Both the position numbers and the translations under genes were made by a program. 64,000 bases of DNA from Terriglobia bacterium (GTDB taxonomy: Bacteria > Acidobacteriota > Terriglobia > 2-12-FULL-54-10), in contig CAXVYR010000004.1 in the NCBI GenBank assembly GCA_963666975.2, forward strand, positions 1,696,001 to 1,760,000. Direction: 5' to 3'. The notes under the pieces were generated by a model. The model searched no databases and was not told the origin of the DNA. It saw only the letters and a list, made by a program, of their open reading frames with translations. Below, one piece after another: positions 1 to 64,000 of the stretch; position 1 is the first letter of the stretch; each line of letters begins with the position of its first letter.

Positions 1-1818
1 GTCATTATCATCCTGGTCTTCTTGCCGCTATTTTTCCTCTCCGGAGTGGAGGGGCGGATGTTTGCCCCGCTGGGGGTGGCCTTCATCGTCTGTCTGCTGG
101 CCTCGCTGCTGGTGGCGCTGACGCTGACTCCCGTGTTGTGCTCCTATTTGCTGCCAAAGGCCCGTTTCATGGAGCGCGAAGAAGACGCCTTTTTGGTGCG
201 CTGGCTCAAAAAACAGCAGACGCGCTTGCTGCGCGTCACGCTGCCTCACGCCTGGGAAGTCCTGATTGCCGCTGTTTTCCTGGTCTTGCTCTCGATCGCT
301 TTTATCCCGCTCATGGGGCGCGAGTTTCTGCCGGACTTCAACGAAGGCACCCTGACGGTCAACGTCTTGTCGGAGCCGGGAATCAGCCTGGCGGAATCCG
401 ACGAAATGGGAAGACTGGCGGAGAGGCTGATGGGATCCGTGCCCGAGGTCATCTCCACCGGCCGCCGCACCGGGCGGGCCGAGCTCGACGAGCACGCCGA
501 GGGGGTGCACTCCACGGAAATCGAGGTGGACCTGCGCCGCTCGGGCCGCAGCAAGGAAGAGATCCTCGCCGATATTCGCAACCGGCTCTCGATTCTGCCG
601 GGAGCGGCCATCAACATTGGCCAGCCGATCTCCCACCGCCTGGACCACATGCAGAGCGGCGTGCGCGCCCAGATCGCCGTGAAAGTGTTCGGTCCCGACC
701 TGCCGCTGCTGCGGGAAAAAGCCGGCGAGATCGAATCCGTAATGAAGACGGTCCCGGGCATGGTGGACGTCTTGGTGGAAAAGCAATCCCTGGTCCCCGA
801 ATTGTTGCTGGAGGTGGACCGGCAGCGCGCCGCACAGTACGGCCTGCAAGTGGCCGAGGTCAACTCGGTGCTGGAGCTCGCCTTGCAAGGGCGCGTAGTC
901 TCACAGGTTCTCGAAGAGCAGAGGACCTTCGACGTGGTGGTGCGGCTCGATGAGCCCTACCGCAACGACATGCAATCCATTGGGAACATCCTGATCGATA
1001 CTCCCGTCGGCGGGAAGGTCCTGATTCGGGACGTCGCCGACATTTCCCTGAGCAGCGGCCCCAACCAAGTCTGGCGCGAGAATGCGCAGCGACGGATCGC
1101 CGTGCAGGCGAATCTGGCCGGACGCGATCTGCAAGGGGCGGTGACCGAATTGTCCGAGCGGGTGGAGCAGCAGGTGGAATTGCCTCCCGGCTTCTTTGTC
1201 GTCTACGGAGGACAGTTTGAGTTTCAACGCAACGCAACCCGGTTGATTTTGGTGTTATCCGTCTTTGCTGTCCTGGCCATTTTTGTGCTGCTTTATGGAC
1301 ACTTCCGGTTTGCGCGGGTGGCCTTGCTGGTCATGTCCAACCTGCCCCTTGCCCTGGTGGGAGGGGTGATCGTCATCTTCCTCACCGGAGGGGTGCTTTC
1401 GGTGGCTTCCATGATCGGCTTTATCACCGTGATGGGCATTGCCGCCCGCAACAGCATCATGATGATCTCCCATTACATCCACCTGGTCCGCTACGAGGGA
1501 GAGCAGTTTGATGAGAAGATGATCATCCGCGGCACGCTGGAACGGCTGCGCCCCGTTTTGATGACCGCGCTCACCTCCATCCTGGGGTTGCTGCCTCTGG
1601 TATTGGCGGCGGGAGAGGCTGGGAAGGAGCTTTTGCAACCGATCGCCATGGTTGTGACCGGCGGGTTGATTAGTTCCACTTTCCTCGACCGCGTGGTGAC
1701 TCCGGCCCTGTTTCACAAGTTTGGCCGGCCGGTCTGCGAGTACTATTTGAACTCCAAGGAACATGGCGGGGAGTTCCTGGCAGGACAATCCACTCCAACG
1801 CTGAGCCAAAGTTCTTAG
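1..1818 (+). CDS. CusA/CzcA family heavy-metal efflux RND permease (5' part outside window)
   Basis: RND motifs GREFLPDFNEG, SMIGFITVMGIAARNSIMMI and ERLRPVLMTA; reading frame open from the window start. Confidence 0.92.
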   Translation, partial: VIIILVFLPLFFLSGVEGRMFAPLGVAFIVCLLASLLVALTLTPVLCSYLLPKARFMEREEDAFLVRWLKKQQTRLLRVTLPHAWEVLIAAVFLVLLSIAFIPLMGREFLPDFNEGTLTVNVLSEPGISLAESDEMGRLAERLMGSVPEVISTGRRTGRAELDEHAEGVHSTEIEVDLRRSGRSKEEILADIRNRLSILPGAAINIGQPISHRLDHMQSGVRAQIAVKVFGPDLPLLREKAGEIESVMKTVPGMVDVLVEKQSLVPELLLEVDRQRAAQYGLQVAEVNSVLELALQGRVVSQVLEEQRTFDVVVRLDEPYRNDMQSIGNILIDTPVGGKVLIRDVADISLSSGPNQVWRENAQRRIAVQANLAGRDLQGAVTELSERVEQQVELPPGFFVVYGGQFEFQRNATRLILVLSVFAVLAIFVLLYGHFRFARVALLVMSNLPLALVGGVIVIFLTGGVLSVASMIGFITVMGIAARNSIMMISHYIHLVRYEGEQFDEKMIIRGTLERLRPVLMTALTSILGLLPLVLAAGEAGKELLQPIAMVVTGGLISSTFLDRVVTPALFHKFGRPVCEYYLNSKEHGGEFLAGQSTPTLSQSS

Positions 1819-2088
1819 AGCAAATTCATAGTTGCTGTATAGCTTCCCAGAACGCTCGTGAAGCCCCAGAGGGGCGCAAGAGTTTAGCCCACGGCGCCAG
1901 CCGTGGGTGGGAAAGGCCACGCCGGATCAGCCCCGGAAGCGGCGAAAGACGAGGGCCGGAACGTCTTTCGCCCCTCTGTGGCTTGAGGTAATATCAGTCC
2001 CCGTTGTCCCAGGGCTTACGCCCTGGGCTAGATTCTGCCGCCCTTGCAGGGCTGCGAAGCACTCTACACCAACTCTGAAATTGGTCTA
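1816..2088. mobile_element. MITE-like element with ~25-bp imperfect TIRs, TA ends and REP-type hairpin cargo
   Basis: Left TAGAGCAAATTCATAGTTGCTGTA versus reverse complement of right TAGACCAATTTCAGAGTTGGTGTA; internal palindromes cccacggcgccagccgtggg and cccagggcttacgccctggg. Confidence 0.7.
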
Positions 2089-2199
2089 GGCTCCAGAACG
2101 CCTTCTCTCCATTTCGGTTGCGCCTTCCGAGCGGAGGCACAGCTATCCCGCAATCAGAGGAAAGCAGCAGGGCAGGATTTCAGGGATTTCCCGGATGGA

Positions 2200-2475
2200 T
2201 CACTGCTTGGCGGCGGCGAGCGCGTTCATCCGCACCGTCAGGCGGGATTTCAGCCGCCCGGCAGTGTTTTTGTGGAGAATGCCCTTCTGGACGGCTTTGT
2301 CGATTCGGGAGAGGGTCTGGGGAATTTGTTGCTGGGCCTTCCCCGTGTCTTTTGCGGCCAGCGTCTGCCGGAGACCGCGCAGGCTGGAACGGAGAACTCC
2401 CTTACTCCGGCGGTTGACGGCGGTGCGCTTTTGGGTTTGGCTCACACGTTTGAGCGCTGAGTAATGATTTGCCAT
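2200..2475 (-). CDS. rpsT: 30S ribosomal protein S20
   Basis: MANHYSALKR...IDKAVQKGILHKNTAGRLKSRL signature. Confidence 0.97.
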   Translation of the reverse strand: MANHYSALKRVSQTQKRTAVNRRSKGVLRSSLRGLRQTLAAKDTGKAQQQIPQTLSRIDKAVQKGILHKNTAGRLKSRLTVRMNALAAAKQ

Positions 2476-2598
2476 GTTTCTTTCGCCTTTGGATGGTATC
2501 GACTGGAACCTATATTGTAAAGGACCCGCCCCGTCCGGTCAACTCTGGAGGTTCTAGGAGCCGTGTCCTAGTTGTGTGTTGCTCTGCTGGTGGGAGTT

Positions 2599-2991
2599 CT
2601 ACTGGATGCTCAGCGGTATTACGATAGTGCTGATTCTCGGAAGTAAAACCCTCACTTCAGTGAGTTGTTCACCTTTTTGCGGAAGACCAAAAACATAAGA
2701 ATGGGCCCTGTTTGTCGGTTCCGGCGTGTGTTCAACTCTTAAATCGTCGATCTTCCGAATCTCAACAACAGGCATGCTTATGACCGCATTATGATCCGGG
2801 TTTTTTCTAGCCTGTTGTTTGGTCTCTTCTGCGGAGGCATACCTGTCCCAGTTGACCGACATCCCCTTACCATGGGGCTTAAATACTCCAGGCTGGAGTT
2901 CTCCGTCCCGAAAATAATCCTGATGTGCACGCATGAAGACCGAATCAGCATCGGGTATTTCCTCGATCGGCCACCCTAGTTCATCAGCCAC
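2599..2991 (-). CDS. hypothetical protein, possible ADP-ribosyltransferase-like fold (R-S-H pattern)
   Basis: VFMRAH / GMSVNW / NRAHSYV spacing resembles ART-fold toxins; overlaps the upstream gene by 16 nt. Confidence 0.6.
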   Translation of the reverse strand: MADELGWPIEEIPDADSVFMRAHQDYFRDGELQPGVFKPHGKGMSVNWDRYASAEETKQQARKNPDHNAVISMPVVEIRKIDDLRVEHTPEPTNRAHSYVFGLPQKGEQLTEVRVLLPRISTIVIPLSIQ

Positions 2992-3494
2992 GTTGCGATT
3001 CCCAAATTGAAGTTTTTTGGGTCCAGGCTACCCCTAAACTTTTGGGCCGCGTAATTATCTCCGTAGAACGTCGCCATTTCATTGGCATCTGCCGGTATAT
3101 TCACCAGCAACTCCCAAGACGGCTGTTTCCAGTGAAGGTCAATGCTTCCGTCAGGTCCAGGGCCAATCCTTGGGATAGGCAAAGGAATACTGTATGTATC
3201 CCAAAGCCGCTCTACATGTGTGGTCAGGAACGTGATAGCACGGTTAAACGTGTCCTCTGAATAGCCCAAGCTACCCTCGCCGTCCCAATCATCTTCTAAT
3301 TCAAGAATCCGCTTTGCCTGCTCAATTTCCGCTTTCAACCCTTTATAGATATCTAATCCTCCAACAATGCGGAAATTGCTGGGACCTTCGGTGCGATGCT
3401 CTCTCCAACTGGCAGGTCGGTTTTTCGTCTCAGGCCATGCTTTTAATTCGACAGGCTCTATTTCCCATTTGTGAGCCGTCTGTGCTGGTGGCAT
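2976..3494 (-). CDS. conserved hypothetical protein (WDGEG...PxIGPGPDGSIDLHW type)
   Basis: 172-aa ORF in the middle of a tightly packed three-gene operon. Confidence 0.65.
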   Translation of the reverse strand: MPPAQTAHKWEIEPVELKAWPETKNRPASWREHRTEGPSNFRIVGGLDIYKGLKAEIEQAKRILELEDDWDGEGSLGYSEDTFNRAITFLTTHVERLWDTYSIPLPIPRIGPGPDGSIDLHWKQPSWELLVNIPADANEMATFYGDNYAAQKFRGSLDPKNFNLGIATWLMN

Positions 3495-3508
3495 AATTCT
3501 CTTTGCTC

Positions 3509-4216
3509 CTAAAAGATTTCCCTGGGAGGCAAGACGCTAACGCCGGGAGGCAAGACGGTAACGCCTGAATCCTTCATGAGGCCCTTCAACGTCTCTTCTT
3601 TCTTCAATGCGCGATCAACGAGTGCCTTCATGGACCTAATATCATTGCTATCGAGCGCAAAATATTGATCTGCTTGATTCCCGAAGTGGTCGCGCTGAGT
3701 TATTCGCAACATATGAATAATCACTGCTGAATCGGGTTTCTCGGAAACATTCAGATGAAAAATCGGACGAACATCAGTCAAGATTCGTGCGCCGACAAAA
3801 ACTCGCTCATGCTGCGTCATAACGTAGCCAGCCTTAGCAGCCGTCCCGACTGTACTCTCAAGCGACAAAGCAGCTATGAGGAACTTCCGGAGTTTTGCCC
3901 ATTGAGCATCGCCTTCCTTTTCCGAAAAGGCCTCCGCTTTTTTCAGCGCGACAGAGACTTCCTGGTCCACGAATTTTTCTATCGGAGTGCTTTGCGCGTC
4001 CCTTGTGAGATAAAGACTGGCCAATACCAGAACGATCCCCTCAGTTAGATCATTTGGTAGTCCCAGGCGATCTGATACTTCTTCAGAAAGGTCAAAGAAG
4101 TTGAACTGCGGCCCAGCTTTCGCAAGGGCGTCAAGGAATCCGTCAATCTTATCCTCTGGCAGTTCCAGGAACTTCTTGATGTGGTCAATCTGCTTCTCTG
4201 GAACTCTGAGGGCCAT
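3509..4216 (-). CDS. hypothetical protein, helical N-terminus plus COMM-domain-like C-terminus
   Basis: 235 aa; ARILTDVRPIF-x-AVIIHMLRIT-x-QYFALDSNDIRSMKALVDRALKK is a beta-beta-beta-helix pattern like COMM domains (inference). Confidence 0.6.
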   Translation of the reverse strand: MALRVPEKQIDHIKKFLELPEDKIDGFLDALAKAGPQFNFFDLSEEVSDRLGLPNDLTEGIVLVLASLYLTRDAQSTPIEKFVDQEVSVALKKAEAFSEKEGDAQWAKLRKFLIAALSLESTVGTAAKAGYVMTQHERVFVGARILTDVRPIFHLNVSEKPDSAVIIHMLRITQRDHFGNQADQYFALDSNDIRSMKALVDRALKKEETLKGLMKDSGVTVLPPGVSVLPPREIF

Positions 4217-4254
4217 TACAAGACAATCCTAGCGGCTAGGCGGACATTGCGAAA

Positions 4255-5073
4255 TTAACGAGCCGTTTCCGGTTCAATTCTGAGAGTGGACAGTTTGTCC
4301 TCTGCCAGGCGGGCTTCGGGAGTATTGGGAAACCGCTGGAGCAGGCTGCTCAATTCCCGTGCGCCCTGCGTGCGGAGATTCAGGTTAATCAGCGCGTACC
4401 CTTTTTTGAGTTGAGCGGCAGCCGATTTGTTGCCGTTGGGATACTGCTCAATGGCTTTGTCGTATTCCTGAATGGCTTTCTCGAATTGCCCCTGTTGATA
4501 GTAAATGTCCCCAGCGTAGAACTGGGAGTTCGAGGCCAGAGGCGTGTCGGCATAGTAGCGCAGGTAGTCGGTGAACTCCTGCAGGGCCAGGGGATAATTT
4601 CCGCTGGTGTAGTCGCGCAGCGCGGTGTTGTAGAGCACGTCGGGCGGCGGGGGAGCCGCCTCTCCGGAGCCGAAAAAGATCGTTTGAGACGCTGACTCCA
4701 TCTTGGTGATTTGCTGCGAGACCCGGTCCAGCCGGGCGCGCAGTTCGTCGAGCGAGACCTGGAGTCCCTGCATCTGTCCGGTCAAGTTATCCACCTTCTG
4801 GCCGGTGTTTCCCACCGAGTCCCGCAGGGAGTTCTGCAATTCGTTCAGGCTCGAATCCAACTGGCCCATTTGATCCGACGACTGTTCCACCAGCGTGCGT
4901 ATCACCGCCATTTTTTCATCGAGGTTGCGCTGCATCTCCCGTACCATTCCTTGCAGGAGCGCGACGCTCTGTTGCAGTTGGATCACTTCCTTGTCCACCG
5001 CGAAACCAGGCAGAGCAAATCCGGCTATCCAGAAGGCCAGCAATAAAACACTTCGTTTCATAAAACTTCCCAT
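4255..5073 (-). CDS. cpoB: Tol-Pal system coordinator CpoB/YbgF (coiled coil plus TPR)
   Basis: Signal peptide, coiled coil, TPR repeats (YPNGNKSAAAQLKKG); downstream of pal. Confidence 0.88.
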   Translation of the reverse strand: MGSFMKRSVLLLAFWIAGFALPGFAVDKEVIQLQQSVALLQGMVREMQRNLDEKMAVIRTLVEQSSDQMGQLDSSLNELQNSLRDSVGNTGQKVDNLTGQMQGLQVSLDELRARLDRVSQQITKMESASQTIFFGSGEAAPPPPDVLYNTALRDYTSGNYPLALQEFTDYLRYYADTPLASNSQFYAGDIYYQQGQFEKAIQEYDKAIEQYPNGNKSAAAQLKKGYALINLNLRTQGARELSSLLQRFPNTPEARLAEDKLSTLRIEPETAR

Positions 5074-5082
5074 TTGGAACGG

Positions 5083-5143
5083 ACTATAACCGCTGCCGCG
5101 GAGGGGGCGGTTCGAACCGCCCCTCCGAAACAGCGGTTGCAGT
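5083..5143. repeat. REP-like palindrome
   Basis: cggagggggcggttcgaaccgcccctccg flanked by a further stem aaccgctg/cagcggtt. Confidence 0.55.
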
Positions 5144-5246
5144 TCCCGCTTGCGATCCCTGCCGGTTCGGAGGACATCGAGACTTTCAGGACCTCAGTTC
5201 CGGCAGGGCCGTGGTTAGTGGCCGGTCAGGCATAGCTGCGGCGCTT

Positions 5247-6008
5247 CTAGCGGTCGCAGTTGGTGCACACCAGATGGGCCCGGCGGTTCTGCTGCCAGCA
5301 AGTTTCGTTATGCTCGCTGCAGAAAGGCCGTTCCTTGCCGTAACTGATGCTCGTGATACGGCCTGCTGACACACCCAGTTGCACCAGGAAGTCCCGGGCC
5401 GAATTCGCCCGGCGGTCTCCCAAGCCCAGGTTGTAGGCGACGCTGCCGCGCTCGTCGCAGTGCCCCTCGATACTGAAGGTGACACTGGGGTTGTCGCGGA
5501 AGAAGCGCGCACCCCGGGTGAGAGCCTCCCTGGAGTCGGAACGGATATCCGAATTGTCATAATCGAAATACGCGTCCTGGACCGCCTGGTCGAACTTCTG
5601 CCGCATGCTGATCTCCGGAGGAGGAGGAGGAGGCGGCGGCGGCGGCGGCGGCGGCGCGGTCACCGTGATTCGTGCCGTGCTGCTCGTGCTTCCCCCCGGC
5701 CCTCTGGCCGTAATGGTATAGGTTGTAGAACTGGTTGGCGAAACCGAACGCGAACCGTCCGCTTGCACTTCGCCGATACCAGGCTGCAGGTTGAGTTCCG
5801 TCGTATTTTGGGAACTCCACCGCAAGGTCGCGCTCTCTCCTCGCTCAATACTGCTCGGCTGGACCGTCAAGCTTACCGACGGAGCCGGCGGCGGCGGCGG
5901 CGGGGGCGGCGGTGGGGGTGGTGGCACTTGCCTTCTGCAGGCGCTTGCAAAAATCAGCAGTAGGATTACAAGTCCCAGCCCGAATTTCCGGAATTCCTGC
6001 TTCTTCAT
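5247..6008 (-). CDS. pal: peptidoglycan-associated lipoprotein Pal with polyproline-flanked Ig-like insert
   Basis: Lipobox FASAC; OmpA_C motifs YFDYD, IEGHCDERGS, YNLGLGDRRA, SYGKERP, NRRAH. Confidence 0.92.
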   Translation of the reverse strand: MKKQEFRKFGLGLVILLLIFASACRRQVPPPPPPPPPPPPPAPSVSLTVQPSSIERGESATLRWSSQNTTELNLQPGIGEVQADGSRSVSPTSSTTYTITARGPGGSTSSTARITVTAPPPPPPPPPPPPPEISMRQKFDQAVQDAYFDYDNSDIRSDSREALTRGARFFRDNPSVTFSIEGHCDERGSVAYNLGLGDRRANSARDFLVQLGVSAGRITSISYGKERPFCSEHNETCWQQNRRAHLVCTNCDR

Positions 6009-6054
6009 CTTACCCTCCTTTGTCTCGTGAACTGTCCCGAATCGAGTTGGAAAA

Positions 6055-7392
6055 TTACTTGCTTGACCATACAGGTTCTGTACTCTCACCTTGAAATGTC
6101 AGTTGGCGGTGTTTCGTGCCATCTGCCAGCATGGACCATACCTGTGTGACCCCAGCCCTGTTGGACTGAAAAACAATGTGTCTGTTATCGGGCGACCAAG
6201 TGGGGTGCTCGTTGCGCCGGCTGTTGTGGGTCAGCTGCACCACCTGCCTTGTCGCCACATCCATGAGGTGGATATCGTACTCTCCCCCCCGGTCCCAGGT
6301 AAAGGCCAACAGCCTGCCATTCGGCGACCATGCGGGGTCCAGGGCCTGACTGCCCCCGCTGACAACCTGGGTTACGTTCGCCCCCTCGGAGTCCATTATG
6401 TAGATCTGCGGCTTGCCGCTGCGGTCGGAGACAAACGCAATCTGTGCTGACGTTCTCGGGTTCCAGGCGGGCGAGATATCCACTCCGCGCGCAACCGTCA
6501 GCCTTTTTAATCCCCCTCCCCGGACATCTCCCACGTAAATTTCCGGGTCGCCCGTGAAGGAGGAGGTAAAGGCGAGCTTTGTTCCGTCTGGAGACCAAGT
6601 CGGTGTTGTATTCAAGCCCTGCCGATTAAAGAACGACAGGGGGGCCTTGGTCAACAGGGAGAAAATCATGATATCAGGATTGTTCTTCCCATAGGTCGTA
6701 AAAGCGATCTGATCGCCGTCCAGGGAGATTGCCGGTGTCAGAGACAGCGTGTTCAGATGCGTGACCTGCTTCTGGTTTTTCCCGTCATAGTCCATCATCC
6801 AAATTTCTTTTACGTCGGCGCTGATCCGCCGGACGAAGGCGATCTTGGTTTCGGCGATGCCGGGAATGCCCCCGCCCAGGCGGTAGATGATTTCATTGGC
6901 AAATTTATGCGCCGTTCTCCGGACCGCTTCCCGGGTGGGTTCCTCCGCATACCGTTTTCCCAGCACGACTGGCTGCGCGCCTTCATTCTGGGGGTCCACC
7001 CGCGGGTCCACCAGCCAGCCTTCTATCATCAATCGCTCGCCCAGCCGGTAGGCGTTGCCGAGCACCAGCATGTGGGCGCTTACGGGAGGCCCGCTCCACT
7101 CCTCCAGCTTCACATCTCCCGGACGGGCAGGGACCGAGAGGGGAAAAAAGCTCCGACTAACGAGGTCTAAGATACCTGAATATTCCAGGTCATTCCAGAG
7201 GGTTTCGTCAAAAGTTCGCAGCAGGGCCGCGCTGTCGGCGGCTGCCCGGAAATTGGAGACTGCCAGCCGCGTTCGTTCCACTCCAATTCCGGTTCCGCTC
7301 CGGATGAAGTCTTCCTGAGCGCGCGCCGCGCAGGCTGCCCAAAGGATCAGGGCCGGCAGAAGAACCCGCCAATGGATTTTTCCGGTGGGCAA
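6055..7392 (-). CDS. tolB: Tol-Pal beta-propeller protein TolB
   Basis: TolB_N domain plus PD40 repeats (PTWSPDG, PAWSPNG); operon position. Confidence 0.93.
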   Translation of the reverse strand: MPTGKIHWRVLLPALILWAACAARAQEDFIRSGTGIGVERTRLAVSNFRAAADSAALLRTFDETLWNDLEYSGILDLVSRSFFPLSVPARPGDVKLEEWSGPPVSAHMLVLGNAYRLGERLMIEGWLVDPRVDPQNEGAQPVVLGKRYAEEPTREAVRRTAHKFANEIIYRLGGGIPGIAETKIAFVRRISADVKEIWMMDYDGKNQKQVTHLNTLSLTPAISLDGDQIAFTTYGKNNPDIMIFSLLTKAPLSFFNRQGLNTTPTWSPDGTKLAFTSSFTGDPEIYVGDVRGGGLKRLTVARGVDISPAWNPRTSAQIAFVSDRSGKPQIYIMDSEGANVTQVVSGGSQALDPAWSPNGRLLAFTWDRGGEYDIHLMDVATRQVVQLTHNSRRNEHPTWSPDNRHIVFQSNRAGVTQVWSMLADGTKHRQLTFQGESTEPVWSSK

Positions 7393-7441
7393 GCTTTTCC
7401 TTTCTCCTCAAAACGGCGACGGTCCGGGATGGATCTCAGAC

Positions 7442-8356
7442 TTACCGCCGAAAATCAAACCAAAAGTCTACCGCGACACTCGGGGCGAGATAGTCGTCGG
7501 GCAGCGGCGGCATGGGACTGGAATCGTAAATGGCGCGCAGCGCCGACCGGTCCAGCGAGGCCAGCCCGCTGGAGGCGGTCAGTTGCGTGTTTACGATCCG
7601 GCCATCCCGCAATATCTGGAACGTGACATAGACGCGAGGGGCTACCCGGATGTTGGGGTTCACGGTTCCCTTCAACCAGTTGCTGCTGATCCGGTTGCGA
7701 ATTGCCGTGACGTACCATCCGTAGCGTTCGGCGAAATTCCCGGCGCTTTCGGTGAAACCGAAGCCGCCGGAGCCCGCGTCGGTTTGAAAGATGCCGTAGG
7801 GTCCCTGAGCAGGCCCGCTCTCTCCCAAGGGAATCTCATTGCCAGGCGGAGTTTCCGGCGGCGGTTTGCGCAGCCGGGCTACCTGGCGCCGGCGCGGCGG
7901 CTGACGCTCCGGCTCCTTCTGGGCCGCTGCTTGTTCGGAAGCCTCCGGCTTTGCAATTTTCGGCTCTGCTTTTTTAGGAACCACCTTGGCGTTGCGAGCC
8001 GGCAGATCAACGGCTTCTTCGGCTTTTTCCGGCGTGTCAGGCTTTTTAGTTGCCGCCGGCTGGGGGGGTTCCGGGGAGTGCAAGGCCGGGTCTTCGGTTG
8101 CGACATTGTTTTTGGTCGCAATCCGGGGCGCGGGCAAAGGAACGCTGGCGGCGCTGACCAGTTGCACCGTGGCTGCCCCTCCGGTAGAACTCACCCCCCA
8201 CACCAACCCATTATGTGCAGTGAGGACTCCGATTAAGCTGGCAGCCACCAGGAAGACATGACCCGCTACCGAGATCAACAGCGGCCTGCGCAGCAGCCCT
8301 CTGCCGCTAGCCGTTTCCCGCCGTTCCGCTGGATTGCTTCCCCGCACTTTCGACAC
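7442..8356 (-). CDS. TolA/TonB family energy transducer
   Basis: Single TM helix, Pro/Lys/Glu-rich linker, TonB_C-like domain (SSGLASLDRSALRAI). Confidence 0.85.
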   Translation of the reverse strand: MSKVRGSNPAERRETASGRGLLRRPLLISVAGHVFLVAASLIGVLTAHNGLVWGVSSTGGAATVQLVSAASVPLPAPRIATKNNVATEDPALHSPEPPQPAATKKPDTPEKAEEAVDLPARNAKVVPKKAEPKIAKPEASEQAAAQKEPERQPPRRRQVARLRKPPPETPPGNEIPLGESGPAQGPYGIFQTDAGSGGFGFTESAGNFAERYGWYVTAIRNRISSNWLKGTVNPNIRVAPRVYVTFQILRDGRIVNTQLTASSGLASLDRSALRAIYDSSPMPPLPDDYLAPSVAVDFWFDFRR

Positions 8357-8407
8357 TCGATAGCCCCTTTGCTCTTGCCGCTTTCTTCAACCGTTATCCG
8401 CAATACA

Positions 8408-8827
8408 CTATCTGCGCCGCCCCTGCGGTTCTGTCACCATGCTGATTTGCTCGATCCCGGCCAGACGCAGCTCGTCCACCACCATGGCGACCGTGCCGAA
8501 GGGCACGTCCTTGTCGGCCCGCAGAAACACCGACTGCCGTTTGTCCGAGCCCGCTTTTTCGCGCAGCAGGGGACCCAGCCGGTTAATGTTTACCGGGTCG
8601 CTGCCCAAGAACAACCGCTGCCCCCGGTCGATGCTGACCACCAATCTCTCTTGGGAAATTTCCCGGACGGTTCGCGTCTGCGGCACATCCAGTTCAATGC
8701 CGGATTGCAGGATGGGCGCCGTCAGCATGAAGATCACCAGCAGCACCAGCAGCACGTCCACGAAGGGCGTCACGTTGATGTCGGAAAGCGATGTTTGCGT
8801 TCTTCCTTGAGGGTTGGTAAATGCCAT
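8408..8827 (-). CDS. tolR: TolR/ExbD
   Basis: INVTPFVDVLLVLLVIFMLTAP motif. Confidence 0.9.
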   Translation of the reverse strand: MAFTNPQGRTQTSLSDINVTPFVDVLLVLLVIFMLTAPILQSGIELDVPQTRTVREISQERLVVSIDRGQRLFLGSDPVNINRLGPLLREKAGSDKRQSVFLRADKDVPFGTVAMVVDELRLAGIEQISMVTEPQGRRR

Positions 8828-9023
8828 GATAAACGCCTCGTCCTAATATGGTTCCGATGCCAAGGCCAACCGCAGGGTTGCCGGAAGTTGTTCCCTATGT
8901 CAAACTTGGTTCAACCCGGATTCAATCTTGGTTCACCTTGTCATTATCTTGCAGCGGGTCTTGCATCCGTCTTGCCGTGAGCCTGGCATTTTGCCTGGCT
9001 TTGAGTTCCAGTTCTTGGTTGCT

Positions 9024-9713
9024 TCAGGTTTGGTTTCGTTCAGCCGCGTTCTGAAATTCCAGGGAAAAATTATCCATCCGTGTTCCCGCTTCCTTGATCT
9101 GGCTCAGGAAGTGGTTATAGCCGATCACGGCCGGGACCGCCACGAATAGCCCCGCCGCAGTAGCCACCAGCGCCTCCGCAATCCCCGGCCCGACGGCGCG
9201 CAGGCTGGCTGCTCCGGCGGCTCCCAGGCCGAGAAAAGCGTCCATAATGCCCCAAACAGTTCCGAATAATCCAATGAACGGCGTCACGGCGCCGGCCGTG
9301 GCCAGCCAGTTCAGGTTTTCTTCCAGTTCGCTCAGTTGCTGGCTGGAGGCGATTTGCAGGGTCCGCCCCAGGGCGGCCGGGTTCGTGACGGGCCCGCCGG
9401 GATTGCCCACCTGATGGACTACCTCCTTGTATCCTGCCTCAAAAATGACTTTCAGCGGCTGGGAAGGAAAGTTGTCCGCGAGCACATGCATGTCGGAAAG
9501 TTTGAGGGTCCGGCGAAAGGCTTTCGCAAACTGGTCGCTTTGCACCTGCAAAATCTTAAATTGCTTCCATTTGGAATAGATGATCGCCCAGGAAAAGATG
9601 GAAAAACAAAGCAATACCACCAGGACAATTCTCGCGACAACGCCCGTCTGAGCAATCAGGCTGGGAATGTCGGTCTGTATTAAAGAAAGGAGTAAAACGG
9701 CAAATACGTTCAA
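9024..9713 (-). CDS. tolQ: TolQ/ExbB proton channel
   Basis: TPFIGLFGTVWGIM and GIAEALVATAAGLFVAVPA motifs. Confidence 0.92.
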   Translation of the reverse strand: MNVFAVLLLSLIQTDIPSLIAQTGVVARIVLVVLLCFSIFSWAIIYSKWKQFKILQVQSDQFAKAFRRTLKLSDMHVLADNFPSQPLKVIFEAGYKEVVHQVGNPGGPVTNPAALGRTLQIASSQQLSELEENLNWLATAGAVTPFIGLFGTVWGIMDAFLGLGAAGAASLRAVGPGIAEALVATAAGLFVAVPAVIGYNHFLSQIKEAGTRMDNFSLEFQNAAERNQT

Positions 9714-9992
9714 TCGACAGCGCCTCGGCTTACATTCCTTAGTGGTCGCACCAATACGGGTCCAATCACGGTTCCAGCAATGGTTTCCTGAGTCTCAAAT
9801 TATCACAGGGCCAGGCAGCCGTCAATTTGTATCGTGTTGCGGCGCTGTAGGTTGCGTGCCGAAAGAGGCAATGGGGAAGGAAGGGGCCGACGCCATTATT
9901 CCATCACGCCCAATTGGATATTCCAATTTGCCGTGGGTTTGTCAATTTAAAAAAAAGCCCCCTCTGGCAGGAGTTCCGAACGAAAAAATGTT

Positions 9993-10592
9993 CTAGATCT
10001 CCCGGCGACCTTCCATTGCCTTGGAGATCGTCACCTGGTCCGCATACTCCAGGTCTCCTCCCACCGGCATGCCCAGCGCGATCCGCGTAACGCTCACGCC
10101 CAGCGGCTTGAGGAGCTTGGAAAGATAAACGGCCGTCGCCTCCCCCTCCACATTGGGGTTGGTGGCAACGATCACCTCTTCTACCGCGCCGCTTTTTAGC
10201 CGCTCCACCAGGTTTGCCGTCCGTAGCTGTTCCGGCCCGATGCCGTGAAGCGGCGATAAAGCGCCGTGCAATACGTGGTAGTAGCCCCTGTAGTTTCCGG
10301 TTCTTTCAATCGGGAGAATGTCCTCCGGCCCTTCGATGACGCAAAGAAGCTTCGCGTTGCGGGAAGGGTCCGAGCAGTATGCGCAGGGATTCACCTCGGT
10401 CACATTGTTGCAGAGGTCGCACAGCCGGATGTTTTCCTTCACGTCTCGAAGAGCGGCGGCCAGACGTTCCACATCGTGCGTTCCCGCCTTCAGAACGTGG
10501 AATGCGATCCGCTGGGCCGATTTCGAACCGATGCCAGGCAGGCGCTCCAGATCCTCAATCAGCCGTGCCATTGGTTTTGCGTATTCGGGCAT
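9993..10592 (-). CDS. recR: recombination mediator RecR
   Basis: [11 protein letters not shown] HhH motif, C4 zinc finger, [18 protein letters not shown]. Confidence 0.97.
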
Positions 10593-10618
10593 TGGGTCAC
10601 TACTGCAATCGGGCGGAA

Positions 10619-10921
10619 CTAGAAAATTCCGGGCAGATTCATGCCGCCCGCCAGGCCTCCCAGCTTCTCCGCCAGGGCCTCGTCCGCTTTGCGCACCGCC
10701 TCATTCACGGCCGCCTGCAACAGGTCTTCGAGCATCTCCACATCGCCGCCCTTCACCGCCTCCGGGTCGATCTTCACAGACAGCAGATGCTTCGTGCCGT
10801 TCATGCTTACCGTCACGATCCCGCCTCCGGAGGAAGCCTCCACGCGCAGGGTTTCCATCTGCTCCTTCATCTCCTGCTGCATCTTCTTTACCTGGCTCAT
10901 CATTTGCTGCATGTTGCGCAT
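10619..10921 (-). CDS. ybaB: YbaB/EbfC nucleoid-associated protein
   Basis: SSGGGIVTV and [16 protein letters not shown] motifs; lies between dnaX and recR. Confidence 0.95.
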
Positions 10922-10925
10922 GGAA

Positions 10926-12779
10926 CTATCCCTTCCGTCCGCGAATCCGCGTGACCTGTTTGCCAAAAATCTTCTCAAACTCCACCACGCCGGGGTCCCG
11001 TCTGGCGCGCTCCTCGACCGCGCCGGCGGGGTTTGTCTCCGCTTGTTCGGCGGCGCGCGTCTCACCCTGGAGTAACTTCACCCGGACCTTGCGTCCCAAA
11101 ACCGCCGTCGCGAGTTGGTTGAGCAATAGACGGTCCTGCTCCGTAAAGAGTTGAACCAGGCCATTGTCGGTTAACTCGATCCTTACTTCCTCTCCTCCCC
11201 ATTTCCACCCGCTGGCACGAGACAGCAGAGAGGCCAGCGCAGGTTTCGATTGCTCCTCCAGCCGCCGCAGGACTTCCCCCGTCCATGCCTCTTCCTGCGC
11301 TGAAAGGGCTGCATTGGCTTCCGGGATGGGAGCCAGCTTCGCAGCGGTGGCGGTGGCGACAGCAATGCCACCGGCGGCTTCACGAACGGGATGCTCCCCT
11401 CCTGAAGATGCAGACACGGAGGGTCCTTTCTCCGAAATCCCGCCCGGCGAAAGTTCCGCATGGGCCGAGGGTTCGGGTGTTTGCTTCTTGCGGCGGAGAT
11501 CCCGCTCGAACGGGCTCAGGCGCTCGGAACGGGCAGCTTGATCGGATGTGGGATCAGGCGGTCTCTGCGCTGCTCCGTGGCTGGGAACCTCGCGGGAAAC
11601 AGCGGCAGTCTTCGGGCGTGCAGCAGCGTCTGTGTCCACATTGGTTCCCGGCTTATTTTCCATTTGGGCCAGCAGGTCTTCGATGGCAACAAGCCGCTCG
11701 GCGTCCACCAGCTTCAGCAGGCCCAGCTCCAGATGAAAACGGGGTTGCGTGCTGTGCCGCAACTGTTGGTTGAGAGCGAGCAGTATCTCCAAAAAGCGGG
11801 TGAGATTCTCTTCGGTGAAATTTTGCGCCATCGCCGCCAGCCGCTCGCTCTCCTCCGCTGTCGATTCCAGCAAGCGCGGCTGCGCGCCCGCCACCCGCAC
11901 GACCAGCAGGTTCCGCGCGGCGAGGACCAGTTGAGAGCAAAAGTGGGCCAGTTGATAACCTTCCTCCACCAGCTTCTCCACCACATCGAGCAACCGCTCC
12001 CGTTTTTGCGCGAGCACGGCGTTAAACACTTCCTCCAGCAACTCGGAGGGCACCGCTCCCAGCAAGCGCGCCACCGCCGGACCTTCCAAACTCGTACCAA
12101 AGGCGGCAATCACTTGCTCCAGCCTGGATAAGGAATCCCGCACGCTTCCCTCGCCGGACCGCGCCAGCGCCACCAAAGCTTCCGGCTGCGCTTGAATCTT
12201 CTCCCCGGCACAGACCGCTTCCAGATGGGCGAGAATCTCGGCAAACGCAACCGCATGGAAGTTAAAGTGCTGGCACCGGGAAAGAATGGTATCCGGGAAT
12301 TGATGAACCTCGGTGGTGGCCAGGATAAAAACAACGTGCGGGGGCGGCTCTTCCAGCGTCTTCAGCAGCGCGTTGAAACCTTCCGGGGTGATCTGGTGAG
12401 CTTCATCGATGATGAATACCTTGTAGCGGTCGCGCGCCGGGGCGTAGCGCGCGTTTTCGCGCAACTCCCGCACGGCGTCAATGCCGCGATTGGAGGCGGC
12501 GTCAACTTCAATGACGTCCACGGCGCGGCCGGCGGCGATCTCCTGGCACGAGTCACACTCTCCGCAAGACTCCGGGGCGGGACCTTTCCGGCAGTTCAGC
12601 GATTTGGCCAGCAGGCGGGCGACGGTGGTTTTGCCGACTCCGCGCTGGCCCGAAAAAATGTAGCCGTGGCCGATGCGGCCGAGGCGGATGGCGTTCTCCA
12701 GCGTCTGGGTCACATGCTTCTGCCCTATTACTTCGGAAAATCGCCGGGGCCGCCATGTGCGTGCGAGGACTTGATACAA
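10926..12779 (-). CDS. dnaX: DNA polymerase III subunit gamma/tau
   Basis: YQVLARTWRP, Walker A GQRGVGKTT, IIDEAH, NALLKTLEEPP, SRC. Confidence 0.97.
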   Translation of the reverse strand: MYQVLARTWRPRRFSEVIGQKHVTQTLENAIRLGRIGHGYIFSGQRGVGKTTVARLLAKSLNCRKGPAPESCGECDSCQEIAAGRAVDVIEVDAASNRGIDAVRELRENARYAPARDRYKVFIIDEAHQITPEGFNALLKTLEEPPPHVVFILATTEVHQFPDTILSRCQHFNFHAVAFAEILAHLEAVCAGEKIQAQPEALVALARSGEGSVRDSLSRLEQVIAAFGTSLEGPAVARLLGAVPSELLEEVFNAVLAQKRERLLDVVEKLVEEGYQLAHFCSQLVLAARNLLVVRVAGAQPRLLESTAEESERLAAMAQNFTEENLTRFLEILLALNQQLRHSTQPRFHLELGLLKLVDAERLVAIEDLLAQMENKPGTNVDTDAAARPKTAAVSREVPSHGAAQRPPDPTSDQAARSERLSPFERDLRRKKQTPEPSAHAELSPGGISEKGPSVSASSGGEHPVREAAGGIAVATATAAKLAPIPEANAALSAQEEAWTGEVLRRLEEQSKPALASLLSRASGWKWGGEEVRIELTDNGLVQLFTEQDRLLLNQLATAVLGRKVRVKLLQGETRAAEQAETNPAGAVEERARRDPGVVEFEKIFGKQVTRIRGRKG

Positions 12780-12884
12780 GGTAATTCTGGAAAACGGGTT
12801 CGTCGTGTTCTCTGCTGGCGGGAGGCAAAACTGCTCGGCTGCCGCCCATCAAGCCCGTAAATTGAGAGCACGGAAATTATTGGC

Positions 12885-12988
12885 CAGACTTCGGGTGGTT
12901 CTGTGGCACATAGAAGCTCCCTCTACCGTTGCTTCCTTCCGGACCTGGCGGGGTTTGAAGGTTTCTATTGCACAGAGCCCGAAGCCTG
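12885..12988 (-). ncRNA. ffs: signal recognition particle small RNA (4.5S)
   Basis: Helix-8 core CCAGGTCCGGAAGGAAGCAACGG in a long hairpin; usual position upstream of dnaX. Confidence 0.92.
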
Positions 12989-13119
12989 ATAAATGGGACT
13001 CGTCTTTCTCCCGGCCTTCTTTCTTGCTCCCGGTTATGGTAGCACCTCCCCTGCCGGCTGGCAATGAAGGCTCAAGAATGGGTAGTGTCTTAAAAGTGCG
13101 TTGGTGGGCTGATGGAGGT

Positions 13120-14189
13120 TTAGTCAATTGTGTGCACGTATTTGCGAATATTCGGCTTTTGTCGATCAAGCTGTGATTGATTAACCTGAATGCGCCTTCC
13201 GGCTAAGTTTTTGGTGCCAGCGGCAAGACTCGAAATTGGAATACCAAGCGCACCAGATACAACCGAAGCAGTATTGGCATCATTGATTTCCACTTGGAAC
13301 ATCTCCCGAAATTCTCTCTGATTTCTCGGTGCAGACCGTCCGGCGGGATGAATCGCAAATTGGTTTGGATTTGCTTGCCATACGGACCATATTTCCTTGC
13401 CGATTTCATTGACCACGGTTTTAAATGCGCTCGCTGCGCCCAGGTTCATTTGCGTCAGGCGATTGCCGACATAGTTATAGATTTTTGGCGCAGACATTCT
13501 GAATTGTTGAGAGTTCAAGTAAAATTCGGATTGCTCCGCACCCTTTACCCTGGTGGCACCATATAGCAATGCCAAAACTGCACGAACGGCACGTTTAGAT
13601 GATCCGTCCGCCGAGAAAGGGATGATTAAACGATCCGATGCAGACATGGCCAGTTCCGTGTAAACGGAAAAGCTTGGGTTGCAGTCAATAAAAACGGTCG
13701 ATTCATTAACATTCCATGAGTGCCGAATATCAGCAATTAGATCGCTGATCCACGTATGAACTATGCGCCAAGCGTCCGTGGGGCCAGGATTTGTAGCGTT
13801 TGAAACCCGCGAAGTTTGAACTTCCAGACTCTCATCGCCAGTTCTCCTTCTACGACCAAAAATAGATTCTTCGGCAATTGATCGTTGTATGTATGAGCGT
13901 TCACAACAAATTTCCCGCCGACCTTCGGGCTTACGTAAGGGCTGCGAATCCGCTCATCAATATAGCCAGCAATCGTTCGCCTCCTAGTGCTGCTTGCGAT
14001 TTCGACCAGATGTTCCTCTCCACGTATAATGCCGCCTAACAACATACTCGAAGCATTGGCTTGCGGGCAGAGATCAATGACAAGAATTTTTTGATCGGGA
14101 TGGGTCTTCGCATATTCGGAAGCGATCTGGAAGGTGAGATAGCTCTTGCCTACCCCTCCCTTGTTATTCCATGTAGCGTATATGGCCAT
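13120..14189 (-). pseudogene. ParA family ATPase, frameshifted near 13840-13852
   Basis: NNKGGVGKS and IDLCPQAN in the first ORF; the alternate frame continues TGDESLE...FIDCNPSFS into ORF 13120-13647. Confidence 0.8.
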
Positions 14190-14323
14190 GCAATCCTCAC
14201 TGTTTAAAGTTGTCAGACAGTCGGAATATTGAATGAATCGAAAGGTTTAGTGGTAATGTTTTTTCAAATTATTGTGGAGTTTAAGCAAACCCATTGAGGT
14301 GTTTAGTTTACAAGCTAACAAGA

Positions 14324-14787
14324 TTACACCAGAAGGTCACCGATTGTCCATATCCGATCCTCAATCCCTGCCTCCATTGCCGGTGTCATCCGAATTGTCC
14401 GATGAACCCGGCAGAAGTTGTACCAGGCAAAATATACCGCAAGTGCAGCTTTCAGGTTTGCCCACTTCTTTGAGAAGGCATTCGTCAGCCGGGTCAGCCG
14501 TCTCATCTGCATTCTCATGGTGAGGTTTTGCCTTTCCACATGAGACGTGCAGATGCGGTCACGGTCAGGATTTCCCATGACTGGGGTCATCCGAATTGTC
14601 CGATGAACCCGGCAGAAGTTGTACCAGGCAAAATATACCGCAAGTGCAGCTTTCAGGTTTGCCCACTTCTTTGAGAAGGCATTCGTCAGCCGGGTCAGCC
14701 GTCTCATCTGCATTCTCATGGTGAGGTTTTGCCTTTCCACATGAGACGTGCAGATGCGGTCACGGTCAGGATTTCCCATGACTGGGG
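14324..14787 (-). mobile_element. IS1-family transposase 3' fragment with an exact 201-bp tandem duplication
   Basis: TSHVERQNLTMRMQMRRLTRLTNAFSKK...YNFCRVH...TPAMEAG; units 14385-14585 and 14586-14786. Confidence 0.8.
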
Positions 14788-14887
14788 TTGGGACCTTCGC
14801 AGGGAGAAAAGCAGACTTTCACCCGTTGGACACAATCCACACGGTCGATCAGAGCCGTGTCAATCGCGTCCGGGCAGGCCGCCGCTA

Positions 14888-15163
14888 CTAGCCCACTCTG
14901 CGCGCCTTCTGAGCCAAGTGGAGCCGGTCCAGGGCTTGGCGAACAAACGTCTTGATGACCGCCTGGCGGCTTACGTTCAGTTCCGATGCAGCTTGATCCA
15001 GTTCCTGCAACATGGACGCGGTGAAATCCACGTTCACCCTCTGGATGGGCTGCATCATCTTGCCGCGATTCGTGAAAAAGCGCGACACATCTTTGCCCCG
15101 GTCCGCCATCCGTGCGATGGACTCGGCCGAGGGAACCTTCTTCGTTTCACGCGTTCGCTTCAT
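14888..15163 (-). CDS. CopG/RHH antitoxin (BrnA-like)
   Basis: C-terminal RHH (RVNVDF...VSRQAVIK); overlaps the upstream toxin gene. Confidence 0.75.
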   Translation of the reverse strand: MKRTRETKKVPSAESIARMADRGKDVSRFFTNRGKMMQPIQRVNVDFTASMLQELDQAASELNVSRQAVIKTFVRQALDRLHLAQKARRVG

Positions 15164-15425
15164 ACAACTGCTTCTCCTCCTGCGTGGATCGCCAGAGCGT
15201 CACCAAATGACAATACTCGCCGATGCGATCCTCCCTGATTTCGAAGATCACGGTAAACAGGCGGTCTTTCACCCATCCGATGGCGCGATACTGCTCCGGA
15301 TCGTCCGAGCGCTGGTCTTGATAGTAGGGATGCTCGAATATCTCCTGGGCCTCTTCGAAGCCAATCCCTCGCCTCGGGTTCCTCCGCAAGGACTCGCTCT
15401 TCAATTTGCTGAACCGGAAGCGCAT
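15147..15425 (-). CDS. BrnT family toxin
   Basis: RGIGFEEAQEIF...EQYRAIG...FTVIFEIR pattern. Confidence 0.75.
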   Translation of the reverse strand: MRFRFSKLKSESLRRNPRRGIGFEEAQEIFEHPYYQDQRSDDPEQYRAIGWVKDRLFTVIFEIREDRIGEYCHLVTLWRSTQEEKQLYEANA

Positions 15426-15672
15426 CGCTGTTCTAGTATAACTGTTATACCATAAAAGCGGTCTCCGAGGCCATGCGCGCCTGCCTTTTCTGAATCCTTT
15501 CCTCGGCAGTTGAATCTTACAAAGCAGGACCTTGGAAGTCGGCGGCCAAGAGAGTCGGCAACAGACGGTCCTGCAACGGGCAGCCAGCAGAAAGGCCCGT
15601 TGCGTCTCGACCGGTCCGGTTCTTGCCGGGCATGTCCTGGGCGCAGGTGTTCATCGCAGCTGTTCATCTGTG

Positions 15673-16380
15673 ATGCGGAATCGGATTGATATCGTTCAGG
15701 AGGAACCAATCAGCGTCGAAAAAAGCGCCGAAGCAGAAGGCGATGCAGAACTGGTCCGCCGGGCCCAGCAAGGAGAAAAAGAAGCCTTTGCCACGCTGGT
15801 GAGCCGTCATGAGAAAAGAGTCTACTGGATTGTCCAGGGGATTCTGCAAAACCAGGCGGACGCGGAAGAAGTCCTCCAGGAGAGCTTTTTGAAAGCAATG
15901 CAACACATCGGGGGATTTCGCGGCGAGGCCCGGTTCAGCACATGGCTCATACAAATCACCATCAATGAAGCCCGGATGAGGCAGCGGAAATACCGGGCGG
16001 GACTGTATGACTCCCTCGACGAACCACGCGACGACCCATCGGATTTCCGGCCACGGGAACTGGTCGATTGGCGCGCCAATCCGAAAGAGACGATGGCAAA
16101 CGAAGAGATGGGGTTGCTGTTGCAACGAGCCGTTCGCTCCCTGCCCCCAATATATCGCGAGGTATTTCTGCTGCGCGACGCAGAGCAGTTCTCGAACGAG
16201 GAAACGGCCGGGGCGCTGGGGATCAGCACTTCCGCAACCAAAACCCGCCTTTTGCAGGCGCGCCTGATGATGAGGGAATTCCTGGCGCCTCATTTCAAGC
16301 TGAACTGGCGCGAACGGCTGCTGGCCCGAGTGAAACGGCGCGGGAGGTCGCGCGCGGGAGGTCACCATGATCCGCTGTGA
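15673..16380 (+). CDS. ECF sigma-70 factor
   Basis: DAEEVLQESF, FRGEARFSTWL, region 4 (FLLRDAEQFSNEETA); start codon uncertain. Confidence 0.9.
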   Translation: MRNRIDIVQEEPISVEKSAEAEGDAELVRRAQQGEKEAFATLVSRHEKRVYWIVQGILQNQADAEEVLQESFLKAMQHIGGFRGEARFSTWLIQITINEARMRQRKYRAGLYDSLDEPRDDPSDFRPRELVDWRANPKETMANEEMGLLLQRAVRSLPPIYREVFLLRDAEQFSNEETAGALGISTSATKTRLLQARLMMREFLAPHFKLNWRERLLARVKRRGRSRAGGHHDPL

Positions 16381-16642
16381 AGAGATCTTGCGAGAGATTT
16401 CCAACTACATCGACGACGACGTCACGCCCGAATTGCGCCGCCAGGTGGAACAGCACCTCGGCGACTGCCGCCGTTGCACGGTGCTGGTGAACACCACACG
16501 CCAGACGCTGACCTTAGTTGGGGACCATTGCATCTTGGAACTGCCGAAAGAGGTCGCCGAACGGCTCATGAACCGGCTGAACGCCTGCTGGGGTACACTA
16601 TCTACCCCCCCACCCGAAAACGGTTTGGAGCGGGAACGTTAA
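16367..16642 (+). CDS. zinc-finger (zf-HC2) anti-sigma factor
   Basis: C...HLGDCRRC motif; overlaps the sigma gene. Confidence 0.88.
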   Translation: MIRCEEILREISNYIDDDVTPELRRQVEQHLGDCRRCTVLVNTTRQTLTLVGDHCILELPKEVAERLMNRLNACWGTLSTPPPENGLERER

Positions 16643-16698
16643 GGCTGATCTCAATTAGCTGGAACTGCCGGCGAAAGGGACATCTGAAAGGAACATTC

Positions 16699-17166
16699 AT
16701 GGGAGAACTGGTTCACACTTCACGCGTGAAGATTTACAAAGACAAGGGGCCGACACGGCGCGCCTACATTGAAAATTTTCCCGAGCCGATTCGCTTCGGC
16801 GTACACGGCGGCATCAAGAAATTCTACGGGCTGGAGCCCCAGGAGGAACTGCCGGCCACGCTCGATCATATTGTGGCCGCGGTGGGCGGCTGAATGACCG
16901 GCACGCTGGCCGGGGCGCTGGCGGCACGCAAGATTCCTACGCAGCCCGACAAGCTGCAGGCGGAGGTCGAAGGCACCATTGAAAACGTGGACGGCAAGCC
17001 TTTGATCACATGCATCCGGGTGAAGTACTCCGTGAAAGTTCCCAAAGGAAAGCGGGAAGAGGCGGAGCGCGCCATGGAAGTGCATGAAAAAGGCTGTCCC
17101 GCTGCGGAAAGCGTAAAGCGGGGCATCCAGGTCGAGTGGTCGGGGACGGTGGAGGAAGAAGGCTGA
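16699..17166 (+). CDS. OsmC-like selenoprotein (UGA 16891-16893 read as Sec)
   Basis: In-frame AAVGG-UGA-MTGTL at the position of the OsmC catalytic Cys; second Cys in GCPAAES; hairpin downstream of the UGA. Confidence 0.78.
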
Positions 17167-17288
17167 TCCTCAAACGACGGCAACTATGCCGGGGCGGGCA
17201 GGCCAGGCGCGGGCCTGGCTCCGGCGGGATTCAGTCTCCGGGTGAAAGAAAAAGAAAGGGACACAGACCGGTGCGGGGGGCGGCAGCC

Positions 17289-18272
17289 ATGCAAATAATG
17301 GATCATAAAAGAACAGTCCTTGCTCTTTGTTTGTGCGCCATCGTTGGCGTCGGGCTGATCTGGCCTGCTGATCAAAACGCGCAGGCCACCGCCGAGATCA
17401 TCACGGAGCCGAAGCAGCGGCTGATCCGCACGGCTCCCGGCGACACGCCTTTTGATGTGACCCGCCACACAATCGCTTTGAAAGGAATCCGCGGGGGAGG
17501 CCCCCCTAAGGACGGTATCCCAGCTTTGCTGGAGCCCTCCTTTATCTCTCCCGCGGAGGCCACTTCCTTGCGGCCTAAAGACATGGTCCTGGGCGTCAGC
17601 ATAGGAGGCGCTTCCAAAGCATACCCGATCCGCATCCTCAACTGGCACGAGTTGGTGAATGACCGGATCGGCTCGCGCCCCATTTTGGTGAGTTGGTGAC
17701 CGCTTTGCGGCTCGGGCGTAGTTTACGACCCGGTGATGGACGGCACGCGGTATCTGTTCGGAGTTTCGGGGCTGCTCTACCGCCGCAACGTCCTGATGTA
17801 CGACCGCCAGACGGAGAGCCTGTGGTCCCAGATGGCAGCGAAGGCCGTCACCGGCCCGATGGCGGGCGCCTCGCTCGAAATCCTCCCGGCGGAACACGCC
17901 AGTTGGCAGGACTGGAAAACACGCCATCCGGATACGCAGGTTCTCTCCTTCAATACAGGATACTCCCGCAACTATAGACGGGACCCCTACCGCGATATGC
18001 CGCTCGACCGCAGGGAAGCGGCTGCCGTCTTCTCTCGAGATCAGGTCAAACTGTACCCGCTGCGGGAGCTGGAAAAGGCGGAAAAGGACGGACAAGAAGT
18101 GGTCGAGGAGCTGGCCGGAGTAAAGTTAACAATCCGCTACGACCGCAAGCAGCACCGCCTCTCCATCACCGCAGAGAATGGTGAGCCGGTGAGGCAATTC
18201 GGTGCCTTTCTGGCCGACCTGCGCGCCTTCTATCCCGACGCGGAAATCTTCCGGTACAAGCGAAACCGCTAG
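17289..18272 (+). CDS. DUF3179-like selenoprotein (UGA 17697-17699, UPLC motif)
   Basis: GGPPKDGIPAL and AYPIRILNWHELVND before the UGA; W-U-PLCGSG, then FGVSGLLY and MYDRQTESLWSQ in the same frame. Confidence 0.85.
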
Positions 18273-18451
18273 AACCTCACCCGGAAACAGACCCACAGAG
18301 CAGGCCCAGCCTCCCAAGTGTGCCCCGCCTGAATTTCAGCATAGGAAGTCCCTTTTTCGTTGGAACTTTTGGAAGCCCCCCGAATCTTAGTCTCTGGGCA
18401 TGTTTCCCAATAGCGGAATCTAAGTGAAACAATCTAAAAGGAGAAATCGCA

Positions 18452-18826
18452 ATGGCAAATTGTATGACAAAACGGAATTACCTGGCGGGGCTGCTGGTAG
18501 CGAGCGCCTTGCTGGCGGGTGGGATGCTGTTTGACGGCACCGCCATGGCCCAGGGCATGGACAAGGGCACAACGCTCACAGGCACAGTCACCGACCTCGC
18601 GTGTGGAATAAAGCACAAGATGCCAGGTGATGCCGCGCAGTGCACCAACGAATGTGTCAAGATGGGGTCGAATTACGCCCTTGTCGTCGGCAGCAAGGTC
18701 TATACGCTGCGGGTGAAGGGAACAGCGGCAGGCCAGAGCCTAGCGGAGCTAGCCGGTGGACAGGCGAAGGTCACAGGAAAGGTGGACGGAAACACGATCT
18801 TTGTGAACTCCGTTGCTCACATCTAA
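18452..18826 (+). CDS. secreted small Cys/His protein (DxxCGxKH...CxxxC)
   Basis: RBS aaggag, signal peptide, paralog at 19515. Confidence 0.8.
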   Translation: MANCMTKRNYLAGLLVASALLAGGMLFDGTAMAQGMDKGTTLTGTVTDLACGIKHKMPGDAAQCTNECVKMGSNYALVVGSKVYTLRVKGTAAGQSLAELAGGQAKVTGKVDGNTIFVNSVAHI

Positions 18827-19008
18827 TGTTCCAGTTCTGGGAAGCAACCGGCGTTGGAGGGAACTACAAGCCTCTGAGTGCTGTTTCTTTTGCTGACGAG
18901 AGGCTGTAGGCTGACACTTCCAGCGCGGATTCGTTTCCGAATGGCCCAGCATCGATTTGGCGAACAAGCACAGAAGCTAAGATGCTGTGCTCTTTTTTTG
19001 CCTGCTAG

Positions 19009-19269
19009 GCCGATTTAATCGCTTATGGCAGAACGCTTTACCGCCAGGAGGGATGCTTCATGTGTCACCAACTGGATGGCGAGGGCGGAACGCTTGGTCC
19101 GGACCTTACCTTTCAGGGCAGCCGCGGGCGCACCGACGATTGGCTGACCGGCCATTTCAAGGACCCGCCGGCATACACGGAGGGTTCCCTCATGTCCGCA
19201 TTCGAGAACTTGACCGAAGAGCAGTTGCGAGCCCTGGTGGCATTCCTGCAAAATCAGAAAGGGAGTTAA
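19009..19269 (+). pseudogene. c-type cytochrome domain, 5'-truncated
   Basis: GRTLYRQEGCFMCH...GPDL...GSLM; in-frame TAG at 19006 and no start codon before the CxxCH motif. Confidence 0.7.
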
Positions 19270-19514
19270 CAGCGCTAAGACCTATAATACCCAGGGCGCT
19301 CACAGCAAAGAACAGCTTGCCCTCACTCCTCTGTTCTGATATCTTTTCGGCAGTTCGATTTGGCGGAACCAGCTACTTTCAGGCATCTAGGATTTAAGGA
19401 AGCGGGAAGACCATCAGGGCACTGCGAAGCCGCGAAATGTTCCCAAAGCTGGTTCTGGGGTACCCGAATACGGCTACATCAACCCCGCAAGGGGAACCGT
19501 TAAAGGAGACGTTA

Positions 19515-19862
19515 ATGGCAAACTGTAAATTATGGAGAAATTTTCTGCTGTCCGGACTGTTGGGCGCTTTCCTGCTGGCAGGGGCGACATTAGTTCACGC
19601 CGATGATCAGACCCTGGTTGGAGTGGTCAGCAACACGCATTGCGGTTTAAAGCATAGCACTGCCGATGCCAGCGGGGCCACTTGCGTCAATGGCTGCGTC
19701 AACGCCGGACGCGGCACCTACGCTCTGGTAGTAGACGGCAAGATTTACAAATTGGAAGGCGGCACGGCCGAGCTAACGAAGCTGGCTGGCCTAGAGGCGA
19801 AGGTCACAGGAAACGTCGATGGAATGACGATGCATGTGGCCTCCGTGGTTGCAGGCAGTTAA
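19515..19862 (+). CDS. secreted small Cys/His protein, paralog of 18452-18826
   Basis: RBS aaggag; both proteins start MANC; CGLKH...CVNGC...YALVV. Confidence 0.8.
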   Translation: MANCKLWRNFLLSGLLGAFLLAGATLVHADDQTLVGVVSNTHCGLKHSTADASGATCVNGCVNAGRGTYALVVDGKIYKLEGGTAELTKLAGLEAKVTGNVDGMTMHVASVVAGS

Positions 19863-20063
19863 GAGCAGACGCCGGAAGCTCCATCGAAGAAGATTGGTTT
19901 ATCGGGCGGTTTTACCTCCCTGTGAGGATGCAGGGGTGTGATGCCGCCCTTTCTTTTTGCTGCAAGTTCACCCCTCCCACAGCAACCCCACTGCCGTCGG
20001 AACCATCTTCAGGGACCGCAAATGCAATATCGAAGTCGCAATACGAAGCTGTAGAATCTTCAC

Positions 20064-21062
20064 ATGCCGGCACGTCTGCCAAACCGTCTGCCAAATATCG
20101 TCGAGTGCGTCCCCAACTTCAGCGAGGGACAGGACCGCCAGAAGGTCGACGAAATCGCTGCGGCAATCAGCAGCGTGGAGGACGTCTATGTGCTGGATAT
20201 CCACAGGGACGCCGACCATCACCGCTCCGTCATCACCTTTGTGGGAAGCAAGGAGAAGGTGGGCGAAGCGGCCGTGCGGGCAGCGGGCCGTGCAGCGGCT
20301 TTGATCGACATGAACCAGCATCACGGCGAGCACCCCAGGATCGGCGCTGCCGACGTGATTCCCTTCATTCCGGTCGCGGGGGTTACGCTCGAAGACTGCG
20401 CCGCCCTGGCGCGCGACACAGGCACGGAAATCCACCGCCGCTTCCAGATTCCCGTTTACTTCTATGAGGCCGCAGCGTCCCGGCCGGAGCGCGTCCATCT
20501 GGAAAACTTGCGGCGAGGCGGATTGGAAAGGTTGAAGGAACAGGGCATGGACGATCCTTCGAACCGCCCCGACGTTGGGGACCCTCGACCCCATCCCACC
20601 GCAGGAGTGTCGGCGGTGGGAGCGCGGAAGTTTCTGGTCGCCTTCAATGTAAATCTCAACTCGGCAGATATAGAGGTCGCCCGGCAGATCGCCCGAACCA
20701 TCCGCACTACCAGCCGCTTCCCTGGTGGCGGCTTGCCGGGCGTCAAGGCGATGGGTGTTCTCCTGAAATTGTGGACCGGGAACGGGCCAGCAGGACAGGC
20801 ACAGGTGTCACAGGTATCACAAGTTTCTATGAACCTGACGGACCTGGAACAGACATCCCTCCTCCAAGCCTTCCATGCAGTACAGCAGGAAGCCTCGCGC
20901 CTGGGAGTCACCATCCGTAGCAGTGAGGTTGTGGGATTGATCCCCGAAATGGCGCTCGCCGGAATGAGCCTGGAGTCTTTCCAGGAGTCGCTCCAGATAG
21001 AAGATTTTCATCCGCAGAAGATTTTGGAAAACAGGCTGGCGGCGGTGTTGTCCCGTGGATGA
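20064..21062 (+). CDS. ftcD: glutamate formimidoyltransferase
   Basis: ECVPNFSEG, DADHHRSV, HPRIGAADVIPFIP, SEVVGLIP. Confidence 0.93.
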   Translation: MPARLPNRLPNIVECVPNFSEGQDRQKVDEIAAAISSVEDVYVLDIHRDADHHRSVITFVGSKEKVGEAAVRAAGRAAALIDMNQHHGEHPRIGAADVIPFIPVAGVTLEDCAALARDTGTEIHRRFQIPVYFYEAAASRPERVHLENLRRGGLERLKEQGMDDPSNRPDVGDPRPHPTAGVSAVGARKFLVAFNVNLNSADIEVARQIARTIRTTSRFPGGGLPGVKAMGVLLKLWTGNGPAGQAQVSQVSQVSMNLTDLEQTSLLQAFHAVQQEASRLGVTIRSSEVVGLIPEMALAGMSLESFQESLQIEDFHPQKILENRLAAVLSRG

Positions 21063-21100
21063 CAAGTGGCTGACAAACTGTAACAAGCGGGAAGGGTGTA

Positions 21101-21457
21101 TTACCGGGGAGGGTCGTTCTCCAGGGAAGACCGATCCGGCTGCTCCTCCGGCGGGAGGGTGACGACCACCTCGCCGGGGCGCCCCATGCGAAGCTGTTCG
21201 CGGGCCAGTTCCTCAATGGTCTGCGGGTCGCTGCGCAATTCCTGGATTTTTTGTGCCAGCCGCAGGTTGTCCTCTTGCAGCCGCTGGACTTCCTCATCCA
21301 GCGCTTGCATCTGGAGGCGGCGCTGGCGGCGAACGAGATACCCGTTTTCTCCGGCAATCTCATGGACGGCAAGCGACAGAAGCGCCAAGCTGCACGCGGC
21401 TATCCACAGGTAGCGCTTTGCCCGCCGTCTTTTTTCTGCTGGGATGGAAAACTGCAT
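21101..21457 (-). CDS. ftsB: septum formation initiator FtsB/DivIC
   Basis: TM helix, coiled coil, IEELAREQLRMGRPGE. Confidence 0.85.
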   Translation of the reverse strand: MQFSIPAEKRRRAKRYLWIAACSLALLSLAVHEIAGENGYLVRRQRRLQMQALDEEVQRLQEDNLRLAQKIQELRSDPQTIEELAREQLRMGRPGEVVVTLPPEEQPDRSSLENDPPR

Positions 21458-22890
21458 CAGTCGAACAGAAATCGCCTCGCCGCTCCGGCCAACTCTTCCA
21501 GGCTCTTCTCGGTCGAAGCCTCGCAATAAAGCCGGCAAACGGGTTCCGTGCCCGAAAGCCGGAACAGAACCCACGAACCGTCGTCCAGGAGCAGCTTGAG
21601 TCCATCCATGCGGACCGTCTTCACCACTCGCCGCCCCTGGAAATTACTGTACTCTTGTTTACTCCGCTCCACAAAGCGGTTTTTGACGGTTTCCGTCAAT
21701 GGCACACTCCAGCGGCCGGGATAGTAGCTGCCCACCTTGCCGAACAGTTCCTGGATTTGCCGGGCGAGCGGCATCCCGCGGCTGGCCACCATCTCGGCGG
21801 TCAACAAGCAGGCCAGGATGCCGTCTTTTTCAGGAACATGATGCCGGATCGTCAGCCCGGCGCTCTCCTCGCCGCCCAGAACAAGCTTGTCCTGCTGGAT
21901 CATCTCCCCGATATATTTGAACCCCACCGGCGTCTCATAGACGGGGATGCGGTGGAACTTCGCCACCGCGTCAATCATGTGCGTGGTGGCAACGCTTTTG
22001 GCCACACCGCCCGTCCAGCCCTCTTCAGCCGTCCACGGGCGCGACTCGATCAGGTAGTCGAGCAACAGGGCCAGGATGTGGTTCGGCGAAATGAACGCCC
22101 CGCCTTCATCCACAATGCCGAAACGGTCGGCGTCGCCGTCTGTTGCCAGCCCCAAATGAGCGTGGCTCTGCTGCATGGCCTGCCGCAATTCCGCTAGATG
22201 TTCTCCGTCCGGCTCCGGAGGATGGCCACCGAACAGCACGTCGCGCCAGTTGTGAACCGACACCGCTTCTATCCCCGCATGCGCCAGCAGGCCGTCGATA
22301 TATCCTATTCCCGCGCCATAAAGCGGATCATAGGCCAGTCGCAACCCCGCCGAGCGGATCAACTCCAGATTCACCTTTTGTGCAATCTCCTCCATGTAGG
22401 CAGGCTGCAAATCAGTGCTTTCTACAGCGGCGGGCTTCTCCGGCAATGGGACCGGAAAATCGTTATTGAGCCATGCCTCCACCTTTTGGGTTACGCCCGT
22501 CATGGCCGGGGCGCCGTCAGAAGTGGAAAACTTGACGCCATTGTAGTGGGCCGGATTGTGCGAGGCGGTAAAGTTGATGGCGCCGTCGGTCTTCAGTCGG
22601 CGGATGGCGTACGCAATGGCCGGGGTGGGCACGGCTTGTTGGGACAAATAGCAGTGAATGCCGTGGCTCGCCAGAAGCTCGGCCGACATTGCCGCGAATT
22701 TTTCCGAGAGGAACCGTGTATCATAACCGACGATCAATGAGGGTCCGCCGCTCAGAGGCGAGCGTACCGGATTCGTGGAAGTGACGTAGCGGGCGACGGC
22801 CTCCACAGCCTTCTTCGCGTTCGCCATGGTGAAATCCTCGGCGATGATGGCTCGCCAGCCGGAGGTGCCGAACTTTATGGGAGAACTCAT
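21457..22890 (-). CDS. phosphoglucomutase/phosphomannomutase
   Basis: FGTSGWRA, TASHNP, DGDADR, GGEESAG, RLSGTEP. Confidence 0.95.
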   Translation of the reverse strand: MSSPIKFGTSGWRAIIAEDFTMANAKKAVEAVARYVTSTNPVRSPLSGGPSLIVGYDTRFLSEKFAAMSAELLASHGIHCYLSQQAVPTPAIAYAIRRLKTDGAINFTASHNPAHYNGVKFSTSDGAPAMTGVTQKVEAWLNNDFPVPLPEKPAAVESTDLQPAYMEEIAQKVNLELIRSAGLRLAYDPLYGAGIGYIDGLLAHAGIEAVSVHNWRDVLFGGHPPEPDGEHLAELRQAMQQSHAHLGLATDGDADRFGIVDEGGAFISPNHILALLLDYLIESRPWTAEEGWTGGVAKSVATTHMIDAVAKFHRIPVYETPVGFKYIGEMIQQDKLVLGGEESAGLTIRHHVPEKDGILACLLTAEMVASRGMPLARQIQELFGKVGSYYPGRWSVPLTETVKNRFVERSKQEYSNFQGRRVVKTVRMDGLKLLLDDGSWVLFRLSGTEPVCRLYCEASTEKSLEELAGAARRFLFD

Positions 22891-22998
22891 TTCGTCCATT
22901 GTACATTGCAGGAAATCCTTGGGGCCAACTCCACATTTGCTCCGTCTTTCAGGAGTTTGATAATTGGCTCCGTGCTTGCGATGAGGAGATGTAAACCA

Positions 22999-23367
22999 AT
23001 GACCGACAAGATTGTTGTAATGGTCACCGGCGGCAGCGCCGCCGAATGCAAGCGGATTGCCCGCAGGTTGCTGGAAAAGCGGCTGGTGGCCTGCGTGAAC
23101 CTGCTGCCGAGGATGCGCTCGCTCTACCGCTGGGAGGGCAAGATCGCCGACGAGCCGGAATATCTGATGATCCTCAAGTCCAGCCGCGAGCTTTTCCCGG
23201 AGTTGCGCAAGGAGGTGGAGAAGCAGCACAGTTACTCCGTCCCGGAGGTGATTGCGCTGCCGATCATCGACGGCGCCCCGAACTACCTCAACTGGGTCAC
23301 CGAGTGCGTCGCAACTTCGGCGACATTGGCAGACAGCCACAGAGACACAGAGATAGGGAGAAAATAA
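22999..23367 (+). CDS. cutA: divalent-cation tolerance protein CutA
   Basis: RLVACVN, SLYRWEG, HSYSVPEVIA. Confidence 0.93.
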   Translation: MTDKIVVMVTGGSAAECKRIARRLLEKRLVACVNLLPRMRSLYRWEGKIADEPEYLMILKSSRELFPELRKEVEKQHSYSVPEVIALPIIDGAPNYLNWVTECVATSATLADSHRDTEIGRK

Positions 23368-23460
23368 GGACATGAGCAAAAAGGGAGAGGCCACAAGGAC
23401 TAAGCCCTTCTCCACTTTCTGATTCTGGCTGCTTCTCCGTGCCTCAGTGCCTCTGTGGCT
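23337..23460. repeat. REP-like inverted repeat between convergent genes
   Basis: gccacagagacacagaga ... tctccgtgcctcagtgcctctgtggc. Confidence 0.55.
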
Positions 23461-23998
23461 ACACTTTCGGAAGCTCCAGCATTTCGCGGTGCCCAAAGCC
23501 GCGGCTGTTGTCGAGATACCAAACGGCCCTGGGAGCAATGCGATAGAGCCGGATTCCGGCCAGCTTCCGCTGCACCGTCTCCCGCAGCGGACCGGAGCGG
23601 AAGAACTTCGCCACAAAGGGAAATTTTTTTGTGTACACCTTCCAGAACCGCGCCTTCATTTTCAGGCCTCGCAGCCGCTCGGCCCGGCCCTCCAATTGAA
23701 TTCCTCGAATTTCACGCCAGTTGCTGTAATCCTCGTGGATCGCCGCGCTGACGGTGGCGTTGGCAGCCATGTTGACGCCGTGGCGGGAACGCGGATTGGA
23801 GAAAAAGTAGAGGTCCAGCCCGTCGCTCGCATAGAAGACGGCCGCCGCCCAGGGGACATCCTTTGCACAGGAGGCTATGGTCATGACGTTGTGCGTCTCC
23901 AGATATTCGAGGATGTCGCGGCGGAGCACGTCGCAATTCTGGCCGGGAGGGTTTTTCGATTTTTCTTTTTGTCGAGCCATCTTAGCGTGGGTTGGCAT
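23459..23998 (-). CDS. pyridoxamine 5'-phosphate oxidase-like FMN-binding protein
   Basis: MTIAS...PWAAAVFYA...SRH...IRGIQLEG...DNSRGFGHR. Confidence 0.85.
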   Translation of the reverse strand: MPTHAKMARQKEKSKNPPGQNCDVLRRDILEYLETHNVMTIASCAKDVPWAAAVFYASDGLDLYFFSNPRSRHGVNMAANATVSAAIHEDYSNWREIRGIQLEGRAERLRGLKMKARFWKVYTKKFPFVAKFFRSGPLRETVQRKLAGIRLYRIAPRAVWYLDNSRGFGHREMLELPKV

Positions 23999-24027
23999 TC
24001 CTTCGTGAACGGAAGACAGTAGCGGAA

Positions 24028-25167
24028 TTAGATCGCCGTGAGCGCCTGGTCCAGGTCCCCGATCAGGTCTTCCACATCCTCAATGCCTACCGAGAGCCGG
24101 ATCAGCCCCTGCGTGATGCCGATCCGCTGGCGGTCCTCTTCCGAAAAATAGGCGTGGGTCATGGTCGCCGGATGCGAGATCAGCGTCTCCACCCCTCCCA
24201 GGCTTTCGCCCAGCAAGCACAGGCGGACACGGTTCAGCACCGCGCGCGCGTTCTCAAACGATCCAGTCTCAAACGACATCATCCCGCCAAACCCGGACAT
24301 CTGTTTTTTGGCCAGCGCGTACTGGGGATGGGCCGGCAAACCCGGATAGTAAACCTTTCTCACTTTGGGATGGCGGCTCAGGTACTCGGCCACGGCCATG
24401 GCGTTGGCGCTGTGCTGCCGCATCCGCACGGCGAGGGTCTTGACCCCCCGGAGCACCAGCCATGCATCCATCGGCCCCATGACGGCCCCGGCGGCATTCT
24501 GAATAAACTGCAGCCGTGCGGCGTCCTCCTCCCGCGCCAGCACCGCCACGCCGCCCACGCCGTCGCTGTGGCCGTTCAGATATTTCGTGGTGGAGTGCAC
24601 CACAATGTCGGCTCCCATCTCCAGGGGTCTCTGGAAATAGGGGGAAAGGAAAGTGTTGTCCACCACCAATTGAATCTTGCGCTGCCGGGTGATGGCGGCT
24701 ATCGCAGAGAGGTCCGAGACCGCCATCAGGGGATTGGTGGGGGTCTCGACAAGCGCCATGCGGGTGTTGGGCCGCAGCGCCTCCCGCACGCGGTCGGCTG
24801 AGCTGGTGTCCACATAAGTACAATCCAACCCGAAGTTTTTCATGACGGCATCCAGCAGACGCGGCACCCCTCCATAGGCCCCATCCGTGCAGACGATATG
24901 GTCCCCGCTCTTCAGCATGGTGAGGACGGCGTGGATAGCGGCCATTCCGGAGGCGAAAGCCAGCCCGCTGTGGCCCCCTTCGAGCACGGCCATGTTCTTC
25001 TCCAAGGCGGCTCGGGTGGGATTGCCGGTGCGGGAATATTCATACCCCTTGTGCTTCCCCAACTCTTCCTGCGCGTATGTGGATGTCTGATAGATGGGAA
25101 CGACGACGGCCCCGGTGGAGGGGTCCGGTTCCTGCCCGGCGTGAATTGCGTCTGTTGAAAAACCCAT
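24028..25167 (-). CDS. cystathionine gamma-synthase/gamma-lyase (PLP-dependent)
   Basis: YEYSRTGNPTR, ETPTNP, VDNTF, HSTTKYLNGHSD, GESLGGVE, RLSVGIE. Confidence 0.95.
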   Translation of the reverse strand: MGFSTDAIHAGQEPDPSTGAVVVPIYQTSTYAQEELGKHKGYEYSRTGNPTRAALEKNMAVLEGGHSGLAFASGMAAIHAVLTMLKSGDHIVCTDGAYGGVPRLLDAVMKNFGLDCTYVDTSSADRVREALRPNTRMALVETPTNPLMAVSDLSAIAAITRQRKIQLVVDNTFLSPYFQRPLEMGADIVVHSTTKYLNGHSDGVGGVAVLAREEDAARLQFIQNAAGAVMGPMDAWLVLRGVKTLAVRMRQHSANAMAVAEYLSRHPKVRKVYYPGLPAHPQYALAKKQMSGFGGMMSFETGSFENARAVLNRVRLCLLGESLGGVETLISHPATMTHAYFSEEDRQRIGITQGLIRLSVGIEDVEDLIGDLDQALTAI

Positions 25168-25336
25168 GGTGGATTCCCTAATTTTTTAGTATCGGTCGAT
25201 TGCAAGCCCTTGCATTTTCTCTCCGGTCGGAACAACTGGTTGGAAGCAGCGGGCCGGAAAACCGGAGATCGCTTGAGGACTATACCTTTTTCTGCCGACT
25301 GTAGTAAAATATGCTCAGTTCAGTTGGAGGAAGCCC

Positions 25337-25714
25337 ATGCGAAACATAGCCTTCGGGGGAGTGCTGCTGGCGGTTATGGCAGCCAGCCTGTTCGCGGCAG
25401 ATTCAGACACGGTGACAACCTCGCGTCTGAATCTTCAGGTCGTCGCCGGCGAAAACAAGAAGCCCGTGCCAAACGCCCATGTGATCGTTCGTTTTGTGCA
25501 GGAAAAATTCCTCAAGGACAAACGCACCAGTTGGGAGACGAAAACCAACCGGAAGGGTTTCGTCGTGCTGGACAACGTCCCTCACGGCACCGTCCAGATC
25601 CAAATCATTGCTCGGGGCTATCAAACCTACGGGAACGAGCACGAACTCAGCAAACCGAAGGAAGAATTGACCATCCTGCTGAATCCGCCGCAGAGCCAGC
25701 ATTCCTCTTACTGA
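25337..25714 (+). CDS. secreted carboxypeptidase-regulatory-like domain protein
   Basis: RBS ggagg, signal peptide, KPVPNAHV...KTNRKG...ARGYQTY. Confidence 0.75.
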   Translation: MRNIAFGGVLLAVMAASLFAADSDTVTTSRLNLQVVAGENKKPVPNAHVIVRFVQEKFLKDKRTSWETKTNRKGFVVLDNVPHGTVQIQIIARGYQTYGNEHELSKPKEELTILLNPPQSQHSSY

Positions 25715-25872
25715 AATCGCCGGATTTTCCCAATACGTCTCGCTTTCATGCAGCTTTTCACCGCCGGGGCCCGGTCACTGTAGCTGGGAAAAAGCTCCCG
25801 CACTCTTTGGAAGACACTTTTCGGAAAAGGTTGAAAAGGCTCGCCTACAAGTACCGTGCTTTCTTTATCTGG

Positions 25873-27321
25873 GAAGGTGTCCCAAACTCAGTTGCAGGTT
25901 GGGACGGCGGGTTGAGTTCATATTACGCCACTTCCTCCTTGTGAGAGGAAGCAGCGTTTGGACTTCGGCCGAGAATCGATGCCAAAGCCCAGAGATCGTG
26001 ATAACCCATGATCTTCCGGAAATTCTTCTCGGTCAGCAGAAACGCTCCTGCCACCCAGCGCAACGTCATCTCGCCGTCGCGCCAGCGGCAAACATTGCCA
26101 GTCTTTTTCCGCACGCCCGACTGCGGGCTCTCGATGAGGTTCGTGGTTGCCAGGCAGCGGTGGAGGCTGGGAGGAACGTCGGCTCGATTGATCGTAAAGG
26201 TCTCCTCCAACCCTTCGCGCAAGCTGGCGGCTGCTGCCGGATGATCGCACTCGATCATCCCAGCGAGCTTTTTTATGCGCACGATGCCTTCCTCGGCTTG
26301 GGGCAATCGCCAGGCGGCGCGCATCAGCGACCGCACCTGATTCGCCAGCATTTTGTCGCCCTTTGGTAACCGCTCAGCCACGTTGCGCAGCTTATGAGTA
26401 CGGCAACGCTGCACCAGCTGATTGCTGCCGAATACTTCCTCGATCCCCGCGCGGAGCGCTTTGGCGCCGTCGATCACAAACAGATAGCGCTGATCCGTGC
26501 GCAAACCTTGCTGGCGCAGGCGGGTGAGAAGGTCTTTCACCGCAGCGGCGTTTTCGGTCGCGCCCAGTTGAATCCCCAGCACATGCTTGCGGCCCTCGAT
26601 GTCCACGCCCACGGCGCTGATGACGTGGTGGGAGCCGAACCGCATTCCGTCCAGGTAAATCACCAGAATCTCGACCTCCTCCCAGCGCCGCGCCAACAGT
26701 TCTTCCAGCCGCCGCGCTCCTTGCTCGGCCGCTTCCCGGCTCACCTGAGACTTCGACACCCCAGCGCTGTTGGCCATCTCCGGGATCACCTCGCGGTAGT
26801 TCCGCGTCGAAACCCCTTTCAACAGTGCCACGAACATCTCCTCGCCCGTCTTCTCGCTTTTCCGCAGTGCTTCGTAGGCCGGCACCGCTTCTTCCCCTCC
26901 GCCCTTCCGGCGCAGCCGGGGCCGCTCCACCCGCAGCTGGCGATCGGCCAGTTTCACCCTCCCCAATTGCCGGCCATGCCAGCGCACCTCTCCGCTCGCC
27001 TTCCCGGGACTCTTTGGCCCCGCGATTTGCTCTGCGCTCATGCTCAGAATCGTTTCAATCAAACCTCGCCCGGCCCGATCAATCACCTCATCCACCGCCA
27101 GACGCGCCTCCGTGATCAGATCCACCACCGGCAACAGCATCTGTCCGTTGGTTTGGCAAAACTTCTGGATGGTTTCTTCGGCTCCCTTGGAACCCAGTTC
27201 CAAAACGTGATATTTTCCCTTCATTCGGCGGTTCTCCTTCTATAGGATTTAGGCTTGGCCCGATTCTATTCGATTCGGGCCGAACCGCCGTTCAACCTTC
27301 AACTATGTATGGGACACCCTC
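25873..27321 (-). mobile_element. IS256-family element, copy 1 (transposase 25923-27224)
   Basis: ~29-bp imperfect TIRs; 8-bp TSD TTATCTGG; YLDG, IDG, QRCRTH, TTNLIES. Confidence 0.95.
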
Positions 27322-27364
27322 TTATCTGGTTGAGGCAAGGGACGTCTGGGCGTAATCTTGCGGC

Positions 27365-28180
27365 ATGGCTAAGATCACATGGGAGCAGGTTTGGAAATGG
27401 ATCGAGCGTGTCCAGACCTTCAAGTGGCTTGTTGGGCTTGTTGTGGCTGGCGGTATGATGACCTTTATTACCACAGTCCTGCAAGTCCTGGGATATGTCT
27501 CGGGGCCTTGGTTAATTGTGCTCGCTTGCGGAATATTCGCTCTGGTTTTGAGCGGACCAGTTTTCGCAGTAGAAAGAGGCTGGATTGCCCCAAAGCGGCA
27601 GAACAAAACGACTATGGCTACCCAGAAAGAATCAACGGCCACATTCTTGATAACCGATGTCCGCATAGCGAAGAGACATCTCTATCGCTTAAATCGAGAG
27701 CAACAGAGTAAATACACGAACCATGTTCCACAACGTCATCAAATAGAGGATGAGATGCTCGGTCTTGTCGCAATATTTACAAACACTCCACCAGAGAGAA
27801 CGGCTGGCGAATACATCTCGGATGTACATGCGCAGTTATCCTTTCAAAAAGAAGGCGAGATAGAGCCAATACGGATTGACTATGGATGCTGGGTAGATGC
27901 GGATATTAACGAAGTGTCTTTCGCTCGTGGGGGCGCAAATGCCTTGATTCTAGCTGTTCAATTACGAGGGGGGGAACTTAGTTGGTGTGCAGTTGAGGAT
28001 GGAAGGGATCAATATAAAAAATGGCACGCCCCTGCATATTGGGAACTCTCAACACCGGCAGAGCTCTCCGTAACGGTCCGGTTGATCTCAAGCAATGGCA
28101 AATTAAATTCGGAGTATCTCTTTTCGGTTGATACTACGGACGAAGGCTCGATTGAGTATAAGGGAGAGAGCGGTGCCTAG
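27365..28180 (+). CDS. hypothetical membrane-anchored protein (transposon passenger)
   Basis: 271-aa AT-richer ORF with two N-terminal TM helices, inside the TIRs. Confidence 0.7.
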   Translation: MAKITWEQVWKWIERVQTFKWLVGLVVAGGMMTFITTVLQVLGYVSGPWLIVLACGIFALVLSGPVFAVERGWIAPKRQNKTTMATQKESTATFLITDVRIAKRHLYRLNREQQSKYTNHVPQRHQIEDEMLGLVAIFTNTPPERTAGEYISDVHAQLSFQKEGEIEPIRIDYGCWVDADINEVSFARGGANALILAVQLRGGELSWCAVEDGRDQYKKWHAPAYWELSTPAELSVTVRLISSNGKLNSEYLFSVDTTDEGSIEYKGESGA

Positions 28181-28226
28181 CTCGACTAGCTGCCAAGGAG
28201 ATTGTTCAATCAAGAGGTTGTTACCT

Positions 28227-29483
28227 CTACGCTGCAACCGCCTCGCCCCTTTGGTGCGGTTGCAACTTTTGGGGCGGTCTTCCCCCATAGTTGGCCTTCC
28301 TCACGAGCAAGTCGGTCTTGACCATGTTCCAGATTGCCCTCTTGGTCCGGTTGCGATAGTGGATTTTGGCCCGCTTCCGATAGTAACGGTTCGCCCGCTC
28401 GACATGGTTGGAGGTCCGGGGGCAGTCGATGTAGTCCAGGAAGGTGATGGCCTTGGCAAACTGCTCGGTTCGGAGCGTTCGGACCACTCTCTTGAGCGGG
28501 TCGCTGAACGAGTACAACTCATTCTCGATGATCTCCCGACGTTTGCCCCAGGCCTCCAGGTGGGTTTGGTTTCGCGTGAAGAGGCCGAACACCTTCAGGA
28601 CAAGGTCTCGGATCAGGCGGAGGCGGGCGTAGCGGGCGCTCAGTTCAGCAATGGCCGCCCGCTGGGTCTCACTCAGCTTCTCCTCTCGGCTCAAAAGGAC
28701 GTAACGGAGGCCCCACAGCTTGCGGGAATCCTCTTTAGTGCCCACCTTTCGAGCAAGGACGCCCCGAAGGTCGTTGATGGCGGTCAGGACGTTCTTGGTA
28801 ATGGCGCGGGTGTAGTGGAAGATGCAGAGTTGCTGTCTGATCCCCGGCCAAACTTCTTTTGGGACGTTTTGGTAGATAGGTGCACCGTCGGTCACAATGA
28901 CACTTGGATGAATCCCCAAGTCTTTAAGGTGTGTCAGGAATTGGCGAAGCTCTTCTTCATTGGCAGTCCGGCACAATCGAACCGAGAGGGTCTTGTCGTT
29001 CAGAGGGTCCGTGGCAACCAGCACTGCGTAATGATCGTAAAGCTCGTCCACCACCAATACGCCGGAGAAGCCTTCCGCCGCCCACCGCTCATAATCTCGC
29101 TCCATGTCTATCGCATCGGCGGAATCATGGAACCAGCCATACGCTGTCGAGAGTGCGGGGCGGACATGGAAGTCGCGCTCAAGCCGCTTCCGCAAGCCAG
29201 CAAACGTGGTCTTATCCTCCGCCACCGCACTGCGGGCCTTCTCAATGGCCCTTTGGCTGTAGTGTTTCCCCTTTTGGGCCATTGGCGGTTGGAAGCGGAA
29301 AAACTTTTTGCAGGCTTGACAGCGATACACCCCTACCTTAACATTCAATATGGTAGCGCACTCAAGATCAAGGTCTTTGATACGCCTTTCCCGGACCGAG
29401 TGCCTCTTGCACAGCGCCTTACAATTTGGGCACTCGGAACACGGGGGCGCAAACGAATTCGCTGTGGGGTTTCCTTCTGCCAA
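28227..29483 (-). CDS. DDE transposase with N-terminal zinc finger (Mutator/IS256/ISL3-like)
   Basis: CPNC...CQAC; VVDE, VTDG, QLCIFH, TSNHVERANR. Confidence 0.88.
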   Translation of the reverse strand: MAEGNPTANSFAPPCSECPNCKALCKRHSVRERRIKDLDLECATILNVKVGVYRCQACKKFFRFQPPMAQKGKHYSQRAIEKARSAVAEDKTTFAGLRKRLERDFHVRPALSTAYGWFHDSADAIDMERDYERWAAEGFSGVLVVDELYDHYAVLVATDPLNDKTLSVRLCRTANEEELRQFLTHLKDLGIHPSVIVTDGAPIYQNVPKEVWPGIRQQLCIFHYTRAITKNVLTAINDLRGVLARKVGTKEDSRKLWGLRYVLLSREEKLSETQRAAIAELSARYARLRLIRDLVLKVFGLFTRNQTHLEAWGKRREIIENELYSFSDPLKRVVRTLRTEQFAKAITFLDYIDCPRTSNHVERANRYYRKRAKIHYRNRTKRAIWNMVKTDLLVRKANYGGRPPQKLQPHQRGEAVAA

Positions 29484-29551
29484 GGGGGTTTCTCCGTGTC
29501 GATGCCCTGGAGCCTGTTAGTCGCAGACTCCAGGGGTTACTTGCTAGAAGC

Positions 29552-29660
29552 TGGCGGGCCGGGAGGGGGTCGAACCCTCGACCTTCCGCTTAGCAGGCGG
29601 ACGCTCTTGATCCTGGTTTCCCTAGAAGGTCCCGGATCGTTTCCGCTGAGCTACCGGCCC
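29552..29660 (-). tRNA. atypical tRNA-like gene, anticodon GCU, 109 nt with extra D-loop hairpin (copy 1)
   Basis: Acceptor GGGCCGG/CCGGCCC, D stem GCTC/GAGC, anticodon arm TCCGC-CTGCTAA-GCGGA, variable AGGTC, T arm GAGGG-TTCGACC-CCCTC, ends GCCA. Confidence 0.8.
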
Positions 29661-29768
29661 GTTATCTATCAATCTTTCAATCCATACCTCCTAAACCAAG
29701 CGCACATCCGATTAGCGCCTTCAGTCCCTGCTTGTTCCTCTGTGCCGTTGAGCTACGGGGCCACAAAT

Positions 29769-30296
29769 TCATCTACTGTTCCTCTTTGGCGGTTTAGAAG
29801 TCTCAATAAAATTTTCTGCGTCTGGCGTCCAAGAAAAATCATCCTCATCCACTTCCTTTACTATTTCCTTGTAGAAGACGTTGAGGCCTTCCCTCCTTAT
29901 CTCTATCTCATCGTTATCTTTCATGCGATTCAAAATCGTATAAATGGAAGACATTGGATTTTCGTAGGGCGACAAGTCCAACCCCCTCTTGGCAAGCTCG
30001 TCCCTAACGTCCTTGGGAGACAGCCATGCCGAGGCGAGCCCCAAAGCTCCGTGTTCCCCCGAAGTCAAAAACACGTGGCGTATCGCATCAGTAAAGCCGA
30101 GAGTGCTCAAATCATCTATGGAAGCGGCCAATCCGCAAAGGGGGAGCATTTTATTGATAACGGCTTTAATGTTTGCAATTTGTTTTTCAATTTCAACTCT
30201 CTTGGCGTCAAGCTCATCGCGCTCATTGTCCAGGCCGCAAAGGCGCACCCTGAGAGTTTCCAACATTTTTGCGGGATTGTACTCTTGATCTGCCAT
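29769..30296 (-). CDS. coiled-coil plus winged-helix-like hypothetical protein
   Basis: N-terminal heptads; GFTDAIRHV...SPKDVRDEL...SIYTILNRM; identical in copy 2. Confidence 0.7.
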   Translation of the reverse strand: MADQEYNPAKMLETLRVRLCGLDNERDELDAKRVEIEKQIANIKAVINKMLPLCGLAASIDDLSTLGFTDAIRHVFLTSGEHGALGLASAWLSPKDVRDELAKRGLDLSPYENPMSSIYTILNRMKDNDEIEIRREGLNVFYKEIVKEVDEDDFSWTPDAENFIETSKPPKRNSR

Positions 30297-30310
30297 GAGG
30301 TGAACATAAC

Positions 30311-30508
30311 ATGTCTGTAGACAAAGTCAAGGGGGAAATAAATGCGGACCTAGACACGGATGTGGGTCCATGGGATTCATTGATTGCACAGGCCAAAGAG
30401 CAGCGACGCCAAGCTAAGGCAAGCATATTAAAATTATCAAAATCCATTGTCTTTTTTGAAAGAAAGAAAAGGGCGGGTGAGCCGTGGCCTGGGTCAACGC
30501 ACAATTAG
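30311..30508 (+). CDS. small basic helical hypothetical protein
   Basis: 65-aa ORF starting divergently 14 bp from the 175-aa ORF; identical in copy 2. Confidence 0.5.
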   Translation: MSVDKVKGEINADLDTDVGPWDSLIAQAKEQRRQAKASILKLSKSIVFFERKKRAGEPWPGSTHN

Positions 30509-30742
30509 CGGACTACCAGAGAGGACAGAAGTTCTATGCTTGTTTATCATCAACCTTTTCCGAAAAGTCTCAATTTTGGACCTCCTTTCACAGCGAAACA
30601 CACAACCGTGACCTTCGTGGCCCCCCCCCACTTTTGCACGGACGATTTTTCTTACAGCATGGTCATTGCTGCTTCCTGCCTGCCGACGCCGGTATAGACG
30701 CTTTCAGGTTTTTTCGTCAAGCGGGCGTTCTGTGATTTGCTT

Positions 30743-31249
30743 TTATCCCGAAAGAAGCTTCGCCAGTTGGGATGATATCTCCGAGCGCTGGGGCATGTGT
30801 TTTCGCTCCCGCCAGCGTTGCTGCCCGTCACCGTCCAGGATCAGAAAGGCCGGTATGTGCTCGATCTGGAACTGGCGGCCCATCTCGCGGCCCAACGCGC
30901 TGCGGAACTCCAAATGGATGATCTGGACCTGCTGTTCCCATTCTTTCTCCAGCCCATCGACGATGGGCCGCGCCGCCAGGCACGCCATTCAGAAATCGGA
31001 GTAAAAATGCAGCAGGGTGATCCGGCCGGACCGCAGCAGCCGCCCGACCTCTTCGGTTGTTTGAGCCGCCGAGGGCTTGCGGCGCAGCCAGAAGGGAAGG
31101 CCCCACACGAGGGCCATCGCCGCGCCGAGCGCGATCCACATATAGATCGCGGCGCCTGTCCCCATCAATCCCACGGCCACCGCCAGGAAGCCAATGCCGG
31201 GGATAATGAAAAGCGAATGCCGCGCCACAAAACGAAAACCCGGGTGCAT
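30743..31249 (-). CDS. membrane-anchored thioredoxin-like selenoprotein (UGA 30989-30991, UMAC motif)
   Basis: TLLHFYSDF-U-MACLAARP is a UxxC active site; IEHIPAFLILD cis-Pro loop; hairpin gcccatc-GTC-gatgggc downstream. Confidence 0.8.
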
Positions 31250-31707
31250 ACTTTTCTTTGCCTCTTGAAAGTTGGATTCGCGAAGTTCTTCAAAGTTACA
31301 ACGCTGCCGGTCCTATGTAAAGGAATACCGGCAAGGGAATATGGGTCAGTTTCCTGGCGAGGGGGTAAACGGGCACTGGCCGAGGTTCGGTAAATGCTAG
31401 GCGACTACTCGGGTGTAATCCGGGACTTGCTTCCCAGACCACACTCGGTGCTCGGCTGCAGGTTCAGGAAACCCTGGAATAAATTGACCGGCAGGAAAAA
31501 CTGCAGAAGTTGGGTTTCAGAAACTACGGGCACATTTATGCCGAAATTGCAAAATCGCTATCTCCTGGGAATATCGAGTCAGGACTGGTAGAGGTGCAAA
31601 AGCGGTATCCGATGCTCTGGGATGAGTAATGCGAAGATCGGGCGGGGTAGAGGGTTTCCTCGTGTAGCCTTCGCACGGGGGCCGGGTGGTGCTTCTCCGC
31701 AGGGTTG

Positions 31708-33858
31708 CTAGGTCTTTCGGGCCAGTTTCTTTCTCCCAAACCCCGCTAGTCCTGCCAGCCCGGTGCCGAGGAGGAGCAGGGTGGCGGGTTCGGGGATGGG
31801 GTCGGGGGCAGGGGTGTAATTGTATTGAAGAATTGCAGCTCCCGAGACTGAAAAATTCGCAAATCCGCTGGTGATGCTGTGCGCCAAAAGCATTGGGTTT
31901 AGTGGGGACGCTGGTTCCACGAAATCCGATACAAGAGCGCTAATACTGGTGGGCGGCACGTTGGCGCCACTAAAGCCAGGGACGACAAAGCCAAACAGGT
32001 CGGTGGTTTCGTTGAAAGTGAATGTGTAAATGATTGGCCGCGCAAAGCTAACAGGAATTATTGACCCAAAAGCGCCTAACCCGGCACCGGGGAAAATGAA
32101 TAGGGCGGGAGAGTCGAAATCAAAGATATTGACCACCAAGCCCTGTGAATGACTGTGTAATGATAAGAGTACCGGGAATAAGAGACACACCTGACATGAC
32201 TCCGTTGATGGTCACATTCACTGATAGGAGCGTTCCGAGGTCGGGATCAAAGGGCTGTATGCCGAAGGGAACCGCGCCAACAGTCCCGCTGAATGAACTG
32301 CGAGGGTGTCCCATACATAGTTGAAGGTTGAACGGCGGTTCGGCCCGAATCGAATAGAATCGGGCCAAGCCTAAATCCTATAGAAGGAGAACCGCCGAAT
32401 GAAGGGAAAATATCACGTTTTGGAACTGGGTTCCAAGGGAGCCGAAGAAACCATCCAGAAGTTTTGCCAAACCAACGGACAGATGCTGTTGCCGGTGGTG
32501 GATCTGATCACGGAGGCGCGTCTGGCGGTGGATGAGGTGATTGATCGGGCCGGGCGAGGTTTGATTGAAACGATTCTGAGCATGAGCGCAGAGCAAATCG
32601 CGGGGCCAAAGAGTCCCGGGAAGGCGAGCGGAGAGGTGCGCTGGCATGGCCGGCAATTGGGGAGGGTGAAACTGGCCGATCGCCAGCTGCGGGTGGAGCG
32701 GCCCCGGCTGCGCCGGAAGGGCGGAGGGGAAGAAGCGGTGCCGGCCTACGAAGCACTGCGGAAAAGCGAGAAGACGGGCGAGGAGATGTTCGAGGCACTG
32801 TTGAAAGGGGTTTCGACGCGGAACTACCGCGAGGTGATCCCGGAGATGGCCAACAGCGCTGGGGTGTCGAAGTCTCAGGTGAGCCGGGAAGCGGCCGAGC
32901 AAGGAGCGCGGCGGCTGGAAGAACTGTTGGCGCGGCGCTGGGAGGAGGTCGAGATTCTGGTGATTTACCTGGACGGAATGCGGTTCGGCTCCCACCACGT
33001 CATCAGCGCCGTGGGCGTGGACATCGAGGGCCGCAAGCATGTGCTGGGGATTCAACTGGGCGCGACCGAAAACGCCGCTGCGGTGAAAGACCTTCTCACC
33101 CGCCTGCGCCAGCAAGGTTTGCGCACGGATCAGCGCTATCTGTTTGTGATCGACGGCGCCAAAGCGCTCCGCGCGGGGATCGAGGAAGTATTCGGCAGCA
33201 ATCAGCTGGTGCAGCGTTGCCGTACTCATAAGCTGCGCAACGTGGCTGAGCGGTTACCAAAGGGCGACAAAATGCTGGCGAATCAGGTGCGGTCGCTGAT
33301 GCGCGCCGCCTGGCGATTGCCCCAAGCCGAGGAAGGCATCGTGCGCATAAAAAAGCTCGCTGGGATGATCGAGTGCGATCATCCGGCAGCAGCCGCCAGC
33401 TTGCGCGAAGGGTTGGAGGAGACCTTTACGATCAATCGAGCCGACGTTCCTCCCAGCCTCCACCGCTGCCTGGCAACCACGAACCTCATCGAGAGCCCGC
33501 AGTCGGGCGTGCGGAAAAAGACTGGCAATGTTTGCCGCTGGCGCGACGGCGAGATGACGTTGCGCTGGGTGGCAGGAGCGTTTCTGCTGACCGAGAAGAA
33601 TTTCCGGAAGATCATGGGTTATCACGATCTCTGGGCTTTGGCATCGATTCTCGGCCGAAGTCCAAACGCTGCTTCCTCTCACAAGGAGAAAGTGGCGTAA
33701 TATGAACTCAACCCGCCGTCCCAACCTGCAACTGAGTTTGGGACACCTTCTGAACTGCTGACGATCTGCGTCAGTATGGGGTCGGCCCGTAGTTCACGCG
33801 CTCCGACCAGGACAAATAGTGCCATCAAAAGAGCCAAGCCACTCCGCTTCAGTTGCAT
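31708..33858 (-). pseudogene. PEP-CTERM surface protein split by IS256 and frameshifted
   Basis: Signal peptide from ATG 33858 joins in frame to SSFSGTVG...FDPDLGTLLSV once the IS is removed; frameshift near 32123; C-terminal IPEPATLLLLGTGLAGLAGFGRKK. Confidence 0.82.
32302..33750 (+). mobile_element. IS256-family element, copy 2 (transposase 32399-33700)
   Basis: Same 1449-bp element; 8-bp TSD TGAACTGC; two amino-acid differences from copy 1. Confidence 0.95.
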
Positions 33859-34465
33859 TCTTTACCTCACGAAGCCCACCGCAAGTAGAGTTGCTAATTC
33901 ACATGCAATTCACAGGCCTGGTCGATTTAGATAAATGCGTTGAAAAGAAAGATAATTTTCATAAATTCACGCTTTGAACCCAACTATTCTCTCTTTTGAA
34001 TAAATAAATTCCCTTTTGCGCGCTTTTGCATCAAGGACAGAACGAAAGTTCGCAATCTTTTTGACATGTTCACGCTTCCTTAGTGAAAGATGTTTGGGAC
34101 AGCTCCCTGCACTCAAATCCGTAGCAAATGTATGGCCAAAACAACCGCGGTATTAAGACATTGAAAACACAGCAAGTCCTATAGGGAAGCGAAAAGGCAG
34201 GACGGGGATTCGCGGAAAAGTATTTCCGTTTTGTGATAACTTTGAGGAGTGGCCATGCGCTGTCACTTGGCAGGCGGGAATCAAGTTGCGGGGCAAGCGA
34301 AGGGCTGGGGTCATGCGATAGAGATGGAGAAATGTCCCCCTCGGTTGCATCGATAAACCGACCCACCAAAACTTTCCGTATATTGGCATATCCGAATTGG
34401 AATCCCACTGCTGGCGGGCTGTGGCGCATACGAAAGCTCGGCCCCCACGGTGCAGCCAAGCTGGG

Positions 34466-34538
34466 AGAGGCACCGACACAAATCAACGTAGTGCTGAACT
34501 GGTTTGAAGAGCTGAAGCAGCGGGTGCCCGCGCAGTAA
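34466..34538 (+). pseudogene. C-terminal remnant of a PD40-repeat or Ser/Thr kinase type protein
   Basis: APTQINVVLNWFEELKQRVP is a characteristic C-terminus of such proteins. Confidence 0.5.
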
Positions 34539-34859
34539 TCTGAACCGCGACCGTCACGGAACACACGGGCCACTAATTTGACGCCTTTCTCATAGAAGTG
34601 CCCTTGGCCTTCGTAAGATTGCTGTAAGAAACCGTCGCTTCCACGATCACCCGCGAGTAACGGCGCAGTGTAGAACGAAGTCGCTCACTCAGCGGGTGCC
34701 CGCGCAGTAATCTGAACCGCGACCGTCACGGAACACACGGGCCACTAATTTGACGCCTTTCTCATAGAAGTGCCCTTGGCCTTCGTAAGATTGCTGTAAG
34801 AAACCGTCGCTTCCACGATCACCCGCGAGTAACGGCGCAGTGTAGAACGAAGTCGCTCA
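34518..34859. repeat. exact 170-bp tandem duplication
   Basis: 34518-34687 is repeated at 34690-34859. Confidence 0.9.
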
Positions 34860-34903
34860 ACTCCAGAATCGTCGCCCATCCGAAAAATATCCCCAAACGG
34901 CGT

Positions 34904-35039
34904 TAGCAGCTTGTTGAAAAAAGGATTTTGAACGACGCTACGAGCACGTAAATCGTTGTAACCCATTGATTCTTCGTTCGACGGCATTCCAGAAAAGTGG
35001 TTTTCGGGCAGGCGAAAATGATTTTTTAACAAGCTGCTA
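34904..35039. mobile_element. MITE with ~18-bp TIRs
   Basis: TAGCAGCTTGTTGAAAAA ... TTTTTTAACAAGCTGCTA; TTAG/CTAG at the borders. Confidence 0.7.
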
Positions 35040-35241
35040 GGCGGTCTACCAGAATAAGCGTGCCGAACAGGGCCCCGGCAGGGCCAATGAGGCGGACGTG
35101 CCGCAAAAATGAGGTTGAGGCTGGGCAGTGGAAGGGCGGCCTGACCGGTTCCCCAGCAGAACGGCGCGTACCTGCCTCCCCTTCCCTATTTGCAACGCTT
35201 CCTTTCTACCAACAATATCTCCTTGCCGCCGGCGTTACGGA

Positions 35242-36654
35242 TTACCTGCCGGCGGCTACCCCCGGCTTATAGGGGAACTCCCGGCCGGAAGCGGCGATCA
35301 ACACGTACTCGGTCTCCTGCCCGCTGGTCTGGATGCGGACGCTTTCAATCGGCTCGCCCTCATACATCTTCGGGAACATCCGCGCCAGAGCGCCAGCGGC
35401 ATCGATGGATATCACCGTGAAGGCGCTCATGGAACTGAAGCCCAGCGGAAGAGTGACGTCCGTGATCCGGGCTGTGCAGTTTCCCGCTCCCGGCGCCGGG
35501 CAAGTGATCGTCGCCGTGGAGTTTGCAGCCCCCCCCTGCGCCGGATCGAGCGGCGTCACCACCAGCGTGACGGTTTTTAGGGCAGGAAACGGGTTGGAGA
35601 CCGTGTTGGGACCGGCGATCAGATCCACGGTGACGCTGGAGGCTGGCCCCGACTGGTTGGGCATGGTCACATCAGCGGCATTGAGGACCTGGGTCTGGCC
35701 GACTATGCCTCCCGAGGCGTTGAGGATACCCGTCCGGCCGGGCGTGTCCTGCGACCCAGTGACCGTCACCGTATTGTCAATATCGCTGGTATCGGTGAGT
35801 GTGGCAAATTGGATGAACGCGGTCGGCGCGGAGGGCAATACAATGGGTCCCGGCTCGGAGAAGGCGGTTACATTTGCATTGCCTAGCAAAGTGCCGGTGA
35901 ACGAGAGCGTGAAAGCCTCTGACCTTATTATTCCCTCTTCCGAGGTAGCGCTACAACTGATGCAGCCGTTGTCGGCATTGAGGGTGCCAGTGCCGGCGAT
36001 CGTGCTCGCTACCAAGCGAATTATGCCTCCGGTGCCTCCCGAGCCTCGAGACCCAAAACAGCAACCATTGGCGCCGCCTTTCGCGGTCACAGTGCCATTT
36101 ACCGTGATGGTGCCGTCGGCGGCGATTAGGATGGCCCCGCCGCCCCCGCCGCCGCCGGAGCCGCCCCGCAACAGCGTCACAACGTCATTGCCAGCCGGGA
36201 TGACGGTGCCGCCCACGGTGGTTCCCGTGGTAAAGAACTTCGCTCCTGCTGGGGGATTAGATCCTCCAACGCCGCCCCCGGGGCCGCCCCCAGGACCAGC
36301 GCCAGGCGAGCCCGCCGCAGGCGACAAAATTCCTCCAGTGCCGCCGTCGCCGCCCCGATAGCCTCCCGGACCGCCTGCGCCCCCTGCGCCCCGCACGAAG
36401 GAGGTCGCCATCGCACCGGCCGTCCCGGCCACGCTAAGAGCGGTGATGCCGTCGATGGTCACATTGCCGGTGGACCGAATGATCACCGGGGTGTTGTCAG
36501 GGTTGGGCACAAAGTCCAGAGTGACACCAAAGTTTTGGGCGCCCCCTAGAGCAGACCGCCGCAGGGTGAAGTTGCCGACATCGAGCAGACCATCCGGAAA
36601 CGACGTGGGCAAGGTCTGAGGGGGGTTCGGGAAGACCTGCGATGTGATATCCAC
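35242..36654 (-). pseudogene. glycine-rich exported protein, 5'-truncated by IS3
   Basis: 470-codon ORF with GGxGG repeats whose start abuts the IS3 left end. Confidence 0.7.
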
Positions 36655-38167
36655 TGTGCCCCGTCAGGGCTTGTTGGACAGGTAGAGGGTAATAGTTAAG
36701 GTGATGTTTTTGGCTCATCGTAGAGACTGAAAGGAACGAAGATGAGACAAAAACAAGACGACAGGGGGGCGGTCGAGAAGGCCGTCCGGGAGATCAAACG
36801 CAGGACGCGGCGCAGGTTCAGCCCGGAAGACAAAATCCGCATTGTATTGCAGGGACTTCGCGGCGAGGACAGCATCGCGGAGCTGTGCCGCCGCGAGGGG
36901 CTGCACCAGAACCAGTATTACCGCTGGAGCAAGGAGTTTCTGGAGGCTGGCCGCAAGCGGCTGGCGGGCGACATAGACCGTGAGGCAACCAGTGGCGAAG
37001 TCAAGACTCTGCGGGAGCAGGCCGTACAGCTGAAAGAGGCCCTGGCCGAGGCTATGCTGGAAAATCGCCTGCTAAAAAAAAGCGTGATCGGGGATGGGGA
37101 GGAACATACATGAGATACCCTGCCTCGGAGAAGCTGGAGATCATCTGCACGGTGGAGCAATCTGCCCTGGGGGTGCGCCGGACGCTGCAGCAGGTTGGCA
37201 TTCCCAGATCGACGTTTTACAACTGGTACGACCGCTATGTGTCGGAAGGCTTTGATGGGCTGGAAGACAAAAAACCCGATCCTGGCCCTGTCTGGAACAA
37301 GGTGCCGGAGGAGATAACTCAGCAGTTGGTGACGTTAGCCCTGGCCGAGCCCGATCTGTCGTCACGCGAGCTGGCGGTGCGTTTTACCGAGGAAAGGCGG
37401 TATTACCTTTCTGAATCGACGGTTTACCGCGTCCTGAAAAGCCATGACCTGATTACCGCGCCAGCCTTTATTGTCCTGAAAGCGGCGGAACGGTTCGCCA
37501 ACCCGACCACGGCGGTCAACCAGCTCTGGCAGACCGACTTCACCTACCTGAAAGTCATCGGTTGGGGCTGGTTCTACCTGTCCACGGTGCTGGACGACTT
37601 CTCGCGCTATATCATCGCCTGGCGGCTGTGCAAAACCATGAGCGCAAGTGACGTCTCGGCCACGTTGCGGGATGCTTTGCAAGCCACCGGCCTCGACCGC
37701 GTGGGCGCCCGGCACAGACCTCGCCTCCTGAGCGACAACGGGCCGTGCTACGTCTCTTCCGAACTGCAATCATGGCTGGCAGAAAACAGCGTGCCGCATA
37801 CTCGCGGCAAGCCCTATCACCCCATGACGCAGGGCAAGATCGAACGCTGGCACCGAACTCTGAAAGACCGCATCCTGCTCAACAACTATTACCTGCCAGA
37901 AGAGCTGGAGCGGCAGATCGATGCCTTCGTCAACCACTACAACACCAACCGATACCATAGAAAGCCTGAACAACCTGACACCGTATGACGTTTTTACAGG
38001 CCAAGGCAGTGCCATCCTGCAAAAACGGGATCGCATCAAAGAGAAAACTATGATCTTAAGAAAACGGTTGCACTTCAAAAGAAGGGCAGCCTAACATCAA
38101 CCCAGAGGAGCCTGAACGCCACCTTATCTTTTTATGCTCTGTGTCCAACATTATCTGACGACGTACA
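36655..38167 (+). mobile_element. IS3-family element (orfA 36742-37113; orfB from 37110, extra frameshift near 37958)
   Basis: TG...CA imperfect TIRs; A8G slippery site at 37074-37082; WQTDFTY, SDNG, GKIERWH; no TSD. Confidence 0.92.
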
Positions 38168-40366
38168 GTCCGGGGGCAGTCGATGTAGTCCAGGAAGGTG
38201 ATGGCCTTGGCAAACCACTCTCTTGAGCGGGTCGCTGAACGATGGCCTTGGCAAACTGCTCGGTTCGGAGCGTTCGGACCACTCTCTTGAGCGGGTCGCT
38301 GAACGAGTACAACTCATTCTCGATGATCTCCCGACGTTTGCCCCAGGCCTCCAGGTGGGTTTGGTTTCGCGTGAAGAGGCCGAACACCTTCAGGACAAGG
38401 TCTCGGATCAGGCGGAGGCGGGCGTAGCGGGCGCTCAGTTCAGCAATGGCCGCCCGCTGGGTCTCACTCAGCTTCTCCTCTCGGCTCAAAAGGACGTAAC
38501 GGAGGCCCCACAGCTTGCGGGAATCCTCTTTAGTGCCCACCTTTCGAGCAAGGACGCCCCGAAGGTCGTTGATGGCGGTCAGGACGTTCTTGGTAATGGC
38601 GCGGGTGTAGTGGAAGATGCAGAGTTGCTGTCTGATCCCCGGCCAAACTTCTTTTGGGACGTTTTGGTAGATAGGTGCACCGTCGGTCACAATGACACTT
38701 GGATGAATCCCCAAGTCTTTAAGGTGTGTCAGGAATTGGCGAAGCTCTTCTTCATTGGCAGTCCGGCACAATCGAACCGAGAGGGTCTTGTCGTTCAGAG
38801 GGTCCGTGGCAACCAGCACTGCGTAATGATCGTAAAGCTCGTCCACCACCAATACGCCGGAGAAGCCTTCCGCCGCCCACCGCTCATAATCTCGCTCCAT
38901 GTCTATCGCATCGGCGGAATCATGGAACCAGCCATACGCTGTCGAGAGTGCGGGGCGGACATGGAAGTCGCGCTCAAGCCGCTTCCGCAAGCCAGCAAAC
39001 GTGGTCTTATCCTCCACCACCGCACTGCGGGCCTTCTCAATGGCCCTTTGGCTGTAGTGTTTCCCCTTTTGGGCCATTGGCGGTTGGAAGCGGAAAAACT
39101 TTTTGCAGGCTTGACAGCGATACACCCCTACCTTAACATTCAATATGGTAGCGCACTCAAGATCAAGGTCTTTGATACGCCTTTCCCGGACCGAGTGCCT
39201 CTTGCACAGCGCCTTACAATTTGGGCACTCGGAACACGGGGGCGCAAACGAATTCGCTGTGGGGTTTCCTTCTGCCAAGGGGGTTTCTCCGTGTCGATGC
39301 CCTGGAGCCTGTTAGTCGCAGACTCCAGGGGTTACTTGCTAGAAGCTGGCGGGCCGGGAGGGGGTCGAACCCTCGACCTTCCGCTTAGCAGGCGGACGCT
39401 CTTGATCCTGGTTTCCCTAGAAGGTCCCGGATCGTTTCCGCTGAGCTACCGGCCCGTTATCTATCAATCTTTCAATCCATACCTCCTAAACCAAGCGCAC
39501 ATCCGATTAGCGCCTTCAGTCCCTGCTTGTTCCTCTGTGCCGTTGAGCTACGGGGCCACAAATTCATCTACTGTTCCTCTTTGGCGGTTTAGAAGTCTCA
39601 ATAAAATTTTCTGCGTCTGGCGTCCAAGAAAAATCATCCTCATCCACTTCCTTTACTATTTCCTTGTAGAAGACGTTGAGGCCTTCCCTCCTTATCTCTA
39701 TCTCATCGTTATCTTTCATGCGATTCAAAATCGTATAAATGGAAGACATTGGATTTTCGTAGGGCGACAAGTCCAACCCCCTCTTGGCAAGCTCGTCCCT
39801 AACGTCCTTGGGAGACAGCCATGCCGAGGCGAGCCCCAAAGCTCCGTGTTCCCCCGAAGTCAAAAACACGTGGCGTATCGCATCAGTAAAGCCGAGAGTG
39901 CTCAAATCATCTATGGAAGCGGCCAATCCGCAAAGGGGGAGCATTTTATTGATAACGGCTTTAATGTTTGCAATTTGTTTTTCAATTTCAACTCTCTTGG
40001 CGTCAAGCTCATCGCGCTCATTGTCCAGGCCGCAAAGGCGCACCCTGAGAGTTTCCAACATTTTTGCGGGATTGTACTCTTGATCTGCCATGAGGTGAAC
40101 ATAACATGTCTGTAGACAAAGTCAAGGGGGAAATAAATGCGGACCTAGACACGGATGTGGGTCCATGGGATTCATTGATTGCACAGGCCAAAGAGCAGCG
40201 ACGCCAAGCTAAGGCAAGCATATTAAAATTATCAAAATCCATTGTCTTTTTTGAAAGAAAGAAAAGGGCGGGTGAGCCGTGGCCTGGGTCAACGCACAAT
40301 TAGCGGACTACCAGAGAGGACAGAAGTTCTATGCTTGTTTATCATCAACCTTTTCCGAAAAGTCTC
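38168..40366. mobile_element. tRNA-carrying transposon, copy 2 (left part lost at the IS3 junction)
   Basis: Near-identical to 28414-30571; transposase 3' end scrambled at ~38215-38240 and truncated; also carries the 175-aa (39564-40091) and 65-aa (40106-40303) ORFs. Confidence 0.88.
39347..39455 (-). tRNA. atypical tRNA-like gene, anticodon GCU (copy 2)
   Basis: Identical to 29552-29660. Confidence 0.8.
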
Positions 40367-40502
40367 CAAAGGAGCGCCTCCTGGGGGCTCTTTCCCCGCC
40401 TGTATACACTCTGTTGAAAGCACTTCCTGGAGTAGTGAACCGCCGGGTTATCCAGGTTATCATGACAAGGGGACGAATACGAAGGCAGATCGGGGGTAAT
40501 GG

Positions 40503-41717
40503 GTGACGAATCAGACACAGGGTTTCGATTCCTCGATGCACAAATGGATGAATCTCAAACCATGGCTCCGCGAGGCAGCCGGACAACTGGGTTTTGACCT
40601 GTGCAGCATCGCTCCGGCTTCACTGCCGGAATTGGACCGGGCCCGGTATCTTTCGTGGCTCGAACGCGGATTCCAGGGCGAGATGAAGTATATGGAGCGA
40701 GAGCAGCGGCGGGACCTGCGGCGGCTGCTGCCCAGCGTCCGGTCCGTCATCTGCGCAGGAATGGTTTACAACACCCCGCATCCGAAATCCGTTGAATGCC
40801 CCGACCCCGCTCGCGGATGGATCTCCCGCTACGGCTGGGGAGAGGATTACCACCTTGTGCTTCGCGAGCGCCTGGAAAAGCTGCTCGAAGGATTGCGCCG
40901 GGAGGCCGGGTCTCCCTTTGAGGCGAAGATTTGCGTGGACACCGCGCCGCTGCTCGAACGCGCCGTTGCGCAGGCAGCAGGGATAGGGTGGATCGGGAAA
41001 AACACCTGTCTGATCCGCGAGAAAGCCGGTTCCTGGTTTTTGCTCGGCGAGATACTAACCAGCTTGGAGCTCGAGCCCGACCAGCCCGCGCCGGACCGCT
41101 GCGGCACCTGTACACGCTGCATTGACGCTTGCCCCACAGCAGCCATCGTGGAACCCTACGTTCTGGATGCCACGCGCTGCATCTCCTACTTTACGATTGA
41201 ACTCAGGGGTTCCATTCCTGAAGCGTTTCGTCCCGCCGTCGGGCGTCATCTTTTCGGCTGCGACATCTGCCAGGATGTGTGCCCGTGGAATAGCAAAGCG
41301 CCCGTGACGACGCTGCCGGAATTTCAGCCGCGACCCATCCCAGCCGCGGACGGGGAATCGCAACCCGAAGGCCAGCCGGTTGTTCCCAGCACCTCTGTTC
41401 CCAGTACCCCTGTTCCCAGCACCTTCAACCCGCCTCTGGAATGGATGGCCTCGCTGAGCGAGGAAGAGTTTCGCCGGACATTTCGCCGCAGCCCCATCCA
41501 GCGCGCACGCTACCGGGGCATGCTCCGGAACGCGGCAGTCGCCATGGGCAATTCCCGTCAGGAGCGGTTCCGTCCGCTACTCGATAAGCTGGCTGAGCAC
41601 CCCGACCCTATGGTCCAGGAGCATGCGCGCTGGGCTCTGGAGCAGTTAGAAGAGAACCCACCCCAGCCCCCGTTGCAACCGAAAAACTTCGGGACTCCGG
41701 CCTCTGGATTGGATTGA
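40503..41717 (+). CDS. queG: epoxyqueuosine reductase
   Basis: ISRYGWGEDYH, VDTAPLLER, GWIGKN, CGTCTRCIDACPT, FGCDICQDVCPWN; start codon uncertain. Confidence 0.95.
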   Translation: MTNQTQGFDSSMHKWMNLKPWLREAAGQLGFDLCSIAPASLPELDRARYLSWLERGFQGEMKYMEREQRRDLRRLLPSVRSVICAGMVYNTPHPKSVECPDPARGWISRYGWGEDYHLVLRERLEKLLEGLRREAGSPFEAKICVDTAPLLERAVAQAAGIGWIGKNTCLIREKAGSWFLLGEILTSLELEPDQPAPDRCGTCTRCIDACPTAAIVEPYVLDATRCISYFTIELRGSIPEAFRPAVGRHLFGCDICQDVCPWNSKAPVTTLPEFQPRPIPAADGESQPEGQPVVPSTSVPSTPVPSTFNPPLEWMASLSEEEFRRTFRRSPIQRARYRGMLRNAAVAMGNSRQERFRPLLDKLAEHPDPMVQEHARWALEQLEENPPQPPLQPKNFGTPASGLD

Positions 41718-41724
41718 AACGGAG

Positions 41725-43233
41725 TTAACGTGCTTCGACTGAGAGCGACTCCTGCTCGGGGGCGCAGATGGCCCGGGTCAAGGTCTGGAAGTGATACCCC
41801 ATGATGGCCAGCATGATGGCTGTGCCGAAGGAGTGGCGATAGCGCGTGGCGGCTTCCAAAAAGAACTTCCAATAACTGATGCGGGAATCGCCCAGGATGC
41901 CTTGCTTCAGGATGGACCGTGCCAGGGCGAGGTAATCGGATCGGGAGCGAGCGACCTTGTGCGTGGGGCGGTGTTGGGCCAGGAATTTCCGCACGCGCTC
42001 ATAATAGGCGTCCGGGTGGTAGATGCGCTGGAGGATGTCCCTGTAGCCTTCCACCAGCCGCTGCGGATTCATCTTGGGAATAAAGTTCAGACTTAAATTC
42101 ATGTTGTTGCCGTGGCCCTCATCCACGATACGGCCTTCCTTCATGAGTCTGCGGTAGAGCTGCGTGCCGGGCAGGGCCAGCAGCAGCCCCACCATCGCCA
42201 GCGGGATGGCGCTCTCCTGGATGAACTCCACCTGCCTATCGAAGATGTCTTCCGGGTCGTTGTCAAAGCCCACGATGAAGCCCGCCATCACCTCCATGCC
42301 ATAGCCCTGGATGCGCTGCACGCTCTCCATCAGATCGCGGCGGGTGTTTTGCAGCTTCTGGGCCTCTTTCAGGGAGGCTTCCACCGGAGTCTCGATGCCC
42401 AGGAAAACGCGGATGAAGCGTGCATCCTGCATCATCTGCAGCAACTCCAGGTCGTCGGCCAGGTTCAGCGAGGCTTCCGTAAAAAAGGTAAACGGCTGCT
42501 TGCGCCGGCTATTCCACTCCGCCAGCACGGGGAGCAGCTTTTTGACCTCCCGTTTGTTGCCGATAAAGTTGTCGTCCACAATGAAAACCGACCCTCGCCA
42601 GTTGTGCTCGTAGAGCTGCTCCAACTCGGCCACCACCTGGGCCGGAGACTTTGTCCGGGGCGTGCGCCCGTAAATCTCAATGATGTCGCAGAACTCACAG
42701 TTGAACGGGCACCCTCGCGAGTACTGGATGGCCATGGAACTGTAGTGCTTGGGGTTGATGAGGCTCAGATCGGGCAACGGCGTCTTGCTGAGGCCGGGAC
42801 GCTCCGCGGCGGTGTAGAGGGGTTTGGCCGTTCCCCGCTCCAGATCGGCTGCGAGCCCGGCAACCAACTCCTCGGCCTCGCCGATCACCACATGGTCGGC
42901 GTGCTGGGGAAGCTCCTCCACGCTGCTGGTTACAGGCCCTCCGATCACCGTCGGCAGCCCGCGCGAACGGCAGCGCGCCAGAAGCTCCAGCAATTCCTGC
43001 TTATGCACCAGCATCCCGCTCAGCAGAGCCACGTCGGCCCACTTCAGGTCGGCTTCGGTCAGCCGCCGGATGTTGGTATCGACCAGACGCTTGTTCCAGT
43101 GTCCGGGCAGCAGCGAGGCAATCGTCAGCAGGCCCAGCGGCGGATAGACAGAGCGTTTACCCTCAAACGACAATACGTGCTTAAAACTCCAGTAGGTGTC
43201 GGGCCACTCCGGATAAATAAGAAGAGCATTCAT
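41725..43233 (-). CDS. B12-binding radical SAM protein (DUF4070-type C-terminus)
   Basis: PPLGLLT, GGP, SRGCPFNCEFC, DDNFIG, GFIVGFDND. Confidence 0.92.
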   Translation of the reverse strand: MNALLIYPEWPDTYWSFKHVLSFEGKRSVYPPLGLLTIASLLPGHWNKRLVDTNIRRLTEADLKWADVALLSGMLVHKQELLELLARCRSRGLPTVIGGPVTSSVEELPQHADHVVIGEAEELVAGLAADLERGTAKPLYTAAERPGLSKTPLPDLSLINPKHYSSMAIQYSRGCPFNCEFCDIIEIYGRTPRTKSPAQVVAELEQLYEHNWRGSVFIVDDNFIGNKREVKKLLPVLAEWNSRRKQPFTFFTEASLNLADDLELLQMMQDARFIRVFLGIETPVEASLKEAQKLQNTRRDLMESVQRIQGYGMEVMAGFIVGFDNDPEDIFDRQVEFIQESAIPLAMVGLLLALPGTQLYRRLMKEGRIVDEGHGNNMNLSLNFIPKMNPQRLVEGYRDILQRIYHPDAYYERVRKFLAQHRPTHKVARSRSDYLALARSILKQGILGDSRISYWKFFLEAATRYRHSFGTAIMLAIMGYHFQTLTRAICAPEQESLSVEAR

Positions 43234-43423
43234 ATCGTTAGTCAGTTCCCCAGTCAGTTCCCCGGTTTCTCTCGAATGAAAAATGGAAGCCATTCATGGT
43301 ATAGCCCAAGCCGCCAGCACACAACCTCTAATTAGCCGGAAGGCGGCAAGTTCAGCCTGGACGGTGAATCCTGCGGGTGAATGGCAGTTCGCGGAAGCGC
43401 GAGGGTGCTGACTGCGCCCACCC

Positions 43424-44035
43424 TCAATTTTGCCAGCCGATTTCCCGCGCGCGCAGCTCCTCTTCCAGTTGGGACAGGGAATGGAACTGAACTGAGTCAA
43501 TGCCCTGGCGGCGGGCTGCCTCCACGTTGGAGGCGATGTCATCGGTGAAAAAACATTCTTCCGGGCGGCAACCGGCGCAGCGAATCGCCTCCTGGTAAAT
43601 TTCCGGAGAGGGCTTCAACGCGCCGACCTCGTAGGAGAGAACATAGCCGTCAAAGTGTCCGAGGAGGGGATACTTTTCCCGGGCCATGGCAAAGTGAATG
43701 GTGTTGGTGTTGGACAAAAGAAGCAAACGATGACGGCTGCGGATACCCAGCAACAAGCTCTCCGGGATCAGCGTCTCCGGCAGAAAGATGGTGCTCCAAA
43801 GCTCCCAGAACTCGGAATAGCTGACATCGAGATCAAGGATGCGGCTAACCTGCTCGACAAAACTTTCGGGAGAGACCTGGCCCGTCTCAAAAAGTTGCAC
43901 CAGCCCGGTCGAGCGGATGCGCGCGGGGATTTCCTGCGCCGGGTAGGGACACAACTTCTCCAAAGCCGAGTGGCATTGGCTGAAATCAATCGGCACAATC
44001 ACGTTGCCCAGATCGAGCATCACGGTTTTGGTCAT
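43424..44035 (-). CDS. HAD family phosphatase
   Basis: DLGNV, LSNTN, KPSPEIY, DD motifs. Confidence 0.92.
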   Translation of the reverse strand: MTKTVMLDLGNVIVPIDFSQCHSALEKLCPYPAQEIPARIRSTGLVQLFETGQVSPESFVEQVSRILDLDVSYSEFWELWSTIFLPETLIPESLLLGIRSRHRLLLLSNTNTIHFAMAREKYPLLGHFDGYVLSYEVGALKPSPEIYQEAIRCAGCRPEECFFTDDIASNVEAARRQGIDSVQFHSLSQLEEELRAREIGWQN

Positions 44036-44061
44036 TCGAAGTGGTGGCCGGTCCCTTTACA

Positions 44062-44102
44062 ATAAAAGAAGCCCCACAACCGACAAAATCGGCGGAGGCT
44101 TC
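44062..44102 (-). terminator. intrinsic terminator-like hairpin
   Basis: GAAGCCTC...GGGGCTTC followed by TTTTATT on the minus strand. Confidence 0.6.
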
Positions 44103-44146
44103 AAGGTTTACCCCGGTTAAGGGGCTATCCTGCGAAACCTTGTTAT

Positions 44147-44182
44147 ATTATAGCTGACCGATGCCTGCCCGCAATCCACAAC
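44147..44182. repeat. type II-C CRISPR-like repeat, copy 1
   Basis: ATTATAGCTGACCGATGCCTGCCCGCAATCCACAAC. Confidence 0.75.
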
Positions 44183-44637
44183 AATTTTTTGCTGCTAAAC
44201 TGTTTTAGATAATTCGCAAAGTCGGCATAATCCTTTTCAATCTTCGCCGTGTTTTCTGCGGTGTAAAAATCCGGATTTAGATAATTCTTAGTGTTGCAGT
44301 CGCCGAAAGAGGTCCAATCATAAGCGGTAATAAGCACGGTTGAAGACTGCGGGTCGCTTAAAAATTGTCTGAAGTCTGATCTTGCGGCAAGATTAGCTAA
44401 ACGAGAGTTCTGGATACAAGTACCATCTTTATAATCTATATCTGCCTTCGGCCCAATATAAATTCTTATCGCTCCCGCGCCTAAATCATTCGCAAGGTCC
44501 AAGCTTTTAGACATCAAGGCGTCGCCGCTATATCCAGAAACACTGCCGCCCCCAAAATACGGCCCGAACGCTGTTTGCGCCGAAACAACGGCCGGGACAA
44601 AAAAAACGGCGAAAAGCGCCAGCCCAAAAATCATCAA
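44183..44637 (-). pseudogene. AT-rich secreted protein, possibly glycoside-hydrolase-like, cut at the repeat
   Basis: Signal peptide, LGAGAIRIYIG; the ORF runs into repeat 1 and stops at its far edge. Confidence 0.55.
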
Positions 44638-44703
44638 TTTTTAATTTCTAAACATATTTGCAGCAAAACTATTCATTAATAATCGTAATAGCAAATTTAA
44701 TGT

Positions 44704-44734
44704 AAAAAAACACCCGGCCAAATTGGTCGGGTGG
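44704..44734 (-). terminator. intrinsic terminator
   Basis: CACCCGACCA-ATT-TGGCCGGGTG followed by T7. Confidence 0.7.
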
Positions 44735-44787
44735 TGCCCAAAGAACTATTCCGTTGTTCCCAAGCTGATCGGAAGAGTTGAGGGTTA

Positions 44788-45801
44788 TTATTTTGGCGCC
44801 GCGCCATCAATAGATGATACGGTGAACCCCTCGTGGTTCAGATTCACGTGTAAAGCCACAAATCCTAGTTGAAGGCCGTTCACAGACTCCACTGTCATAA
44901 GCCCCGCAGAATCAAGAGGAAGGGCGATGCCGAAATCATCTAACATTCCCGTTTTCATGCTCCGCGGCGGAATAGATATGCTAAAAGAACCCGGCGGCAA
45001 AGACACGTTGACTTCATTCCACTGGTCTGTGGGGTTTGTAAATGCCAGGCCTATACCGGTCCGCTTCAACGGCGAACTCGTCAGATTGTCGTAATAGACA
45101 GAATATTTTCTCGGCAAGTCCTCGGCATCCCAAGAGCGGACAAAAGTCTCGCTAAGGACAACGCCATCTCTAACATAGCGGTACCTCAGAGACACGCCAA
45201 CATCCAAAACGCCGCCTGGAGGGATTCCATTGCCACCAGTGTTGGGATATATCAGCCTTAACCCAGCCGCCGAGTCCTTCCCTTGATGGGAAAGTCAGCG
45301 TTGTGGCAGTCCAGTGTTGGGATAAATATCAGCCTTAACCCAGCCGCCGAGTCCTTCCCTTGATGGGAAAGTCAGCGTTGTGGCAGCGGCTGTTTTTTGC
45401 AAAAGCGGGAGCGTAACACTGCCGATGATCGGCAAACCAGCATAGGTTCCAAACGAACCAAAACTATGGATTGGTTCAATCAGCCTGCTTCCGTCATCTC
45501 TCCAGAAAATAAACAGAAAACTGATGGTGAAATTAGATTTGTTCTCGAAAACCAAGTCAGTTTCCCAGCCGTTGCGCAAAACATACCTCTCGCCGCTGAC
45601 AAGATCATCTTTCCCCACGACAGCGCCGTCGCTTATTCTGATATACTCATCGCCGCCACCCAGAGCAAGATGCGGCATAACATACCTTGCGACCGGCGCT
45701 GAATTTCTATTTTGCTCATCCAACCTGGTAACCTGGGCAAAAGACCGGTTGCCCAGAAAAGAAAAAATCAATCCTACATAAATCAATCAGCGCCTTCTCA
45801 T
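44788..45801 (-). pseudogene. secreted hypothetical protein broken by an early TGA and a ~75-bp tandem duplication
   Basis: RBS GGAGG, ATG 45801, TGA 45787-45789; MPHLALGGG...WETDL; duplication 45236-45309 / 45311-45386 shifts the frame. Confidence 0.6.
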
Positions 45802-45829
45802 GCCACACCTCCATTCCCATTTTCAGAAT

Positions 45830-45865
45830 ATTATAGCTGATCGATGCCTGCCCGCAATCCACAAC
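45830..45865. repeat. type II-C CRISPR-like repeat, copy 2
   Basis: One mismatch to copy 1. Confidence 0.75.
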
Positions 45866-45879
45866 TCACGGCGGTCGCT

Positions 45880-46005
45880 TCACGAAAGATCAAACAGCAG
45901 AATCTCCGCCTCGCCGTTCCCGTCGTTTTCTTTGCCGACGCTCAGTTCCAGCAACTCTTCATTGCCGGCCTCTGCGCTGACTGCGGCCCCGTCGCCCGCC
46001 TGGAG
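45880..46005 (-). pseudogene. diverged duplicate of the pirin 3' end
   Basis: LQAGDGAAVSAEAGNEELLELSVGKENDGNGEAEILLFDLS* versus the intact pirin LQAGDGAAVSAKRNEDEMLELSAGNEAEQNGEAEILLFDLS*. Confidence 0.85.
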
Positions 46006-46024
46006 CCCCACAGAAGCGCGGGGT

Positions 46025-46321
46025 TTAGGCCGTCGGTTGAGGCTCGTAGCGCTCGACCTGGATTTGATCCTGGTGCTTGCGCGCTTGGGCCAACTCGTAG
46101 GCTGTTTGCAAGCGGAGCCAATGATCGGCGTTGGACCATCCGGCCTTCTCCAGGCGGATTGCCATGTCCGGAGAGATTCCGGACTGGCCGTTGATCACGC
46201 GCGAAAGCGTATGGCGGGTAACGCGCAAGACCTTCGCGCCTTCGGTCACGCTGAGTTCGAGCGGCTCCAAGCAGGCATCCTTGATCGAACGGCCCGGATG
46301 TGGCGGGTTTTTCATGGGCAT
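46025..46321 (-). CDS. higA: HigA family antitoxin
   Basis: [29 protein letters not shown]. Confidence 0.92.
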
Positions 46322-46339
46322 AGCGGTTGCTCCTTTTTG

Positions 46340-46618
46340 TTAGTGATAGTCGACGAGGTCGACCTCATAAGCATCCCCGTCCTCAAAGCGAAAAGTGATG
46401 CGCCAATTCCGGGAGATCGTCACGCTCCAGTGGCCCTTCCGGTCGCCCTTGAGCGGGTGGAGACGATAACCCGGTAAATCGAGATCTCCAGGGTCTTGTG
46501 CTTTGTCCAGATGGAACAGCACGTCGCGGATGCGGTCGAGATGGTCGGCGCGGATTTTGCTGCCGTCACTTTGCTCATAAAGCCGCTTCAGGCCCCGGTG
46601 TCGAAAACTCTCGATCAT
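46340..46618 (-). CDS. higB: HigB/RelE family toxin
   Basis: MIESFRHRGL, RLHPLKGDRKGHWS, NWRITFRF, DYH. Confidence 0.92.
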   Translation of the reverse strand: MIESFRHRGLKRLYEQSDGSKIRADHLDRIRDVLFHLDKAQDPGDLDLPGYRLHPLKGDRKGHWSVTISRNWRITFRFEDGDAYEVDLVDYH

Positions 46619-46741
46619 AGAAAATGTAACATGCAATGTTGCACGTCGCAACCGGAACGTATTCCTAGCCGGGGCCGCACGGTATTTGGCATCAGGAATT
46701 GCGCTTCATGAGATGAAGGAAACGTAACCGCGTAGCTCCAT

Positions 46742-46777
46742 ATTATAGCTGACCGATGCCTGCCCGGAATCCACAAC
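46742..46777. repeat. type II-C CRISPR-like repeat, copy 3
   Basis: One mismatch to copy 1; 15 bp downstream of the pirin stop codon. Confidence 0.75.
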
Positions 46778-46792
46778 GCGGTAGCAACGAAA

Positions 46793-47539
46793 TCACGAAA
46801 GATCAAACAGCAGGATTTCCGCCTCGCCGTTCTGCTCGGCTTCATTCCCGGCGCTCAACTCCAGCATCTCGTCTTCATTCCTCTTGGCGCTGACTGCGGC
46901 CCCATCGCCCGCCTGAAGTGAATATCCGTTCAGGACAACCGCGCCCCTCGCCGTCTGCACCCAGGCGTGGCGGCCGGGCCGCAGACGATGCGTCACGCGC
47001 TGTCCGGCACTCAGGCGGGCCACGTATAAATCCGCATCCTGATGGAGGGTGACCACACCATCTCGCCCTGCTTTATTCCCATCCTCATCCCCCGCCGCCA
47101 GAAGAAGCAAAGCTCCCCGTGCTTGCTCCATCGGGAAGGCGCGCTGCTCGTAGCTGGGCTGGATGCCTTGCGTTCGCGGCAAAATCCATACTTGGAAAAG
47201 GTGTACCTGCTCGGATGGGGAGTGGTTGTGCTCGCTGTGGGTCACGCCGGTGCCGGCGCTCATGCGCTGCACCTCTCCCGGACGAATCACCGATCCGTTG
47301 CCCATGCTGTCCTTGTGATCGAGCGAGCCTTCCAGGACGTAGGTAACGATCTCCATGTCCCGGTGCGGATGGGCGCCGAAGCCCTGCCCCGGCGCAATGA
47401 AGTCTTCATTCAGCACCCGCAGATGGCGAAAGCCCATGAAATTCGGATCATAGTAGTGATCGAAGGAAAAACTGTGGCGGCTGTCGAGCCGGCCTAGCCG
47501 CGTATGCCCGCGCTCACTGCCCGGTCGCAACCGAATCAT
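46793..47539 (-). CDS. pirin family protein
   Basis: GFGAHPHRDMEI, HKDSMGN, MSAGTGVTHSE. Confidence 0.95.
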   Translation of the reverse strand: MIRLRPGSERGHTRLGRLDSRHSFSFDHYYDPNFMGFRHLRVLNEDFIAPGQGFGAHPHRDMEIVTYVLEGSLDHKDSMGNGSVIRPGEVQRMSAGTGVTHSEHNHSPSEQVHLFQVWILPRTQGIQPSYEQRAFPMEQARGALLLLAAGDEDGNKAGRDGVVTLHQDADLYVARLSAGQRVTHRLRPGRHAWVQTARGAVVLNGYSLQAGDGAAVSAKRNEDEMLELSAGNEAEQNGEAEILLFDLS

Positions 47540-47711
47540 TGCTGCCCCCTCCCTTGCTTTTTAAGGTTAACACAGAGGAATGGTTCAGACGGGACAAGGC
47601 CTGGCACCGTTGCCGCAACAAGAACGCTTGTCCCCGGAAACAGCGGAGGCTTATAATTCTTCTTTGTTGCGACATTGGAATCTCACGTTGTCCTTCCCCG
47701 AAACAATCCGA

Positions 47712-48734
47712 ATGAGCCGGACCGCACGCCTCAGCGCAGGCAGTTTGCTGATGATCCTTTCCTTGTCGTTGTCCTTGCTCTACGGTCTCGCCCGTGCGCA
47801 GGCGCCGGCGGACACCCTCTCAGGCCGCGTGCTCAACGGCACCACGAACCAGCCCGTCCCGAATCAGCCGGTGGCTTATGTCAGGATGCAACAAGGGCTG
47901 GAGCCGGTGGCGACGGCGGTGACCGGCGCGGACGGACGATTTGTTCTGGAAGGCGTTGGCACTCCCGGCGGAGCCCCCGCGCTGCTGCGGGCCGAATACC
48001 AGGGCGTGACCTATTCCCATCCCGTGCTGGGGCAACAACCCGGCGGCGTCCAGATCCAGGTGTTTGAAGCCGCCAGCCAGCCGGAGATGGTTTCGGCGAA
48101 AGAACACCTCATCTTCCTCCACCCTGCAGGAGACACTATTTTCGTAACCGAGCAAGTGGTGCTGGAGAACGCCACCGCCCCGCCCAAAACATATTTCAAT
48201 CCGGAAGGGACCTATCGGTTTGCCGTGCCGGAGACGCCGCGCGCGGAAGTTCGTCTTTCGGTGACCGGCCCGGGAGGCATGCCCATCCAGCAGACGCCGG
48301 AGCCCGGAGAGCTGGAAAACCATTTTGCCATTGCCTATCCGATCCGTCCCGGCGAGACGCAGGTGCGGATTGACTATTCTTTCGGCTACCAGTCGCCCTT
48401 CGATTTCACCAAACTGCTGCTGCTGCCGTCCGACCAAACATATGTGATATCGCCCGGGACAGACGTACAATTGTCCGGGGAAGGAGTGGCCGAGTTGGGC
48501 GCCGATCCCTCAACGGGATTTATCGGGTATCAAGTGACTCCCCGGGAAAATCTCATTCGCGTCCAGGTCTCCGGCCAGGCTCCCGCGACGCTCGCGGGAG
48601 CGGGAGGGGCTCAGGACGAGGGATCAGGGCTGCTTACGCCGATCCCGGCTCCGTTGAACAATCGCCGCTGGCTGATCCTGGGTTTGGCGGGATTGGTCAT
48701 GCTTCTCGGTTTTTTTTATCACTACACCCATTAG
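47712..48734 (+). CDS. exported membrane-anchored protein upstream of ccmA
   Basis: Signal peptide, carboxypeptidase-regulatory-like N-terminal domain, C-terminal TM helix. Confidence 0.7.
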   Translation: MSRTARLSAGSLLMILSLSLSLLYGLARAQAPADTLSGRVLNGTTNQPVPNQPVAYVRMQQGLEPVATAVTGADGRFVLEGVGTPGGAPALLRAEYQGVTYSHPVLGQQPGGVQIQVFEAASQPEMVSAKEHLIFLHPAGDTIFVTEQVVLENATAPPKTYFNPEGTYRFAVPETPRAEVRLSVTGPGGMPIQQTPEPGELENHFAIAYPIRPGETQVRIDYSFGYQSPFDFTKLLLLPSDQTYVISPGTDVQLSGEGVAELGADPSTGFIGYQVTPRENLIRVQVSGQAPATLAGAGGAQDEGSGLLTPIPAPLNNRRWLILGLAGLVMLLGFFYHYTH

Positions 48735-48959
48735 AGCATTTTTCAAATTGGTGTATAGAGGGAAACTGAGATCTGCGTCAGGGCACGGTTTTAACCGTGC
48801 CGAAAAAAGCAGGGGGGGCAGAGCGGCTTTAGCCGCTGAGGTTCATATGTTTCTATCGGGTCCCGTCAGGGGTTAAACCCCCTAATGGCTGGCCTCGTTG
48901 CGGCACGACTGAAGTCGTGCCCTGACGAACCCCTATACATCAATCCGTAAAATGCTGTA
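48732..48959. mobile_element. MITE-like element of the same TIR family as 1816-2088, different REP cargo
   Basis: TAGAGCATTTTTCAAATTGGTGTATAG versus reverse complement TACAGCATTTTACGGATTGATGTATAG; internal cgtcagggcacg...cgtgccctgacg. Confidence 0.7.
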
Positions 48960-49004
48960 GCGGGAACGAGCGAAGGGTTGCCTACGAAAGGCCCTGCAAA
49001 GAAG

Positions 49005-49802
49005 ATGGAGACTGTCCCAACCAAGAAAGCATCAGACGCGAACCCGCCAGGAAACTCTGCGACCGGACAGCATTCGCCGGCCAGCCCAGGCAGTAATGCC
49101 CGGTGGGATATCCAAGCCGAAGGCCTCACGAAACTCTACGGCGACTTCCCGGCCTTGCAACATGTGGACCTTGAGGTTTCTCAAGGAGAGTTTCTGGCTC
49201 TTATGGGCCGCAACGGAGCCGGAAAAACCACGCTGCTGAAACTGCTGGCATTGCTCACCCGGCCCACCTCCGGGAAGCTGACCATCCGGGGCATCACCCA
49301 CGAAGGCGATCTGACCGAGTTGCGCCGCGGAATGGGCCTGCTGGGACACAACTCCTTTCTCTACGACGAGCTGACGGCGGAAGAAAATCTTCTTTTCTAC
49401 GCCAAGCTGTATGGAATTGGCGAGCCTCGCCGCGCCATTCAGCAGATGTTGGAAGCAACCGGCCTCAGCTCGTTCGGCAAAGAATTGGTGCGCAACTTTT
49501 CCCGAGGTATGAAGCAAAGGCTGGCCATTGGCCGTGTGTTTCTGCACGACCCGGAGCTGATCCTGCTGGATGAGCCCTTCACCGGCCTGGATGATCGCGC
49601 CGTGGCGCTGCTGGAGAACTCGCTGCTCGACGCCCACCGGAAGGGGAAGACCATCTTGCTGTGCACGCATCAACTGGAGCTTTCCTTGAAGCTGGCCAGC
49701 AGGTTGCTCATCCTGGACCGGGGCAAGGTGGCCTACCAGGGTCCCAATCAGCCCGGCCGTGTGGAACAGATGCGAGAGCTTTACTTGCAGTTCGCCGGTT
49801 GA
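49005..49802 (+). CDS. ccmA: heme exporter ATP-binding protein CcmA
   Basis: GRNGAGKTT, FSRGMKQR, LLDEPFTGLD; adjacent to ccmC. Confidence 0.88.
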   Translation: METVPTKKASDANPPGNSATGQHSPASPGSNARWDIQAEGLTKLYGDFPALQHVDLEVSQGEFLALMGRNGAGKTTLLKLLALLTRPTSGKLTIRGITHEGDLTELRRGMGLLGHNSFLYDELTAEENLLFYAKLYGIGEPRRAIQQMLEATGLSSFGKELVRNFSRGMKQRLAIGRVFLHDPELILLDEPFTGLDDRAVALLENSLLDAHRKGKTILLCTHQLELSLKLASRLLILDRGKVAYQGPNQPGRVEQMRELYLQFAG

Positions 49803-49846
49803 GTTTGGGGCATCCACGCCGGTCCATAATTTTCAGGAGGCTAATA

Positions 49847-50536
49847 GTGCGATCTTACGGGACCTTCAATATCGCAATGGCGCTGGCGACGGCGGGAGCC
49901 TTAGTGGCTGCCCTGTACGGGGCCTTTCTCGGCGCTCCCACCGAGATGACCATGGGGGACATTCAGCGCATCTTTTACATCCACGTCCCTTCGGCCTGGA
50001 CCGCCTTTGCCGCCTTCATTACGGTCGCCGTGGCTGGCATCGCCTATCTGGCGACCGATAACCTGAAGTGGGACCGCATCGCGATGGCCTGCGCCGAGAT
50101 CGGGACCGTTTTCTGCACAGCCGTGTTGATTACCGGGCCGATCTGGGCGAAACCGGTGTGGGGTATCTGGTGGACGTGGGACTCGCGGCTGACCTCCACG
50201 CTGCTTCTGTGGCTGATTTATTTGAGCTACCTGTTGCTGCGCGGGTTTCTGGAGGAACCGGCGCGGAGGGCTACGCTCTCCGCCGTCTTTGGGATTTTCG
50301 GCGCTTTAACCGTGCCGTTTGTGTTTATGACGATCCGTTTGTGGCGGACACAGCATCCCCAGCCCGTCCTGATGGGAGGCGATGATTCGGGCCTGGACCC
50401 GGTGATGTTTCAGGCCTTGATGGTCGCCTGGGTGGCGTTCCTGATCTTGTTCGTGTTTCTGGCGACGCTCCGAGTGCGCCTGGAGAAGAGCCGCGACGAA
50501 GTGCGGCAGTTGCGGCGAGAGTTGATGGTGCAGTAA
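49847..50536 (+). CDS. ccmC: heme exporter / cytochrome c biogenesis protein CcmC
   Basis: IFYIHVPSAW, WAKPVWGIWWTWDSRLT, TQHP; RBS AGGAGG before GTG. Confidence 0.93.
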   Translation: MRSYGTFNIAMALATAGALVAALYGAFLGAPTEMTMGDIQRIFYIHVPSAWTAFAAFITVAVAGIAYLATDNLKWDRIAMACAEIGTVFCTAVLITGPIWAKPVWGIWWTWDSRLTSTLLLWLIYLSYLLLRGFLEEPARRATLSAVFGIFGALTVPFVFMTIRLWRTQHPQPVLMGGDDSGLDPVMFQALMVAWVAFLILFVFLATLRVRLEKSRDEVRQLRRELMVQ

Positions 50537-50545
50537 GACGGTGCG

Positions 50546-50634
50546 ATCAGAGCCGCGCGCGCAAGCAAGCGGGCAAACGCGCTGGATTGAGCCCCTGCCC
50601 GAATGGTCCGCTCCCTTGCGGTCGCGGCTCTGAT
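50546..50634. repeat. REP-like inverted pair
   Basis: atcagagccgcgcgcgcaagcaagcgg ... ccgctcccttgcggtcgcggctctgat. Confidence 0.6.
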
Positions 50635-50714
50635 TGGTTTTCACACAGACTCTTGAGCCGCTGAGGGCTATCGATAATTTCACGCAATGCGCCGAGATGA
50701 ATTGAGGAGGATTG

Positions 50715-50867
50715 ATGGAAAATCTTTTTTGGGCCTATGCGATAGTTTGGATCTTGCACGTGGGATACCTGCTGAGCTTGGCCGTGCGGCAGAACAGCCT
50801 GCGGCAGGAAATCTCCACCCTGAAAGCCTTGGTCGAACAGAAAGGGCAAACCACGGGCGGACGCTGA
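50715..50867 (+). CDS. ccmD: CcmD family protein (50 aa, not in ORF track)
   Basis: RBS GAGGAGG; MENLFWAYAIVWILHVGYLLSLAVRQNSLRQEISTLK; follows ccmC. Confidence 0.8.
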   Translation: MENLFWAYAIVWILHVGYLLSLAVRQNSLRQEISTLKALVEQKGQTTGGR

Positions 50868-50958
50868 AAAAGCCCTTACTGTGGCTTTCCCGGCTGATGT
50901 CCTGGAGAATGCTTGGAAACAAGAATCGAGGCGGACAGGAAGCCGTAATATACGAAGT

Positions 50959-51500
50959 TCACCATATTGCAGCGACCCTCGTCTTCTTGCCGCCTCGCTC
51001 AATATAAACAAAAGCATGCTTCCGGCCAAATTCAAATAATTTACGCGTAAGCAGCACGTCGCACTTGCAATACCGTTCCAACGCCTTGATCTTTCGCTCC
51101 CGGTACAAGCGAATAGCCTGCAATCCATCCGCTCCTTTCTTTTCTTCCAGGGTTGTGGTTACCAGGTCATCCAGCTTCGGTCGAAAACCAAGGTCTCTTT
51201 CGCACCTTTTCATTATGTCCACTGTTTTATACCGTTTTCACAAATGGTGTAGACTCGCACGGGCCGAAATCCGAGCCGCGACTGTAAAGGAGCGACCACG
51301 AAACGTTGGTTGGCCGATCATCGCTGGATGGCCGCTCCATAACTGTCGCGGCTCTGACGGTCTACACCATTTGTGAAATTGCTCTAGGCCCAACAGGTCC
51401 TACCGCGCCATAGCGGTCCAGCACCAAGTAGTCGAATCCCAAGAGGTTGAAACACACAATCTGATCCGCTTTGTGAATCTCTTCCAGCAGCAAAGCCGCG
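50959..51500 (-). pseudogene. RNase H-like (YprB-type) exonuclease, split by a MITE and 5'-truncated
   Basis: FNLLGFDYLVL...GPKTVDIM...KLDDL...YCKCDV; frame is restored when the MITE is removed. Confidence 0.75.
51228..51386. mobile_element. MITE of the same TIR family, with TA duplication
   Basis: Perfect inverted core TTTCACAAATGGTGTAGAC; internal REP pair gagccgcgactgtaaaggagcg / cgctccataactgtcgcggctc. Confidence 0.8.
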
Positions 51501-51664
51501 TCCCGCGTTTGATCTCCCGGACGGCCTTCTCGACCGCCCCCCTGTCGTCTTGTTTTTGTCTCATCTTCGTTCCTTTCAGTCTCTACAATGAGCCAAAAAC
51601 TTCACCTTAACAATTACCCTCTTCCTGTACCCTCTTCCTGTCCAACAAGTCCTGACGGGGAACA
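51496..51664 (-). mobile_element. IS3 left-end remnant related to the element at 36655
   Basis: Reverse complement matches 36655-36811, including MRQKQDDRGAVEKAVREIKR. Confidence 0.85.
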
Positions 51665-51985
51665 GCGCCCGCGTATTTGGGGATGATCCGGGCTGCACAC
51701 CTGCCAGCATAAAAACGTCAGCGTCCCGGCGCGGTCCGCGTCGAATTCCATCTCCACGGTGTGCCCGGCAGGCACGTCCACCGGTCCGAGACGCAACAGT
51801 GGAATGGCGAAAGTATGAAGGACGTCGGCACTGCGCAGGTGCAACGCGACATGGTCCCCCTGTTCGAGTGAGATCTCCTCCGTCCGTTTGCGCTGTCCTC
51901 TCCAGTAGTTGTGGCCAACAACTTCCTCCTCGGTCCAGTAGCCGCCGTCAGCCACGGCGGTGAGCGTGATGAGCTTGCTGCCCGG
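51665..51985 (-). pseudogene. cupredoxin / cytochrome c oxidase subunit II-like fragment
   Basis: SADVLHTF...CWQVCSPDH CuA-like motif; cut by the IS3 end. Confidence 0.65.
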
Positions 51986-51999
51986 CGGGTAGTGACTGG

Positions 52000-52212
52000 C
52001 CGCGCTCGCCCGACAGCCCCAGGCAGGCGGAGCACTCCGCAGACGGCGATCGGCTGCTGGACGTGGAAGAGGCGGCGCGAAAACTGGGGGAATCGAAGGA
52101 CTACCTCTATCGTCACTCTGGCGATTATCCCTTCACGGTCCGCGATGGACGCAGCTTGCGATTTAGTGAGCAAGGGATCGAGAAATTCATCCGGCAGAGG
52201 GTGGGACGGTGA
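52000..52212 (+). pseudogene. excisionase-like HTH protein (start not evident)
   Basis: DRLLDVEEAARKLGESKDYLYRH...RSLRFSEQGIEKFI* just upstream of the integrase. Confidence 0.65.
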
Positions 52213-52301
52213 CCATTTTGCTTGAACAGGCAAGCCAAGACCGTTTAGGGTGCTTCCCCCTGGCTACGCTCCAGGGTAGCCGAACAAAGGAGGTATAACC
52301 G

Positions 52302-53423
52302 ATGCGGGGAATGGGCAGAATCTTTCAAATGCGTGGCAGCAAGAACTGGTGGATCGCCTACAACCACCGCGGGAAGGAAAACCGCGAGTCATGCGGATCG
52401 CCGGATCGTACAGAGGCCGAGAAACTGCTGAAGCATCGGCTGCGAGAAATCGGCGCGGACATGCTCGGTCTGAAGGCCTTTGTAGGACCCCAACAGGATC
52501 GCTTACTGGTCAAAGACCTGTTAGACGAACTGGAAGCGGATTTCAAACCTCGCCAAATCAAAGGTCTTCGACCAGCGGTCAGCCATCTGGATATCGTGCG
52601 CCGGGCACTCGGCGATCTGCGGGCCGCTAAACTGACAACTGCCACGGTGAACGACTATATAAACCAAAGACTGGAGGAGAAAAAAAAGCCAGCGACGATC
52701 AATCGCGAAACCGCGATGCTTAGCGCAGCGCTCCGGCTGGCATTCCGCCGCCGGCATATCAGCTCGGTGCTGGAGATTTCAAAACTGCGGGAGGACAACG
52801 CTCGGCAGGGTTTCTTCGAACAAGCGGAATTCGAGGCCGTGGACGAGCATATGACGGAATACCTAAAGGGCTTTGCTCATTTCGGCTACTTGAGCGGTTG
52901 GCGCAAGTCGGAGATCTCTTCTCTGCTATGGGTGGACGTGGACAGGCTCGGAAGGGTAATCCGCCTGCGCTCGCAGAATTCCAAAAACGGCGTAGGCCGC
53001 GTGCTGGCTTTGGAAGGCGAGTTGTGGGACATCATCGAGCGCCAGTGGCACGCACGGCAATATGAGCAAGAAAATGGAACCGTTGCCTTTTCACAGCATG
53101 TTTTCCATCGGGATGGCGCCCCCATCGGGGATATTCGGAAGGCCTGGGCTTCGTCCTGCAAGAAGGCTGAAGTTGAGGGGCGGCTCTTTCATGACCTGCG
53201 TCGGACAGCGGTTCGGAATATGATTCGGGCCGGGGTTCCTGAACGAGTGGCGATGTCCATCGGCGGCCACAAGACGCGCGCCATCTTCGATCGGTACAAC
53301 ATCGTCTCCGAGGACGACCTGCGCCAGGCGGTCCAGAAAACGCAATCCTACCTGAAGGGCGCTACCTCCAAAGCCAAGGTTGTCGTGTCGATCAGAAAGA
53401 AGAAAGCAGGAGGTTCCCGATGA
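52302..53423 (+). CDS. tyrosine integrase
   Basis: SGWRKSEI, KN, FHDLRRT, GHKT, RY catalytic residues; RBS GGAGG. Confidence 0.93.
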   Translation: MRGMGRIFQMRGSKNWWIAYNHRGKENRESCGSPDRTEAEKLLKHRLREIGADMLGLKAFVGPQQDRLLVKDLLDELEADFKPRQIKGLRPAVSHLDIVRRALGDLRAAKLTTATVNDYINQRLEEKKKPATINRETAMLSAALRLAFRRRHISSVLEISKLREDNARQGFFEQAEFEAVDEHMTEYLKGFAHFGYLSGWRKSEISSLLWVDVDRLGRVIRLRSQNSKNGVGRVLALEGELWDIIERQWHARQYEQENGTVAFSQHVFHRDGAPIGDIRKAWASSCKKAEVEGRLFHDLRRTAVRNMIRAGVPERVAMSIGGHKTRAIFDRYNIVSEDDLRQAVQKTQSYLKGATSKAKVVVSIRKKKAGGSR

Positions 53424-53542
53424 ACGTCGCTAGCAGAAGTCGGAGAGTTCTCGGAGAGTATGCCCAATTTTGATGCAATTTTGCCGCTTGGTTGATGGGG
53501 TTGATTTCCACTATCTGCGCAGTTATCATAGGCTTACCAAAA

Positions 53543-53584
53543 CACGCGCCTGTAGCTCAGCTGGATAGAGCGTTGGTCTCCGGA
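53543..53584 (+). other. att site: 42-bp direct repeat of the tRNA-Arg(CCG) 5' half
   Basis: Identical to 55920-55961; ends in the anticodon loop. Confidence 0.9.
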
Positions 53585-53887
53585 TTTAATCAAAACAACC
53601 CTCGCCCCTGTAACCCTATTCGGAATCAGTATGGCCCATTCGGATGAAGGTAGTCGTATTCGGGTAGTTTCGCGCCATTCGGCAGTGTTTTATGCAGTGG
53701 TTTATGCAGTGGCGAACCCCTGTGCTGACCAACAATCAAAACCAACGCTCAGGCTAAGTCGAAGTAGCGAAAGGCAGAATCGGCAGCGTGAGCGTTGGTT
53801 TCCCAATCCAACAATCACCTGCAAGACACTGATAATCAGCGCGTTATTTGACCTACTGCATAGAAGCTGCATTTTGTCGGGGGTTGC

Positions 53888-54337
53888 ATGACCCCCCGCA
53901 GAACCACCAAAAGGCCCTCCAGGGCGTACTCAAAGAGCGGGATTAACACGCTGAAAGGCGCTGTGAAGGTCCTGGGAGCCCGTGCGATAGACAAGCGAAC
54001 CAGCACAGGGAAAGCCCTTGCTCTGTGGAGGTTTGAGCTTGTGCAGGACCTTGGCGGAGCGGAAGCAATAAGCACCCAGCAACGGGCCGTTGTGGATTTA
54101 GCCGTGAAAAGCAAATTGATTTTGGACTCAATAGACAACTGGCTCTTGCAGCAGCCATCGTTAATCAATCTGAGAAGGCGGGCGTTACTGCCCGTGGTAA
54201 TTCAGCGACAACAATTGGCTGATGGCCTGTTGCGGGCGCTCGAAAAGCTTGGCCTGGAGCGGCGGGCGAAGCCGGTTCCGGCCCTGCGTGAATACCTGGA
54301 GGCGAAGTATCAGGCCGGGCCGGAGAAATCCGTTTGA
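53888..54337 (+). CDS. phage/satellite helical protein, possibly terminase small subunit-like
   Basis: IDKRT...DLGG...LEKLGLERRAK pattern; lies between the att repeats. Confidence 0.55.
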   Translation: MTPRRTTKRPSRAYSKSGINTLKGAVKVLGARAIDKRTSTGKALALWRFELVQDLGGAEAISTQQRAVVDLAVKSKLILDSIDNWLLQQPSLINLRRRALLPVVIQRQQLADGLLRALEKLGLERRAKPVPALREYLEAKYQAGPEKSV

Positions 54338-54400
54338 GGGCGTTCGCAGGGGGGGGTTGGGATTGGGGGGTACTTAGGTATGGCAACGGGCGCTGCGATG

Positions 54401-55516
54401 GGCGTTGGTGCATGAATCGGCCTCGGCTCCCCCGCTAGCATTGGCTCGGTGTCCCGATCCATCATGGAGATCAAGGGGGGCAACGTCATGGCCGCAGGGA
54501 AGTCGAGCCGAGTCAACCGCAAGTACAAGACGAAGTACAGAATCCGGAACTGGAGGGAATACGAGCGTGGCCTCAGGAGCCGCGGCGACGTCACGATCTG
54601 GCTGAACGAGGAGGTGATCGCCGCGTGGACACCGGCGAAGAACGGTCTCCGCGGAGGCCAGCGGCGGTACTCGAACCTCGCGATCTTGACCGCGTTGACG
54701 CTGCGGGTCGTCTTCCGCCTGCCGCTTCGCCAGACCGAGGGTTTCCTGGACTCGCTGCTCAGCTTGATGGACCTCGACCTCAAGGCCCCGGACCACACCA
54801 CACTCTCGCGCCGGAACCAAATCGTTGAGGTGCCGCCCCTAACCCGAGCCCACGACGGCCCGATCCACCTGATCGTCGATTCCACGGGGCTCAAGATCCT
54901 GGGTTGCGGCGAGTGGAACGCGCACAAGTACAAGGCATCCAAGAAACGCCGGGACTGGCGAAAGCTGCACATCGGAGTGGATGACGAGGGGTTCATTGTG
55001 GCGGCCGAACTCACGACGAGCAGCGGGGACGACGCCTCCGCCCTGCCGGATCTGCTCGACCAGATCGAGGTTCCCATCCGGCGTTTCACGGCGGACGGGG
55101 CCTACGACCACAGGTCGATCTACGATCAGGTCGGCGCGGCCGGTACAGAGGACGTCGTGATCGTGATCCCCCCTCGTCGCTGTGCGGTGGACGCTGGGCC
55201 CACGGACGGCCCGTGGGCGCAACGAGAAGCGGCTCTTCAGAGGATTCGTAAGATCGGACGACGAGAGTGGCAGAAGGAGTCGGGCTACCGACAGCAGGCG
55301 CGCGTTGAGAACGGGTTCTTCCGATACAAGTCAGTGCTCGGAGGAAGCCTGAAGGCGAGGAACAGCAACGCGCAAAGGAGAGAGGCCACGATCGGGTGTC
55401 ACATCCTCAACCGGATGGCCGAGCTCGGCAGGCCGAAGTCCTACGCCGTGCTGTCATGAACGAGGCGTTGGAAAAGCGGCCTGACTCGCGCCAAGGTTGA
55501 ATCGTGCAACAGCGCC
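54401..55516 (+). mobile_element. IS5-family (IS903-like) element, transposase 54488-55459
   Basis: TIRs GGCGTTGGTGCATGAATC / GAATCGTGCAACAGCGCC; NWREYE, PDHTTLSRR, DSTGLK, WRKLH, DGAYD; no TSD. Confidence 0.92.
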
Positions 55517-55911
55517 AAGCCCCGGTTTCAGTGATTGCCCCACTAGCAAGGATTCTAGAAGAGTATCTGAACGGTCGGGCAGAAGGTCTGATATTCAGAT
55601 CAAGAAGAGGAACGCCTCTGCATCTGGATAATTTAGCCAAGCGTAAAATCAGACCTGTTCTTGAAAAAATGGAGATTGGTTGGTACGGCTTCCACGCTTT
55701 CCGGCGCGGACTCGCAACAAACCTGGATCAATTGGGGGTCGCCCCTAAGGATATTCAGGCGATCTTGCGACACTCCGACTTTGAGACCACGATGAACCAC
55801 TACGTCAAGGCGGTCCCGGAATCGGCAAGGAAGGCAATGGAGAGCTTGGAACAGTTAATATGCAGTCAGTATGCAGTAAACGATGATGACAGGAAGGCTC
55901 AAGTTGTTTAA
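55517..55911 (+). pseudogene. tyrosine integrase C-terminal remnant
   Basis: FHAFRRGLAT, LRHSD, HY; N-terminus replaced by IS5. Confidence 0.85.
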
Positions 55912-55922
55912 AATGAAGTCAC

Positions 55923-55999
55923 GCGCCTGTAGCTCAGCTGGATAGAGCGTTGGTCTCCGGAACCAAAGGTCGGAGGTTCGAATCCTCTCAGGCGTACCA
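55923..55999 (+). tRNA. tRNA-Arg(CCG)
   Basis: Canonical cloverleaf, anticodon loop CT-CCG-GA, GGTTCGAATCC, CCA end. Confidence 0.97.
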
Positions 56000-56149
56000 T
56001 TCTTTCAAGGGGTTAGGGCTGAACGCTCTAACCCCTTAGTTGTTTCATCTAACAGCCATCTAACGATTCGGCGGGCATCGATTTAAAACGGGTGTATACT
56101 CGCAACCGCCGGAGGGCCCCAAAACTAATTCCGGCTAGGAGCATTCCTC

Positions 56150-57142
56150 GTGCAGGTGCGGCAGCTGGGAAGGAATGGACTCACCGTATCCTCCATAGGG
56201 CTGGGGTGTATGGGCATGTCAGCCTTATACGGGCCACGGGATGATCAGGAGTCCGTTGCGACTATCCACCGTGCCCTCGACCGGGGATTGCACTTTTTTG
56301 ACACGGCCGATGTTTACGGGCGTGGCCACAATGAAGAGCTAGTCGGTAAGGCGATCCGCAAGCGCCGGGGTGAAATCGTCCTGGCGACCAAGTTCGGCTT
56401 TATCCTGGGAAACGACGGCGGCTTGTCCGGTGTCAACGGGAGGCCGGAGTATGTTCGATCCGCTTGCGAGGCCAGCCTGCGCCGTCTGGGCGTGGACGTT
56501 ATCGACCTCTATTACCTCCACCGGGTTGACCCGAGCACGCCCATCGAAGAGACTGTGGGCGCGATGGCGGAACTCGTGCGGGAGGGCAAGGTTCGCTATC
56601 TGGGTTTATCGGAAGCGGCGCCCCGGACGGTCCGCCGGGCGCATGCCGTTCATCAGATAGCGGCTTTGCAAAATGAGTATTCCCTGTTCACGCGGGACCA
56701 CGAGGAGGAGGTTCTCCCCACCTGCCGGGAACTCGGGATTGGTTTCGTCGCCTACTGCCCGCTGGGCAGGGGCTTTCTCACGGGCCGGATCCAGAGCCTG
56801 AAGGATCTGGCAGCCGATGACATGCGCCGTTTCATGCCGCGTTTCGAGGAGGAAAACTTCCAGCGGAATCTCGAAGTGCTGAGGCGCATTGAGGCGATCG
56901 CGGCGGAGAAAGGATGTAAACCATCGCAGCTTGCTCTGCGATGGCTGCTGGCACAGGAGGAATCAATCGTACCCATCCCGGGCACGAAGCGGCGAACCTA
57001 TCTGGAAGAGAACCTCGCCTCGCTCGATATGGAACTCACCGCAGAGGAACTGACGCGCCTCAATGAGGCGGCGCCGCGTGGGGTTGCTTCCGGTCCGCGC
57101 TATGCGGCCCCCCTCATGCGGTTCATCCAGTCGAGCGGCTGA
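56150..57142 (+). CDS. aldo/keto reductase
   Basis: [33 protein letters not shown]. Confidence 0.95.
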
Positions 57143-57640
57143 GACGCCTGCCGGAGGCCATTCAAGGTCTGTCAATGAATTTCGAGGCAGACTTAGTCCT
57201 TTGATTTAACTCAGAGTTGGAGCGGGCCACGCAGCATGTATTCGAAATGCGTCGCTCCGCACTTGCCGTGTAAAACCCTTCCTGGAAACTTGGGTTTTCG
57301 GGTGCAGAAACCATGTGGTTTTGAAACAGGTAGAACTGCTGGATTCGGGTATGAGGGATCAGCAACATAAGCGTCGCTTTTCATGCCCCCTTTTGGCACA
57401 CCTGTGCCAAAAACCTCTTCCACGATCACCCTTGATCTAGTTGAAAAAACTAACCCCTATGAGGGCAATTTATCTGTTCCAAAACCACATGGTTTCCACC
57501 CGCTAGTAAAGCTCAGTTTCCGAGTGCGCCGTCACACGGCCACTGAGCGGTTCTCAGGCCGTAAAACCGCTTCTTTGAAGCGGGGGCGATTATCTGGGAT
57601 ATGTCTTCACGAAGCTCTTACATCAACAAATTTCTTCCCA

Positions 57641-57853
57641 GAGTACCGCGACCAAAGGAAGTACGCAGAGGCCGAGCCGCTTTTCCGACGTGCGCTGTTG
57701 ATCGCGGAGAAGACCCTGGGGCCAGAGCATCCAAATGTGGCCCAAGTCCTAGAGAACTACGCGGACCTTCTACGCAAAATGGGGCGCGCAGAAGAGGCGA
57801 CAGAAATGGAAGCCCGCGCTCAGGCGATTCGGGCCAAGATTGCCCACCAGTAG
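57641..57853 (+). pseudogene. kinesin-light-chain-type TPR protein C-terminal fragment
   Basis: YAEAEPLFRRALLIAEKTLGPEHPNVAQVLENYA. Confidence 0.7.
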
Positions 57854-58070
57854 AACTTACCTCACAATAGAAATCTCGGCTGACACGACAGGGCAGGAGG
57901 CATAGGTTTTTGGGTGAGAGCAAGCTCAAAATGGATATTCAGGGTAATAGGCCTTTGGTACCATTGACTACGGCACTGCCGACCTCGCACACTCACACTG
58001 CCCCCCTCAATATCTGGTAAGGAAAGCTAAGGAAGATGGAAATTCCGGAAAAAATACCAAATAAGGAGAC

Positions 58071-59228
58071 TTGCAGATGAGTCGCTCTATTCGCACACTT
58101 CCACTTGTGCGCTCGGCCTTGCTAGGCGCGGCTGTGGTGTCACTCTTTACCCTGGCGGTCGCGGGTCAGCCGGGTGTCGGAACCTGGACCAATACGGACA
58201 GCTTGAAAACCGCCCGAGCGAGCCACACGGCAACGCTGCTGCACAACGGCATAGTCCTAGTGGCTGGGGGCTTCGCGAGTGATTTTTCGTCAGCTGAGCT
58301 CTATGACCGTCGGACCGGAATCTGGACCAATACCGGCAACCTGATCACCGGTCGGATACAAGGTCACACGGCAACGCTGCTGCAGGACGGCAGCGTGTTG
58401 GTTGCTGGGGGCCTCGGTTGCACCGGCTCTTGTGTGCCCGTGGACTCAGCTGAGCTTTATGACCCCGGGACCGAGACCTGGACCAATACCGGCAACCTGA
58501 ACACTGCCCGGGTCGAGCACACGGCAACACTGCTGCACAACGGTTTGGTGCTCGTAGCTGGCGGAATTCTTGTAGGAGGAGGCGGCGTCTCCTCCTCCGC
58601 CGAGCTCTATGACCCTCGGAACGGAACCTGGACTGATACCGACAACATGAACGCCACCCGGGAGGGCCACACGGCAACGCTGCTGCGGGACGGCATGGTA
58701 CTGGTGGTGGGCGGGCGTGGTGGGTCGTCGGCTGAGCTGTATGACCCGCGGACCGAAACCTGGACCAATACGGACAGCTTGAGTACAGTCTCGGTCTTCG
58801 AGGTCTTATCCCGGCACACGGCAACGCTGCTGTACAACGGTATGGTTATGGTGGCTGGGGGCCGCGTTTGCATCGGCTCTTGTGTGACCGTGACCTCAGC
58901 TGAGCTCTATGACCCTCGGACCGGGACCTGGACGGATACGGGCAGCTTGAACACCGCCCGAGTGGCTCACACGGCAACCCTTCTACGTAACGGCATGGTG
59001 CTGGTGGCTGGGGGCAGCGACACGGCACTTGGCTCTGGCAATATCGGCTTGGACTCAGCTGAGCTTTATGACCCCAGGACCGAGACCTGGACCAATACCG
59101 GCAGGCTGGACACCGCCCGAACGGTTCACACGGCGACGCTGCTGCGCAACGGTACGGTACTGGCGGCGGGCGGCTTTGCCATCACCTTTGTGCCAGTGCC
59201 AGCGGTCGAGCTGTTCCGCCCGCGCTGA
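58071..59228 (+). CDS. secreted Kelch-repeat beta-propeller protein
   Basis: Signal peptide; seven HTATLL-x-G-VLVAGG...SAELYDP-type repeats. Confidence 0.9.
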
Positions 59229-59239
59229 ATTGGACAGAT

Positions 59240-59340
59240 GCCGACTTCATCGAGTTCTATAATCACCGCCGCTACCACGAAGGCATCGGCAACGTGACGC
59301 CAGCTGACGTGTACTTCGGCCGGTGGGAAGACACGAGGCG
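59240..59340 (+). mobile_element. IS3-type transposase C-terminal remnant
   Basis: [26 protein letters not shown]. Confidence 0.65.
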
Positions 59341-59911
59341 ACAGAACGGGAAGCCCGCGCTCAGGCCATCCACGCCAAGCACGCCCAAGAGAACCCGCAA
59401 GAATAAAGTGAAGGTGGTCAGATTGACCGGCTCCGGAATCTTGTACCAATTCAGGGTGAGTTTCCGGCTGTTCTGGGGCTTATCAGATCGCGGAGAGACC
59501 TCATTCCATTACCGGCCACTTGACGCCCGACTCCTAGAAATGCCCTTGGCCGGGCGCAAAATCGCAGTGCAAAAACGTCGCCTCCACGATTACTCCTGAG
59601 TAGTCGCCGACTCGGAAACTGAGCCGAAAAGATTCCCTTTCGGCACAAATAGCTCCGTCACCTGTTTGTGATTGTAATTCAACAAGTTGGCGGGATCAAA
59701 ATGCTTTCGGAGCCTTTTCGGACGGAATCAACCTATTGAAAGCTCGCTCCAACTGGGAAGATCTGCCATAAATTGGCCAATCGGAAAAGTTCTGAAATCG
59801 TCCACTAGGGCGTACCATAAAAATCATTAAGTTACGGTCAATTCATGCAAACCCATTTGGGTTTGATAGGGTTCGATAAGATCGTTGGTCATTGCAGAGA
59901 ACCCCAAAAGG

Positions 59912-60522
59912 GGCACTGTCAAGTTAACGGAGCCAAGCCGAGATTCTTCCCCAACGACAGGAGTCCTGCAATTCCTCAACAGACGCACGTCACCTCTTTC
60001 CAATCGGAAAAAGCCCGGGCTCGGAGGAGTCGATGAAGAGCGGCCTTAAGATGATGACGACCGACTCGGAACAGATTCTGAATGGGTCCGCGAACGGAGA
60101 GAAAACGTTGGGCCTGTACTATTGATTTAAACCGTTTCATCTGGCGTTCTTGCTGACGCGTTGGCTGATGCGAGACTTCAGCCCGGTTGTTCTCGTATTG
60201 ACCGGTGCGATGAACAACGGCAGGAAAGATCTCCCGATGTGCAGCCGGATAACTTCGAAGCTTGTCGGTGATCCGTTGCCAGGGTGCTTGTCCCTGATGT
60301 TTCAACATCTTACGAAAGAAGCGCTTAGCGGCTCGACGATCTCTACGCTTGGTGACTATCATATCGACCACGTCTCCATCCTGATCGACGGCTCGAAAGC
60401 TCAGCGTGAACCGATGGTACAGCCAGACAGCGTAGTTGATGATTTCAGGGGGAAAGCGATGCCCTCGATACATTGATTCCATCCGTCAATTGTGCCTGAC
60501 TCTGTCTTAACTTGACAAAGTT
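59912..60522 (-). mobile_element. internally deleted IS6-family element (ORF 59976-60482)
   Basis: TIR GGCACTGTCAAGTTAA / TTAACTTGACA; YRGHRFPPEII fused directly to RAVDQDG; TDKLRSY, NNRAEVSH. Confidence 0.85.
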
Positions 60523-60591
60523 ACCAAGAGGTTAGAAGATTCGGAATTGACGGAAACGAGAAGTCGTGGCGAATGAAAAGATGAATACGAG

Positions 60592-63438
60592 ATGCACCTA
60601 AGAAAACGTGTAGAGGGATCACTCTGGATACTCGGGGTGTGGTTCTGCCTGGGTATTCCGGCCTTGGGACAGAGCACCACAGCCCCGCCCAGCCCAACGC
60701 AGGGCAGTGACCAGGCTCGCCCGGCGGCTGCTACCTCTGTGATTGATGAGTCGCAGCTTGTCGGGCTGCCTATGAACGGCCGCAGCTACACGCAACTGGC
60801 AACACTGGAGGCAGGAGTCTCCGGTGATTCCGGTGGCGGTCGGCAGACGGGAGGAAACATCCGGGGCCTCAAAGTGGCGGGGGGGCGGACAGAGTGGAAT
60901 AGCTTCTTGCTGGACGGCACCGACATCAATGACACCCGAAATCAAGTTCCCCGGAGCGCTGCCGGCGGGCAACTGGGCTCCGACACGCTCTTTCAGGTCC
61001 AGGTGCTCTCCAACAATTATGGCGCCCAGTACGGGCGTGCCGGGGGCGGTGTGCTGAACGCCATCTCGCTTTCCGGCAGCAACGAGATTCATGGGACCCT
61101 GTTCGAATATTTCCGCAACAGCAAGATGGACGCGCGCAATTTTTTCGACGGGTCTGAGAAACCGCCATTCAAACGCAATCAGTTCGGCGCGACGCTGCTA
61201 GGTCCACTGAGTCGTGACCGCGCCTATTTCATGGTGGGCTTCGAGGCCCTGCGGAACCGGCTGGCCGAAACGGTGCTCAGTTTTGTCCCCGATGCAGAAA
61301 CACGCCGAAGGGCTGTTCCTGCGGTGGCGCCTTACGTGGCGCTCTACCCCGGGCCCCAAGTTCCCGTCGGGGCGGGTATCGCGCAAAGCCGCACCGCGGC
61401 ATCGCAACCTAGCAATGAAACTTTCCTCACCTTTCGATTGGACCAGCGGCACAGCGAGCAGGATGTATGGTTTGCGCGGTACACGTTTAGCGATGCAAAC
61501 ACCACCGCCCTCGCCGCCTCGCCTGAGTTTCCCACGCTGACCGAAAGCCGCCAGCAGTACCTAACCCTGGCGGAAACTCATTTCTTCTCTGCGTCTGCCA
61601 TCAACACCCTGCGGCTCAGCTACACCCGTCCCGTTTCGCGGTCTCTGTCTGTCTTTGACCGTCAGGTTGATCCGCGATTGAACTTTGTCCCTGGATCCTC
61701 TCAGTTCGGAGTGATCGAAGTTCCCGGGCTGGTTTCTCTGGGGCCTGCTTCGAGTCTGCCTGCGGCAAAAATCATGAACACTTACCAAGTGGCGGACGAC
61801 TTCATCTTTACTCGCGGAAGGCATACCTGGAAATGGGGTGGTGTGCTGGAGCGGTTCCAATGGAACCTAGTCGATAGCGCGAACCAGGGAGGGCAATGGA
61901 CCTTCAACAGCCTGGAGAATTTCTTGGAGGCAGGTCCTCAGGGCACAGAGCTGCGCGTCGCCTTGCCCGGCTCAGACTCCTACCGGGCATACCGGCAGAC
62001 GTTGATCGGCGTCTATCTTCAGGATGAGATTCGGGTGCGGCCAAACCTGAACCTAAACCTCGGCTTGCGGTATGAGTTCGCGACCATGATCCATGACGCG
62101 CAGGGCCGCGATACGTTTCTCAAGGACGAGTTGCGGGACACGCAACCCCAGGTGGGGCGGTTCATGAGCCGTAATCCTTCGCTCAAGAGTTTCGCCCCGC
62201 GCTTCGGCTTGAGTTGGTCTCCTTGGGAGGATTCGAGCAAACTCGTGGTCCGCGCCGGATTCGGGATTTATTACGACCACATCATTGGTTATTCGGCGGA
62301 TCTGAAGCGAGTGACCGCTCCGTTCTACCAGCTTGCGGTCCGAAACAATTTCGATGCGAGCAGTATTTTCCCCAATGCCCTGAGCGGCGCCGGTAGCGTC
62401 CGAGAACAGGTCCGCATTTACGAGTACAATAGGCCCAAGACTCCTACGATTTACCGCTATCATTTGGCTCTGGAGAGAGAAATCCTTCCTGGACTTACCG
62501 CCGAAGCAACCTATGTAGGGGCACGCGGGAACAATTTGCTCCGCAGTTTCGAGGCCAACGAATTTCCTTTCCCGGTGCAGCAGGCAGATGGTTCGCTTTT
62601 CTTTCCCCCCAATACTCCTCGGAGAAACCCGAACTTCACCAGCATCGAGCGCACCACCATGGATTCGCAATCCTTTTACAATGCCCTGTTGGTTTCCTTG
62701 AACCGCAGGCGGTGGCATGGGCTTTCTGCAAGTCTGAACTACACCTTTGCCAAGAGCGTTAATGAGTCGAACGGCGCGTTTGCGGTGGAACGGCACTATG
62801 CAATAAACCGGCTGCAGAGCAGAGGCCTCGATTCCAGCGAGGTGCGCCATCGGCTTTCGGTGAGTTACTTCTATAACCTCCCCGCTTGGCAAAGCTCGGG
62901 GTTCGGTTCGAGCCTTCTTAGCGGGTGGCGGCTGGGAGGAATCCTGGGCGTGCGCACAGGCCTGCCGGAAGAGCCGTTCTTTCGCATTCGCTATCCGGGT
63001 TTCTTGTTTGTCTCGCAGCGCACCAGCGTCGGCCCGGGAAGAAGTACCAACCCCACCAAAGGAGTTAGCTCCGGCTGCGAGGGAGTTCCGGCGGGTTCAA
63101 AACTGGCCGGTCCGGATTTGTATTTTGATCCGTGTGCATTTGTTGCTCCTCTTCCAGGTACCATCGGCAACGCAGGACGGAACATCATTATTGGGCCGCG
63201 CGTGGTCAACATGGACGTTTCTCTCCAAAAGAGCATTTCGCTCGGAGGAGAGCGCGTCTTGCAACTCCGCGCCGAATTCTTCAACCTCTTGAATCATTCT
63301 AATTTCAATCCACCGGAAAGAGGCAAAGGAGCTACCATTTTCCAGAGTGCGTCAATCCGCAATCCCACTGCGGGCAGCCTAACTTCGACAGCGACCACAG
63401 CGAGGCAGATTCAATTTGCCTTGAGGCTTTCCTTCTAG
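60592..63438 (+). CDS. TonB-dependent receptor (Acidobacteria/Oar type)
   Basis: LPMNGRSY, YFRNSKMDARNFF, APRFG, LRAEFFNLLNH, RQIQFALRLSF. Confidence 0.92.
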   Translation: MHLRKRVEGSLWILGVWFCLGIPALGQSTTAPPSPTQGSDQARPAAATSVIDESQLVGLPMNGRSYTQLATLEAGVSGDSGGGRQTGGNIRGLKVAGGRTEWNSFLLDGTDINDTRNQVPRSAAGGQLGSDTLFQVQVLSNNYGAQYGRAGGGVLNAISLSGSNEIHGTLFEYFRNSKMDARNFFDGSEKPPFKRNQFGATLLGPLSRDRAYFMVGFEALRNRLAETVLSFVPDAETRRRAVPAVAPYVALYPGPQVPVGAGIAQSRTAASQPSNETFLTFRLDQRHSEQDVWFARYTFSDANTTALAASPEFPTLTESRQQYLTLAETHFFSASAINTLRLSYTRPVSRSLSVFDRQVDPRLNFVPGSSQFGVIEVPGLVSLGPASSLPAAKIMNTYQVADDFIFTRGRHTWKWGGVLERFQWNLVDSANQGGQWTFNSLENFLEAGPQGTELRVALPGSDSYRAYRQTLIGVYLQDEIRVRPNLNLNLGLRYEFATMIHDAQGRDTFLKDELRDTQPQVGRFMSRNPSLKSFAPRFGLSWSPWEDSSKLVVRAGFGIYYDHIIGYSADLKRVTAPFYQLAVRNNFDASSIFPNALSGAGSVREQVRIYEYNRPKTPTIYRYHLALEREILPGLTAEATYVGARGNNLLRSFEANEFPFPVQQADGSLFFPPNTPRRNPNFTSIERTTMDSQSFYNALLVSLNRRRWHGLSASLNYTFAKSVNESNGAFAVERHYAINRLQSRGLDSSEVRHRLSVSYFYNLPAWQSSGFGSSLLSGWRLGGILGVRTGLPEEPFFRIRYPGFLFVSQRTSVGPGRSTNPTKGVSSGCEGVPAGSKLAGPDLYFDPCAFVAPLPGTIGNAGRNIIIGPRVVNMDVSLQKSISLGGERVLQLRAEFFNLLNHSNFNPPERGKGATIFQSASIRNPTAGSLTSTATTARQIQFALRLSF

Positions 63439-63582
63439 GGCAGGACCTCAGCTTGGAGGTCCTGATAACATCATGGAGCCTCCTCAGTTTTGGCGGGATA
63501 CGTTGCTTGGGCGCGTCCAAAACTCCGCCCCCTAACATGCCGCGCTGGTCGGGCAGCATGGAGGGCAACGCCTTACCTATTC

Positions 63583-64000
63583 CTACAGCCGCAATCGCAG
63601 CATGAACTGAACGATCCGGCCTCGATTCACCGTGTTGGTAATTTTCCCAAAGATCTCGTTCGCTACATGGGGAGCAAAGAAGTCAAATTGCGGATGATTC
63701 AGGAGGTTATAAAACTCGGCCCGGAATTGCACTGCAGGCGTCTGTTCCCCACCGCGAAAAAGGAAATCTTTAACCACGGCAAGGTTCCAGTTGTTCATGG
63801 CGTCACTGCGGATGTTATTAAAGCCGAGGTTGCCGCGCCCTCCGAAAGGAATGTTAGTGTCGAAAAACTCTGGCCGCAAGACGGACCGGAAGGTATCGGG
63901 GTGGTCTACACTTTTACCCAGGATACTTGGGTTCAGCAGGTTCGGCCTGTCCCCGCCCACTCCGTCCACGTTTCCAAAACCGGGAGCATCCGAGCCGGTG
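63583..64000 (-). CDS. TonB-dependent receptor, C-terminal part (continues beyond window)
   Basis: DRPNL, QFRAEFYNLLNHPQF, RIVQFMLRLRL. Confidence 0.85.
   Translation of the reverse strand, partial: TGSDAPGFGNVDGVGGDRPNLLNPSILGKSVDHPDTFRSVLRPEFFDTNIPFGGRGNLGFNNIRSDAMNNWNLAVVKDFLFRGGEQTPAVQFRAEFYNLLNHPQFDFFAPHVANEIFGKITNTVNRGRIVQFMLRLRL

Follow-up and report, generated by a model that had tools for sequence, protein, structure and literature searches.

The eukaryotic Commander complex contains a ring of COMMD proteins, and the helical N-terminal (HN) domains of this ring are the binding sites for the N-terminal ends of CCDC22 and CCDC93. Bacteria and archaea also have COMMD-like ring proteins, the function of which is called obscure in the text of Liu et al. 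(Nat Commun 2026, PMC13392464), and a follow-up preprint on COMMD-like proteins repeats the wording "unknown functions". According to the text of Liu et al. (PMC13392464), gene context was analyzed mainly in Myxococcota, in which COMMD-like genes have T6SS-like neighbors and lie near VgrG, PAAR, and DUF2169 genes, and AlphaFold gave no complexes between COMMD-like proteins and the products of neighboring genes in Myxococcota, Chlamydia, and Haloarcula, which represent subfamilies other than that of the ORF1 protein described below. The terms ADP-ribos, toxin, Acidobacter, defence, defense, and operon are all absent from the main text of that paper, and its supplements in text form (accessions and taxon ids, the two largest files lying outside the comparison) contain no match to "Acidobacteri". 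In the literature at large, no link between the COMM domain and anti-phage function was found, and nothing relevant was found on COMMD together with prokaryotic toxin or immunity. A second described relative is PDC-M32, a computational two-gene candidate system of PADLOC (M32A and M32B), which the literature mentions only in the form of listed PADLOC hits.

The locus considered here lies in a 64,000-nucleotide stretch of DNA from a Terriglobia bacterium, and this whole stretch is called the window below; the features of the locus are collected in Table 1. The first-pass annotation had described three tightly coupled ORFs that are inserted between cpoB and rpsT and differ in composition from their neighbors, and each part of this description holds. 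The ORF list gives exactly the same coordinates, with all three ORFs on the minus strand, a gap of 14 bp between ORF1 and ORF2 (3495-3508), and an overlap of 16 bp between ORF2 and ORF3 (2976-2991). The TPR gene upstream of the trio follows Pal- and TolB-like ORFs, which is consistent with CpoB, and a cpoB-like gene stands beside Pal and TolB in 30 of the 31 genomes searched, including that of the window (G000). The cassette is a true insertion at the cpoB-rpsT junction: the two genes are directly adjacent in one genome of the same genus (G002) and in five of the same family, the same junction is occupied by the trio in G000 and in same-genus G001, and in a BLASTN comparison of the empty site of G002 (L018) with the window, homology stops at 2552 and restarts at 4253. 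The GC content of the cassette is 0.492, compared with 0.603 and 0.595 for the flanking DNA, and its GC3 is 0.49-0.53 versus 0.69-0.73; its origin is foreign, probably by horizontal acquisition. The empty-site spacers across the family are unalignable, and either loss of the cassette from G002 or its original absence there may apply. A sigma-70 scan placed a promoter-like site of rpsT outside the insert (2514-2542, minus strand; TTGACC-17-TACAAT, 10 of 12 matches) and returned no convincing promoter belonging to the trio itself.

Table 1. Positions of the three genes, their domains, and the flanking features in the window.
Feature	Position	Strand	Description
Inserted cassette, ~1.7 kb	about 2553..4252		takes the place of 88 bp of ancestral spacer between cpoB and rpsT
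ORF1	3509..4216	-	COMMD-like protein, 235 aa, ATG start
ORF1 HN domain, about residues 1-137	3806..4216	-	seven helices, H7-17 to H120-137
ORF1 COMM domain, about residues 138-215	3572..3805	-	E142-151, E164-175, E181-188, H190-215
21-bp tandem duplication, 2 copies, 3' end of ORF1	3524..3565	-	TRF: period 21, 2.0 copies, 95% matches
ORF2	2976..3494	-	172 aa, ATG start
ORF2 variable N-terminal region, residues 1-49	3348..3494	-	poorly conserved, gap-rich columns; Trp at 10, 20, and 30
ORF2 conserved core, residues 50-172, stop included	2976..3347	-	motifs DDWDGEGS, GPGPDGSID, LLVNIP, FYGD
ORF3	2599..2991	-	predicted minimal ART-fold protein, 130 aa, GTG start
cpoB/ybgF-like TPR gene, flank	4255..5073	-	Pfam TPR_16, TPR_6, YfiO; final gene of the tol-pal cluster
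rpsT (ribosomal protein S20), flank	2200..2475	-	Pfam Ribosomal_S20p, E 3e-23; downstream of the trio

All three ORFs are real genes, with 76, 184 (ORF1), and 263 homologous clusters and dN/dS values of 0.19-0.59 against G001. By this measure, ORF3 (0.19) is constrained like housekeeping genes, and ORF1 (0.44) and ORF2 (0.59) evolve faster. The cassette, like its COMMD-like gene, is present in a single copy in the genome. Scans of the three proteins against Pfam, NCBIfam, and PHROGs produced no usable match. Each of the proteins is acidic (pI 5.0-5.6), and charge complementarity of the toxin-antitoxin type is therefore absent. Metatranscriptome libraries contain contigs with sequence identity to the cassette, which span the ORF1/ORF2 junction and extend over parts of each of the three genes, a weak hint of expression, with rpsT uncovered and carry-over of DNA possible.

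The COMMD-like layout that had been proposed for ORF1 is borne out by its AF2 model (pLDDT 86), in which three strands and one long helix come after a helical domain. The closest solved structure is 9q6a, an octameric bacterial COMMD-like protein, which was matched by Foldseek with an E value of 6e-10 and by VIA with a Z score of 13.9 over 212 aligned residues of a 214-residue chain. Human COMMDs were matched with Z scores of 6.5-7.9; the N-terminal domain of COMMD9 (4oe9) aligned to residues 1-121 of the model (Z 5.7) and the COMM domain of COMMD9 (6bp6) to residues 128-217 (Z 7.1). Homology is also detectable at the sequence level, since the ORF1 family profile retrieved 9q6a_A from the PDB sequences by hmmsearch with an E value of 3.9e-18 over profile positions 1-213 of 228. 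ORF1 thus combines the HN + COMM architecture with detectable homology to an established member of the COMMD family, and by this homology with the solved octamer it would be expected to form a ring. The window ORF1 has no PADLOC match at E ≤ 1. The tandem duplication at its 3' end lengthens the low-confidence C-terminal tail by 7 residues, which are absent from the 24 other displayed sequences of the family alignment. The crystallized COMMD-like protein is closest to those of ART-type operons, and existing reagents may therefore apply directly.

An ART-like (ADP-ribosyltransferase-like) fold had likewise been suggested for ORF3, with Arg, Ser, and His positions resembling those of the toxin Tse2, and the fold is upheld by the model (AF2 pLDDT 91). 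In a wide VIA search of 48,161 chains, nearly all of the 50 matches listed are ART-fold proteins, judged by their entry titles. The best of them is KptA (9ld3; Z 8.8, rmsd 3.5, 99 residues aligned), in agreement with the ART split beta-sheet fold, followed by Tpt1 (7yw2; Z 6.4), AvrPphF (6.0), Tse2 (5.5), and DarT (5.1); Tse2, the Rhs C-terminal toxins TreX and TreTu, and Tne2 fall within Z 4.4-5.5, and the list further includes RES (3.8), MbcT (3.1), and ParT (2.9) as well as PARPs and toxins of the diphtheria, pertussis, and cholera types. Foldseek alone gave weak matches, with a best E value of 0.27 and probabilities of 0.8-0.87. In R-S-E ARTs, NAD+ is bound by an Arg (or His) of strand 1 together with a Ser (S-T-S) of strand 2, and the catalytic Glu (Q/E-x-E) stands at the start of strand 5. 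An alignment of 17 ORF3 sequences (26-78% identity) has the invariant residues E10, R21, F37, S45, W48, Y51, H88, P90, N94, H97, and R114, of which Arg21, Ser45, and His97 are on strands 1, 2, and 5 of the model (E17-23, E43-48, and E97-101, the last beginning with H97). No invariant Glu occurs at the start of strand 5 in these sequences; H97 is found there, preceded by the invariant N94. Furthermore, none of the ART families in Pfam, the Tpt1 model included, or in NCBIfam matches the ORF3 sequence at E ≤ 1. The model thus points to an ART scaffold that is not a classical R-S-E enzyme, and since the catalytic Glu and a match to ART families are both lacking, ORF3 may have no ADP-ribosyltransferase activity whatsoever. 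With 1360 representative clusters, the ORF3 family appears to be a large family of ART-fold proteins that is unannotated and carries Arg-Ser-His as its unusual residue set.

Several observations on this family stand apart. The Atlas lead for ORF3 is DUF6098 (score 0.93), and BFVD contains a weak match to a phage "putative RNA 2'-phosphotransferase". Truncated forms of 86-89 aa, which were considered as decaying toxins, all start at the internal Met44 and are probably start choices of the gene caller. The viral loci L053 and L054 proved to be spurious as ORF3 relatives, being short matches within larger phage structural genes.

The middle protein ORF2 has a conserved core that matches PADLOC PDC-M32A (profile positions 263-348 of 375, E 8.5e-6). 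The same profile is matched by 44 of 46 members of the ORF2 family, and its N-terminal 260 positions have no counterpart in ORF2. A Pfam scan of the 46 relatives produced scattered single matches only, all with E values of at least 0.017, and the Atlas clusters returned for ORF2 are all unnamed, some of them viral. The suggestion that ORF2 is an adaptor or immunity protein fits two independent natural fusions of ORF2 with ORF3 (P0319 and P0361), in which the ORF2 part was recognized by hhalign at 100% and 99.9%. ORF2 is the only fusion partner of the ORF3 family among the 150 representatives listed, two of which are such fusions. At a further locus (L078), an HN-like domain is fused to a middle domain of the type that accompanies DUF7689 (hhalign 91.9%, BLASTP 7e-24). 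Together, these fusions would tie the three parts of the trio into a chain.

The genes downstream of ORF1 homologs differ between lineages. Modularity was counted over 10 non-seed ORF1 matches from two phylum samples (251 and 351 genomes), and all 10 are followed by two small co-directional genes. An ART-type pair is present in four of them (L056, L062, L063, and L066), another four have a different conserved middle gene with DUF7689 (L057, L058, L064, and L065; Pfam E 2e-16 to 2e-32), and the remaining two have yet another middle gene with a DTG aspartyl-protease-like gene (L055 and L059). The middle and third genes therefore appear, from these gene orders, to be exchanged as a pair behind the COMMD-like gene. 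A literature search for DUF7689 found no paper with this term.

The trio itself also recurs outside the window: its order is kept at 13 of 15 genome loci (12 by tblastn and L013 by HMM), in line with the expectation that the genes belong together, and the trio is present in same-genus G001, at L056, in a second phylum (L062, L063, and L066), and in a provirus record (L047). The ORF1 relative in that provirus is divergent; a pattern scan of viral contigs confirmed no ORF1 relative, though L047 holds this one. Neighborhoods differ among all 12 trio loci examined. At one locus (L010), ORF1 and ORF3 are both disrupted by insertion elements (IS3 and IS256), and ORF2 is intact. Two other first genes were considered as COMMD-like: that of L048 is unsupported by sequence (hhalign 0.17%), and that of L069 encodes a TIGR04255-family protein instead.

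Based on these structural matches and gene arrangements, the trio is proposed to be a horizontally acquired modular conflict system composed of a ring scaffold, an adaptor, and a swappable effector, a reading to which a probability of roughly 55% is assigned. ORF1 would form a homo-oligomeric ring with the COMM domains at the center and the HN domains outside. ORF2 would act as the adaptor, with its variable N-terminal part docked on the HN domains of ORF1 and its conserved C-terminal domain holding ORF3. ORF3 would be the effector, a minimal ADP-ribosyltransferase-fold enzyme in which Arg-Ser-His replaces the classical Arg-Ser-Glu and which probably uses NAD+ to modify nucleic acid or protein, or cleaves NAD+. 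Once released or activated, ORF3 could arrest growth. Contacts among the three proteins, an enzymatic activity and toxicity of ORF3, and a trigger would all be elements of this scheme. A module of this kind would resemble toxin-antitoxin systems and might serve in abortive infection or against phages; the 16-bp overlap, the ORF2-ORF3 fusions, and the broken ORF3 beside an intact ORF2 at L010 are circumstantial features of the toxin-antitoxin type. The flanks of full trios are not enriched in defense genes, with defense domains found at 0 of 12 loci in a Pfam scan (E ≤ 1e-8). Further points against the conflict reading are the missing catalytic Glu of ORF3, the acidic character of all three proteins, the stable inheritance of the cassette in this genus, and the AlphaFold result of Liu et al. 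on other subfamilies.

The alternative that survives best, although improbable, is a non-conflict accessory module, in which ORF3 would be a harmless KptA/Tpt1-type NAD+-dependent enzyme acting on nucleic-acid ends or RNA 2'-phosphates, and ORF1 and ORF2 would be regulatory or present the substrate. The best structural match of ORF3, to the NAD+-binding lobe of KptA/Tpt1, and the BFVD match mentioned above point to such an enzyme, as does purifying selection on ORF3 as strong as that on housekeeping genes. However, ORF3 is without the N-terminal RNA-binding lobe and without a Pfam match, that to Tpt1 included, and the replacement of the ART-type pair by DUF7689 or protease-like genes behind the same scaffold poorly fits a single metabolic task. 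The distribution bears on both sides. Trios adjoin housekeeping genes (rpsT, rplU, guaA, an aminoacyl-tRNA synthetase, and recG), and because the divergence of the cassette between G000 and G001 resembles that of the flanks, it is stably inherited in this genus, as would suit an accessory module. On the other hand, in samples of 251 and 401 genomes from the window's phylum the family was found in 6 and 7 genomes, respectively, and in a sample of 351 genomes from the second phylum it was found in 7. This patchy spread of about 2% fits an accessory module poorly, as do the kinship with PDC-M32, the provirus copy, and the foreign composition.

An inter-bacterial toxin-immunity module, with ORF3 as an exported Tse2-like toxin, ORF2 as its immunity protein, and ORF1 as a chaperone or loading adaptor of a secretion machine whose genes lie elsewhere, is more improbable still. 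The structural matches of ORF3 to Tse2, TreX, TreTu, and Tne2 would agree with this arrangement, ORF2 and ORF3 are coupled as tightly as effector-immunity pairs, and COMMD-like genes lie near VgrG, PAAR, and DUF2169 in Myxococcota according to the text of PMC13392464. The trio loci themselves look different, with no secretion-system family in the flanks of 12 of them (Pfam E ≤ 1e-8, by family names); moreover, ORF3 is a bare 130-aa domain without a delivery domain, the genome has one copy only, and fusion of ORF3 to ORF2 and to nothing else (2 of the 150 listed) would be odd for an effector and its own immunity protein. The least probable reading, a catalytically dead ART-like ORF3 in a purely structural or regulatory trio whose swapped genes would be cargo or clients of the COMMD-like ring, draws on the His found where R-S-E ARTs have the catalytic Glu (by the general ART topology), on the missing sequence match to ART families, and on DUF7689 and protease-like genes without demonstrated activity, but it sits badly with the dN/dS of 0.19 and with 11 invariant residues in 17 sequences, including the polar R21, S45, H88, N94, H97, and R114, as invariant polar residues on strands lining the ART cleft form a pattern typical of an active site.

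A broader and more tentative view, which we consider doubtful at present, is that prokaryotic COMMD-like rings are a common hub of modular three-gene conflict systems and that the COMMD ring of eukaryotic Commander would then descend from a bacterial scaffold of immunity or toxin systems. HN domains on the rim would dock interchangeable adaptors, and the effector brought in would depend on the adaptor: DUF7689, an aspartyl-protease-like protein, or an enzyme of the ART fold. Were this true, COMMD would join the eukaryotic machines that are rooted in prokaryotic defense. As mobile and tightly coupled operons with a patchy distribution, the trio and its relatives provide a first concrete functional context for bacterial COMMD-like proteins, with a testable role. 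New here are COMMD-like genes with swapped middle and third genes and the fusions of ORF2 with ORF3 and of an HN domain with a middle gene, and the ORF3 family is now linked to the uncharacterized candidate PDC-M32.

Among known ART-fold proteins, KptA/Tpt1 is the best structural match of ORF3, but the alignment is confined to the C-terminal lobe (residues 70-180 of the 9ld3 chain), and ORF3 has neither the two-lobe architecture, being without the N-terminal RNA-binding lobe, nor a sequence match to the family. The T6SS effector-immunity pair Tse2-Tsi2 of Pseudomonas aeruginosa shares the ART-like fold with ORF3 (Z 5.5 over 99 residues) and likewise combines a small toxin with an adjacent neutralizing partner. 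In this pair, Tsi2 occludes the active site of Tse2, according to the text of a review (PMC6099711). In contrast, the trio is without T6SS context and has a three-gene architecture. DarTG, ParST, and RES-Xre/MbcTA are intracellular ART-fold toxins beside a neutralizing partner, but the partner in these systems is either a macrodomain or an antitoxin of the Xre or ParS type, a ring scaffold occurs in none of them, and ORF3 has no sequence match to the toxin families of these systems.

The comparison with PDC-M32 is closer. Positions 263-348 of M32A are homologous to the ORF2 core, ORF3-family members are distantly related to M32B with their Arg, Ser, and His motifs in line, and the gene pairs overlap, as in the trio. 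The relationship of the third protein is nevertheless distant: the window ORF3 has no PADLOC match at E ≤ 1, one of 17 family members, the homolog in L047, matches PDC-M32B (E 1.5e-4), and a true M32B scored a probability of only 19% against the ORF3 profile in hhalign. The trio also differs in having three genes instead of two, and the idea of M32A as a fusion of ORF1 and ORF2 was rejected, since its N-terminal 260 residues are not COMMD-like (hhalign probability 0.25% against the ORF1 profile). A true PDC-M32 (L067; M32A 1e-120, M32B 1e-43) is located in a restriction-modification island, unlike the trios. Restriction-modification genes of types III and II and HEC-01-like genes are the neighbors of the relatives with two genes (L067, L068, and L078). 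The earlier impression that the locus is not a named system holds only in part: ORF1 is a member of the COMMD-like family described in 2026, and a distant kinship connects ORF2 and ORF3 with PDC-M32. The HN + COMM architecture of ORF1 is common to the prokaryotic COMMD-like proteins of PDB entries 9q6a, 9q6c, and 9q6d, and the proposed adaptor-plus-effector operon is absent from what Liu et al. describe (PMC13392464, the largest supplementary files lying outside the comparison).

The cassette consists of ORF1 (COMMD-like protein), ORF2 (adaptor-like protein) and ORF3 (ART-fold protein), and lies downstream of TolB-, Pal- and CpoB-like genes on the same strand, with a 14-bp gap between ORF1 and ORF2 and a 16-bp overlap between ORF2 and ORF3. 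Its composition is foreign: GC is 0.492 against ~0.60 on both sides, and GC3 is 0.49–0.53 against 0.69–0.73 in the CpoB, S20, Pal and TolB genes. These coordinates, spacings and GC/GC3 values confirm the first-pass annotation of three tightly coupled ORFs of unusual composition between cpoB and rpsT. CpoB was searched in 31 genomes (G000, the window's own genome, and 30 relatives), and the region downstream of it was examined. rpsT directly follows cpoB in G002 of the same genus and in G003, G005, G006, G009 and G010 of the same family, and the junction is occupied by all three genes (the trio) in G000 and in G001 of the same genus. In a BLASTN comparison of the empty site with the window, the match stops at 2552 and restarts at 4253, and the insert therefore spans approximately 2553–4252, replacing 88 bp. 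No integrase or transposase was found within the window's cassette. Elsewhere in the window, a Pal/OmpA-like lipoprotein (5247–6089, minus strand) carries runs of 12 and 14 consecutive prolines flanking its middle domain, and an ORF running off the window start (1–1818, plus strand) resembles, by eye only, an RND-type efflux pump without its N-terminal third.

Features of the cassette and its flanks in window coordinates
Feature	Position	Strand	Remarks
rpsT, downstream flank	2200-2475	-	Pfam Ribosomal_S20p, E 3e-23
rpsT promoter-like site	2514-2542		outside insert
ORF3	2599-2991	-	130 aa, GTG start
ORF2	2976-3494	-	172 aa
ORF1	3509-4216	-	235 aa
CpoB-like gene, upstream flank	4255-5073	-	TPR and YfiO Pfam matches

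None of the three proteins matched a curated family in Pfam, NCBIfam or PHROGs. The AlphaFold2 model of ORF1 (50-sequence alignment, pLDDT 86) opens with seven helices, after which come three strands and a long helix. ORF1 is a bona fide, new member of the published prokaryotic COMMD-like family of Liu et al. (PMC13392464), because the octameric COMMD-like protein MBK5214510 from Flavobacteriaceae (9q6a) was matched by Foldseek (E 6e-10, TM 0.69–0.76), by VIA-align (Z 13.9; 212 residues aligned, chain length 214) and, from sequence alone and over the full length, by the ORF1 family profile (E 3.9e-18). Human COMMD chains followed in Foldseek (E 1e-5 to 8e-4) and VIA-align (Z 6.5–7.9), and the isolated COMM and helical N-terminal (HN) domains of COMMD9 gave Z 7.1 and 5.7, respectively. 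Homology to 9q6a suggests that ORF1 itself may form a ring. The closest ORF1s to the crystallised protein belong to ART-type trios (L013, E 1.4e-27; L063, 4e-14), and a DUF7689-type ORF1 is more distant (L065, E 5e-4). At the 3' end of ORF1, a 21-bp tandem duplication (3524–3565; two copies, 95% matches) adds seven residues to the low-confidence C-terminal tail, which are absent from the 24 other displayed sequences of the family alignment.

The AlphaFold2 model of ORF3 (43 sequences, pLDDT 91) is a small alpha/beta domain for which Foldseek matches were weak, with KptA chains at the top (E 0.27, probability 0.8–0.87). A Foldseek-independent VIA search of 48,161 chains returned nearly exclusively ART-fold proteins, led by KptA 9ld3 (Z 8.8), mouse Tpt1 (6.4), AvrPphF (6.0), Tse2 (5.5) and DarT (5.1), with Rhs toxins, diphtheria, pertussis and cholera-type toxins, PARPs and RES below them. 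Eleven residues (E10, R21, F37, S45, W48, Y51, H88, P90, N94, H97 and R114) are invariant among 17 family members, which share 26–78% identity and were drawn from two phyla and two viral contigs; in the model, R21 lies on strand 1 and S45 on strand 2. ORF3 thus has an ART scaffold with a predicted Arg-Ser-His catalytic set: H97 occupies the start of strand 5, where R-S-E ARTs have their catalytic Glu. Both the COMMD layout of ORF1, a helical domain followed by three strands and a helix, and the ART fold of ORF3 had been anticipated in the first-pass annotation and are borne out by these comparisons. The ORF3 family is large (1360 representative clusters at E <= 0.001), and most members stand alone as proteins of 120–150 aa. 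One homologue (L062:441-704) opens only at an internal Met equivalent to Met44, leaving the N-terminal part with the invariant Arg out of frame, possibly through disruption or assembly error.

ORF2 has a variable N-terminal region of 50 residues followed by a conserved core of 120 residues with the motifs DDWDGEGS, GPGPDGSID, LLVNIP and FYGD. Its only family match is PDC-M32A, an uncharacterised PADLOC candidate (positions 263–348 of 375, E 8.5e-6), which is also matched by 44 of 46 relatives. Within residues 1–49, Trp occurs at exactly positions 10, 20 and 30, and W-x-acidic patterns are kept in this region among the aligned relatives; this pattern may represent a short docking motif.

Co-occurrence of the genes elsewhere, proposed as a check, was found: among 15 genome_contigs loci collected with the ORF1 alignment, 13, including Balneolaceae, Arcicella and Cytophagales records, keep the order ORF1-ORF2-ORF3 (12 by tblastn, L013 by HMM), and the remaining two either end within ORF1 (L007) or carry a degenerate ORF1 (L011). 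Further trios occur in L056, L062, L063, L066 and L047, the last classed as a provirus by IMG/VR. The distribution of the ORF1 family is sporadic, with 6/251 and 7/401 sampled genomes in the window's phylum (G000, which has one copy, included) and 7/351 in the phylum of the compared genome G277 (two seeds included). No two of the 12 trio loci examined share the same flanks, which carry mainly housekeeping genes (transketolase, class II aminoacyl-tRNA synthetase, Obg and L21, GMP synthase, RecG and efflux pumps). A Mutator/IS256-type transposase fragment (L004:7949-8809; Pfam Transposase_mut, E 3e-67) lies ~430 bp downstream of one trio and could be a clue to the way in which the cassette is mobilised.

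Flank identity to G000 is 91–94% for G002 and 85–86% for G001, so that the nearer relative is the empty one. The cassettes of G000 and G001 share 82–86% nucleotide identity (dS 0.29–0.46, similar to the 0.40–0.50 of the flanks), and this flank-like divergence points to stable inheritance in the genus. In the simplest history suggested by these sequences, the ancestor of the genus already had the cassette and G002 lost it; recombination is a possible alternative source of the pattern, as the empty-site spacers are unalignable across the family. For the single G000–G001 pair, dN/dS values are 0.44 (ORF1), 0.59 (ORF2) and 0.19 (ORF3), and those of the four flanking genes are 0.11–0.18, which indicates that all three genes are functional, with a tightly constrained, enzyme-like ORF3 and faster-evolving ring and adaptor genes. 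In an Acidobacteriota MAG (L010:4942-9521), the trio is broken twice around an intact ORF2: ORF1 is interrupted at ~residue 143 by an IS3-family element (orfAB; NCBIfam E 1e-47), and ORF3 at ~residue 99 by an IS256-family transposase (E 4e-89). Metatranscriptome contigs identical to the window cover 2501–2679, 2979–3160 and 3336–3639, the last (run X15) bridging the ORF1/ORF2 junction, and a run X19 contig covers 3280–3465; this coverage is compatible with, and short of proof for, transcription of the cassette.

The genes behind ORF1 are modular, which is a new point. All 10 non-seed ORF1 matches from two phylum samples (251 and 351 genomes) are followed by two small, closely spaced, co-directional genes. 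The pair is ART-type in four (L056, L062, L063, L066); in four others, a different conserved middle gene precedes DUF7689 (Pfam E 2e-16 in L057 and 2e-32 in L058 of one phylum; 1e-29 in L064 and 3e-32 in L065 of the other); and in two (L055, L059), a third middle-gene type accompanies a DTG-motif protein of 149–154 aa (Asp_protease_2 at E 2e-4, below the Pfam cutoff, in L055; no Pfam match in L059). ORF2/ORF3-like pairs also occur behind other first genes or as two-gene PDC-M32 (L067). One such pair follows a TIGR04255-family protein (L069:486-2251; E 4e-19), and another a 287-aa protein without a family on an 89-kb viral contig (L048:3901-5911). Fusions tie the cassette parts together: ORF2 and ORF3 are fused independently in P0319 (304 aa) and P0361 (370 aa), and a 237-aa protein in L078 joins an HN-like N-terminus (hhalign 91.9%) to a DUF7689-type middle domain (BLASTP E 7e-24), followed by a DUF7689 gene (E 7e-28). 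P0208 (167 aa; five member sequences) is an in-frame deletion form joining ORF1 residues ~1–33 to ORF2 from ~41, in which nearly the whole COMMD-like gene is lost and ORF2 is kept. Relatives with two genes are found in defence islands: L078:200-3322 (genome G100) is flanked by HEC-01A/B-like genes (PADLOC E 5e-26, 1e-5) and a type II DNA methyltransferase (E 1e-33), L067 by a type III methyltransferase and a UvrD-like helicase, and L068 adjoins a type III restriction enzyme.

A possible mechanism is proposed, in which a homo-oligomeric ring of COMMD-like ORF1 would present its HN domains, the variable N-terminal part of ORF2 would dock on them and the conserved core of ORF2 would hold ORF3. 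ORF3 could use NAD+ or a related substrate through its Arg-Ser-His site and, once released or activated by a presumed trigger, may arrest growth. The scheme builds on folds, homology, synteny, mobility, exchange of modules and fusions that the sequences and models show directly, and adds to them putative contacts, activity, toxicity and a trigger. Several points count against such a conflict module: ORF3 is without the classical catalytic Glu, all three proteins are acidic, PADLOC matched neither ORF1 nor ORF3 of the window, no defence-type Pfam domain occurs at E <= 1e-8 in the flanks of the 12 full-trio loci, the cassette is stably inherited in the genus, and COMMD-like proteins from other subfamilies are reported to form no AlphaFold complex with their neighbours (Liu et al., PMC13392464). 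The main text of that report describes the function of the prokaryotic family explicitly as unknown and makes no mention of ADP-ribosylation, toxin, defence or operon. In the literature searched, no publication was found that connects COMMD-like proteins to an adaptor with a swappable effector, and nothing relevant joined the COMM domain with anti-phage activity or prokaryotic COMMD with toxin and immunity. Overall, the comparisons support the earlier reading of a candidate toxin/defence-like module with an ART-fold protein on a COMMD-like scaffold, and the cassette is of interest because it makes bacterial COMMD-like function directly testable.

The view that the cassette matches no named system holds in part: PADLOC is silent on ORF1 and ORF3, but ORF1 falls in a published family and ORF2 and ORF3, judged by their sequences, appear to be distantly related to PDC-M32, a computational candidate that was found named in the literature only within a listing of PADLOC matches. 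In contrast to the three-gene cassette, PDC-M32 in L067 is composed of two genes, M32A (E 1e-120) and M32B (E 1e-43).

What the first reader, a model, noticed from the sequence alone, without database searches (positions are those of the whole stretch)
25813..30571. TIR-bounded Mutator/IS256-like transposon that carries its own tRNA-like gene and passenger genes, in two copies
Seen: 22-bp TIRs at 25813 and 30571 enclose about 3.3 kb once the nested IS256 is removed. The content is a 271-aa membrane protein, a zinc-finger DDE transposase with a CxxH motif, a tRNA-like gene 68 nt upstream of the transposase TTG start on the same strand, a 175-aa coiled-coil/wHTH ORF and a divergent 65-aa ORF. 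A second copy (38168-40366) is almost identical and stops at exactly the same TIR, so the tRNA moves with the element and is not its target site. Known: CxxH DDE enzymes belong to the Mutator/IS256/ISL3 group, and passenger-carrying IS exist. Inference: a tRNA built into the transposase leader suggests RNA-based control, translational manipulation of the host, or a decoy function. I do not recognise this architecture. No clear TSD is visible.
Basis: partly seen in the sequence, partly recalled or inferred. Interest (0 to 1): 0.82.

Follow-up and report, generated by a model that had tools for sequence, protein, structure and literature searches.

The report
Insertion sequences carrying tRNA-like genes
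A bacterial jumping gene carries, just ahead of its transposase gene, its own tRNA-shaped RNA gene and a small DNA-binding protein gene, and the same cassette recurs in an unrelated jumping-gene family, so it is probably functional although its role is untested.

Summary
Window 25813-30571 is a 3.3-kb ISL3-related transposon with 22-bp TIRs and a nested 1449-bp IS256-family IS. The genome holds three insertions of it. Its 8-bp target duplications exist but were swapped by recombination between copies. The transposase strand carries a coiled-coil/winged-helix gene, a tRNA 5' remnant, a 109-nt tRNA-shaped gene, a hairpin and the transposase. The tRNA-shaped gene has a hairpin inserted in its D-loop: ARAGORN misses it, Rfam gives 27.1 bits, my model gives 87.

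Six of ten TIR-defined family members (38-63% transposase identity) carry a tRNA-like gene at the same place. It is always inside the TIRs and shows strong covariation. A winged-helix + tRNA-like cassette also precedes an unrelated IS5-like/SWIM transposase in other genomes; one such IS has three copies, TIRs and 9-bp duplications. The tRNA is cargo, not target.

Function is untested. I favour a co-transcribed leader RNA, processed by RNase P, that sets transposase expression (about 0.35). The rivals are a trans-acting RNA cofactor and a missense-suppressor tRNA. Mukai et al. 2017 noted irregular 'allo-tRNAs' near transposon genes, but not this architecture. Unexplained: the eight elements with winged-helix gene, tRNA-like gene and transposase keep the antisense strand almost stop-free.

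The parts
25813..25834 (.). Left terminal inverted repeat (GACAC... end) of the ISL3-related transposon
   Evidence: Inverted repeat I2/I3, 22 nt, 95%. It fits the family TIR consensus with 1 mismatch. Copies A, C and D end at the same point.
25873..27321 (-). Nested IS256-family insertion sequence (1449 bp; transposase 25923-27224)
   Evidence: Pfam Transposase_mut 119.6 bits. Dozens of near-identical full-length matches across the genome. Absent at this site in copy C, which shows its 8-bp duplication.
27365..28180 (+). Passenger ORF of 271 aa with a hydrophobic N-terminus; no family
   Evidence: ORF list. No match in Pfam, NCBIfam or PADLOC. 100% conserved in copy C.
28227..29483 (-). ISL3-related DDE transposase, 418 aa, TTG start, N-terminal zinc ribbon, CxxH
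   Evidence: Pfam DDE_Tnp_ISL3 E 4e-10, 40.3 bits. NCBIfam ISL3 72.7 bits, below its cut-off of 180. 42 database relatives, the best at 59% identity.
29505..29535 (-). 12-bp hairpin with CTAACA-type loop between the tRNA-like gene and the ribosome-binding site
   Evidence: RNA fold of the leader. A like hairpin follows the tRNA-like gene in L090, L191 and L202, and follows the ORF in L093.
29552..29660 (-). tRNA-like gene B: cloverleaf with 7-bp acceptor stem, extra hairpin in the D-loop, anticodon loop reading GCU, short variable loop, TTCGA T-loop, encoded G-CCA
   Evidence: Own model R1 87.2 bits. Rfam tRNA 27.1 bits against 29. Alignment with L129 and L010. Covariation. Contigs from RNA libraries cover it with the insert present.
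29737..29762 (-). Remnant of a second tRNA-like gene (5' acceptor/D-arm part only), 6 nt after the stop of the 175-aa ORF
   Evidence: Read. By my own count it matches 22 of 26 bases of the 5' part of the L129 tRNA-like gene printed. ARAGORN and R1 do not detect it.
29769..30296 (-). 175-aa accessory protein: long N-terminal helix (antiparallel coiled-coil dimer in the model) plus C-terminal winged helix-turn-helix
   Evidence: AF2 pLDDT 89. Fold matches to Fur, MecI and BlaI DNA-binding domains. 394 cluster representatives. Homodimer model.
30303..30330 (-). Promoter-like site (TTGACT-16-TATGTT, TG before -10) upstream of the 175-aa ORF
   Evidence: Consensus scan: 5 sites found against 1.0 expected. 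This is a consensus match only.
30311..30508 (+). Divergent 65-aa ORF, no family
   Evidence: ORF list. No family. Kept in copies B and C.
30550..30571 (.). Right terminal inverted repeat (GAGAC... end)
28128..30320 (+). Stop-free antisense frame (730 codons) over transposase, leader, tRNA-like gene and 175-aa ORF; unexplained
   Evidence: ORF list. Zero TTA/CTA/TCA sense codons and frame coupling. Controls. No Pfam family, no homologue, no confident fold.
38168..40366 (-). Copy B: right-hand 2.2 kb of the element (3'-truncated transposase, tRNA-like gene at 39348-39455, 175-aa ORF at 39564-40091, right TIR)
   Evidence: Alignment to copy 1. R1 hit of 87.2 bits. Its right flank CAAAGGAG equals the left flank of copy D.

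Best explanation
WHAT IT IS (about 0.9). A 3.3-kb member of a rare ISL3-related transposon family with TIR consensus GAGACTNTTCNNAAAARGTTGA and 8-bp target duplication.

Its transposase strand carries one cassette, in this order:
- a promoter-like site;
- a gene for a dimeric coiled-coil/winged-helix protein;
- the tRNA-shaped RNA gene or genes;
- a hairpin;
- a ribosome-binding site and the transposase gene.

The tRNA-like gene is selected cargo, not a target site and not a recent copy of a host tRNA. A winged-helix + tRNA-like + hairpin cassette also sits in the leader of an unrelated IS5-like/SWIM transposase family.

HOW IT MOST LIKELY WORKS (about 0.35; inferred, not shown).
1. The cassette is transcribed as one RNA from the promoter ahead of the winged-helix gene.
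2. Host tRNA-maturation enzymes treat the cloverleaf as a pre-tRNA. These are RNase P at the 5' end and trimming to the encoded CCA at the 3' end.
3. This releases a stable small RNA and cuts the transcript in two.
4. One product is a regulator mRNA. The other is a transposase mRNA that begins near the protective hairpin.
5. That uncouples regulator and transposase output and ties transposase supply to the host's tRNA-processing state.
6. The winged-helix dimer acts as the element's DNA-binding regulator.
For: SHOWN: cargo status.
- The TIRs and identical ends of the copies enclose the tRNA-like gene.
- The family TIR occurs in 20 related loci.
- Five relatives have perfect 8-bp duplications. 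In the host genome the duplications are recovered once the flanks of copies A/C and B/D are paired.

SHOWN: conservation.
- 6 of 10 distinct TIR-defined family members, the window's own among them, hold a same-strand tRNA-like gene between the upstream TIR and the transposase: window, L090, L091, L097, L099, L010.
- ARAGORN at default settings finds a same-strand tRNA within 500 nt upstream in 7 of 12 loci with at least 35% transposase identity, and in 2 of 83 below that.

SHOWN: structure.
- Eight element tRNA-likes are 94.8% paired, 17 of 21 pairs change on both sides, and 0 of 500 shuffles reach this. That alignment was fitted to the model.
- Eight long-arm ones on a plain MAFFT alignment are 96.2% paired, 18 of 20 pairs change on both sides, 0 of 500 shuffles.

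SHOWN: second transposase family.
- 13 of 46 loci with a homologue of the 175-aa protein in other genomes have a same-strand tRNA-like gene within 250 nt downstream.
- 7 of those 13 are followed by an IS5-like transposase. Pfam DDE_Tnp_1 + SWIM was confirmed for 6; the seventh, L238, is broken and rests on tblastn.
- One such IS has 3 copies, 11-bp TIRs and 9-bp duplications.

CONSISTENT WITH PROCESSING.
- Same strand as the transposase, 68 nt upstream of it.
- Full acceptor stem, T-arm and G-CCA. Host tRNA genes also encode CCA, 47 of 48.
- The only promoter-like site on that strand lies upstream of the 175-aa ORF.
- A hairpin follows 10-20 nt after the tRNA-like 3' end in both transposase families.
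- Contigs of three RNA libraries cover the tRNA-like gene with its insert. Two of them span its 3' end into the transposase start. The tool warns that contigs cannot show transcript ends and that DNA may be present in such libraries.

REGULATOR.
- The wHTH fold resembles Fur/MecI/BlaI DNA-binding domains. Best E is 7e-3, so no match reaches E 0.001.
- Homodimer model: score 0.52, best of 3 controls 0.00. The mark was reached by 20 of 30 proteins solved as pairs of one chain and by 1 of 23 solved as single chains. The runs agree in at least 68% of contacts and pLDDT is at least 68. My own alignment was used, so these counts hold only roughly.
Against: - No experiment or read-level end mapping was available. 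The RNA evidence consists of assembled contigs only.
- RNase P needs only the acceptor/T-arm part. Here the anticodon arm also keeps covarying pairs, and the loops printed keep a T at the U33 position. That hints at a role needing the whole tRNA shape.
- Anticodons differ widely: GCU, ACU, UAA, UAG, UAU, UUA, UGC, GCA, CAA, CCA.
- The tRNA-like gene is not essential for transposition. L093, L094, L100 and L115 lack it, and L093 and L094 still show perfect duplications.
- The winged-helix partner is not constant. L097, L099 and L010 have other upstream ORFs, and L091 has none.
- Copy C carries a damaged version: a 4-nt deletion, an altered T-stem, and an IS256 insertion at its 3' end.
- The single-sequence fold is not exceptional, z = -1.23.
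- The stop-free antisense frame is not explained by this model.
Confidence: 0.4

Rival explanations
1. The tRNA-like RNA acts in trans, outside translation. It would be a cofactor or regulator bound by the winged-helix protein, by the transposase zinc-finger domain, or by a host tRNA-binding factor. On this view it is a new kind of IS-encoded RNA.
For: - The whole cloverleaf, anticodon arm included, is kept by covariation.
- It travels with a dedicated small protein in two unrelated transposase families.
- Anticodons drift freely, as expected if decoding does not matter.
- Mukai et al. found that six allo-tRNA(UAU) variants were inactive in E. coli translation (PMC5389517, section 16).
- UAU-type tRNA-likes sit in the IS5-like elements L202 and L243.
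Against: - The winged helix resembles DNA-binding, not RNA-binding, domains.
- The protein partner is missing or different in L091, L097, L099 and L010.
- No complementarity to the TIRs or elsewhere was found: none of the hairpin's 8-mers recurs in the element.
- Nothing here tests binding.
Confidence: 0.2
2. It is a working tRNA. It would be a missense or nonsense suppressor, charged according to its body rather than its anticodon, as shown for some allo-tRNAs. The transposon would thereby alter host translation.
For: - The long-arm versions have a tRNA-Ser-like body, from my reading of the A8 rows: a G before the CCA and a long variable arm. CCA is encoded in 7 of 8. Their anticodons are non-Ser.
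- Four reach Rfam's tRNA gathering score at 52.5-60.9 bits, and L090 matches the tRNA-Sec model at 51.6 bits.
- Mukai et al. showed that 8/4 and 9/3 allo-tRNAs insert Ser, Ala or Cys at stop and sense codons in E. coli (abstract and section 16).
- The window's version is closest to the host tRNA-Arg(UCU), at 77% identity.
Against: - The window's copy has a 32-37-nt hairpin in the D-loop. By my recollection this is where ArgRS reads A20.
- Its anticodon is a Ser anticodon on a short-arm body, and by my recollection SerRS should not charge such a body.
- The element's own genes neither avoid nor prefer each tRNA-like gene's cognate codon in any consistent way. For example L193 has anticodon CCA and 8 Trp codons.
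- The UAU group was inactive in E. coli.
- No charging data exist for these RNAs.
Confidence: 0.15
3. The core of the system is translation of the antisense strand. A long antisense RNA, kept free of stop codons so that ribosomes shield it from termination, silences the transposase. The tRNA-like gene and winged-helix gene are parts of that arrangement.
For: - All 8 cassettes with winged-helix gene + tRNA-like gene + transposase are stop-free on the antisense strand over 613-704 of 618-723 codons. The two sense genes are in the same frame in 8 of 8.
- Family members without such a cassette have antisense runs of 69-223 codons.
- Among intact IS5-like loci, the 3 with a tRNA-like gene have runs of 686-779 codons.
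- The antisense product is poorly conserved, at 25-28% identity, against 46-52% between the transposases that were compared.
- It has no Pfam family and no confident fold, pLDDT 25.5 from only 5 sequences. This suits a constraint on openness rather than on a protein.
Against: - In the host genome 27 of 623 frames of at least 550 codons also lack TTA/CTA/TCA, so one case alone is not rare.
- The cassettes are kin within each family.
- There is no evidence of antisense transcription or translation.
- The role of termination is my inference.
- L251 has a 469-codon run with no tRNA-like gene found.
Confidence: 0.1
4. The tRNA-like gene is a dead passenger: a tRNA gene or fragment picked up by chance and decaying.
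For: - The window holds a 5' remnant beside the full gene.
- Copy C is damaged.
- The D-loop insert and the sub-threshold Rfam score look pseudogene-like.
- Four of ten family members lack it.
Against: - Compensatory changes in 17 of 21 and 18 of 20 pairs.
- Same position and strand across transposases of 38-63% identity and in a second transposase family.
- At most 77% identity to any host tRNA.
Confidence: 0.07
5. The tRNA is the insertion target and lies just outside the true element end.
For: In the distant relative L086 (28% identity) a tRNA lies 17 nt outside that element's own inverted repeat.
Against: - In the window it lies about 900 bp inside the TIR in all copies.
- It lies inside TIR-plus-duplication boundaries in L097, L099 and L010, inside the TIR pair of L090, and inside those of the IS5-like element of G074.
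- The target duplications recovered are short, varied 8-mers, not tRNA sequence.
Confidence: 0.02

Closest known systems
ISL3 family insertion sequences (passenger-carrying members such as ISPpu12 are recalled, not checked here)
   Same: DDE_Tnp_ISL3 domain above the Pfam cut-off, N-terminal zinc ribbon, short TIRs, 8-bp target duplication, room for passenger genes.
   Different: Far below NCBI's ISL3 equivalog cut-off, 72.7 against 180 bits. Rare: 42 relatives found among 5.8 billion proteins. Carries a tRNA-like gene and a winged-helix gene in the transposase leader. ISfinder could not be consulted.
Allo-tRNAs and other irregular tRNAs of Acidobacteria (Mukai et al., Nucleic Acids Res 2017, PMC5389517)
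   Same: Irregular tRNA genes with anticodons that do not fit the tRNA body. There are UAU-type species, tandem 'polycistrons', and one type with an extra loop and a GCU anticodon. [quoted passage not shown] The nearest atlas clusters of the 175-aa protein are commonest in Acidobacteriota.
   Different: The paper defines allo-tRNAs by 8/4 or 9/3 acceptor/T-stems. The ones here fit 7/5. Its extra loop lies between the acceptor stem and the D-stem, whereas here it is in the D-loop. The parts I read do not describe TIR-bounded elements, the winged-helix partner, the leader position or two transposase families.
IS-encoded guide RNAs: bridge/seek RNA of IS110/IS1111 (PMC11187229, search listing only) and the omega RNA of IS200/IS605 (recalled)
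   Same: A structured non-coding RNA encoded inside an insertion sequence, next to the recombinase gene, and inherited with it.
   Different: Those RNAs pair with target and donor DNA and serve DEDD or RuvC-type enzymes. Here the RNA is tRNA-shaped, the enzymes are DDE transposases with ordinary TIRs and duplications, and no complementarity to ends or targets was found.
tRNA punctuation and tRNA-mRNA co-transcripts processed by RNase P (mitochondrial genomes, the bacterial tufB operon; recalled)
   Same: A cloverleaf placed between two coding regions on one strand, with acceptor stem and CCA suited to RNase P.
   Different: Those are working tRNAs of the host's translation set. Here the cloverleaf is irregular, redundant with the host's set of 48 predicted tRNA genes, and mobile.
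PIF/Harbinger transposons, eukaryotic relatives of IS5 with a second DNA-binding protein gene (PMC10288884, search listing only; biology recalled)
   Same: A DDE transposase accompanied by a small, separately encoded DNA-binding protein.
   Different: That protein is Myb-like rather than a coiled-coil/winged helix. No RNA gene is involved. No homology was tested.

Membership tests
ISL3 family IS | Transposase with the DDE_Tnp_ISL3 catalytic domain | tested here: met
   Pfam PF01610 E 4e-10, 40.3 bits against a cut-off of 23, residues 154-341.
ISL3 family IS | Reaches NCBI's ISL3 equivalog model cut-off | tested here: not met
   NF033550 scores 72.7 bits against a cut-off of 180. It is still the best IS model, ahead of IS256 at 43.1 and IS66 at 37.
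ISL3 family IS | N-terminal zinc ribbon of the ISL3 type | tested here: inconclusive
   Zn_ribbon_ISL3 16.7 bits (cut-off 25.5) and DUF6431 24.1 bits (cut-off 26.6), both on residues 18-91.
ISL3 family IS | Terminal inverted repeats and 8-bp target duplication (family trait recalled) | tested here: met
   22-bp TIRs. Perfect 8-bp duplications in L099, L097, L010, L093 and L094. In the host genome the flanks match once copies are paired: exactly for A-right/C-left and B-right/D-left, and with a one-base offset for A-left/C-right.
ISL3 family IS | Entry or close relative in ISfinder | not testable with these tools
   ISfinder is not on hand. No match among 72,556 plasmid records at E 1e-10.
   Transposase_mut 20.5 bits (cut-off 21). 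MULE 26.9 bits (cut-off 27.6). NCBIfam IS256 43.1 bits (cut-off 150). The nested IS does meet it, at 119.6 bits.
tRNA (Rfam RF00005) | Cloverleaf of four helices supported by covariation | tested here: met
   94.8% of cells paired and 17 of 21 pairs compensatory (model-fitted alignment). 96.2% paired and 18 of 20 pairs compensatory on a MAFFT alignment of the long-arm type.
tRNA (Rfam RF00005) | Reaches the Rfam gathering score / is called by ARAGORN | tested here: not met
   Window copy: 27.1 bits against 29, partial match, and no ARAGORN call. Relatives do pass: L191 60.9, L243 58.6, L192 58.0, L202 52.5, L247 60.2 and L248 44.8 bits. ARAGORN calls the genes in L010, L090, L091, L097 and L129.
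tRNA (Rfam RF00005) | Is aminoacylated and decodes on the ribosome | not testable with these tools
   Only indirect evidence: cognate-codon counts show no pattern.
Allo-tRNA (Mukai et al. 2017) | 12-bp acceptor branch split 8/4 or 9/3 | tested here: not met
   ARAGORN drawings and my stem scan fit 7/5 for L191, L192, L193, L197, L199, L201 and L202. The window copy is also 7/5.
Allo-tRNA (Mukai et al. 2017) | Long variable arm, tRNA-Sec/Ser-like body, anticodon that does not fit the body | tested here: inconclusive
   Met by the long-arm relatives. L090 matches the tRNA-Sec model at 51.6 bits against 47. Not met by the window copy, which has a short variable loop.
Winged-helix transcription regulators (Fur/BlaI/MecI/PadR-like) | wHTH fold and sequence-family membership | tested here: inconclusive
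   The wHTH fold is predicted at pLDDT 89. Foldseek prob 1.0, but the best E is 7e-3. No Pfam family for the window protein. 5 of 41 relatives touch Penicillinase_R and 4 touch TrmB, weakly.
IS5 family (the second host of the cassette) | DDE_Tnp_1 domain; IS5 equivalog cut-off; TIR and duplication | tested here: inconclusive
   PF01609 at 72-96 bits plus a SWIM finger. NF033579 at 110-131 bits, below its cut-off of 140. 11-bp TIRs and 9-bp duplications in 3 copies.

The most novel reading that the evidence does not exclude
DDE transposons of two unrelated families share a dedicated control cassette. Its parts are a dimeric winged-helix protein, a tRNA-shaped RNA that is not used for decoding, and a reading frame kept open on the opposite strand across the whole cassette and the transposase. 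On this reading the tRNA-like RNA is a new class of IS-encoded functional RNA: a cofactor, sensor or processing handle that governs transposition. The puzzling translation-inactive 'allo-tRNAs' of Acidobacteria would then be components of such transposons.
Probability: 0.3. Interest if true: 0.9.

Novelty: new variant of a known kind. Interest (0 to 1): 0.78.

Why it matters
Insertion sequences are taken to be minimal: a transposase and its ends. Structured RNAs inside them have recently proved to be the key to how some families work (IS110, IS200/605).

Here a tRNA-shaped gene is conserved by compensatory change in the transposase leader of two unrelated DDE families, usually with the same small winged-helix protein. 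That gives a concrete, testable genomic home for the irregular tRNAs that Mukai et al. could only loosely link to mobile elements.

It also offers compact natural test objects. L010 is a 2.5-kb ISL3-like element. The IS5-like element of G074 is 2.5 kb and present in three copies. Both could be used to ask whether tRNA mimicry controls transposition, host translation or RNA processing.

There is a practical warning for annotation. Gene callers and tRNA finders mis-handle these loci. ARAGORN misses the window's gene. In the collection searched, the window's own transposase appears only as a 308-aa protein covering 67% of it. A 730-codon antisense frame invites false gene calls.

Tried and rejected
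1. Rare-codon supply. Each tRNA-like gene's cognate codon is not enriched in the element's genes: L090 has 0 CTA, L091 has 1 TTA, the window has 7 AGY of 17 Ser codons in the transposase. Rejected as an explanation. Cognate-codon avoidance is not consistent either (L193 has 8 TGG).

2. D-loop insert as an intron. The RNA-library contig X17 record 3 carries it without a gap. The host is a bacterium with a tmRNA. Not pursued further.

3. Recent capture of a host tRNA. The best identity to any of the 48 predicted host tRNAs is 77%. Rejected.

4. Target-site reading. Rejected (see rivals).

5. Guide-like complementarity. None of the hairpin's 8-mers recurs in the element. A by-eye 10-of-17 likeness between the D-loop insert and the TIR was dropped as chance.

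6. Upstream ORFs of L010 and L014. They looked like the 175-aa family by eye, but the family profile does not match them even at E 10. I do not count them.

7. Antisense 730-codon frame as a folded protein. No Pfam family. No homologue of 401-1278 aa. AF2 pLDDT 25.5 from only 5 sequences. Left unexplained.

8. Single-sequence fold of the tRNA-like gene: z = -1.23, uninformative.

9. Relatives and other collections. No transposase homologue in 60 relatives at E 1e-10. None in plasmid records.

10. Parts of the element without RNA-contig cover are no evidence of silence. Contig depths (18.8 over the tRNA-like gene against 2.5-3.2 over the transposase in X17) cannot rank expression, by the tool's own warning.

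11. Literature. Searches found nothing on tRNA-like genes inside IS elements. One search led to the allo-tRNA papers. A claim that this is not in print rests on these six searches only. Subscription journals, ISfinder and the supplements of PMC5389517 were not seen.

12. PADLOC and Pfam gave no family for the passenger ORFs here or in L090, L097 and L099. L094's 322-aa ORF gave only a sub-threshold Proteasome hit (18.4 bits against 22.4).

13. Host phylum could not be named. Kinship is not told for named loci.

Full report
THE ELEMENT IN THE WINDOW.

The inverted-repeat search returns 22-nt arms at 25813-25834 and 30550-30571 (95% complementary), and the same right arm at 40345-40366. Between them lies a 1449-nt block at 25873-27321 that recurs, inverted and identical, at 32302-33750. 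Its 433-aa product is an IS256-family transposase (Transposase_mut 119.6 bits). BLAST of the element against the whole genome (laid) finds dozens of near-identical full-length matches of this block. It also finds a copy of the host element that lacks the block at this site and shows its 8-bp duplication. Without it the element is 3302 bp.

The transposase lies on the minus strand (28227-29483, TTG start). Its best Pfam match is DDE_Tnp_ISL3 (40.3 bits, cut-off 23). MULE and Transposase_mut fall just below their cut-offs. NCBI's ISL3 model is the best IS model but scores far under its cut-off, 72.7 against 180. I therefore call the element ISL3-related, not a catalogued ISL3 member.

COPIES AND TARGET DUPLICATIONS.

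The genome holds four pieces:
- A: window 25813-30571.
- B: window 38168-40366, the right-hand 2.2 kb.
- C: complete, about 405 kb away and inverted, with two other IS256 insertions.
- D: the left part, cut by IS256 copies.

B differs from A by one substitution and a 41-nt internal duplication.

The flanks explain the 'missing' duplication. A-right and C-left share AATTTTGG. A-left and C-right share CTTTGGAA, offset by one base. B-right and D-left share CAAAGGAG. So there were three insertions, each with an 8-bp duplication. Recombination between the inverted copies A and C then exchanged their flanks, and a rearrangement separated B from D.

THE tRNA-LIKE GENE.

ARAGORN finds only the tRNA-Arg(CCG) at 55923 in the window. 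Rfam's tRNA model matches 29613-29563 on the minus strand at 27.1 bits against a gathering score of 29. Read on the minus strand, 29660-29552 has these features:
- a 7-bp acceptor stem and a D-stem;
- a D-loop holding an extra hairpin of about 32-37 nt;
- an anticodon stem with the loop CTGCTAA (anticodon GCU);
- a 5-nt variable loop;
- a T-arm with TTCGA;
- G-CCA at the 3' end.

It aligns column for column with ARAGORN-called genes from two related elements, L129 and L010. A covariance model built on the three scores it at 87.2 bits. Its core is at most 77% identical to any host tRNA, the closest being tRNA-Arg(UCU). Host tRNA genes encode CCA in 47 of 48 cases. Six nucleotides after the stop of the 175-aa ORF lies a 26-nt remnant of a second tRNA-like gene. 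Copy C carries a damaged version, with an IS256 inserted at its 3' end.

RELATIVES OF THE TRANSPOSASE.

None of 60 related genomes has the transposase at E 1e-10. The 5.8-billion-protein collection yields 42 relatives, the best at 59% identity. Scans with an alignment of 15 fetched 80 genome loci and 75 metagenome loci.

ARAGORN on these loci finds same-strand tRNA genes just upstream of the transposase in L010, L090, L091/L092, L097/L098, L102 (two) and L129. Relaxed settings and my model add L099 and a second gene in L010.

Of 154 loci with a transposase match, 95 hold the N-terminus and at least 300 nt upstream. A default ARAGORN tRNA lies within 500 nt upstream on the same strand in 7 of 12 with at least 35% identity, and in 2 of 83 below that.

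A conserved TIR, GAGACTNTTCNNAAAARGTTGA, bounds these elements. L099, L097, L010, L093 and L094 have perfect 8-bp duplications. Counting near-identical pairs once, ten family members have at least the upstream TIR. Six hold a tRNA-like gene inside it: window, L090, L091, L097, L099, L010. Four do not: L093, L094, L100, L115.

On a quick tree (the careful search did not finish), the bearers fall in several clades and the simple-IS forms cluster apart.

Eight element tRNA-likes aligned to my model are 94.8% paired, with both-sided changes in 17 of 21 pairs. No shuffle of 500 and no slid register comes close. That alignment is fitted to the model.

THE 175-AA PROTEIN AND A SECOND TRANSPOSASE FAMILY.

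The protein has 394 cluster representatives at E 0.001 and no Pfam family of its own. Five of 41 relatives touch Penicillinase_R and four touch TrmB, weakly. AlphaFold gives pLDDT 89: one helix over residues 8-50, then a winged helix. Foldseek's nearest structures are Fur, MecI and BlaI DNA-binding domains, with best E 7e-3.

A two-copy model scores 0.52 against 0.00 for the best of three controls. The mark was reached by 20 of 30 solved one-chain pairs and by 1 of 23 single chains. The runs share at least 68% of contacts and pLDDT is at least 68. My own alignment was used. The helices pair antiparallel.

Its profile matches the upstream ORFs of L090 (1e-26) and L093 (5e-15), but not those of L010, L014, L097 or L099.

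Searching 400 genomes of the host's phylum and 400 of its class finds homologues in 18 and 46 of them. The second figure includes the unpublished G698, of which nothing else was used. I examined 46 loci outside the host. Of these, 13 have a same-strand tRNA-like gene within 250 nt downstream: 7 of 20 and 6 of 26. Seven of the 13 are followed by an IS5-like transposase. Pfam DDE_Tnp_1 plus a SWIM finger was confirmed for six. The seventh, L238, is broken and known by tblastn only. NCBI's IS5 model scores 110-131 bits, below its cut-off of 140.

In G074 this element has three copies of 2.53 kb with 11-bp TIRs and three different 9-bp duplications. The tRNA-like gene lies inside.

Searching with that transposase alone gives nine loci that hold the N-terminus. 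Four have a tRNA-like gene upstream: L246, L248 and L252 by ARAGORN, and L247 by Rfam at 60.2 bits.

These long-arm tRNA-likes resemble tRNA-Ser in body, with anticodons UUA, UAA, UAU, GCA, UGC, UAG, CCA and CAA. On a plain MAFFT alignment they are 96.2% paired, with both-sided changes in 18 of 20 pairs. Four pass Rfam's tRNA threshold, and L090 matches the tRNA-Sec model.

A perfect hairpin lies 10-20 nt after the tRNA-like gene. It often has a (T/C)TAACA loop, and it occurs in both transposase families.

EXPRESSION.

The stretch is held by 20 listed runs of 7 studies, sponge metagenomes among them. Contigs of RNA libraries cover 29545-29714, 29469-29632 and 29458-29668, with no gap at the insert. 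The tool warns that such contigs show neither ends nor strand nor level, and that DNA can be present. I take this only as a weak sign that the region is transcribed and that the insert is not removed.

LITERATURE.

Six searches found no description of a tRNA-like gene as a component of an IS. Mukai et al. 2017 (PMC5389517; abstract, found passages and section 16 read) describe the following:
- irregular allo-tRNAs, mainly acidobacterial;
- a UAU group that is inactive in E. coli translation;
- polycistrons that include an extra-loop tRNA with a GCU anticodon.

[quoted passage not shown] The review PMC7609411 repeats this (passages). The nearest atlas clusters of the 175-aa protein are commonest in Acidobacteriota, and a MAG titled Acidobacteriaceae holds a homologue. 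The present elements are thus probably the genomic home of at least part of those RNAs. They do not meet the 8/4 or 9/3 definition.

MECHANISM.

Shown:
- the tRNA-like gene is mobile cargo;
- its cloverleaf is under selection;
- it sits in the transposase leader;
- it recurs in two transposase families, often with one protein family.

Inferred: co-transcription from the promoter-like site at 30330-30303, and excision by tRNA-maturation enzymes. I favour that reading at about 0.35. The geometry and the CCA fit it, and it needs no new biochemistry. However, the conserved anticodon arm and the free drift of anticodons argue for a role of the whole tRNA shape, which keeps the RNA-cofactor and suppressor readings alive. 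Cognate-codon counts support neither supply nor avoidance.

AN UNEXPLAINED FEATURE.

In all eight cassettes with winged-helix gene, tRNA-like gene and transposase, the antisense strand is stop-free in the codon-aligned frame over nearly the whole cassette. These are the window and L090 (ISL3-like) and L191, L192, L193, L197, L202 and L243 (IS5-like). The runs are 613-704 of 618-723 codons. The two sense genes are in one frame in 8 of 8. The sense codons TTA, CTA and TCA are absent or nearly so.

In the window the plus strand then reads 271-aa ORF, 730-codon frame and 65-aa ORF with short overlaps. Family members without such a cassette show runs of 69-223 codons. Intact IS5-like loci with a tRNA-like gene show 686-779.

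As a null, 27 of 623 long frames in the host genome lack these codons, and the cassettes are kin. The feature is therefore notable but not proven to be selected.

The antisense product has no Pfam family and no homologue of 401-1278 aa. It is only 25-28% identical among the IS5-like elements. It has no confident fold, with pLDDT 25.5 from five sequences. That looks like a constraint on openness rather than on a protein.

VERDICT.

Its central inference, that the tRNA travels with the transposon, is strongly supported and extended to a second transposase family. The family label and the statement about duplications are corrected. The function stays open.

Noticed in passing
window 28128-30320 (+); L090 1131-3041 (-); L191 4547-6487, L192 4524-6572, L193 4432-6399, L197 4261-6357, L202 4553-6502 (+): A stop-free frame runs antisense to the whole winged-helix / tRNA-like / transposase cassette in both transposase families. 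The sense genes lack TTA, CTA and TCA and share one frame. It is absent from family members without such a cassette. There is no Pfam family, no homologue and no confident fold.
   Followed up: partly
window 25873-27321 and 32302-33750; whole genome: A 1449-bp IS256-family element gives dozens of near-identical full-length matches in the 4.2-Mb genome. It has hit the ISL3-related element at least five times (once in copy A, twice in C, twice in or beside D), always with 8-bp duplications where these can be read.
   Followed up: partly
window 25805-25812 and 30572-30579; G000:C4:2126982-2133215: The flanking 8-mers of copies A and C are exchanged. This implies an inversion of about 405 kb by recombination between the two inverted transposon copies.
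   Followed up: partly
window 40367-40374; G000:C4:1466182-1466189: The right flank of copy B and the left flank of copy D are the same 8-mer (CAAAGGAG). The two pieces overlap by about 545 bp of element sequence and lie 265 kb apart. They appear to be one insertion later split or partly duplicated.
   Followed up: no
window 34511-34854: Two tandem copies of a 172-nt unit, 98% identical. Not examined.
   Followed up: no
L192 8112-8187 and 8559-9770 (+): A second IS5-like transposase in the same locus is preceded on its strand by a 76-nt tRNA-Ala(CGC)-type gene, called by ARAGORN. That gene is not listed at Rfam's gathering score.
   Followed up: no
L220 and L228 (genomes G009 and G006, same family as the host): Here the homologue of the 175-aa protein lies about 260 nt from a divergently oriented tRNA-Met gene. 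This is a different context, possibly the edge of an element integrated at a tRNA.
   Followed up: no
L239 4628-4713, L240 4231-4322, L241 4684-4771 (coordinates as oriented in my script): The closest homologues of the 175-aa protein (E 1e-48 to 1e-51) are followed by long-arm tRNA-likes (UGC, GCA). No transposase follows, only small ORFs of no family and a PAP2 protein. The cassette can therefore stand without a transposase.
   Followed up: partly
G000:C3:934710-934805: ARAGORN calls a 96-nt 'tRNA-Ser(AGA)'. It is the only one of 48 calls without an encoded CCA and is probably a false call.
   Followed up: no
L094 291-7144 and L093 3967-9318: Family members of 6.9 and 5.4 kb with perfect duplications carry several kb of passenger ORFs. 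One 322-aa ORF has a sub-threshold Proteasome match (18.4 bits against 22.4). The family tolerates large cargo.
   Followed up: no

What the first reader, a model, noticed from the sequence alone, without database searches (positions are those of the whole stretch)
29552..29660. Non-canonical tRNA: Ser anticodon GCU on an Arg-like class I body with an extra 30-nt hairpin in the D-loop
Seen: all four stems pair perfectly and CCA is encoded, which argues against simple decay. The variable loop is only 5 nt. The D-loop reads AGCGGAAAC-[GATCCGGGACCTTCTAGGGAAACCAGGATC]-AA. Known: bacterial tRNA-Ser needs a long variable arm for SerRS, whereas ArgRS identity elements are A20, C35, U/G36 and A/G73, and all of these appear present here. 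Inference: it could be an Arg-charged reader of AGC/AGU serine codons (a missense suppressor), a tRNA with a D-loop intron as seen in some archaea, or an uncharged mimic or anticodon-nuclease decoy.
Basis: partly seen in the sequence, partly recalled or inferred. Interest (0 to 1): 0.78.

Follow-up and report, generated by a model that had tools for sequence, protein, structure and literature searches.

The report
Five-armed odd tRNA carried by transposon
This is a real tRNA-shaped gene with a serine-codon anticodon on an arginine-type body and an extra hairpin arm, and it rides inside a jumping-gene element just upstream of that element's transposase, as related odd tRNAs do in other soil-type bacteria.

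Summary
On the minus strand, 29660→29552, lies a 109-nt cloverleaf with 21 of 21 stem pairs, anticodon GCU, a 5-nt variable loop, encoded CCA and a 30-nt hairpin in the D-loop after G18-G19-A20.

It is not a lone oddity or a decayed host gene. It is cargo of a 3.3-kb ISL3-like insertion sequence (22-nt inverted repeats, 8-bp target duplications, 3 copies in the genome), 69 nt upstream of the transposase.

- Relatives of this IS carry other irregular tRNAs, including an allo-tRNA-like one, in the same slot.
- A separate IS1-like transposase clade does the same.
- Eleven distinct class-I tRNAs with an A/GCU anticodon and a D-loop extra arm were found, mostly in Acidobacteriota. Their stems covary strongly.

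The body derives from tRNA-Arg: A20, C35, U36 and G73 are present, and the anticodon arm equals a relative's tRNA-Arg(CCU) except at position 34. The intron reading is not supported: no splicing endonuclease was found, and RNA-library contigs keep the insert. Self-recoding of the transposase is not supported either.

My best reading is an IS-borne tRNA module processed out of the IS transcript. Arg-for-Ser missense decoding remains open. Novelty: a new variant of the irregular acidobacterial tRNAs.

The parts
29552..29660 (-). Irregular tRNA gene, 109 nt. It has a class-I arginine-type body, anticodon GCU (29594-29592), a 5-nt variable loop, G73 and encoded CCA.
   Evidence: Sequence. 21 of 21 stem pairs. 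Rfam tRNA 27.1 bits on part of it. ARAGORN calls it once the arm is removed. Family covariation.
29609..29638 (-). Extra arm: a 30-nt hairpin inserted in the D-loop after G18-G19-A20-A-A-C and before A-A21.
   Evidence: The 34-nt D-loop stretch containing it folds at -11.2 kcal/mol, z = -2.9. Inserts at the same position but with unrelated sequences occur in 10 other distinct bacterial tRNAs. It is retained in RNA-library contigs X2 and X4.
39347..39455 (-). Second, 100% identical copy of the tRNA. It sits in a truncated copy of the same element (38241-40366 matches 28446-30571).
29737..29762 (-). Remnant of the 5' part of another class-I tRNA (GGCCCCGUAGCUCAACGG...), starting 6 nt after the ORF175 stop codon.
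   Evidence: Sequence. 23 nt match at 91% the 5' end of the class-I tRNA(GCU) upstream of the homologous transposase in L161. The region does not fold better than shuffles.
29505..29535 (-). 12-bp hairpin between the tRNA 3' end and the transposase start. It is not followed by a U-run.
   Evidence: Read. It is conserved, with one compensating change and one mismatch, in the sister element L149, whose tRNA-to-start spacer is 84% identical over 74 nt. No terminator-like site was found.
28227..29483 (-). DDE transposase, 418 aa, a distant ISL3-family relative with an N-terminal zinc-ribbon/DUF6431 region.
   Evidence: Pfam DDE_Tnp_ISL3 scores 40.3 bits against a cut-off of 23. NCBIfam ISL3 scores 72.7 bits, below its cut-off of 180. 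42 homologues were found. Conserved D146, D159, D199 and E362 columns are intact.
29769..30296 (-). ORF175, a small protein of unknown function upstream of the tRNA, possibly winged-helix.
   Evidence: No Pfam or NCBIfam family. A homologue (26% identity over 110 aa) sits at the same position in L149. The nearest Atlas clusters are unnamed Acidobacteriota proteins; the nearest named family is HARE-HTH at 0.89. A promoter-like site lies at 30330-30303 on the minus strand.
27365..28180 (+). ORF271, a passenger ORF convergent with the transposase. It has a hydrophobic N-terminus and no known family.
25813..25834 (.). Left terminal inverted repeat of the element.
   Evidence: Inverted pair I2, 22 nt, 95% complementary. 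Copy C shows this end contiguous with 27322 onward, without the IS256.
30550..30571 (.). Right terminal inverted repeat of the element.
   Evidence: Similarity between copies A and B stops exactly here.
25873..27321 (.). IS256-family element inserted inside the left end of the tRNA-bearing element. It is not part of that element.
   Evidence: Many near-identical genome copies (about 65 hits over 1,400 bp by my tally of the printed one search list). Pfam Transposase_mut, E = 2e-34.

Best explanation
**What it is (shown).** The locus is a genuine irregular tRNA gene that is an integral part of a 3.3-kb ISL3-like insertion sequence (25813-30571, not counting an IS256 that landed in it). The gene order on the minus strand is: ORF175, tRNA remnant, five-armed tRNA, conserved hairpin, transposase.

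The tRNA descends from tRNA-Arg(CCU/UCU). It keeps everything needed to fold into an L-shape and to be cut out by the tRNA-processing enzymes:
- a 7/5 acceptor/T stack
- the G18G19 and T-loop elbow
- U8, A14 and A21
- an encoded CCA

Its anticodon has changed to GCU, and it carries an extra hairpin arm at D-loop position 20a/b.

**How it most likely works (inferred).** The element is transcribed from a promoter upstream of ORF175. RNase P and the 3'-end maturation enzymes excise the tRNA-shaped module. This 'punctuation' separates the transposase message from upstream or read-through transcription and leaves it beginning at a stable 5' hairpin. It also releases a stable five-armed tRNA-like RNA.

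The element's need is for a tRNA shape, not for one particular anticodon. Close relatives carry quite different irregular tRNAs in the same slot.

Whether the released RNA is then charged is not settled. ArgRS is the only synthetase whose known identity set it fully carries. Whether it reaches the ribosome is also unsettled.
For: **Inside the IS**
- Three genome copies share identical flanks up to 22-nt inverted repeats.
- There are 8-bp target duplications: AATTTTGG is exact, and CTTTGGAA matches with a one-base offset. They are swapped between copies A and C.

**Slot conserved, occupant swapped**
- Of 10 metagenome loci of homologous transposases with at least 400 nt of upstream sequence, 7 have ARAGORN tRNAs 70-450 nt upstream on the same strand. 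Their anticodons are UAG, UAA, ACC plus UUC, and GCU.
- One more locus has a weak tRNA-like hit, and 2 have none.
- In L149 the transposase is 63% identical, an ORF175 homologue is present, and the spacer with its hairpin is 84% identical. Yet the tRNA is an 88-nt class-II type that the Rfam tRNA-Sec model scores at 51.6 bits.

**A second transposase family does the same**
- 5 of 6 IS1-like homologues at 44% identity or more have an irregular tRNA 80-140 nt upstream.
- 0 of 8 at 39% or less do.
- Three of the five were already known from my anticodon-pattern search, so only L173 and L176 are independent.

**Co-transcription is plausible**
- There is no promoter-like or terminator-like site between ORF175 and the transposase. 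A promoter-like site lies at 30330-30303.
- RNA-library contigs from 3 studies, 100% identical to the window, bridge tRNA and flanks with the insert kept: X1 29375-29622, X2 29458-29668, X3 29469-29632, X4 29545-29714.

**Supernumerary to host decoding**
- The genome has a canonical class-II tRNA-Ser(GCU) and five tRNA-Arg.
- 5 of 5 other carrier genomes checked also have a canonical tRNA-Ser(GCU).

**Codon use inside the transposases**
- Codons cognate to the IS-borne tRNAs follow the standard code. For example, AGC encodes Ser76, which is invariant in the ten closest relatives and Ser or Thr in the wider set of homologues. Conserved Arg positions use CGN or AGG.
Against: - A pure processing signal would not need an intact anticodon arm. 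Yet all 5 anticodon-stem pairs covary. A20 is kept in 21 of 22 family members by my reading of the alignment.
- 11 of 14 bacterial-labelled D-loop-insert tRNAs have A/GCU rather than the ancestral C/UCU. This looks like selection on decoding or on synthetase binding.
- Only 4 of 11 distinct D-arm tRNAs sit directly upstream of a transposase: the window, L038, L136 and L054. Three more have an IS1595 transposase within 4 kb in another arrangement. Three have none in the flank examined, and one lies at a contig end.
- Contigs cannot prove transcription, transcript ends or a single transcript.
- Promoter scans are consensus matches only.
- No processing, charging or transposition experiment exists.
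Confidence: 0.5

Rival explanations
1. Mobile missense tRNA. The RNA is charged with arginine by the host's single ArgRS and reads AGC/AGU on the ribosome, giving low-level Ser-to-Arg mistranslation that the IS spreads. The extra arm tunes charging or ribosome use.
For: - The full ArgRS identity set is present: A20, C35, U36 and G73. Within this genome A20 is specific to tRNA-Arg (5 of 5 Arg tRNAs, 0 of 43 others).
- The anticodon arm equals a relative's tRNA-Arg(CCU) except at position 34.
- The anticodon stem covaries.
- The bias to A/GCU is 11 of 14.
- There is precedent: acidobacterial allo-tRNAs insert Ser at Leu and Arg codons in E. coli, and are linked to transposons and toxin-antitoxin systems (PMC5389517, sections 14 and 16 read).
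Against: - The element's own transposase uses AGC at a Ser that is invariant in the ten closest relatives (S76; Ser or Thr in the wider set) and does not avoid AGY: 7 of 17 Ser codons.
- Sister elements carry tRNAs with unrelated anticodons, so no single codon reassignment is the common theme.
- The hairpin sits next to A20, where ArgRS reads the D-loop (recalled from structures, not tested).
- No dedicated second ArgRS exists.
Confidence: 0.25
2. Non-canonical serine tRNA. The D-loop arm emerges where the long variable arm of class-II tRNAs does. SerRS therefore accepts it and it reads AGY correctly as Ser.
For: - The extra arm is tied to serine-codon anticodons (11 of 14).
- This copy has G73, G2:C71 and C11:G24.
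- Position 20a/b lies against the base of the variable arm in tRNA-Ser (recalled, not tested).
Against: - The discriminator is A in 7, G in 3 and U in 1 of the 11 distinct D-arm tRNAs, whereas bacterial tRNA-Ser has G73 (recalled).
- Eleven relatives with the same anticodons have no extra arm at all.
- Two inserts (L050, L136) do not form a stable hairpin.
- A canonical tRNA-Ser(GCU) is present in 6 of 6 carrier genomes checked.
Confidence: 0.06
3. Functionless hitch-hiker. A captured tRNA-Arg gene that mutated in the anticodon, took a chance insertion, and is merely carried along by the IS.
For: - Copy C has a broken T-stem and a 4-nt deletion in the arm.
- All three difference clusters between copies A and C (between 29551 and 30501, i.e. 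apart from those at the IS256 junctions) fall in 29563-29766.
- Every copy of the element is damaged in some way.
Against: - Stems pair 21 of 21 in the two identical copies.
- Covariation is strong across 22 relatives.
- Extra arms recur at the same D-loop site with unrelated sequences, and there is a compensating change between L054 and L067.
- The slot is conserved in two transposase families.
Confidence: 0.1
4. Uncharged tRNA mimic or decoy. The RNA is stable but never aminoacylated. It acts by occupying tRNA-binding proteins, for example as a stringent-response trigger at the ribosomal A site or as a sponge for an anticodon nuclease or toxin.
For: - The tRNA architecture is intact, with an arm placed beside the ArgRS contact at A20.
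- Some relatives lie next to toxin-antitoxin-type genes: a RelB-like antitoxin by L067 and Fic by L050.
- The same association is noted for allo-tRNAs in PMC5389517 (section 16 read).
Against: No nuclease or toxin gene lies in this element. The association with toxin-antitoxin genes is sporadic. Nothing here tests the idea directly.
Confidence: 0.07
5. Intron-containing tRNA. The 30 nt are spliced out to give a 79-nt tRNA.
For: Archaeal tRNA-Arg genes with D-loop introns fit the same search pattern (72 archaeal-labelled loci).
Against: - The genome has no tRNA splicing-endonuclease domain; the control search found it in 4 of 4 archaea.
- Two RNA-library contigs span the insert with no joint.
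- The insert is too short for a group I or II intron.
Confidence: 0.02

Closest known systems
Allo-tRNAs and 'polycistrons of irregular tRNAs' of Acidobacteria (Mukai et al. 2017, NAR, PMC5389517; abstract and sections 14 and 16 read, supplements not seen)
   Same: - Both are non-canonical tRNAs in Acidobacteria whose anticodons do not fit the body's identity.
- Both are supernumerary.
- Both are linked to transposon-related genes or toxin-antitoxin systems.
- The sister element L149 carries an allo-tRNA-like gene in the very slot occupied here.
   Different: - Allo-tRNAs have an 8/4 or 9/3 acceptor/T stack, a long variable arm and serine identity.
- This one has 7/5, a 5-nt variable loop, an arginine identity set and an extra arm in the D-loop.
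- The fixed position upstream of DDE transposases is not described in the passages I read.
Bacterial tRNA-Arg(CCU/UCU)
   Same: - The A20, C35, U36 and A/G73 identity set.
- The D-arm GCUC...GGA..AGAGC.
- An anticodon arm identical to a relative's tRNA-Arg(CCU) except at position 34.
   Different: Position 34 is G, so the anticodon reads serine codons AGC/AGU. A 30-nt hairpin is inserted after A20. The gene is on an insertion sequence.
Archaeal tRNA genes with non-canonical introns in the D-loop
   Same: An insert of 18-48 nt at a similar D-loop position in tRNAs with NCU anticodons.
   Different: The archaeal ones keep the Arg anticodons (72 of 72 are C/UCU) and are removed by a splicing endonuclease. 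This genome has none, and the insert is kept in RNA-library contigs.
Deliberately mistranslating bacterial tRNAs (the Streptomyces tRNA-ProX family; passages of the review PMC11415595 read)
   Same: An accessory tRNA whose identity and anticodon disagree.
   Different: tRNA-ProX comes with its own synthetase isoform. Here there is one ArgRS and one SerRS, and the partner gene is a transposase.
tRNA punctuation of polycistronic transcripts (mitochondria; the tRNA-tufB operon of E. coli), recalled, not from a call
   Same: A tRNA embedded in a longer transcript is excised by RNase P and 3' processing, which defines the ends of neighbouring messages.
   Different: Those tRNAs are ordinary decoders. 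Use of this principle by a bacterial insertion sequence, with an irregular tRNA, is my inference.

Membership tests
tRNA (Rfam RF00005 / ARAGORN cloverleaf) | Scores above the family's gathering threshold, or is called by a tRNA finder. | tested here: inconclusive
   Rfam gives 27.1 bits against a gathering score of 29, on positions 9-63 of the model only. ARAGORN does not call it. It is called in 4 of 4 trials once the arm is deleted by script.
tRNA (Rfam RF00005 / ARAGORN cloverleaf) | Four covarying stems and the conserved tertiary-contact nucleotides: U8, A14, G18G19, A21, U33, T-loop UUCRA. | tested here: met
   21 of 21 pairs. Covariation: 97% of cells paired, 16 of 21 pairs changed on both sides, 0 of 500 shuffles reach this. 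The nucleotides were read. The D-stem and parts of the loops were fixed by my search patterns.
Bacterial tRNA-Ser (class II) | A long variable arm, which SerRS needs. | tested here: not met
   The variable loop is AGGUC, 5 nt. The genome's canonical tRNA-Ser(GCU) is 94 nt.
Bacterial tRNA-Arg | ArgRS identity nucleotides A20, C35, U36 or G36, and A73 or G73. | tested here: met
   Read. In this genome A20 occurs only in the 5 tRNA-Arg among 48 tRNAs. The list of identity elements itself is recalled from the E. coli literature.
Bacterial tRNA-Arg | An anticodon that reads an arginine codon (NCG, or U/CCU). | tested here: not met
   The anticodon is GCU, which reads AGC/AGU.
Bacterial tRNA-Arg | Is aminoacylated with arginine. 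| not testable with these tools
   Needs in vitro charging or acid-gel northern blots.
Intron-containing tRNA (archaeal type) | A splicing endonuclease in the genome and a spliced mature form. | tested here: not met
   PF01974 gives no match in a genome that is 98.9% complete; the control search found it in 4 archaea. RNA-library contigs X2 and X4 span the insert with no joint. Contigs can miss rare forms.
Allo-tRNA (Mukai et al. 2017) | An 8/4 or 9/3 acceptor/T-stem stack with a long variable arm. | tested here: not met
   The stack is 7/5 with a 5-nt variable loop.
ISL3-family insertion sequence (the carrier) | A DDE transposase of the ISL3 type. | tested here: inconclusive
   Pfam DDE_Tnp_ISL3 scores 40.3 bits, over its cut-off of 23. 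NCBIfam transpos_ISL3 scores 72.7 bits, under its cut-off of 180. It is a distant relative.
ISL3-family insertion sequence (the carrier) | Terminal inverted repeats and 8-bp target-site duplications (family values recalled from ISfinder). | tested here: met
   22-nt inverted repeats, 95% complementary. The 8-bp flanks AATTTTGG (exact) and CTTTGGAA (one-base offset) are shared crosswise between copies A and C.

The most novel reading that the evidence does not exclude
The five-armed RNA is a working tRNA. It is charged, most likely with arginine, and used on the ribosome at AGC/AGU. If so, insertion sequences of at least two transposase families in Acidobacteriota would be vehicles for portable codon-ambiguity modules. 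A hairpin arm in the D-loop would then be a third viable tRNA architecture beside class I and class II.
Probability: 0.22. Interest if true: 0.88.

Novelty: new variant of a known kind. Interest (0 to 1): 0.7.

Why it matters
Irregular tRNAs of Acidobacteria have been catalogued, but their purpose is unknown. This locus gives them a concrete genetic address: a fixed slot just upstream of DDE transposases, inside the mobile element, with the occupant swapped between close relatives.

That turns a vague 'associated with transposons' into testable questions.
- Does an insertion sequence need a tRNA-shaped RNA to express or restrain its transposase?
- Does it spread a mistranslating tRNA?

The locus also shows that the D-loop can carry a whole extra arm at position 20a/b while every other tRNA feature stays under selection. 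This bears on tRNA engineering and on tRNA finders, which miss these genes: ARAGORN and Rfam at gathering thresholds both failed here.

Tried and rejected
**Self-recoding of the transposase.**
- I asked whether AGY-coded serines in the window's transposase fall on conserved arginine columns.
- The 7 AGY codons lie on Ser/Thr or variable columns. Conserved Arg columns use CGN or AGG.
- The same check for the cognate codons of L149, L150, L156, L160 and L161 also followed the standard code. Rejected.

**A repeated mobile mini-element as the source of the 30-nt insert.** The genome has no other copy of it; only the three tRNA copies match. Rejected.

**Close homologues of the tRNA plus its upstream fragment.** The 219-nt query found no whole-length match in 60 relatives, only ordinary tRNA 3' halves.

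**A dedicated synthetase paralogue.** There is one ArgRS hit and one SerRS hit.

**Terminal repeats enclosing tRNA plus transposase in the IS1-like loci.** No convincing inverted repeats were found. Whether the tRNA lies inside those elements is open.

**Coverage gaps in the RNA-library contigs.**
- They covered only 29375-29714 of 29300-30300.
- The contigs cannot show level, strand, ends or a single transcript.

**The 'tRNA-Ser(AGA)' that ARAGORN calls at C3:934710.** It has a poor structure and I take it for a false call.

**The upstream tRNA-like fragment folded alone.** It is no better than shuffles, z = -0.04.

**Literature.**
- Searches found no description of an Arg-type A/GCU tRNA with a D-loop arm, or of tRNAs in a fixed slot of insertion sequences.
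- Term look-ups in PMC11415595, PMC7609411, PMC7590224 and PMC5389517 and my reading of sections 14 and 16 of PMC5389517 found none either.
- Supplementary Figures S5-S7 of PMC5389517 ('five-stem-junction', 'E-loop' tRNAs) could not be seen and may show similar shapes.

**Earlier notes of this scan.** There were none for this place, and two unrelated odd-tRNA notes turned up by words.
Full report
**1.

Read on the minus strand from 29660 to 29552, the 109 nt form a cloverleaf:
- acceptor GGGCCGG/CCGGCCC
- D-stem GCUC/GAGC
- anticodon stem UCCGC/GCGGA with loop CUGCUAA (anticodon GCU)
- variable loop AGGUC
- T-arm GAGGG-UUCGACC-CCCUC
- G73 and CCA

All 21 stem pairs are standard. The D-loop reads AGCGGAAAC, then a 30-nt insert (29638-29609), then AA. 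The 34-nt D-loop stretch containing the insert, folded alone, forms a hairpin at -11.2 kcal/mol, z = -2.9 against shuffles.

Automatic finders miss the gene.
- ARAGORN reports only tRNA-Arg(CCG) at 55923-55999.
- Rfam at gathering thresholds reports nothing here.
- In E-value mode the tRNA model reaches 27.1 bits (gathering 29) on 29563-29613 only.
- With the arm deleted by script, ARAGORN calls a tRNA(GCU) in 4 of 4 trials.

The free energy of the whole molecule is unremarkable, z = -1.23, and its MFE is not the cloverleaf. The case therefore rests on comparison, not on thermodynamics.

**2. It is cargo of an insertion sequence.**

The genome (4.23 Mb, 4 contigs) holds three copies. Two are 100% identical, at window 29552-29660 and 39347-39455. 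One is 90% identical, at C4:2129369-2129476. All three lie in a repeated unit.

The unit's ends are a 22-nt inverted repeat at 25813-25834 and 30550-30571. Copy C shows the left end contiguous with 27322 onward. So the 1,449-bp IS256-family element at 25873-27321 is a later insertion.

The 8-bp flanks are shared crosswise between copies A and C. AATTTTGG is exact and CTTTGGAA matches with a one-base offset. This indicates target duplications plus an inversion by recombination between the two copies.

On the minus strand the unit reads:
- ORF175 (30296-29769)
- a 26-nt remnant of another tRNA's 5' part (29762-29737)
- the five-armed tRNA
- a 12-bp hairpin (29535-29505)
- a 418-aa DDE transposase (29483-28227)
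- a convergent ORF271 (27365-28180)

The transposase is a distant ISL3 relative: Pfam 40.3 bits over a cut-off of 23, NCBIfam 72.7 bits under a cut-off of 180.

A 730-aa ORF on the plus strand across the locus is the antisense of these genes, and I take it as spurious.

No copy of the element is pristine.
- A carries the IS256.
- B is truncated at 38241.
- C has two IS256 insertions, one of them exactly at the tRNA 3' end with a 9-bp duplication.

**3. The body is arginine-type.**

ARAGORN finds 48 tRNAs in the genome, including a canonical 94-nt tRNA-Ser(GCU) and five tRNA-Arg. An A directly after G18G19 occurs in 5 of those 48, and they are exactly the five tRNA-Arg. The odd tRNA has it, together with C35, U36 and G73.

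The best-matching canonical tRNAs are Arg(UCU) with 59 of 79 identities, then Lys(UUU) and Arg(CCU). In a related genome the anticodon arm plus variable loop of a tRNA-Arg(CCU) is identical to the odd tRNA's except at position 34.

So the gene looks like a tRNA-Arg(CCU) with C34 changed to G and a hairpin added.

**4. It belongs to a family.**

*First search.* A pattern for class-I tRNAs with an A/GCU anticodon hit 12 of 401 genomes of the same class, the window's own included. The reversed-pattern control hit 3 times. The hits include:
- 76-nt tRNAs with ACU that share this tRNA's acceptor stem, D-arm and G73 (L027, L028)
- one tRNA with a different 22-nt hairpin at the same D-loop site (L025)

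*Second search.* A pattern allowing 18-48 extra D-loop bases and any NCU anticodon was run over one genome per species. These sort as follows:

| Group | Loci | Anticodon |
|---|---|---|
| Archaeal-labelled, with D-loop inserts | 72 | all C/UCU |
| Bacterial-labelled, short tandem duplications of the tRNA 5' part | 29 | all C/UCU |
| Bacterial-labelled, true inserts | 11 | A/GCU |
| Bacterial-labelled, true inserts | 3 | C/UCU |
| Not re-matched by my script | 2 | - |

Of the 3 bacterial-labelled C/UCU inserts, at least one (L120) has a sequence like the archaeal rows.

The 11 A/GCU loci are 10 distinct sequences. They come from Acidobacteriaceae, Terriglobia, Blastocatellia and Acidobacteriales MAGs, a Solirubrobacteraceae MAG, a MAG labelled Saccharimonadales, and a Bradyrhizobium isolate. 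With the window's tRNA that makes 11 distinct D-arm tRNAs.

*Structure in the family.*
- In the 22-sequence alignment A2 (11 with arm, 11 without), 97% of pair cells are standard pairs.
- 16 of 21 pairs change on both sides, and 109 cells change on both sides.
- No shuffle of 500 reaches any measure, and sliding the partners drops pairing to 31-47%.
- Caveats: the D-stem never varies because my patterns fixed it. For each row I chose the 5' start that maximised pairing, which favours the acceptor stem somewhat.
- The inserts are unrelated in sequence but start 0-3 nt after A20.
- None of the 11 insert z-scores is extreme (z = -3.9 to +0.7); the lowest are the window (z = -2.9) and L105 (z = -3.9). 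RNAfold draws a hairpin for 9 of 11, including L054/L067 with a T-A to C-G compensating change, and L038 and L115. The L050 fold is no better than shuffles and L136 does not fold at all.

**5. The link to transposases is the main new fact.**

*The window's own transposase family.* It is rare: 42 proteins in the large protein collection. A metagenome scan gave 22 loci. Of the 10 with at least 400 nt upstream of the gene:
- 7 carry ARAGORN tRNAs on the same strand: L149 (UAG), L150 and L151 (UAA), L156 and L157 (UAA), L160 (ACC and UUC in tandem), L161 (a 74-nt class-I GCU)
- L158 has a weak tRNA-like hit to the tmRNA model
- L152 and L153 have none

*The closest element, L149.*
- Its transposase is 63% identical.
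- It has an ORF175 homologue.
- Its spacer from the CCA to the start codon is 84% identical over 74 nt and contains the same hairpin.
- Yet its tRNA is an 88-nt class-II molecule that the Rfam tRNA-Sec model scores at 51.6 bits, as allo-tRNAs do.

The remnant at 29762-29737 matches the 5' end of the L161 tRNA.

*A second, unrelated clade.* An IS1-like clade shows the same habit. Of 6 homologues at 44% identity or more, 5 have an irregular tRNA 80-140 nt upstream. Of 8 at 39% or less, none does. Three of the five were already in hand from the anticodon search. The independent ones are L176 and L173.

L173 is in the window's own genome, near C2:228.2 kb. There a 101-nt class-II tRNA-like gene with anticodon GUA and CCA, missed by ARAGORN but scoring 46.9 bits with Rfam, is followed by a hairpin and the transposase.

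*Among the 11 distinct D-arm tRNAs:*
- 4 lie directly upstream of a transposase: the window, L038, L136 and L054
- 3 have an IS1595-type transposase within 4 kb in another arrangement
- 3 have none in the flank read
- 1 is at a contig end

**6. What it does not do.**

*It does not replace the host's serine tRNA.* A canonical tRNA-Ser(GCU) is present here and in 5 of 5 other carrier genomes checked.

*It does not decode a private code for its transposase.*
- The 7 AGY codons of the gene fall on Ser/Thr or variable columns. S76, encoded by AGC, is invariant in the ten closest relatives.
- Conserved Arg columns use CGN or AGG.
- The cognate codons in five sister elements also follow the standard code.

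*It is not an archaeal-type intron.* The genome has no splicing endonuclease, and RNA-library contigs keep the insert.

*It has no private synthetase.* There is one ArgRS and one SerRS.

**7. Expression.**

Metatranscriptome contigs, 100% identical to the window, lie on the locus. They come from three studies, one of whose runs is only guessed to be RNA.

| Run | Span |
|---|---|
| X1 | 29375-29622 |
| X2 | 29458-29668 |
| X3 | 29469-29632 |
| X4 | 29545-29714 |

X2 and X4 span the insert without a joint. X1 to X3 run from the tRNA into the transposase start. This is compatible with a precursor that contains the arm. However, contigs cannot prove transcription, ends or a single transcript, and DNA carry-over is possible.

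The only promoter-like site on the minus strand near the genes is at 30330-30303, upstream of ORF175. No terminator-like site was found.

**8. Mechanism.**

I commit to the following, at about even odds. The tRNA is a built-in module of the element's transcript. Because it keeps the 12-bp acceptor/T stack, the elbow and the CCA, RNase P and the 3' maturation enzymes will excise it.

That excision cuts the transposase message free of whatever was transcribed upstream. The message then begins at the conserved hairpin. A stable five-armed RNA is released.

- Shown: position, conservation of the slot, exchange of its occupant, structural selection.
- Inferred: co-transcription, cleavage, and any effect on transposase expression.

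The chief rival, at about one in four, is that the released RNA is also a working Arg-charged reader of AGC/AGU. The intact, covarying anticodon arm, the A20 kept in 21 of 22 relatives, and the 11-of-14 bias to A/GCU are better explained by that than by processing alone.

The remaining rivals are weaker, for the reasons given under each: a serine identity through the arm, a decoy, a dead passenger and an intron.

One detail is unexplained. All three clusters of difference between copies A and C between 29551 and 30501 fall in 29563-29766. They are a 4-nt deletion in the arm, CCCCT to TTTTC plus 3 extra bases in the T-stem, and 3 bases just before the remnant. The remaining differences the script listed sit at the alignment ends, where IS256 joins copy C. 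ORF175 and 2,237 bp on the other side are identical.

**9. Comparison and novelty.**

The nearest described things are the allo-tRNAs and 'irregular tRNA polycistrons' of Acidobacteria. Mukai et al. (PMC5389517, sections 14 and 16 read) noted transposon and toxin-antitoxin neighbours for them and considered missense or regulatory roles.

This tRNA fails the defining allo-tRNA features: it is 7/5, not 8/4 or 9/3, and has no long variable arm. I therefore file it as a new variant of that kind of thing, not as a member.

My four literature searches turned up no report of an Arg-type A/GCU tRNA with a D-loop arm, or of a fixed tRNA slot in insertion sequences. Nor did the term look-ups and the sections of PMC5389517 that I read. 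The supplements of PMC5389517 were not available and may show related shapes.

Noticed in passing
G000:C2, about 228,130-228,440 (outside the window); locus L173:2569-2666: A 101-nt class-II tRNA-like gene with anticodon GUA, a very long variable arm and CCA. It is followed by a GC-rich hairpin and an IS1-like transposase, and preceded by a TTGACA / 17 nt / CATAAT promoter-like site. ARAGORN misses it; Rfam tRNA scores it at 46.9 bits.
   Followed up: partly
window 25873-27321 and 32302-33750, and elsewhere in the genome: An IS256-family element (433-aa Mutator-type transposase) is present in many near-identical copies: about 65 hits over 1,400 bp at more than 95% identity, by my tally of the printed BLAST list. 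Two inverted copies flank the tRNA-bearing region in the window.
   Followed up: partly
window 36653-38167: A second high-copy element of about 1.5 kb, with about 30 near-full-length genome hits at 97-99.9% by my tally. It abuts the truncated copy B of the tRNA-bearing element. I did not characterise it.
   Followed up: no
window 25813-30571 versus C4:2126990-2133230: The 8-bp flanks of copies A and C of the tRNA-bearing element are exchanged. This implies an inversion of about 400 kb by recombination between the two copies.
   Followed up: partly
window 29563-29766 versus copy C: The differences between copies A and C, apart from those at the IS256 junctions, are confined to the tRNA and the bases just upstream. 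They include a run CCCCT to TTTTC in the T-stem. The flanking 0.5 kb and 2.2 kb are identical. Cause unknown.
   Followed up: partly
loci L034, L049, L066, L074, L078, L086, L091, L098, L099, L110, L114, L124, L135, L143 and others: Many bacterial tRNA-Arg(C/UCU) genes are preceded by one or two head-to-tail extra copies of their own first 15-24 nt (acceptor 5' strand plus D-arm start). 29 bacterial-labelled loci in the scan show this. Unexplained; possibly scars of elements that integrate at the 5' side.
   Followed up: no
locus L104 (Maribellus sp.): A bacterial tRNA with the proper Arg anticodon UCU and a 39-nt non-duplicate insert in the D-loop. Of the three bacterial-labelled inserts with a proper Arg anticodon, it is the only one from a cultured isolate rather than a MAG.
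   Followed up: no
loci L056, L107/L137 and L142: Three D-arm inserts share a GGGG...CCCC closing stem and an inner GGUUCC(A/G)A stretch that looks like a T-loop motif.
   Followed up: no
window 1862-1907 (-), 2008-2053 (+) and 12886-12984 (-): Two Acido-Lenti-1 RNAs (50.5 and 57.3 bits) in opposite orientation 100 nt apart, and the bacterial small SRP RNA (73.2 bits).
   Followed up: no
window 34511-34854: Two tandem copies of a 172-nt unit, 98% identical.
   Followed up: no
window 28128-30320 (+): A 730-aa open frame runs antisense through the transposase, the tRNA and ORF175. It is almost certainly not a gene.
   Followed up: partly
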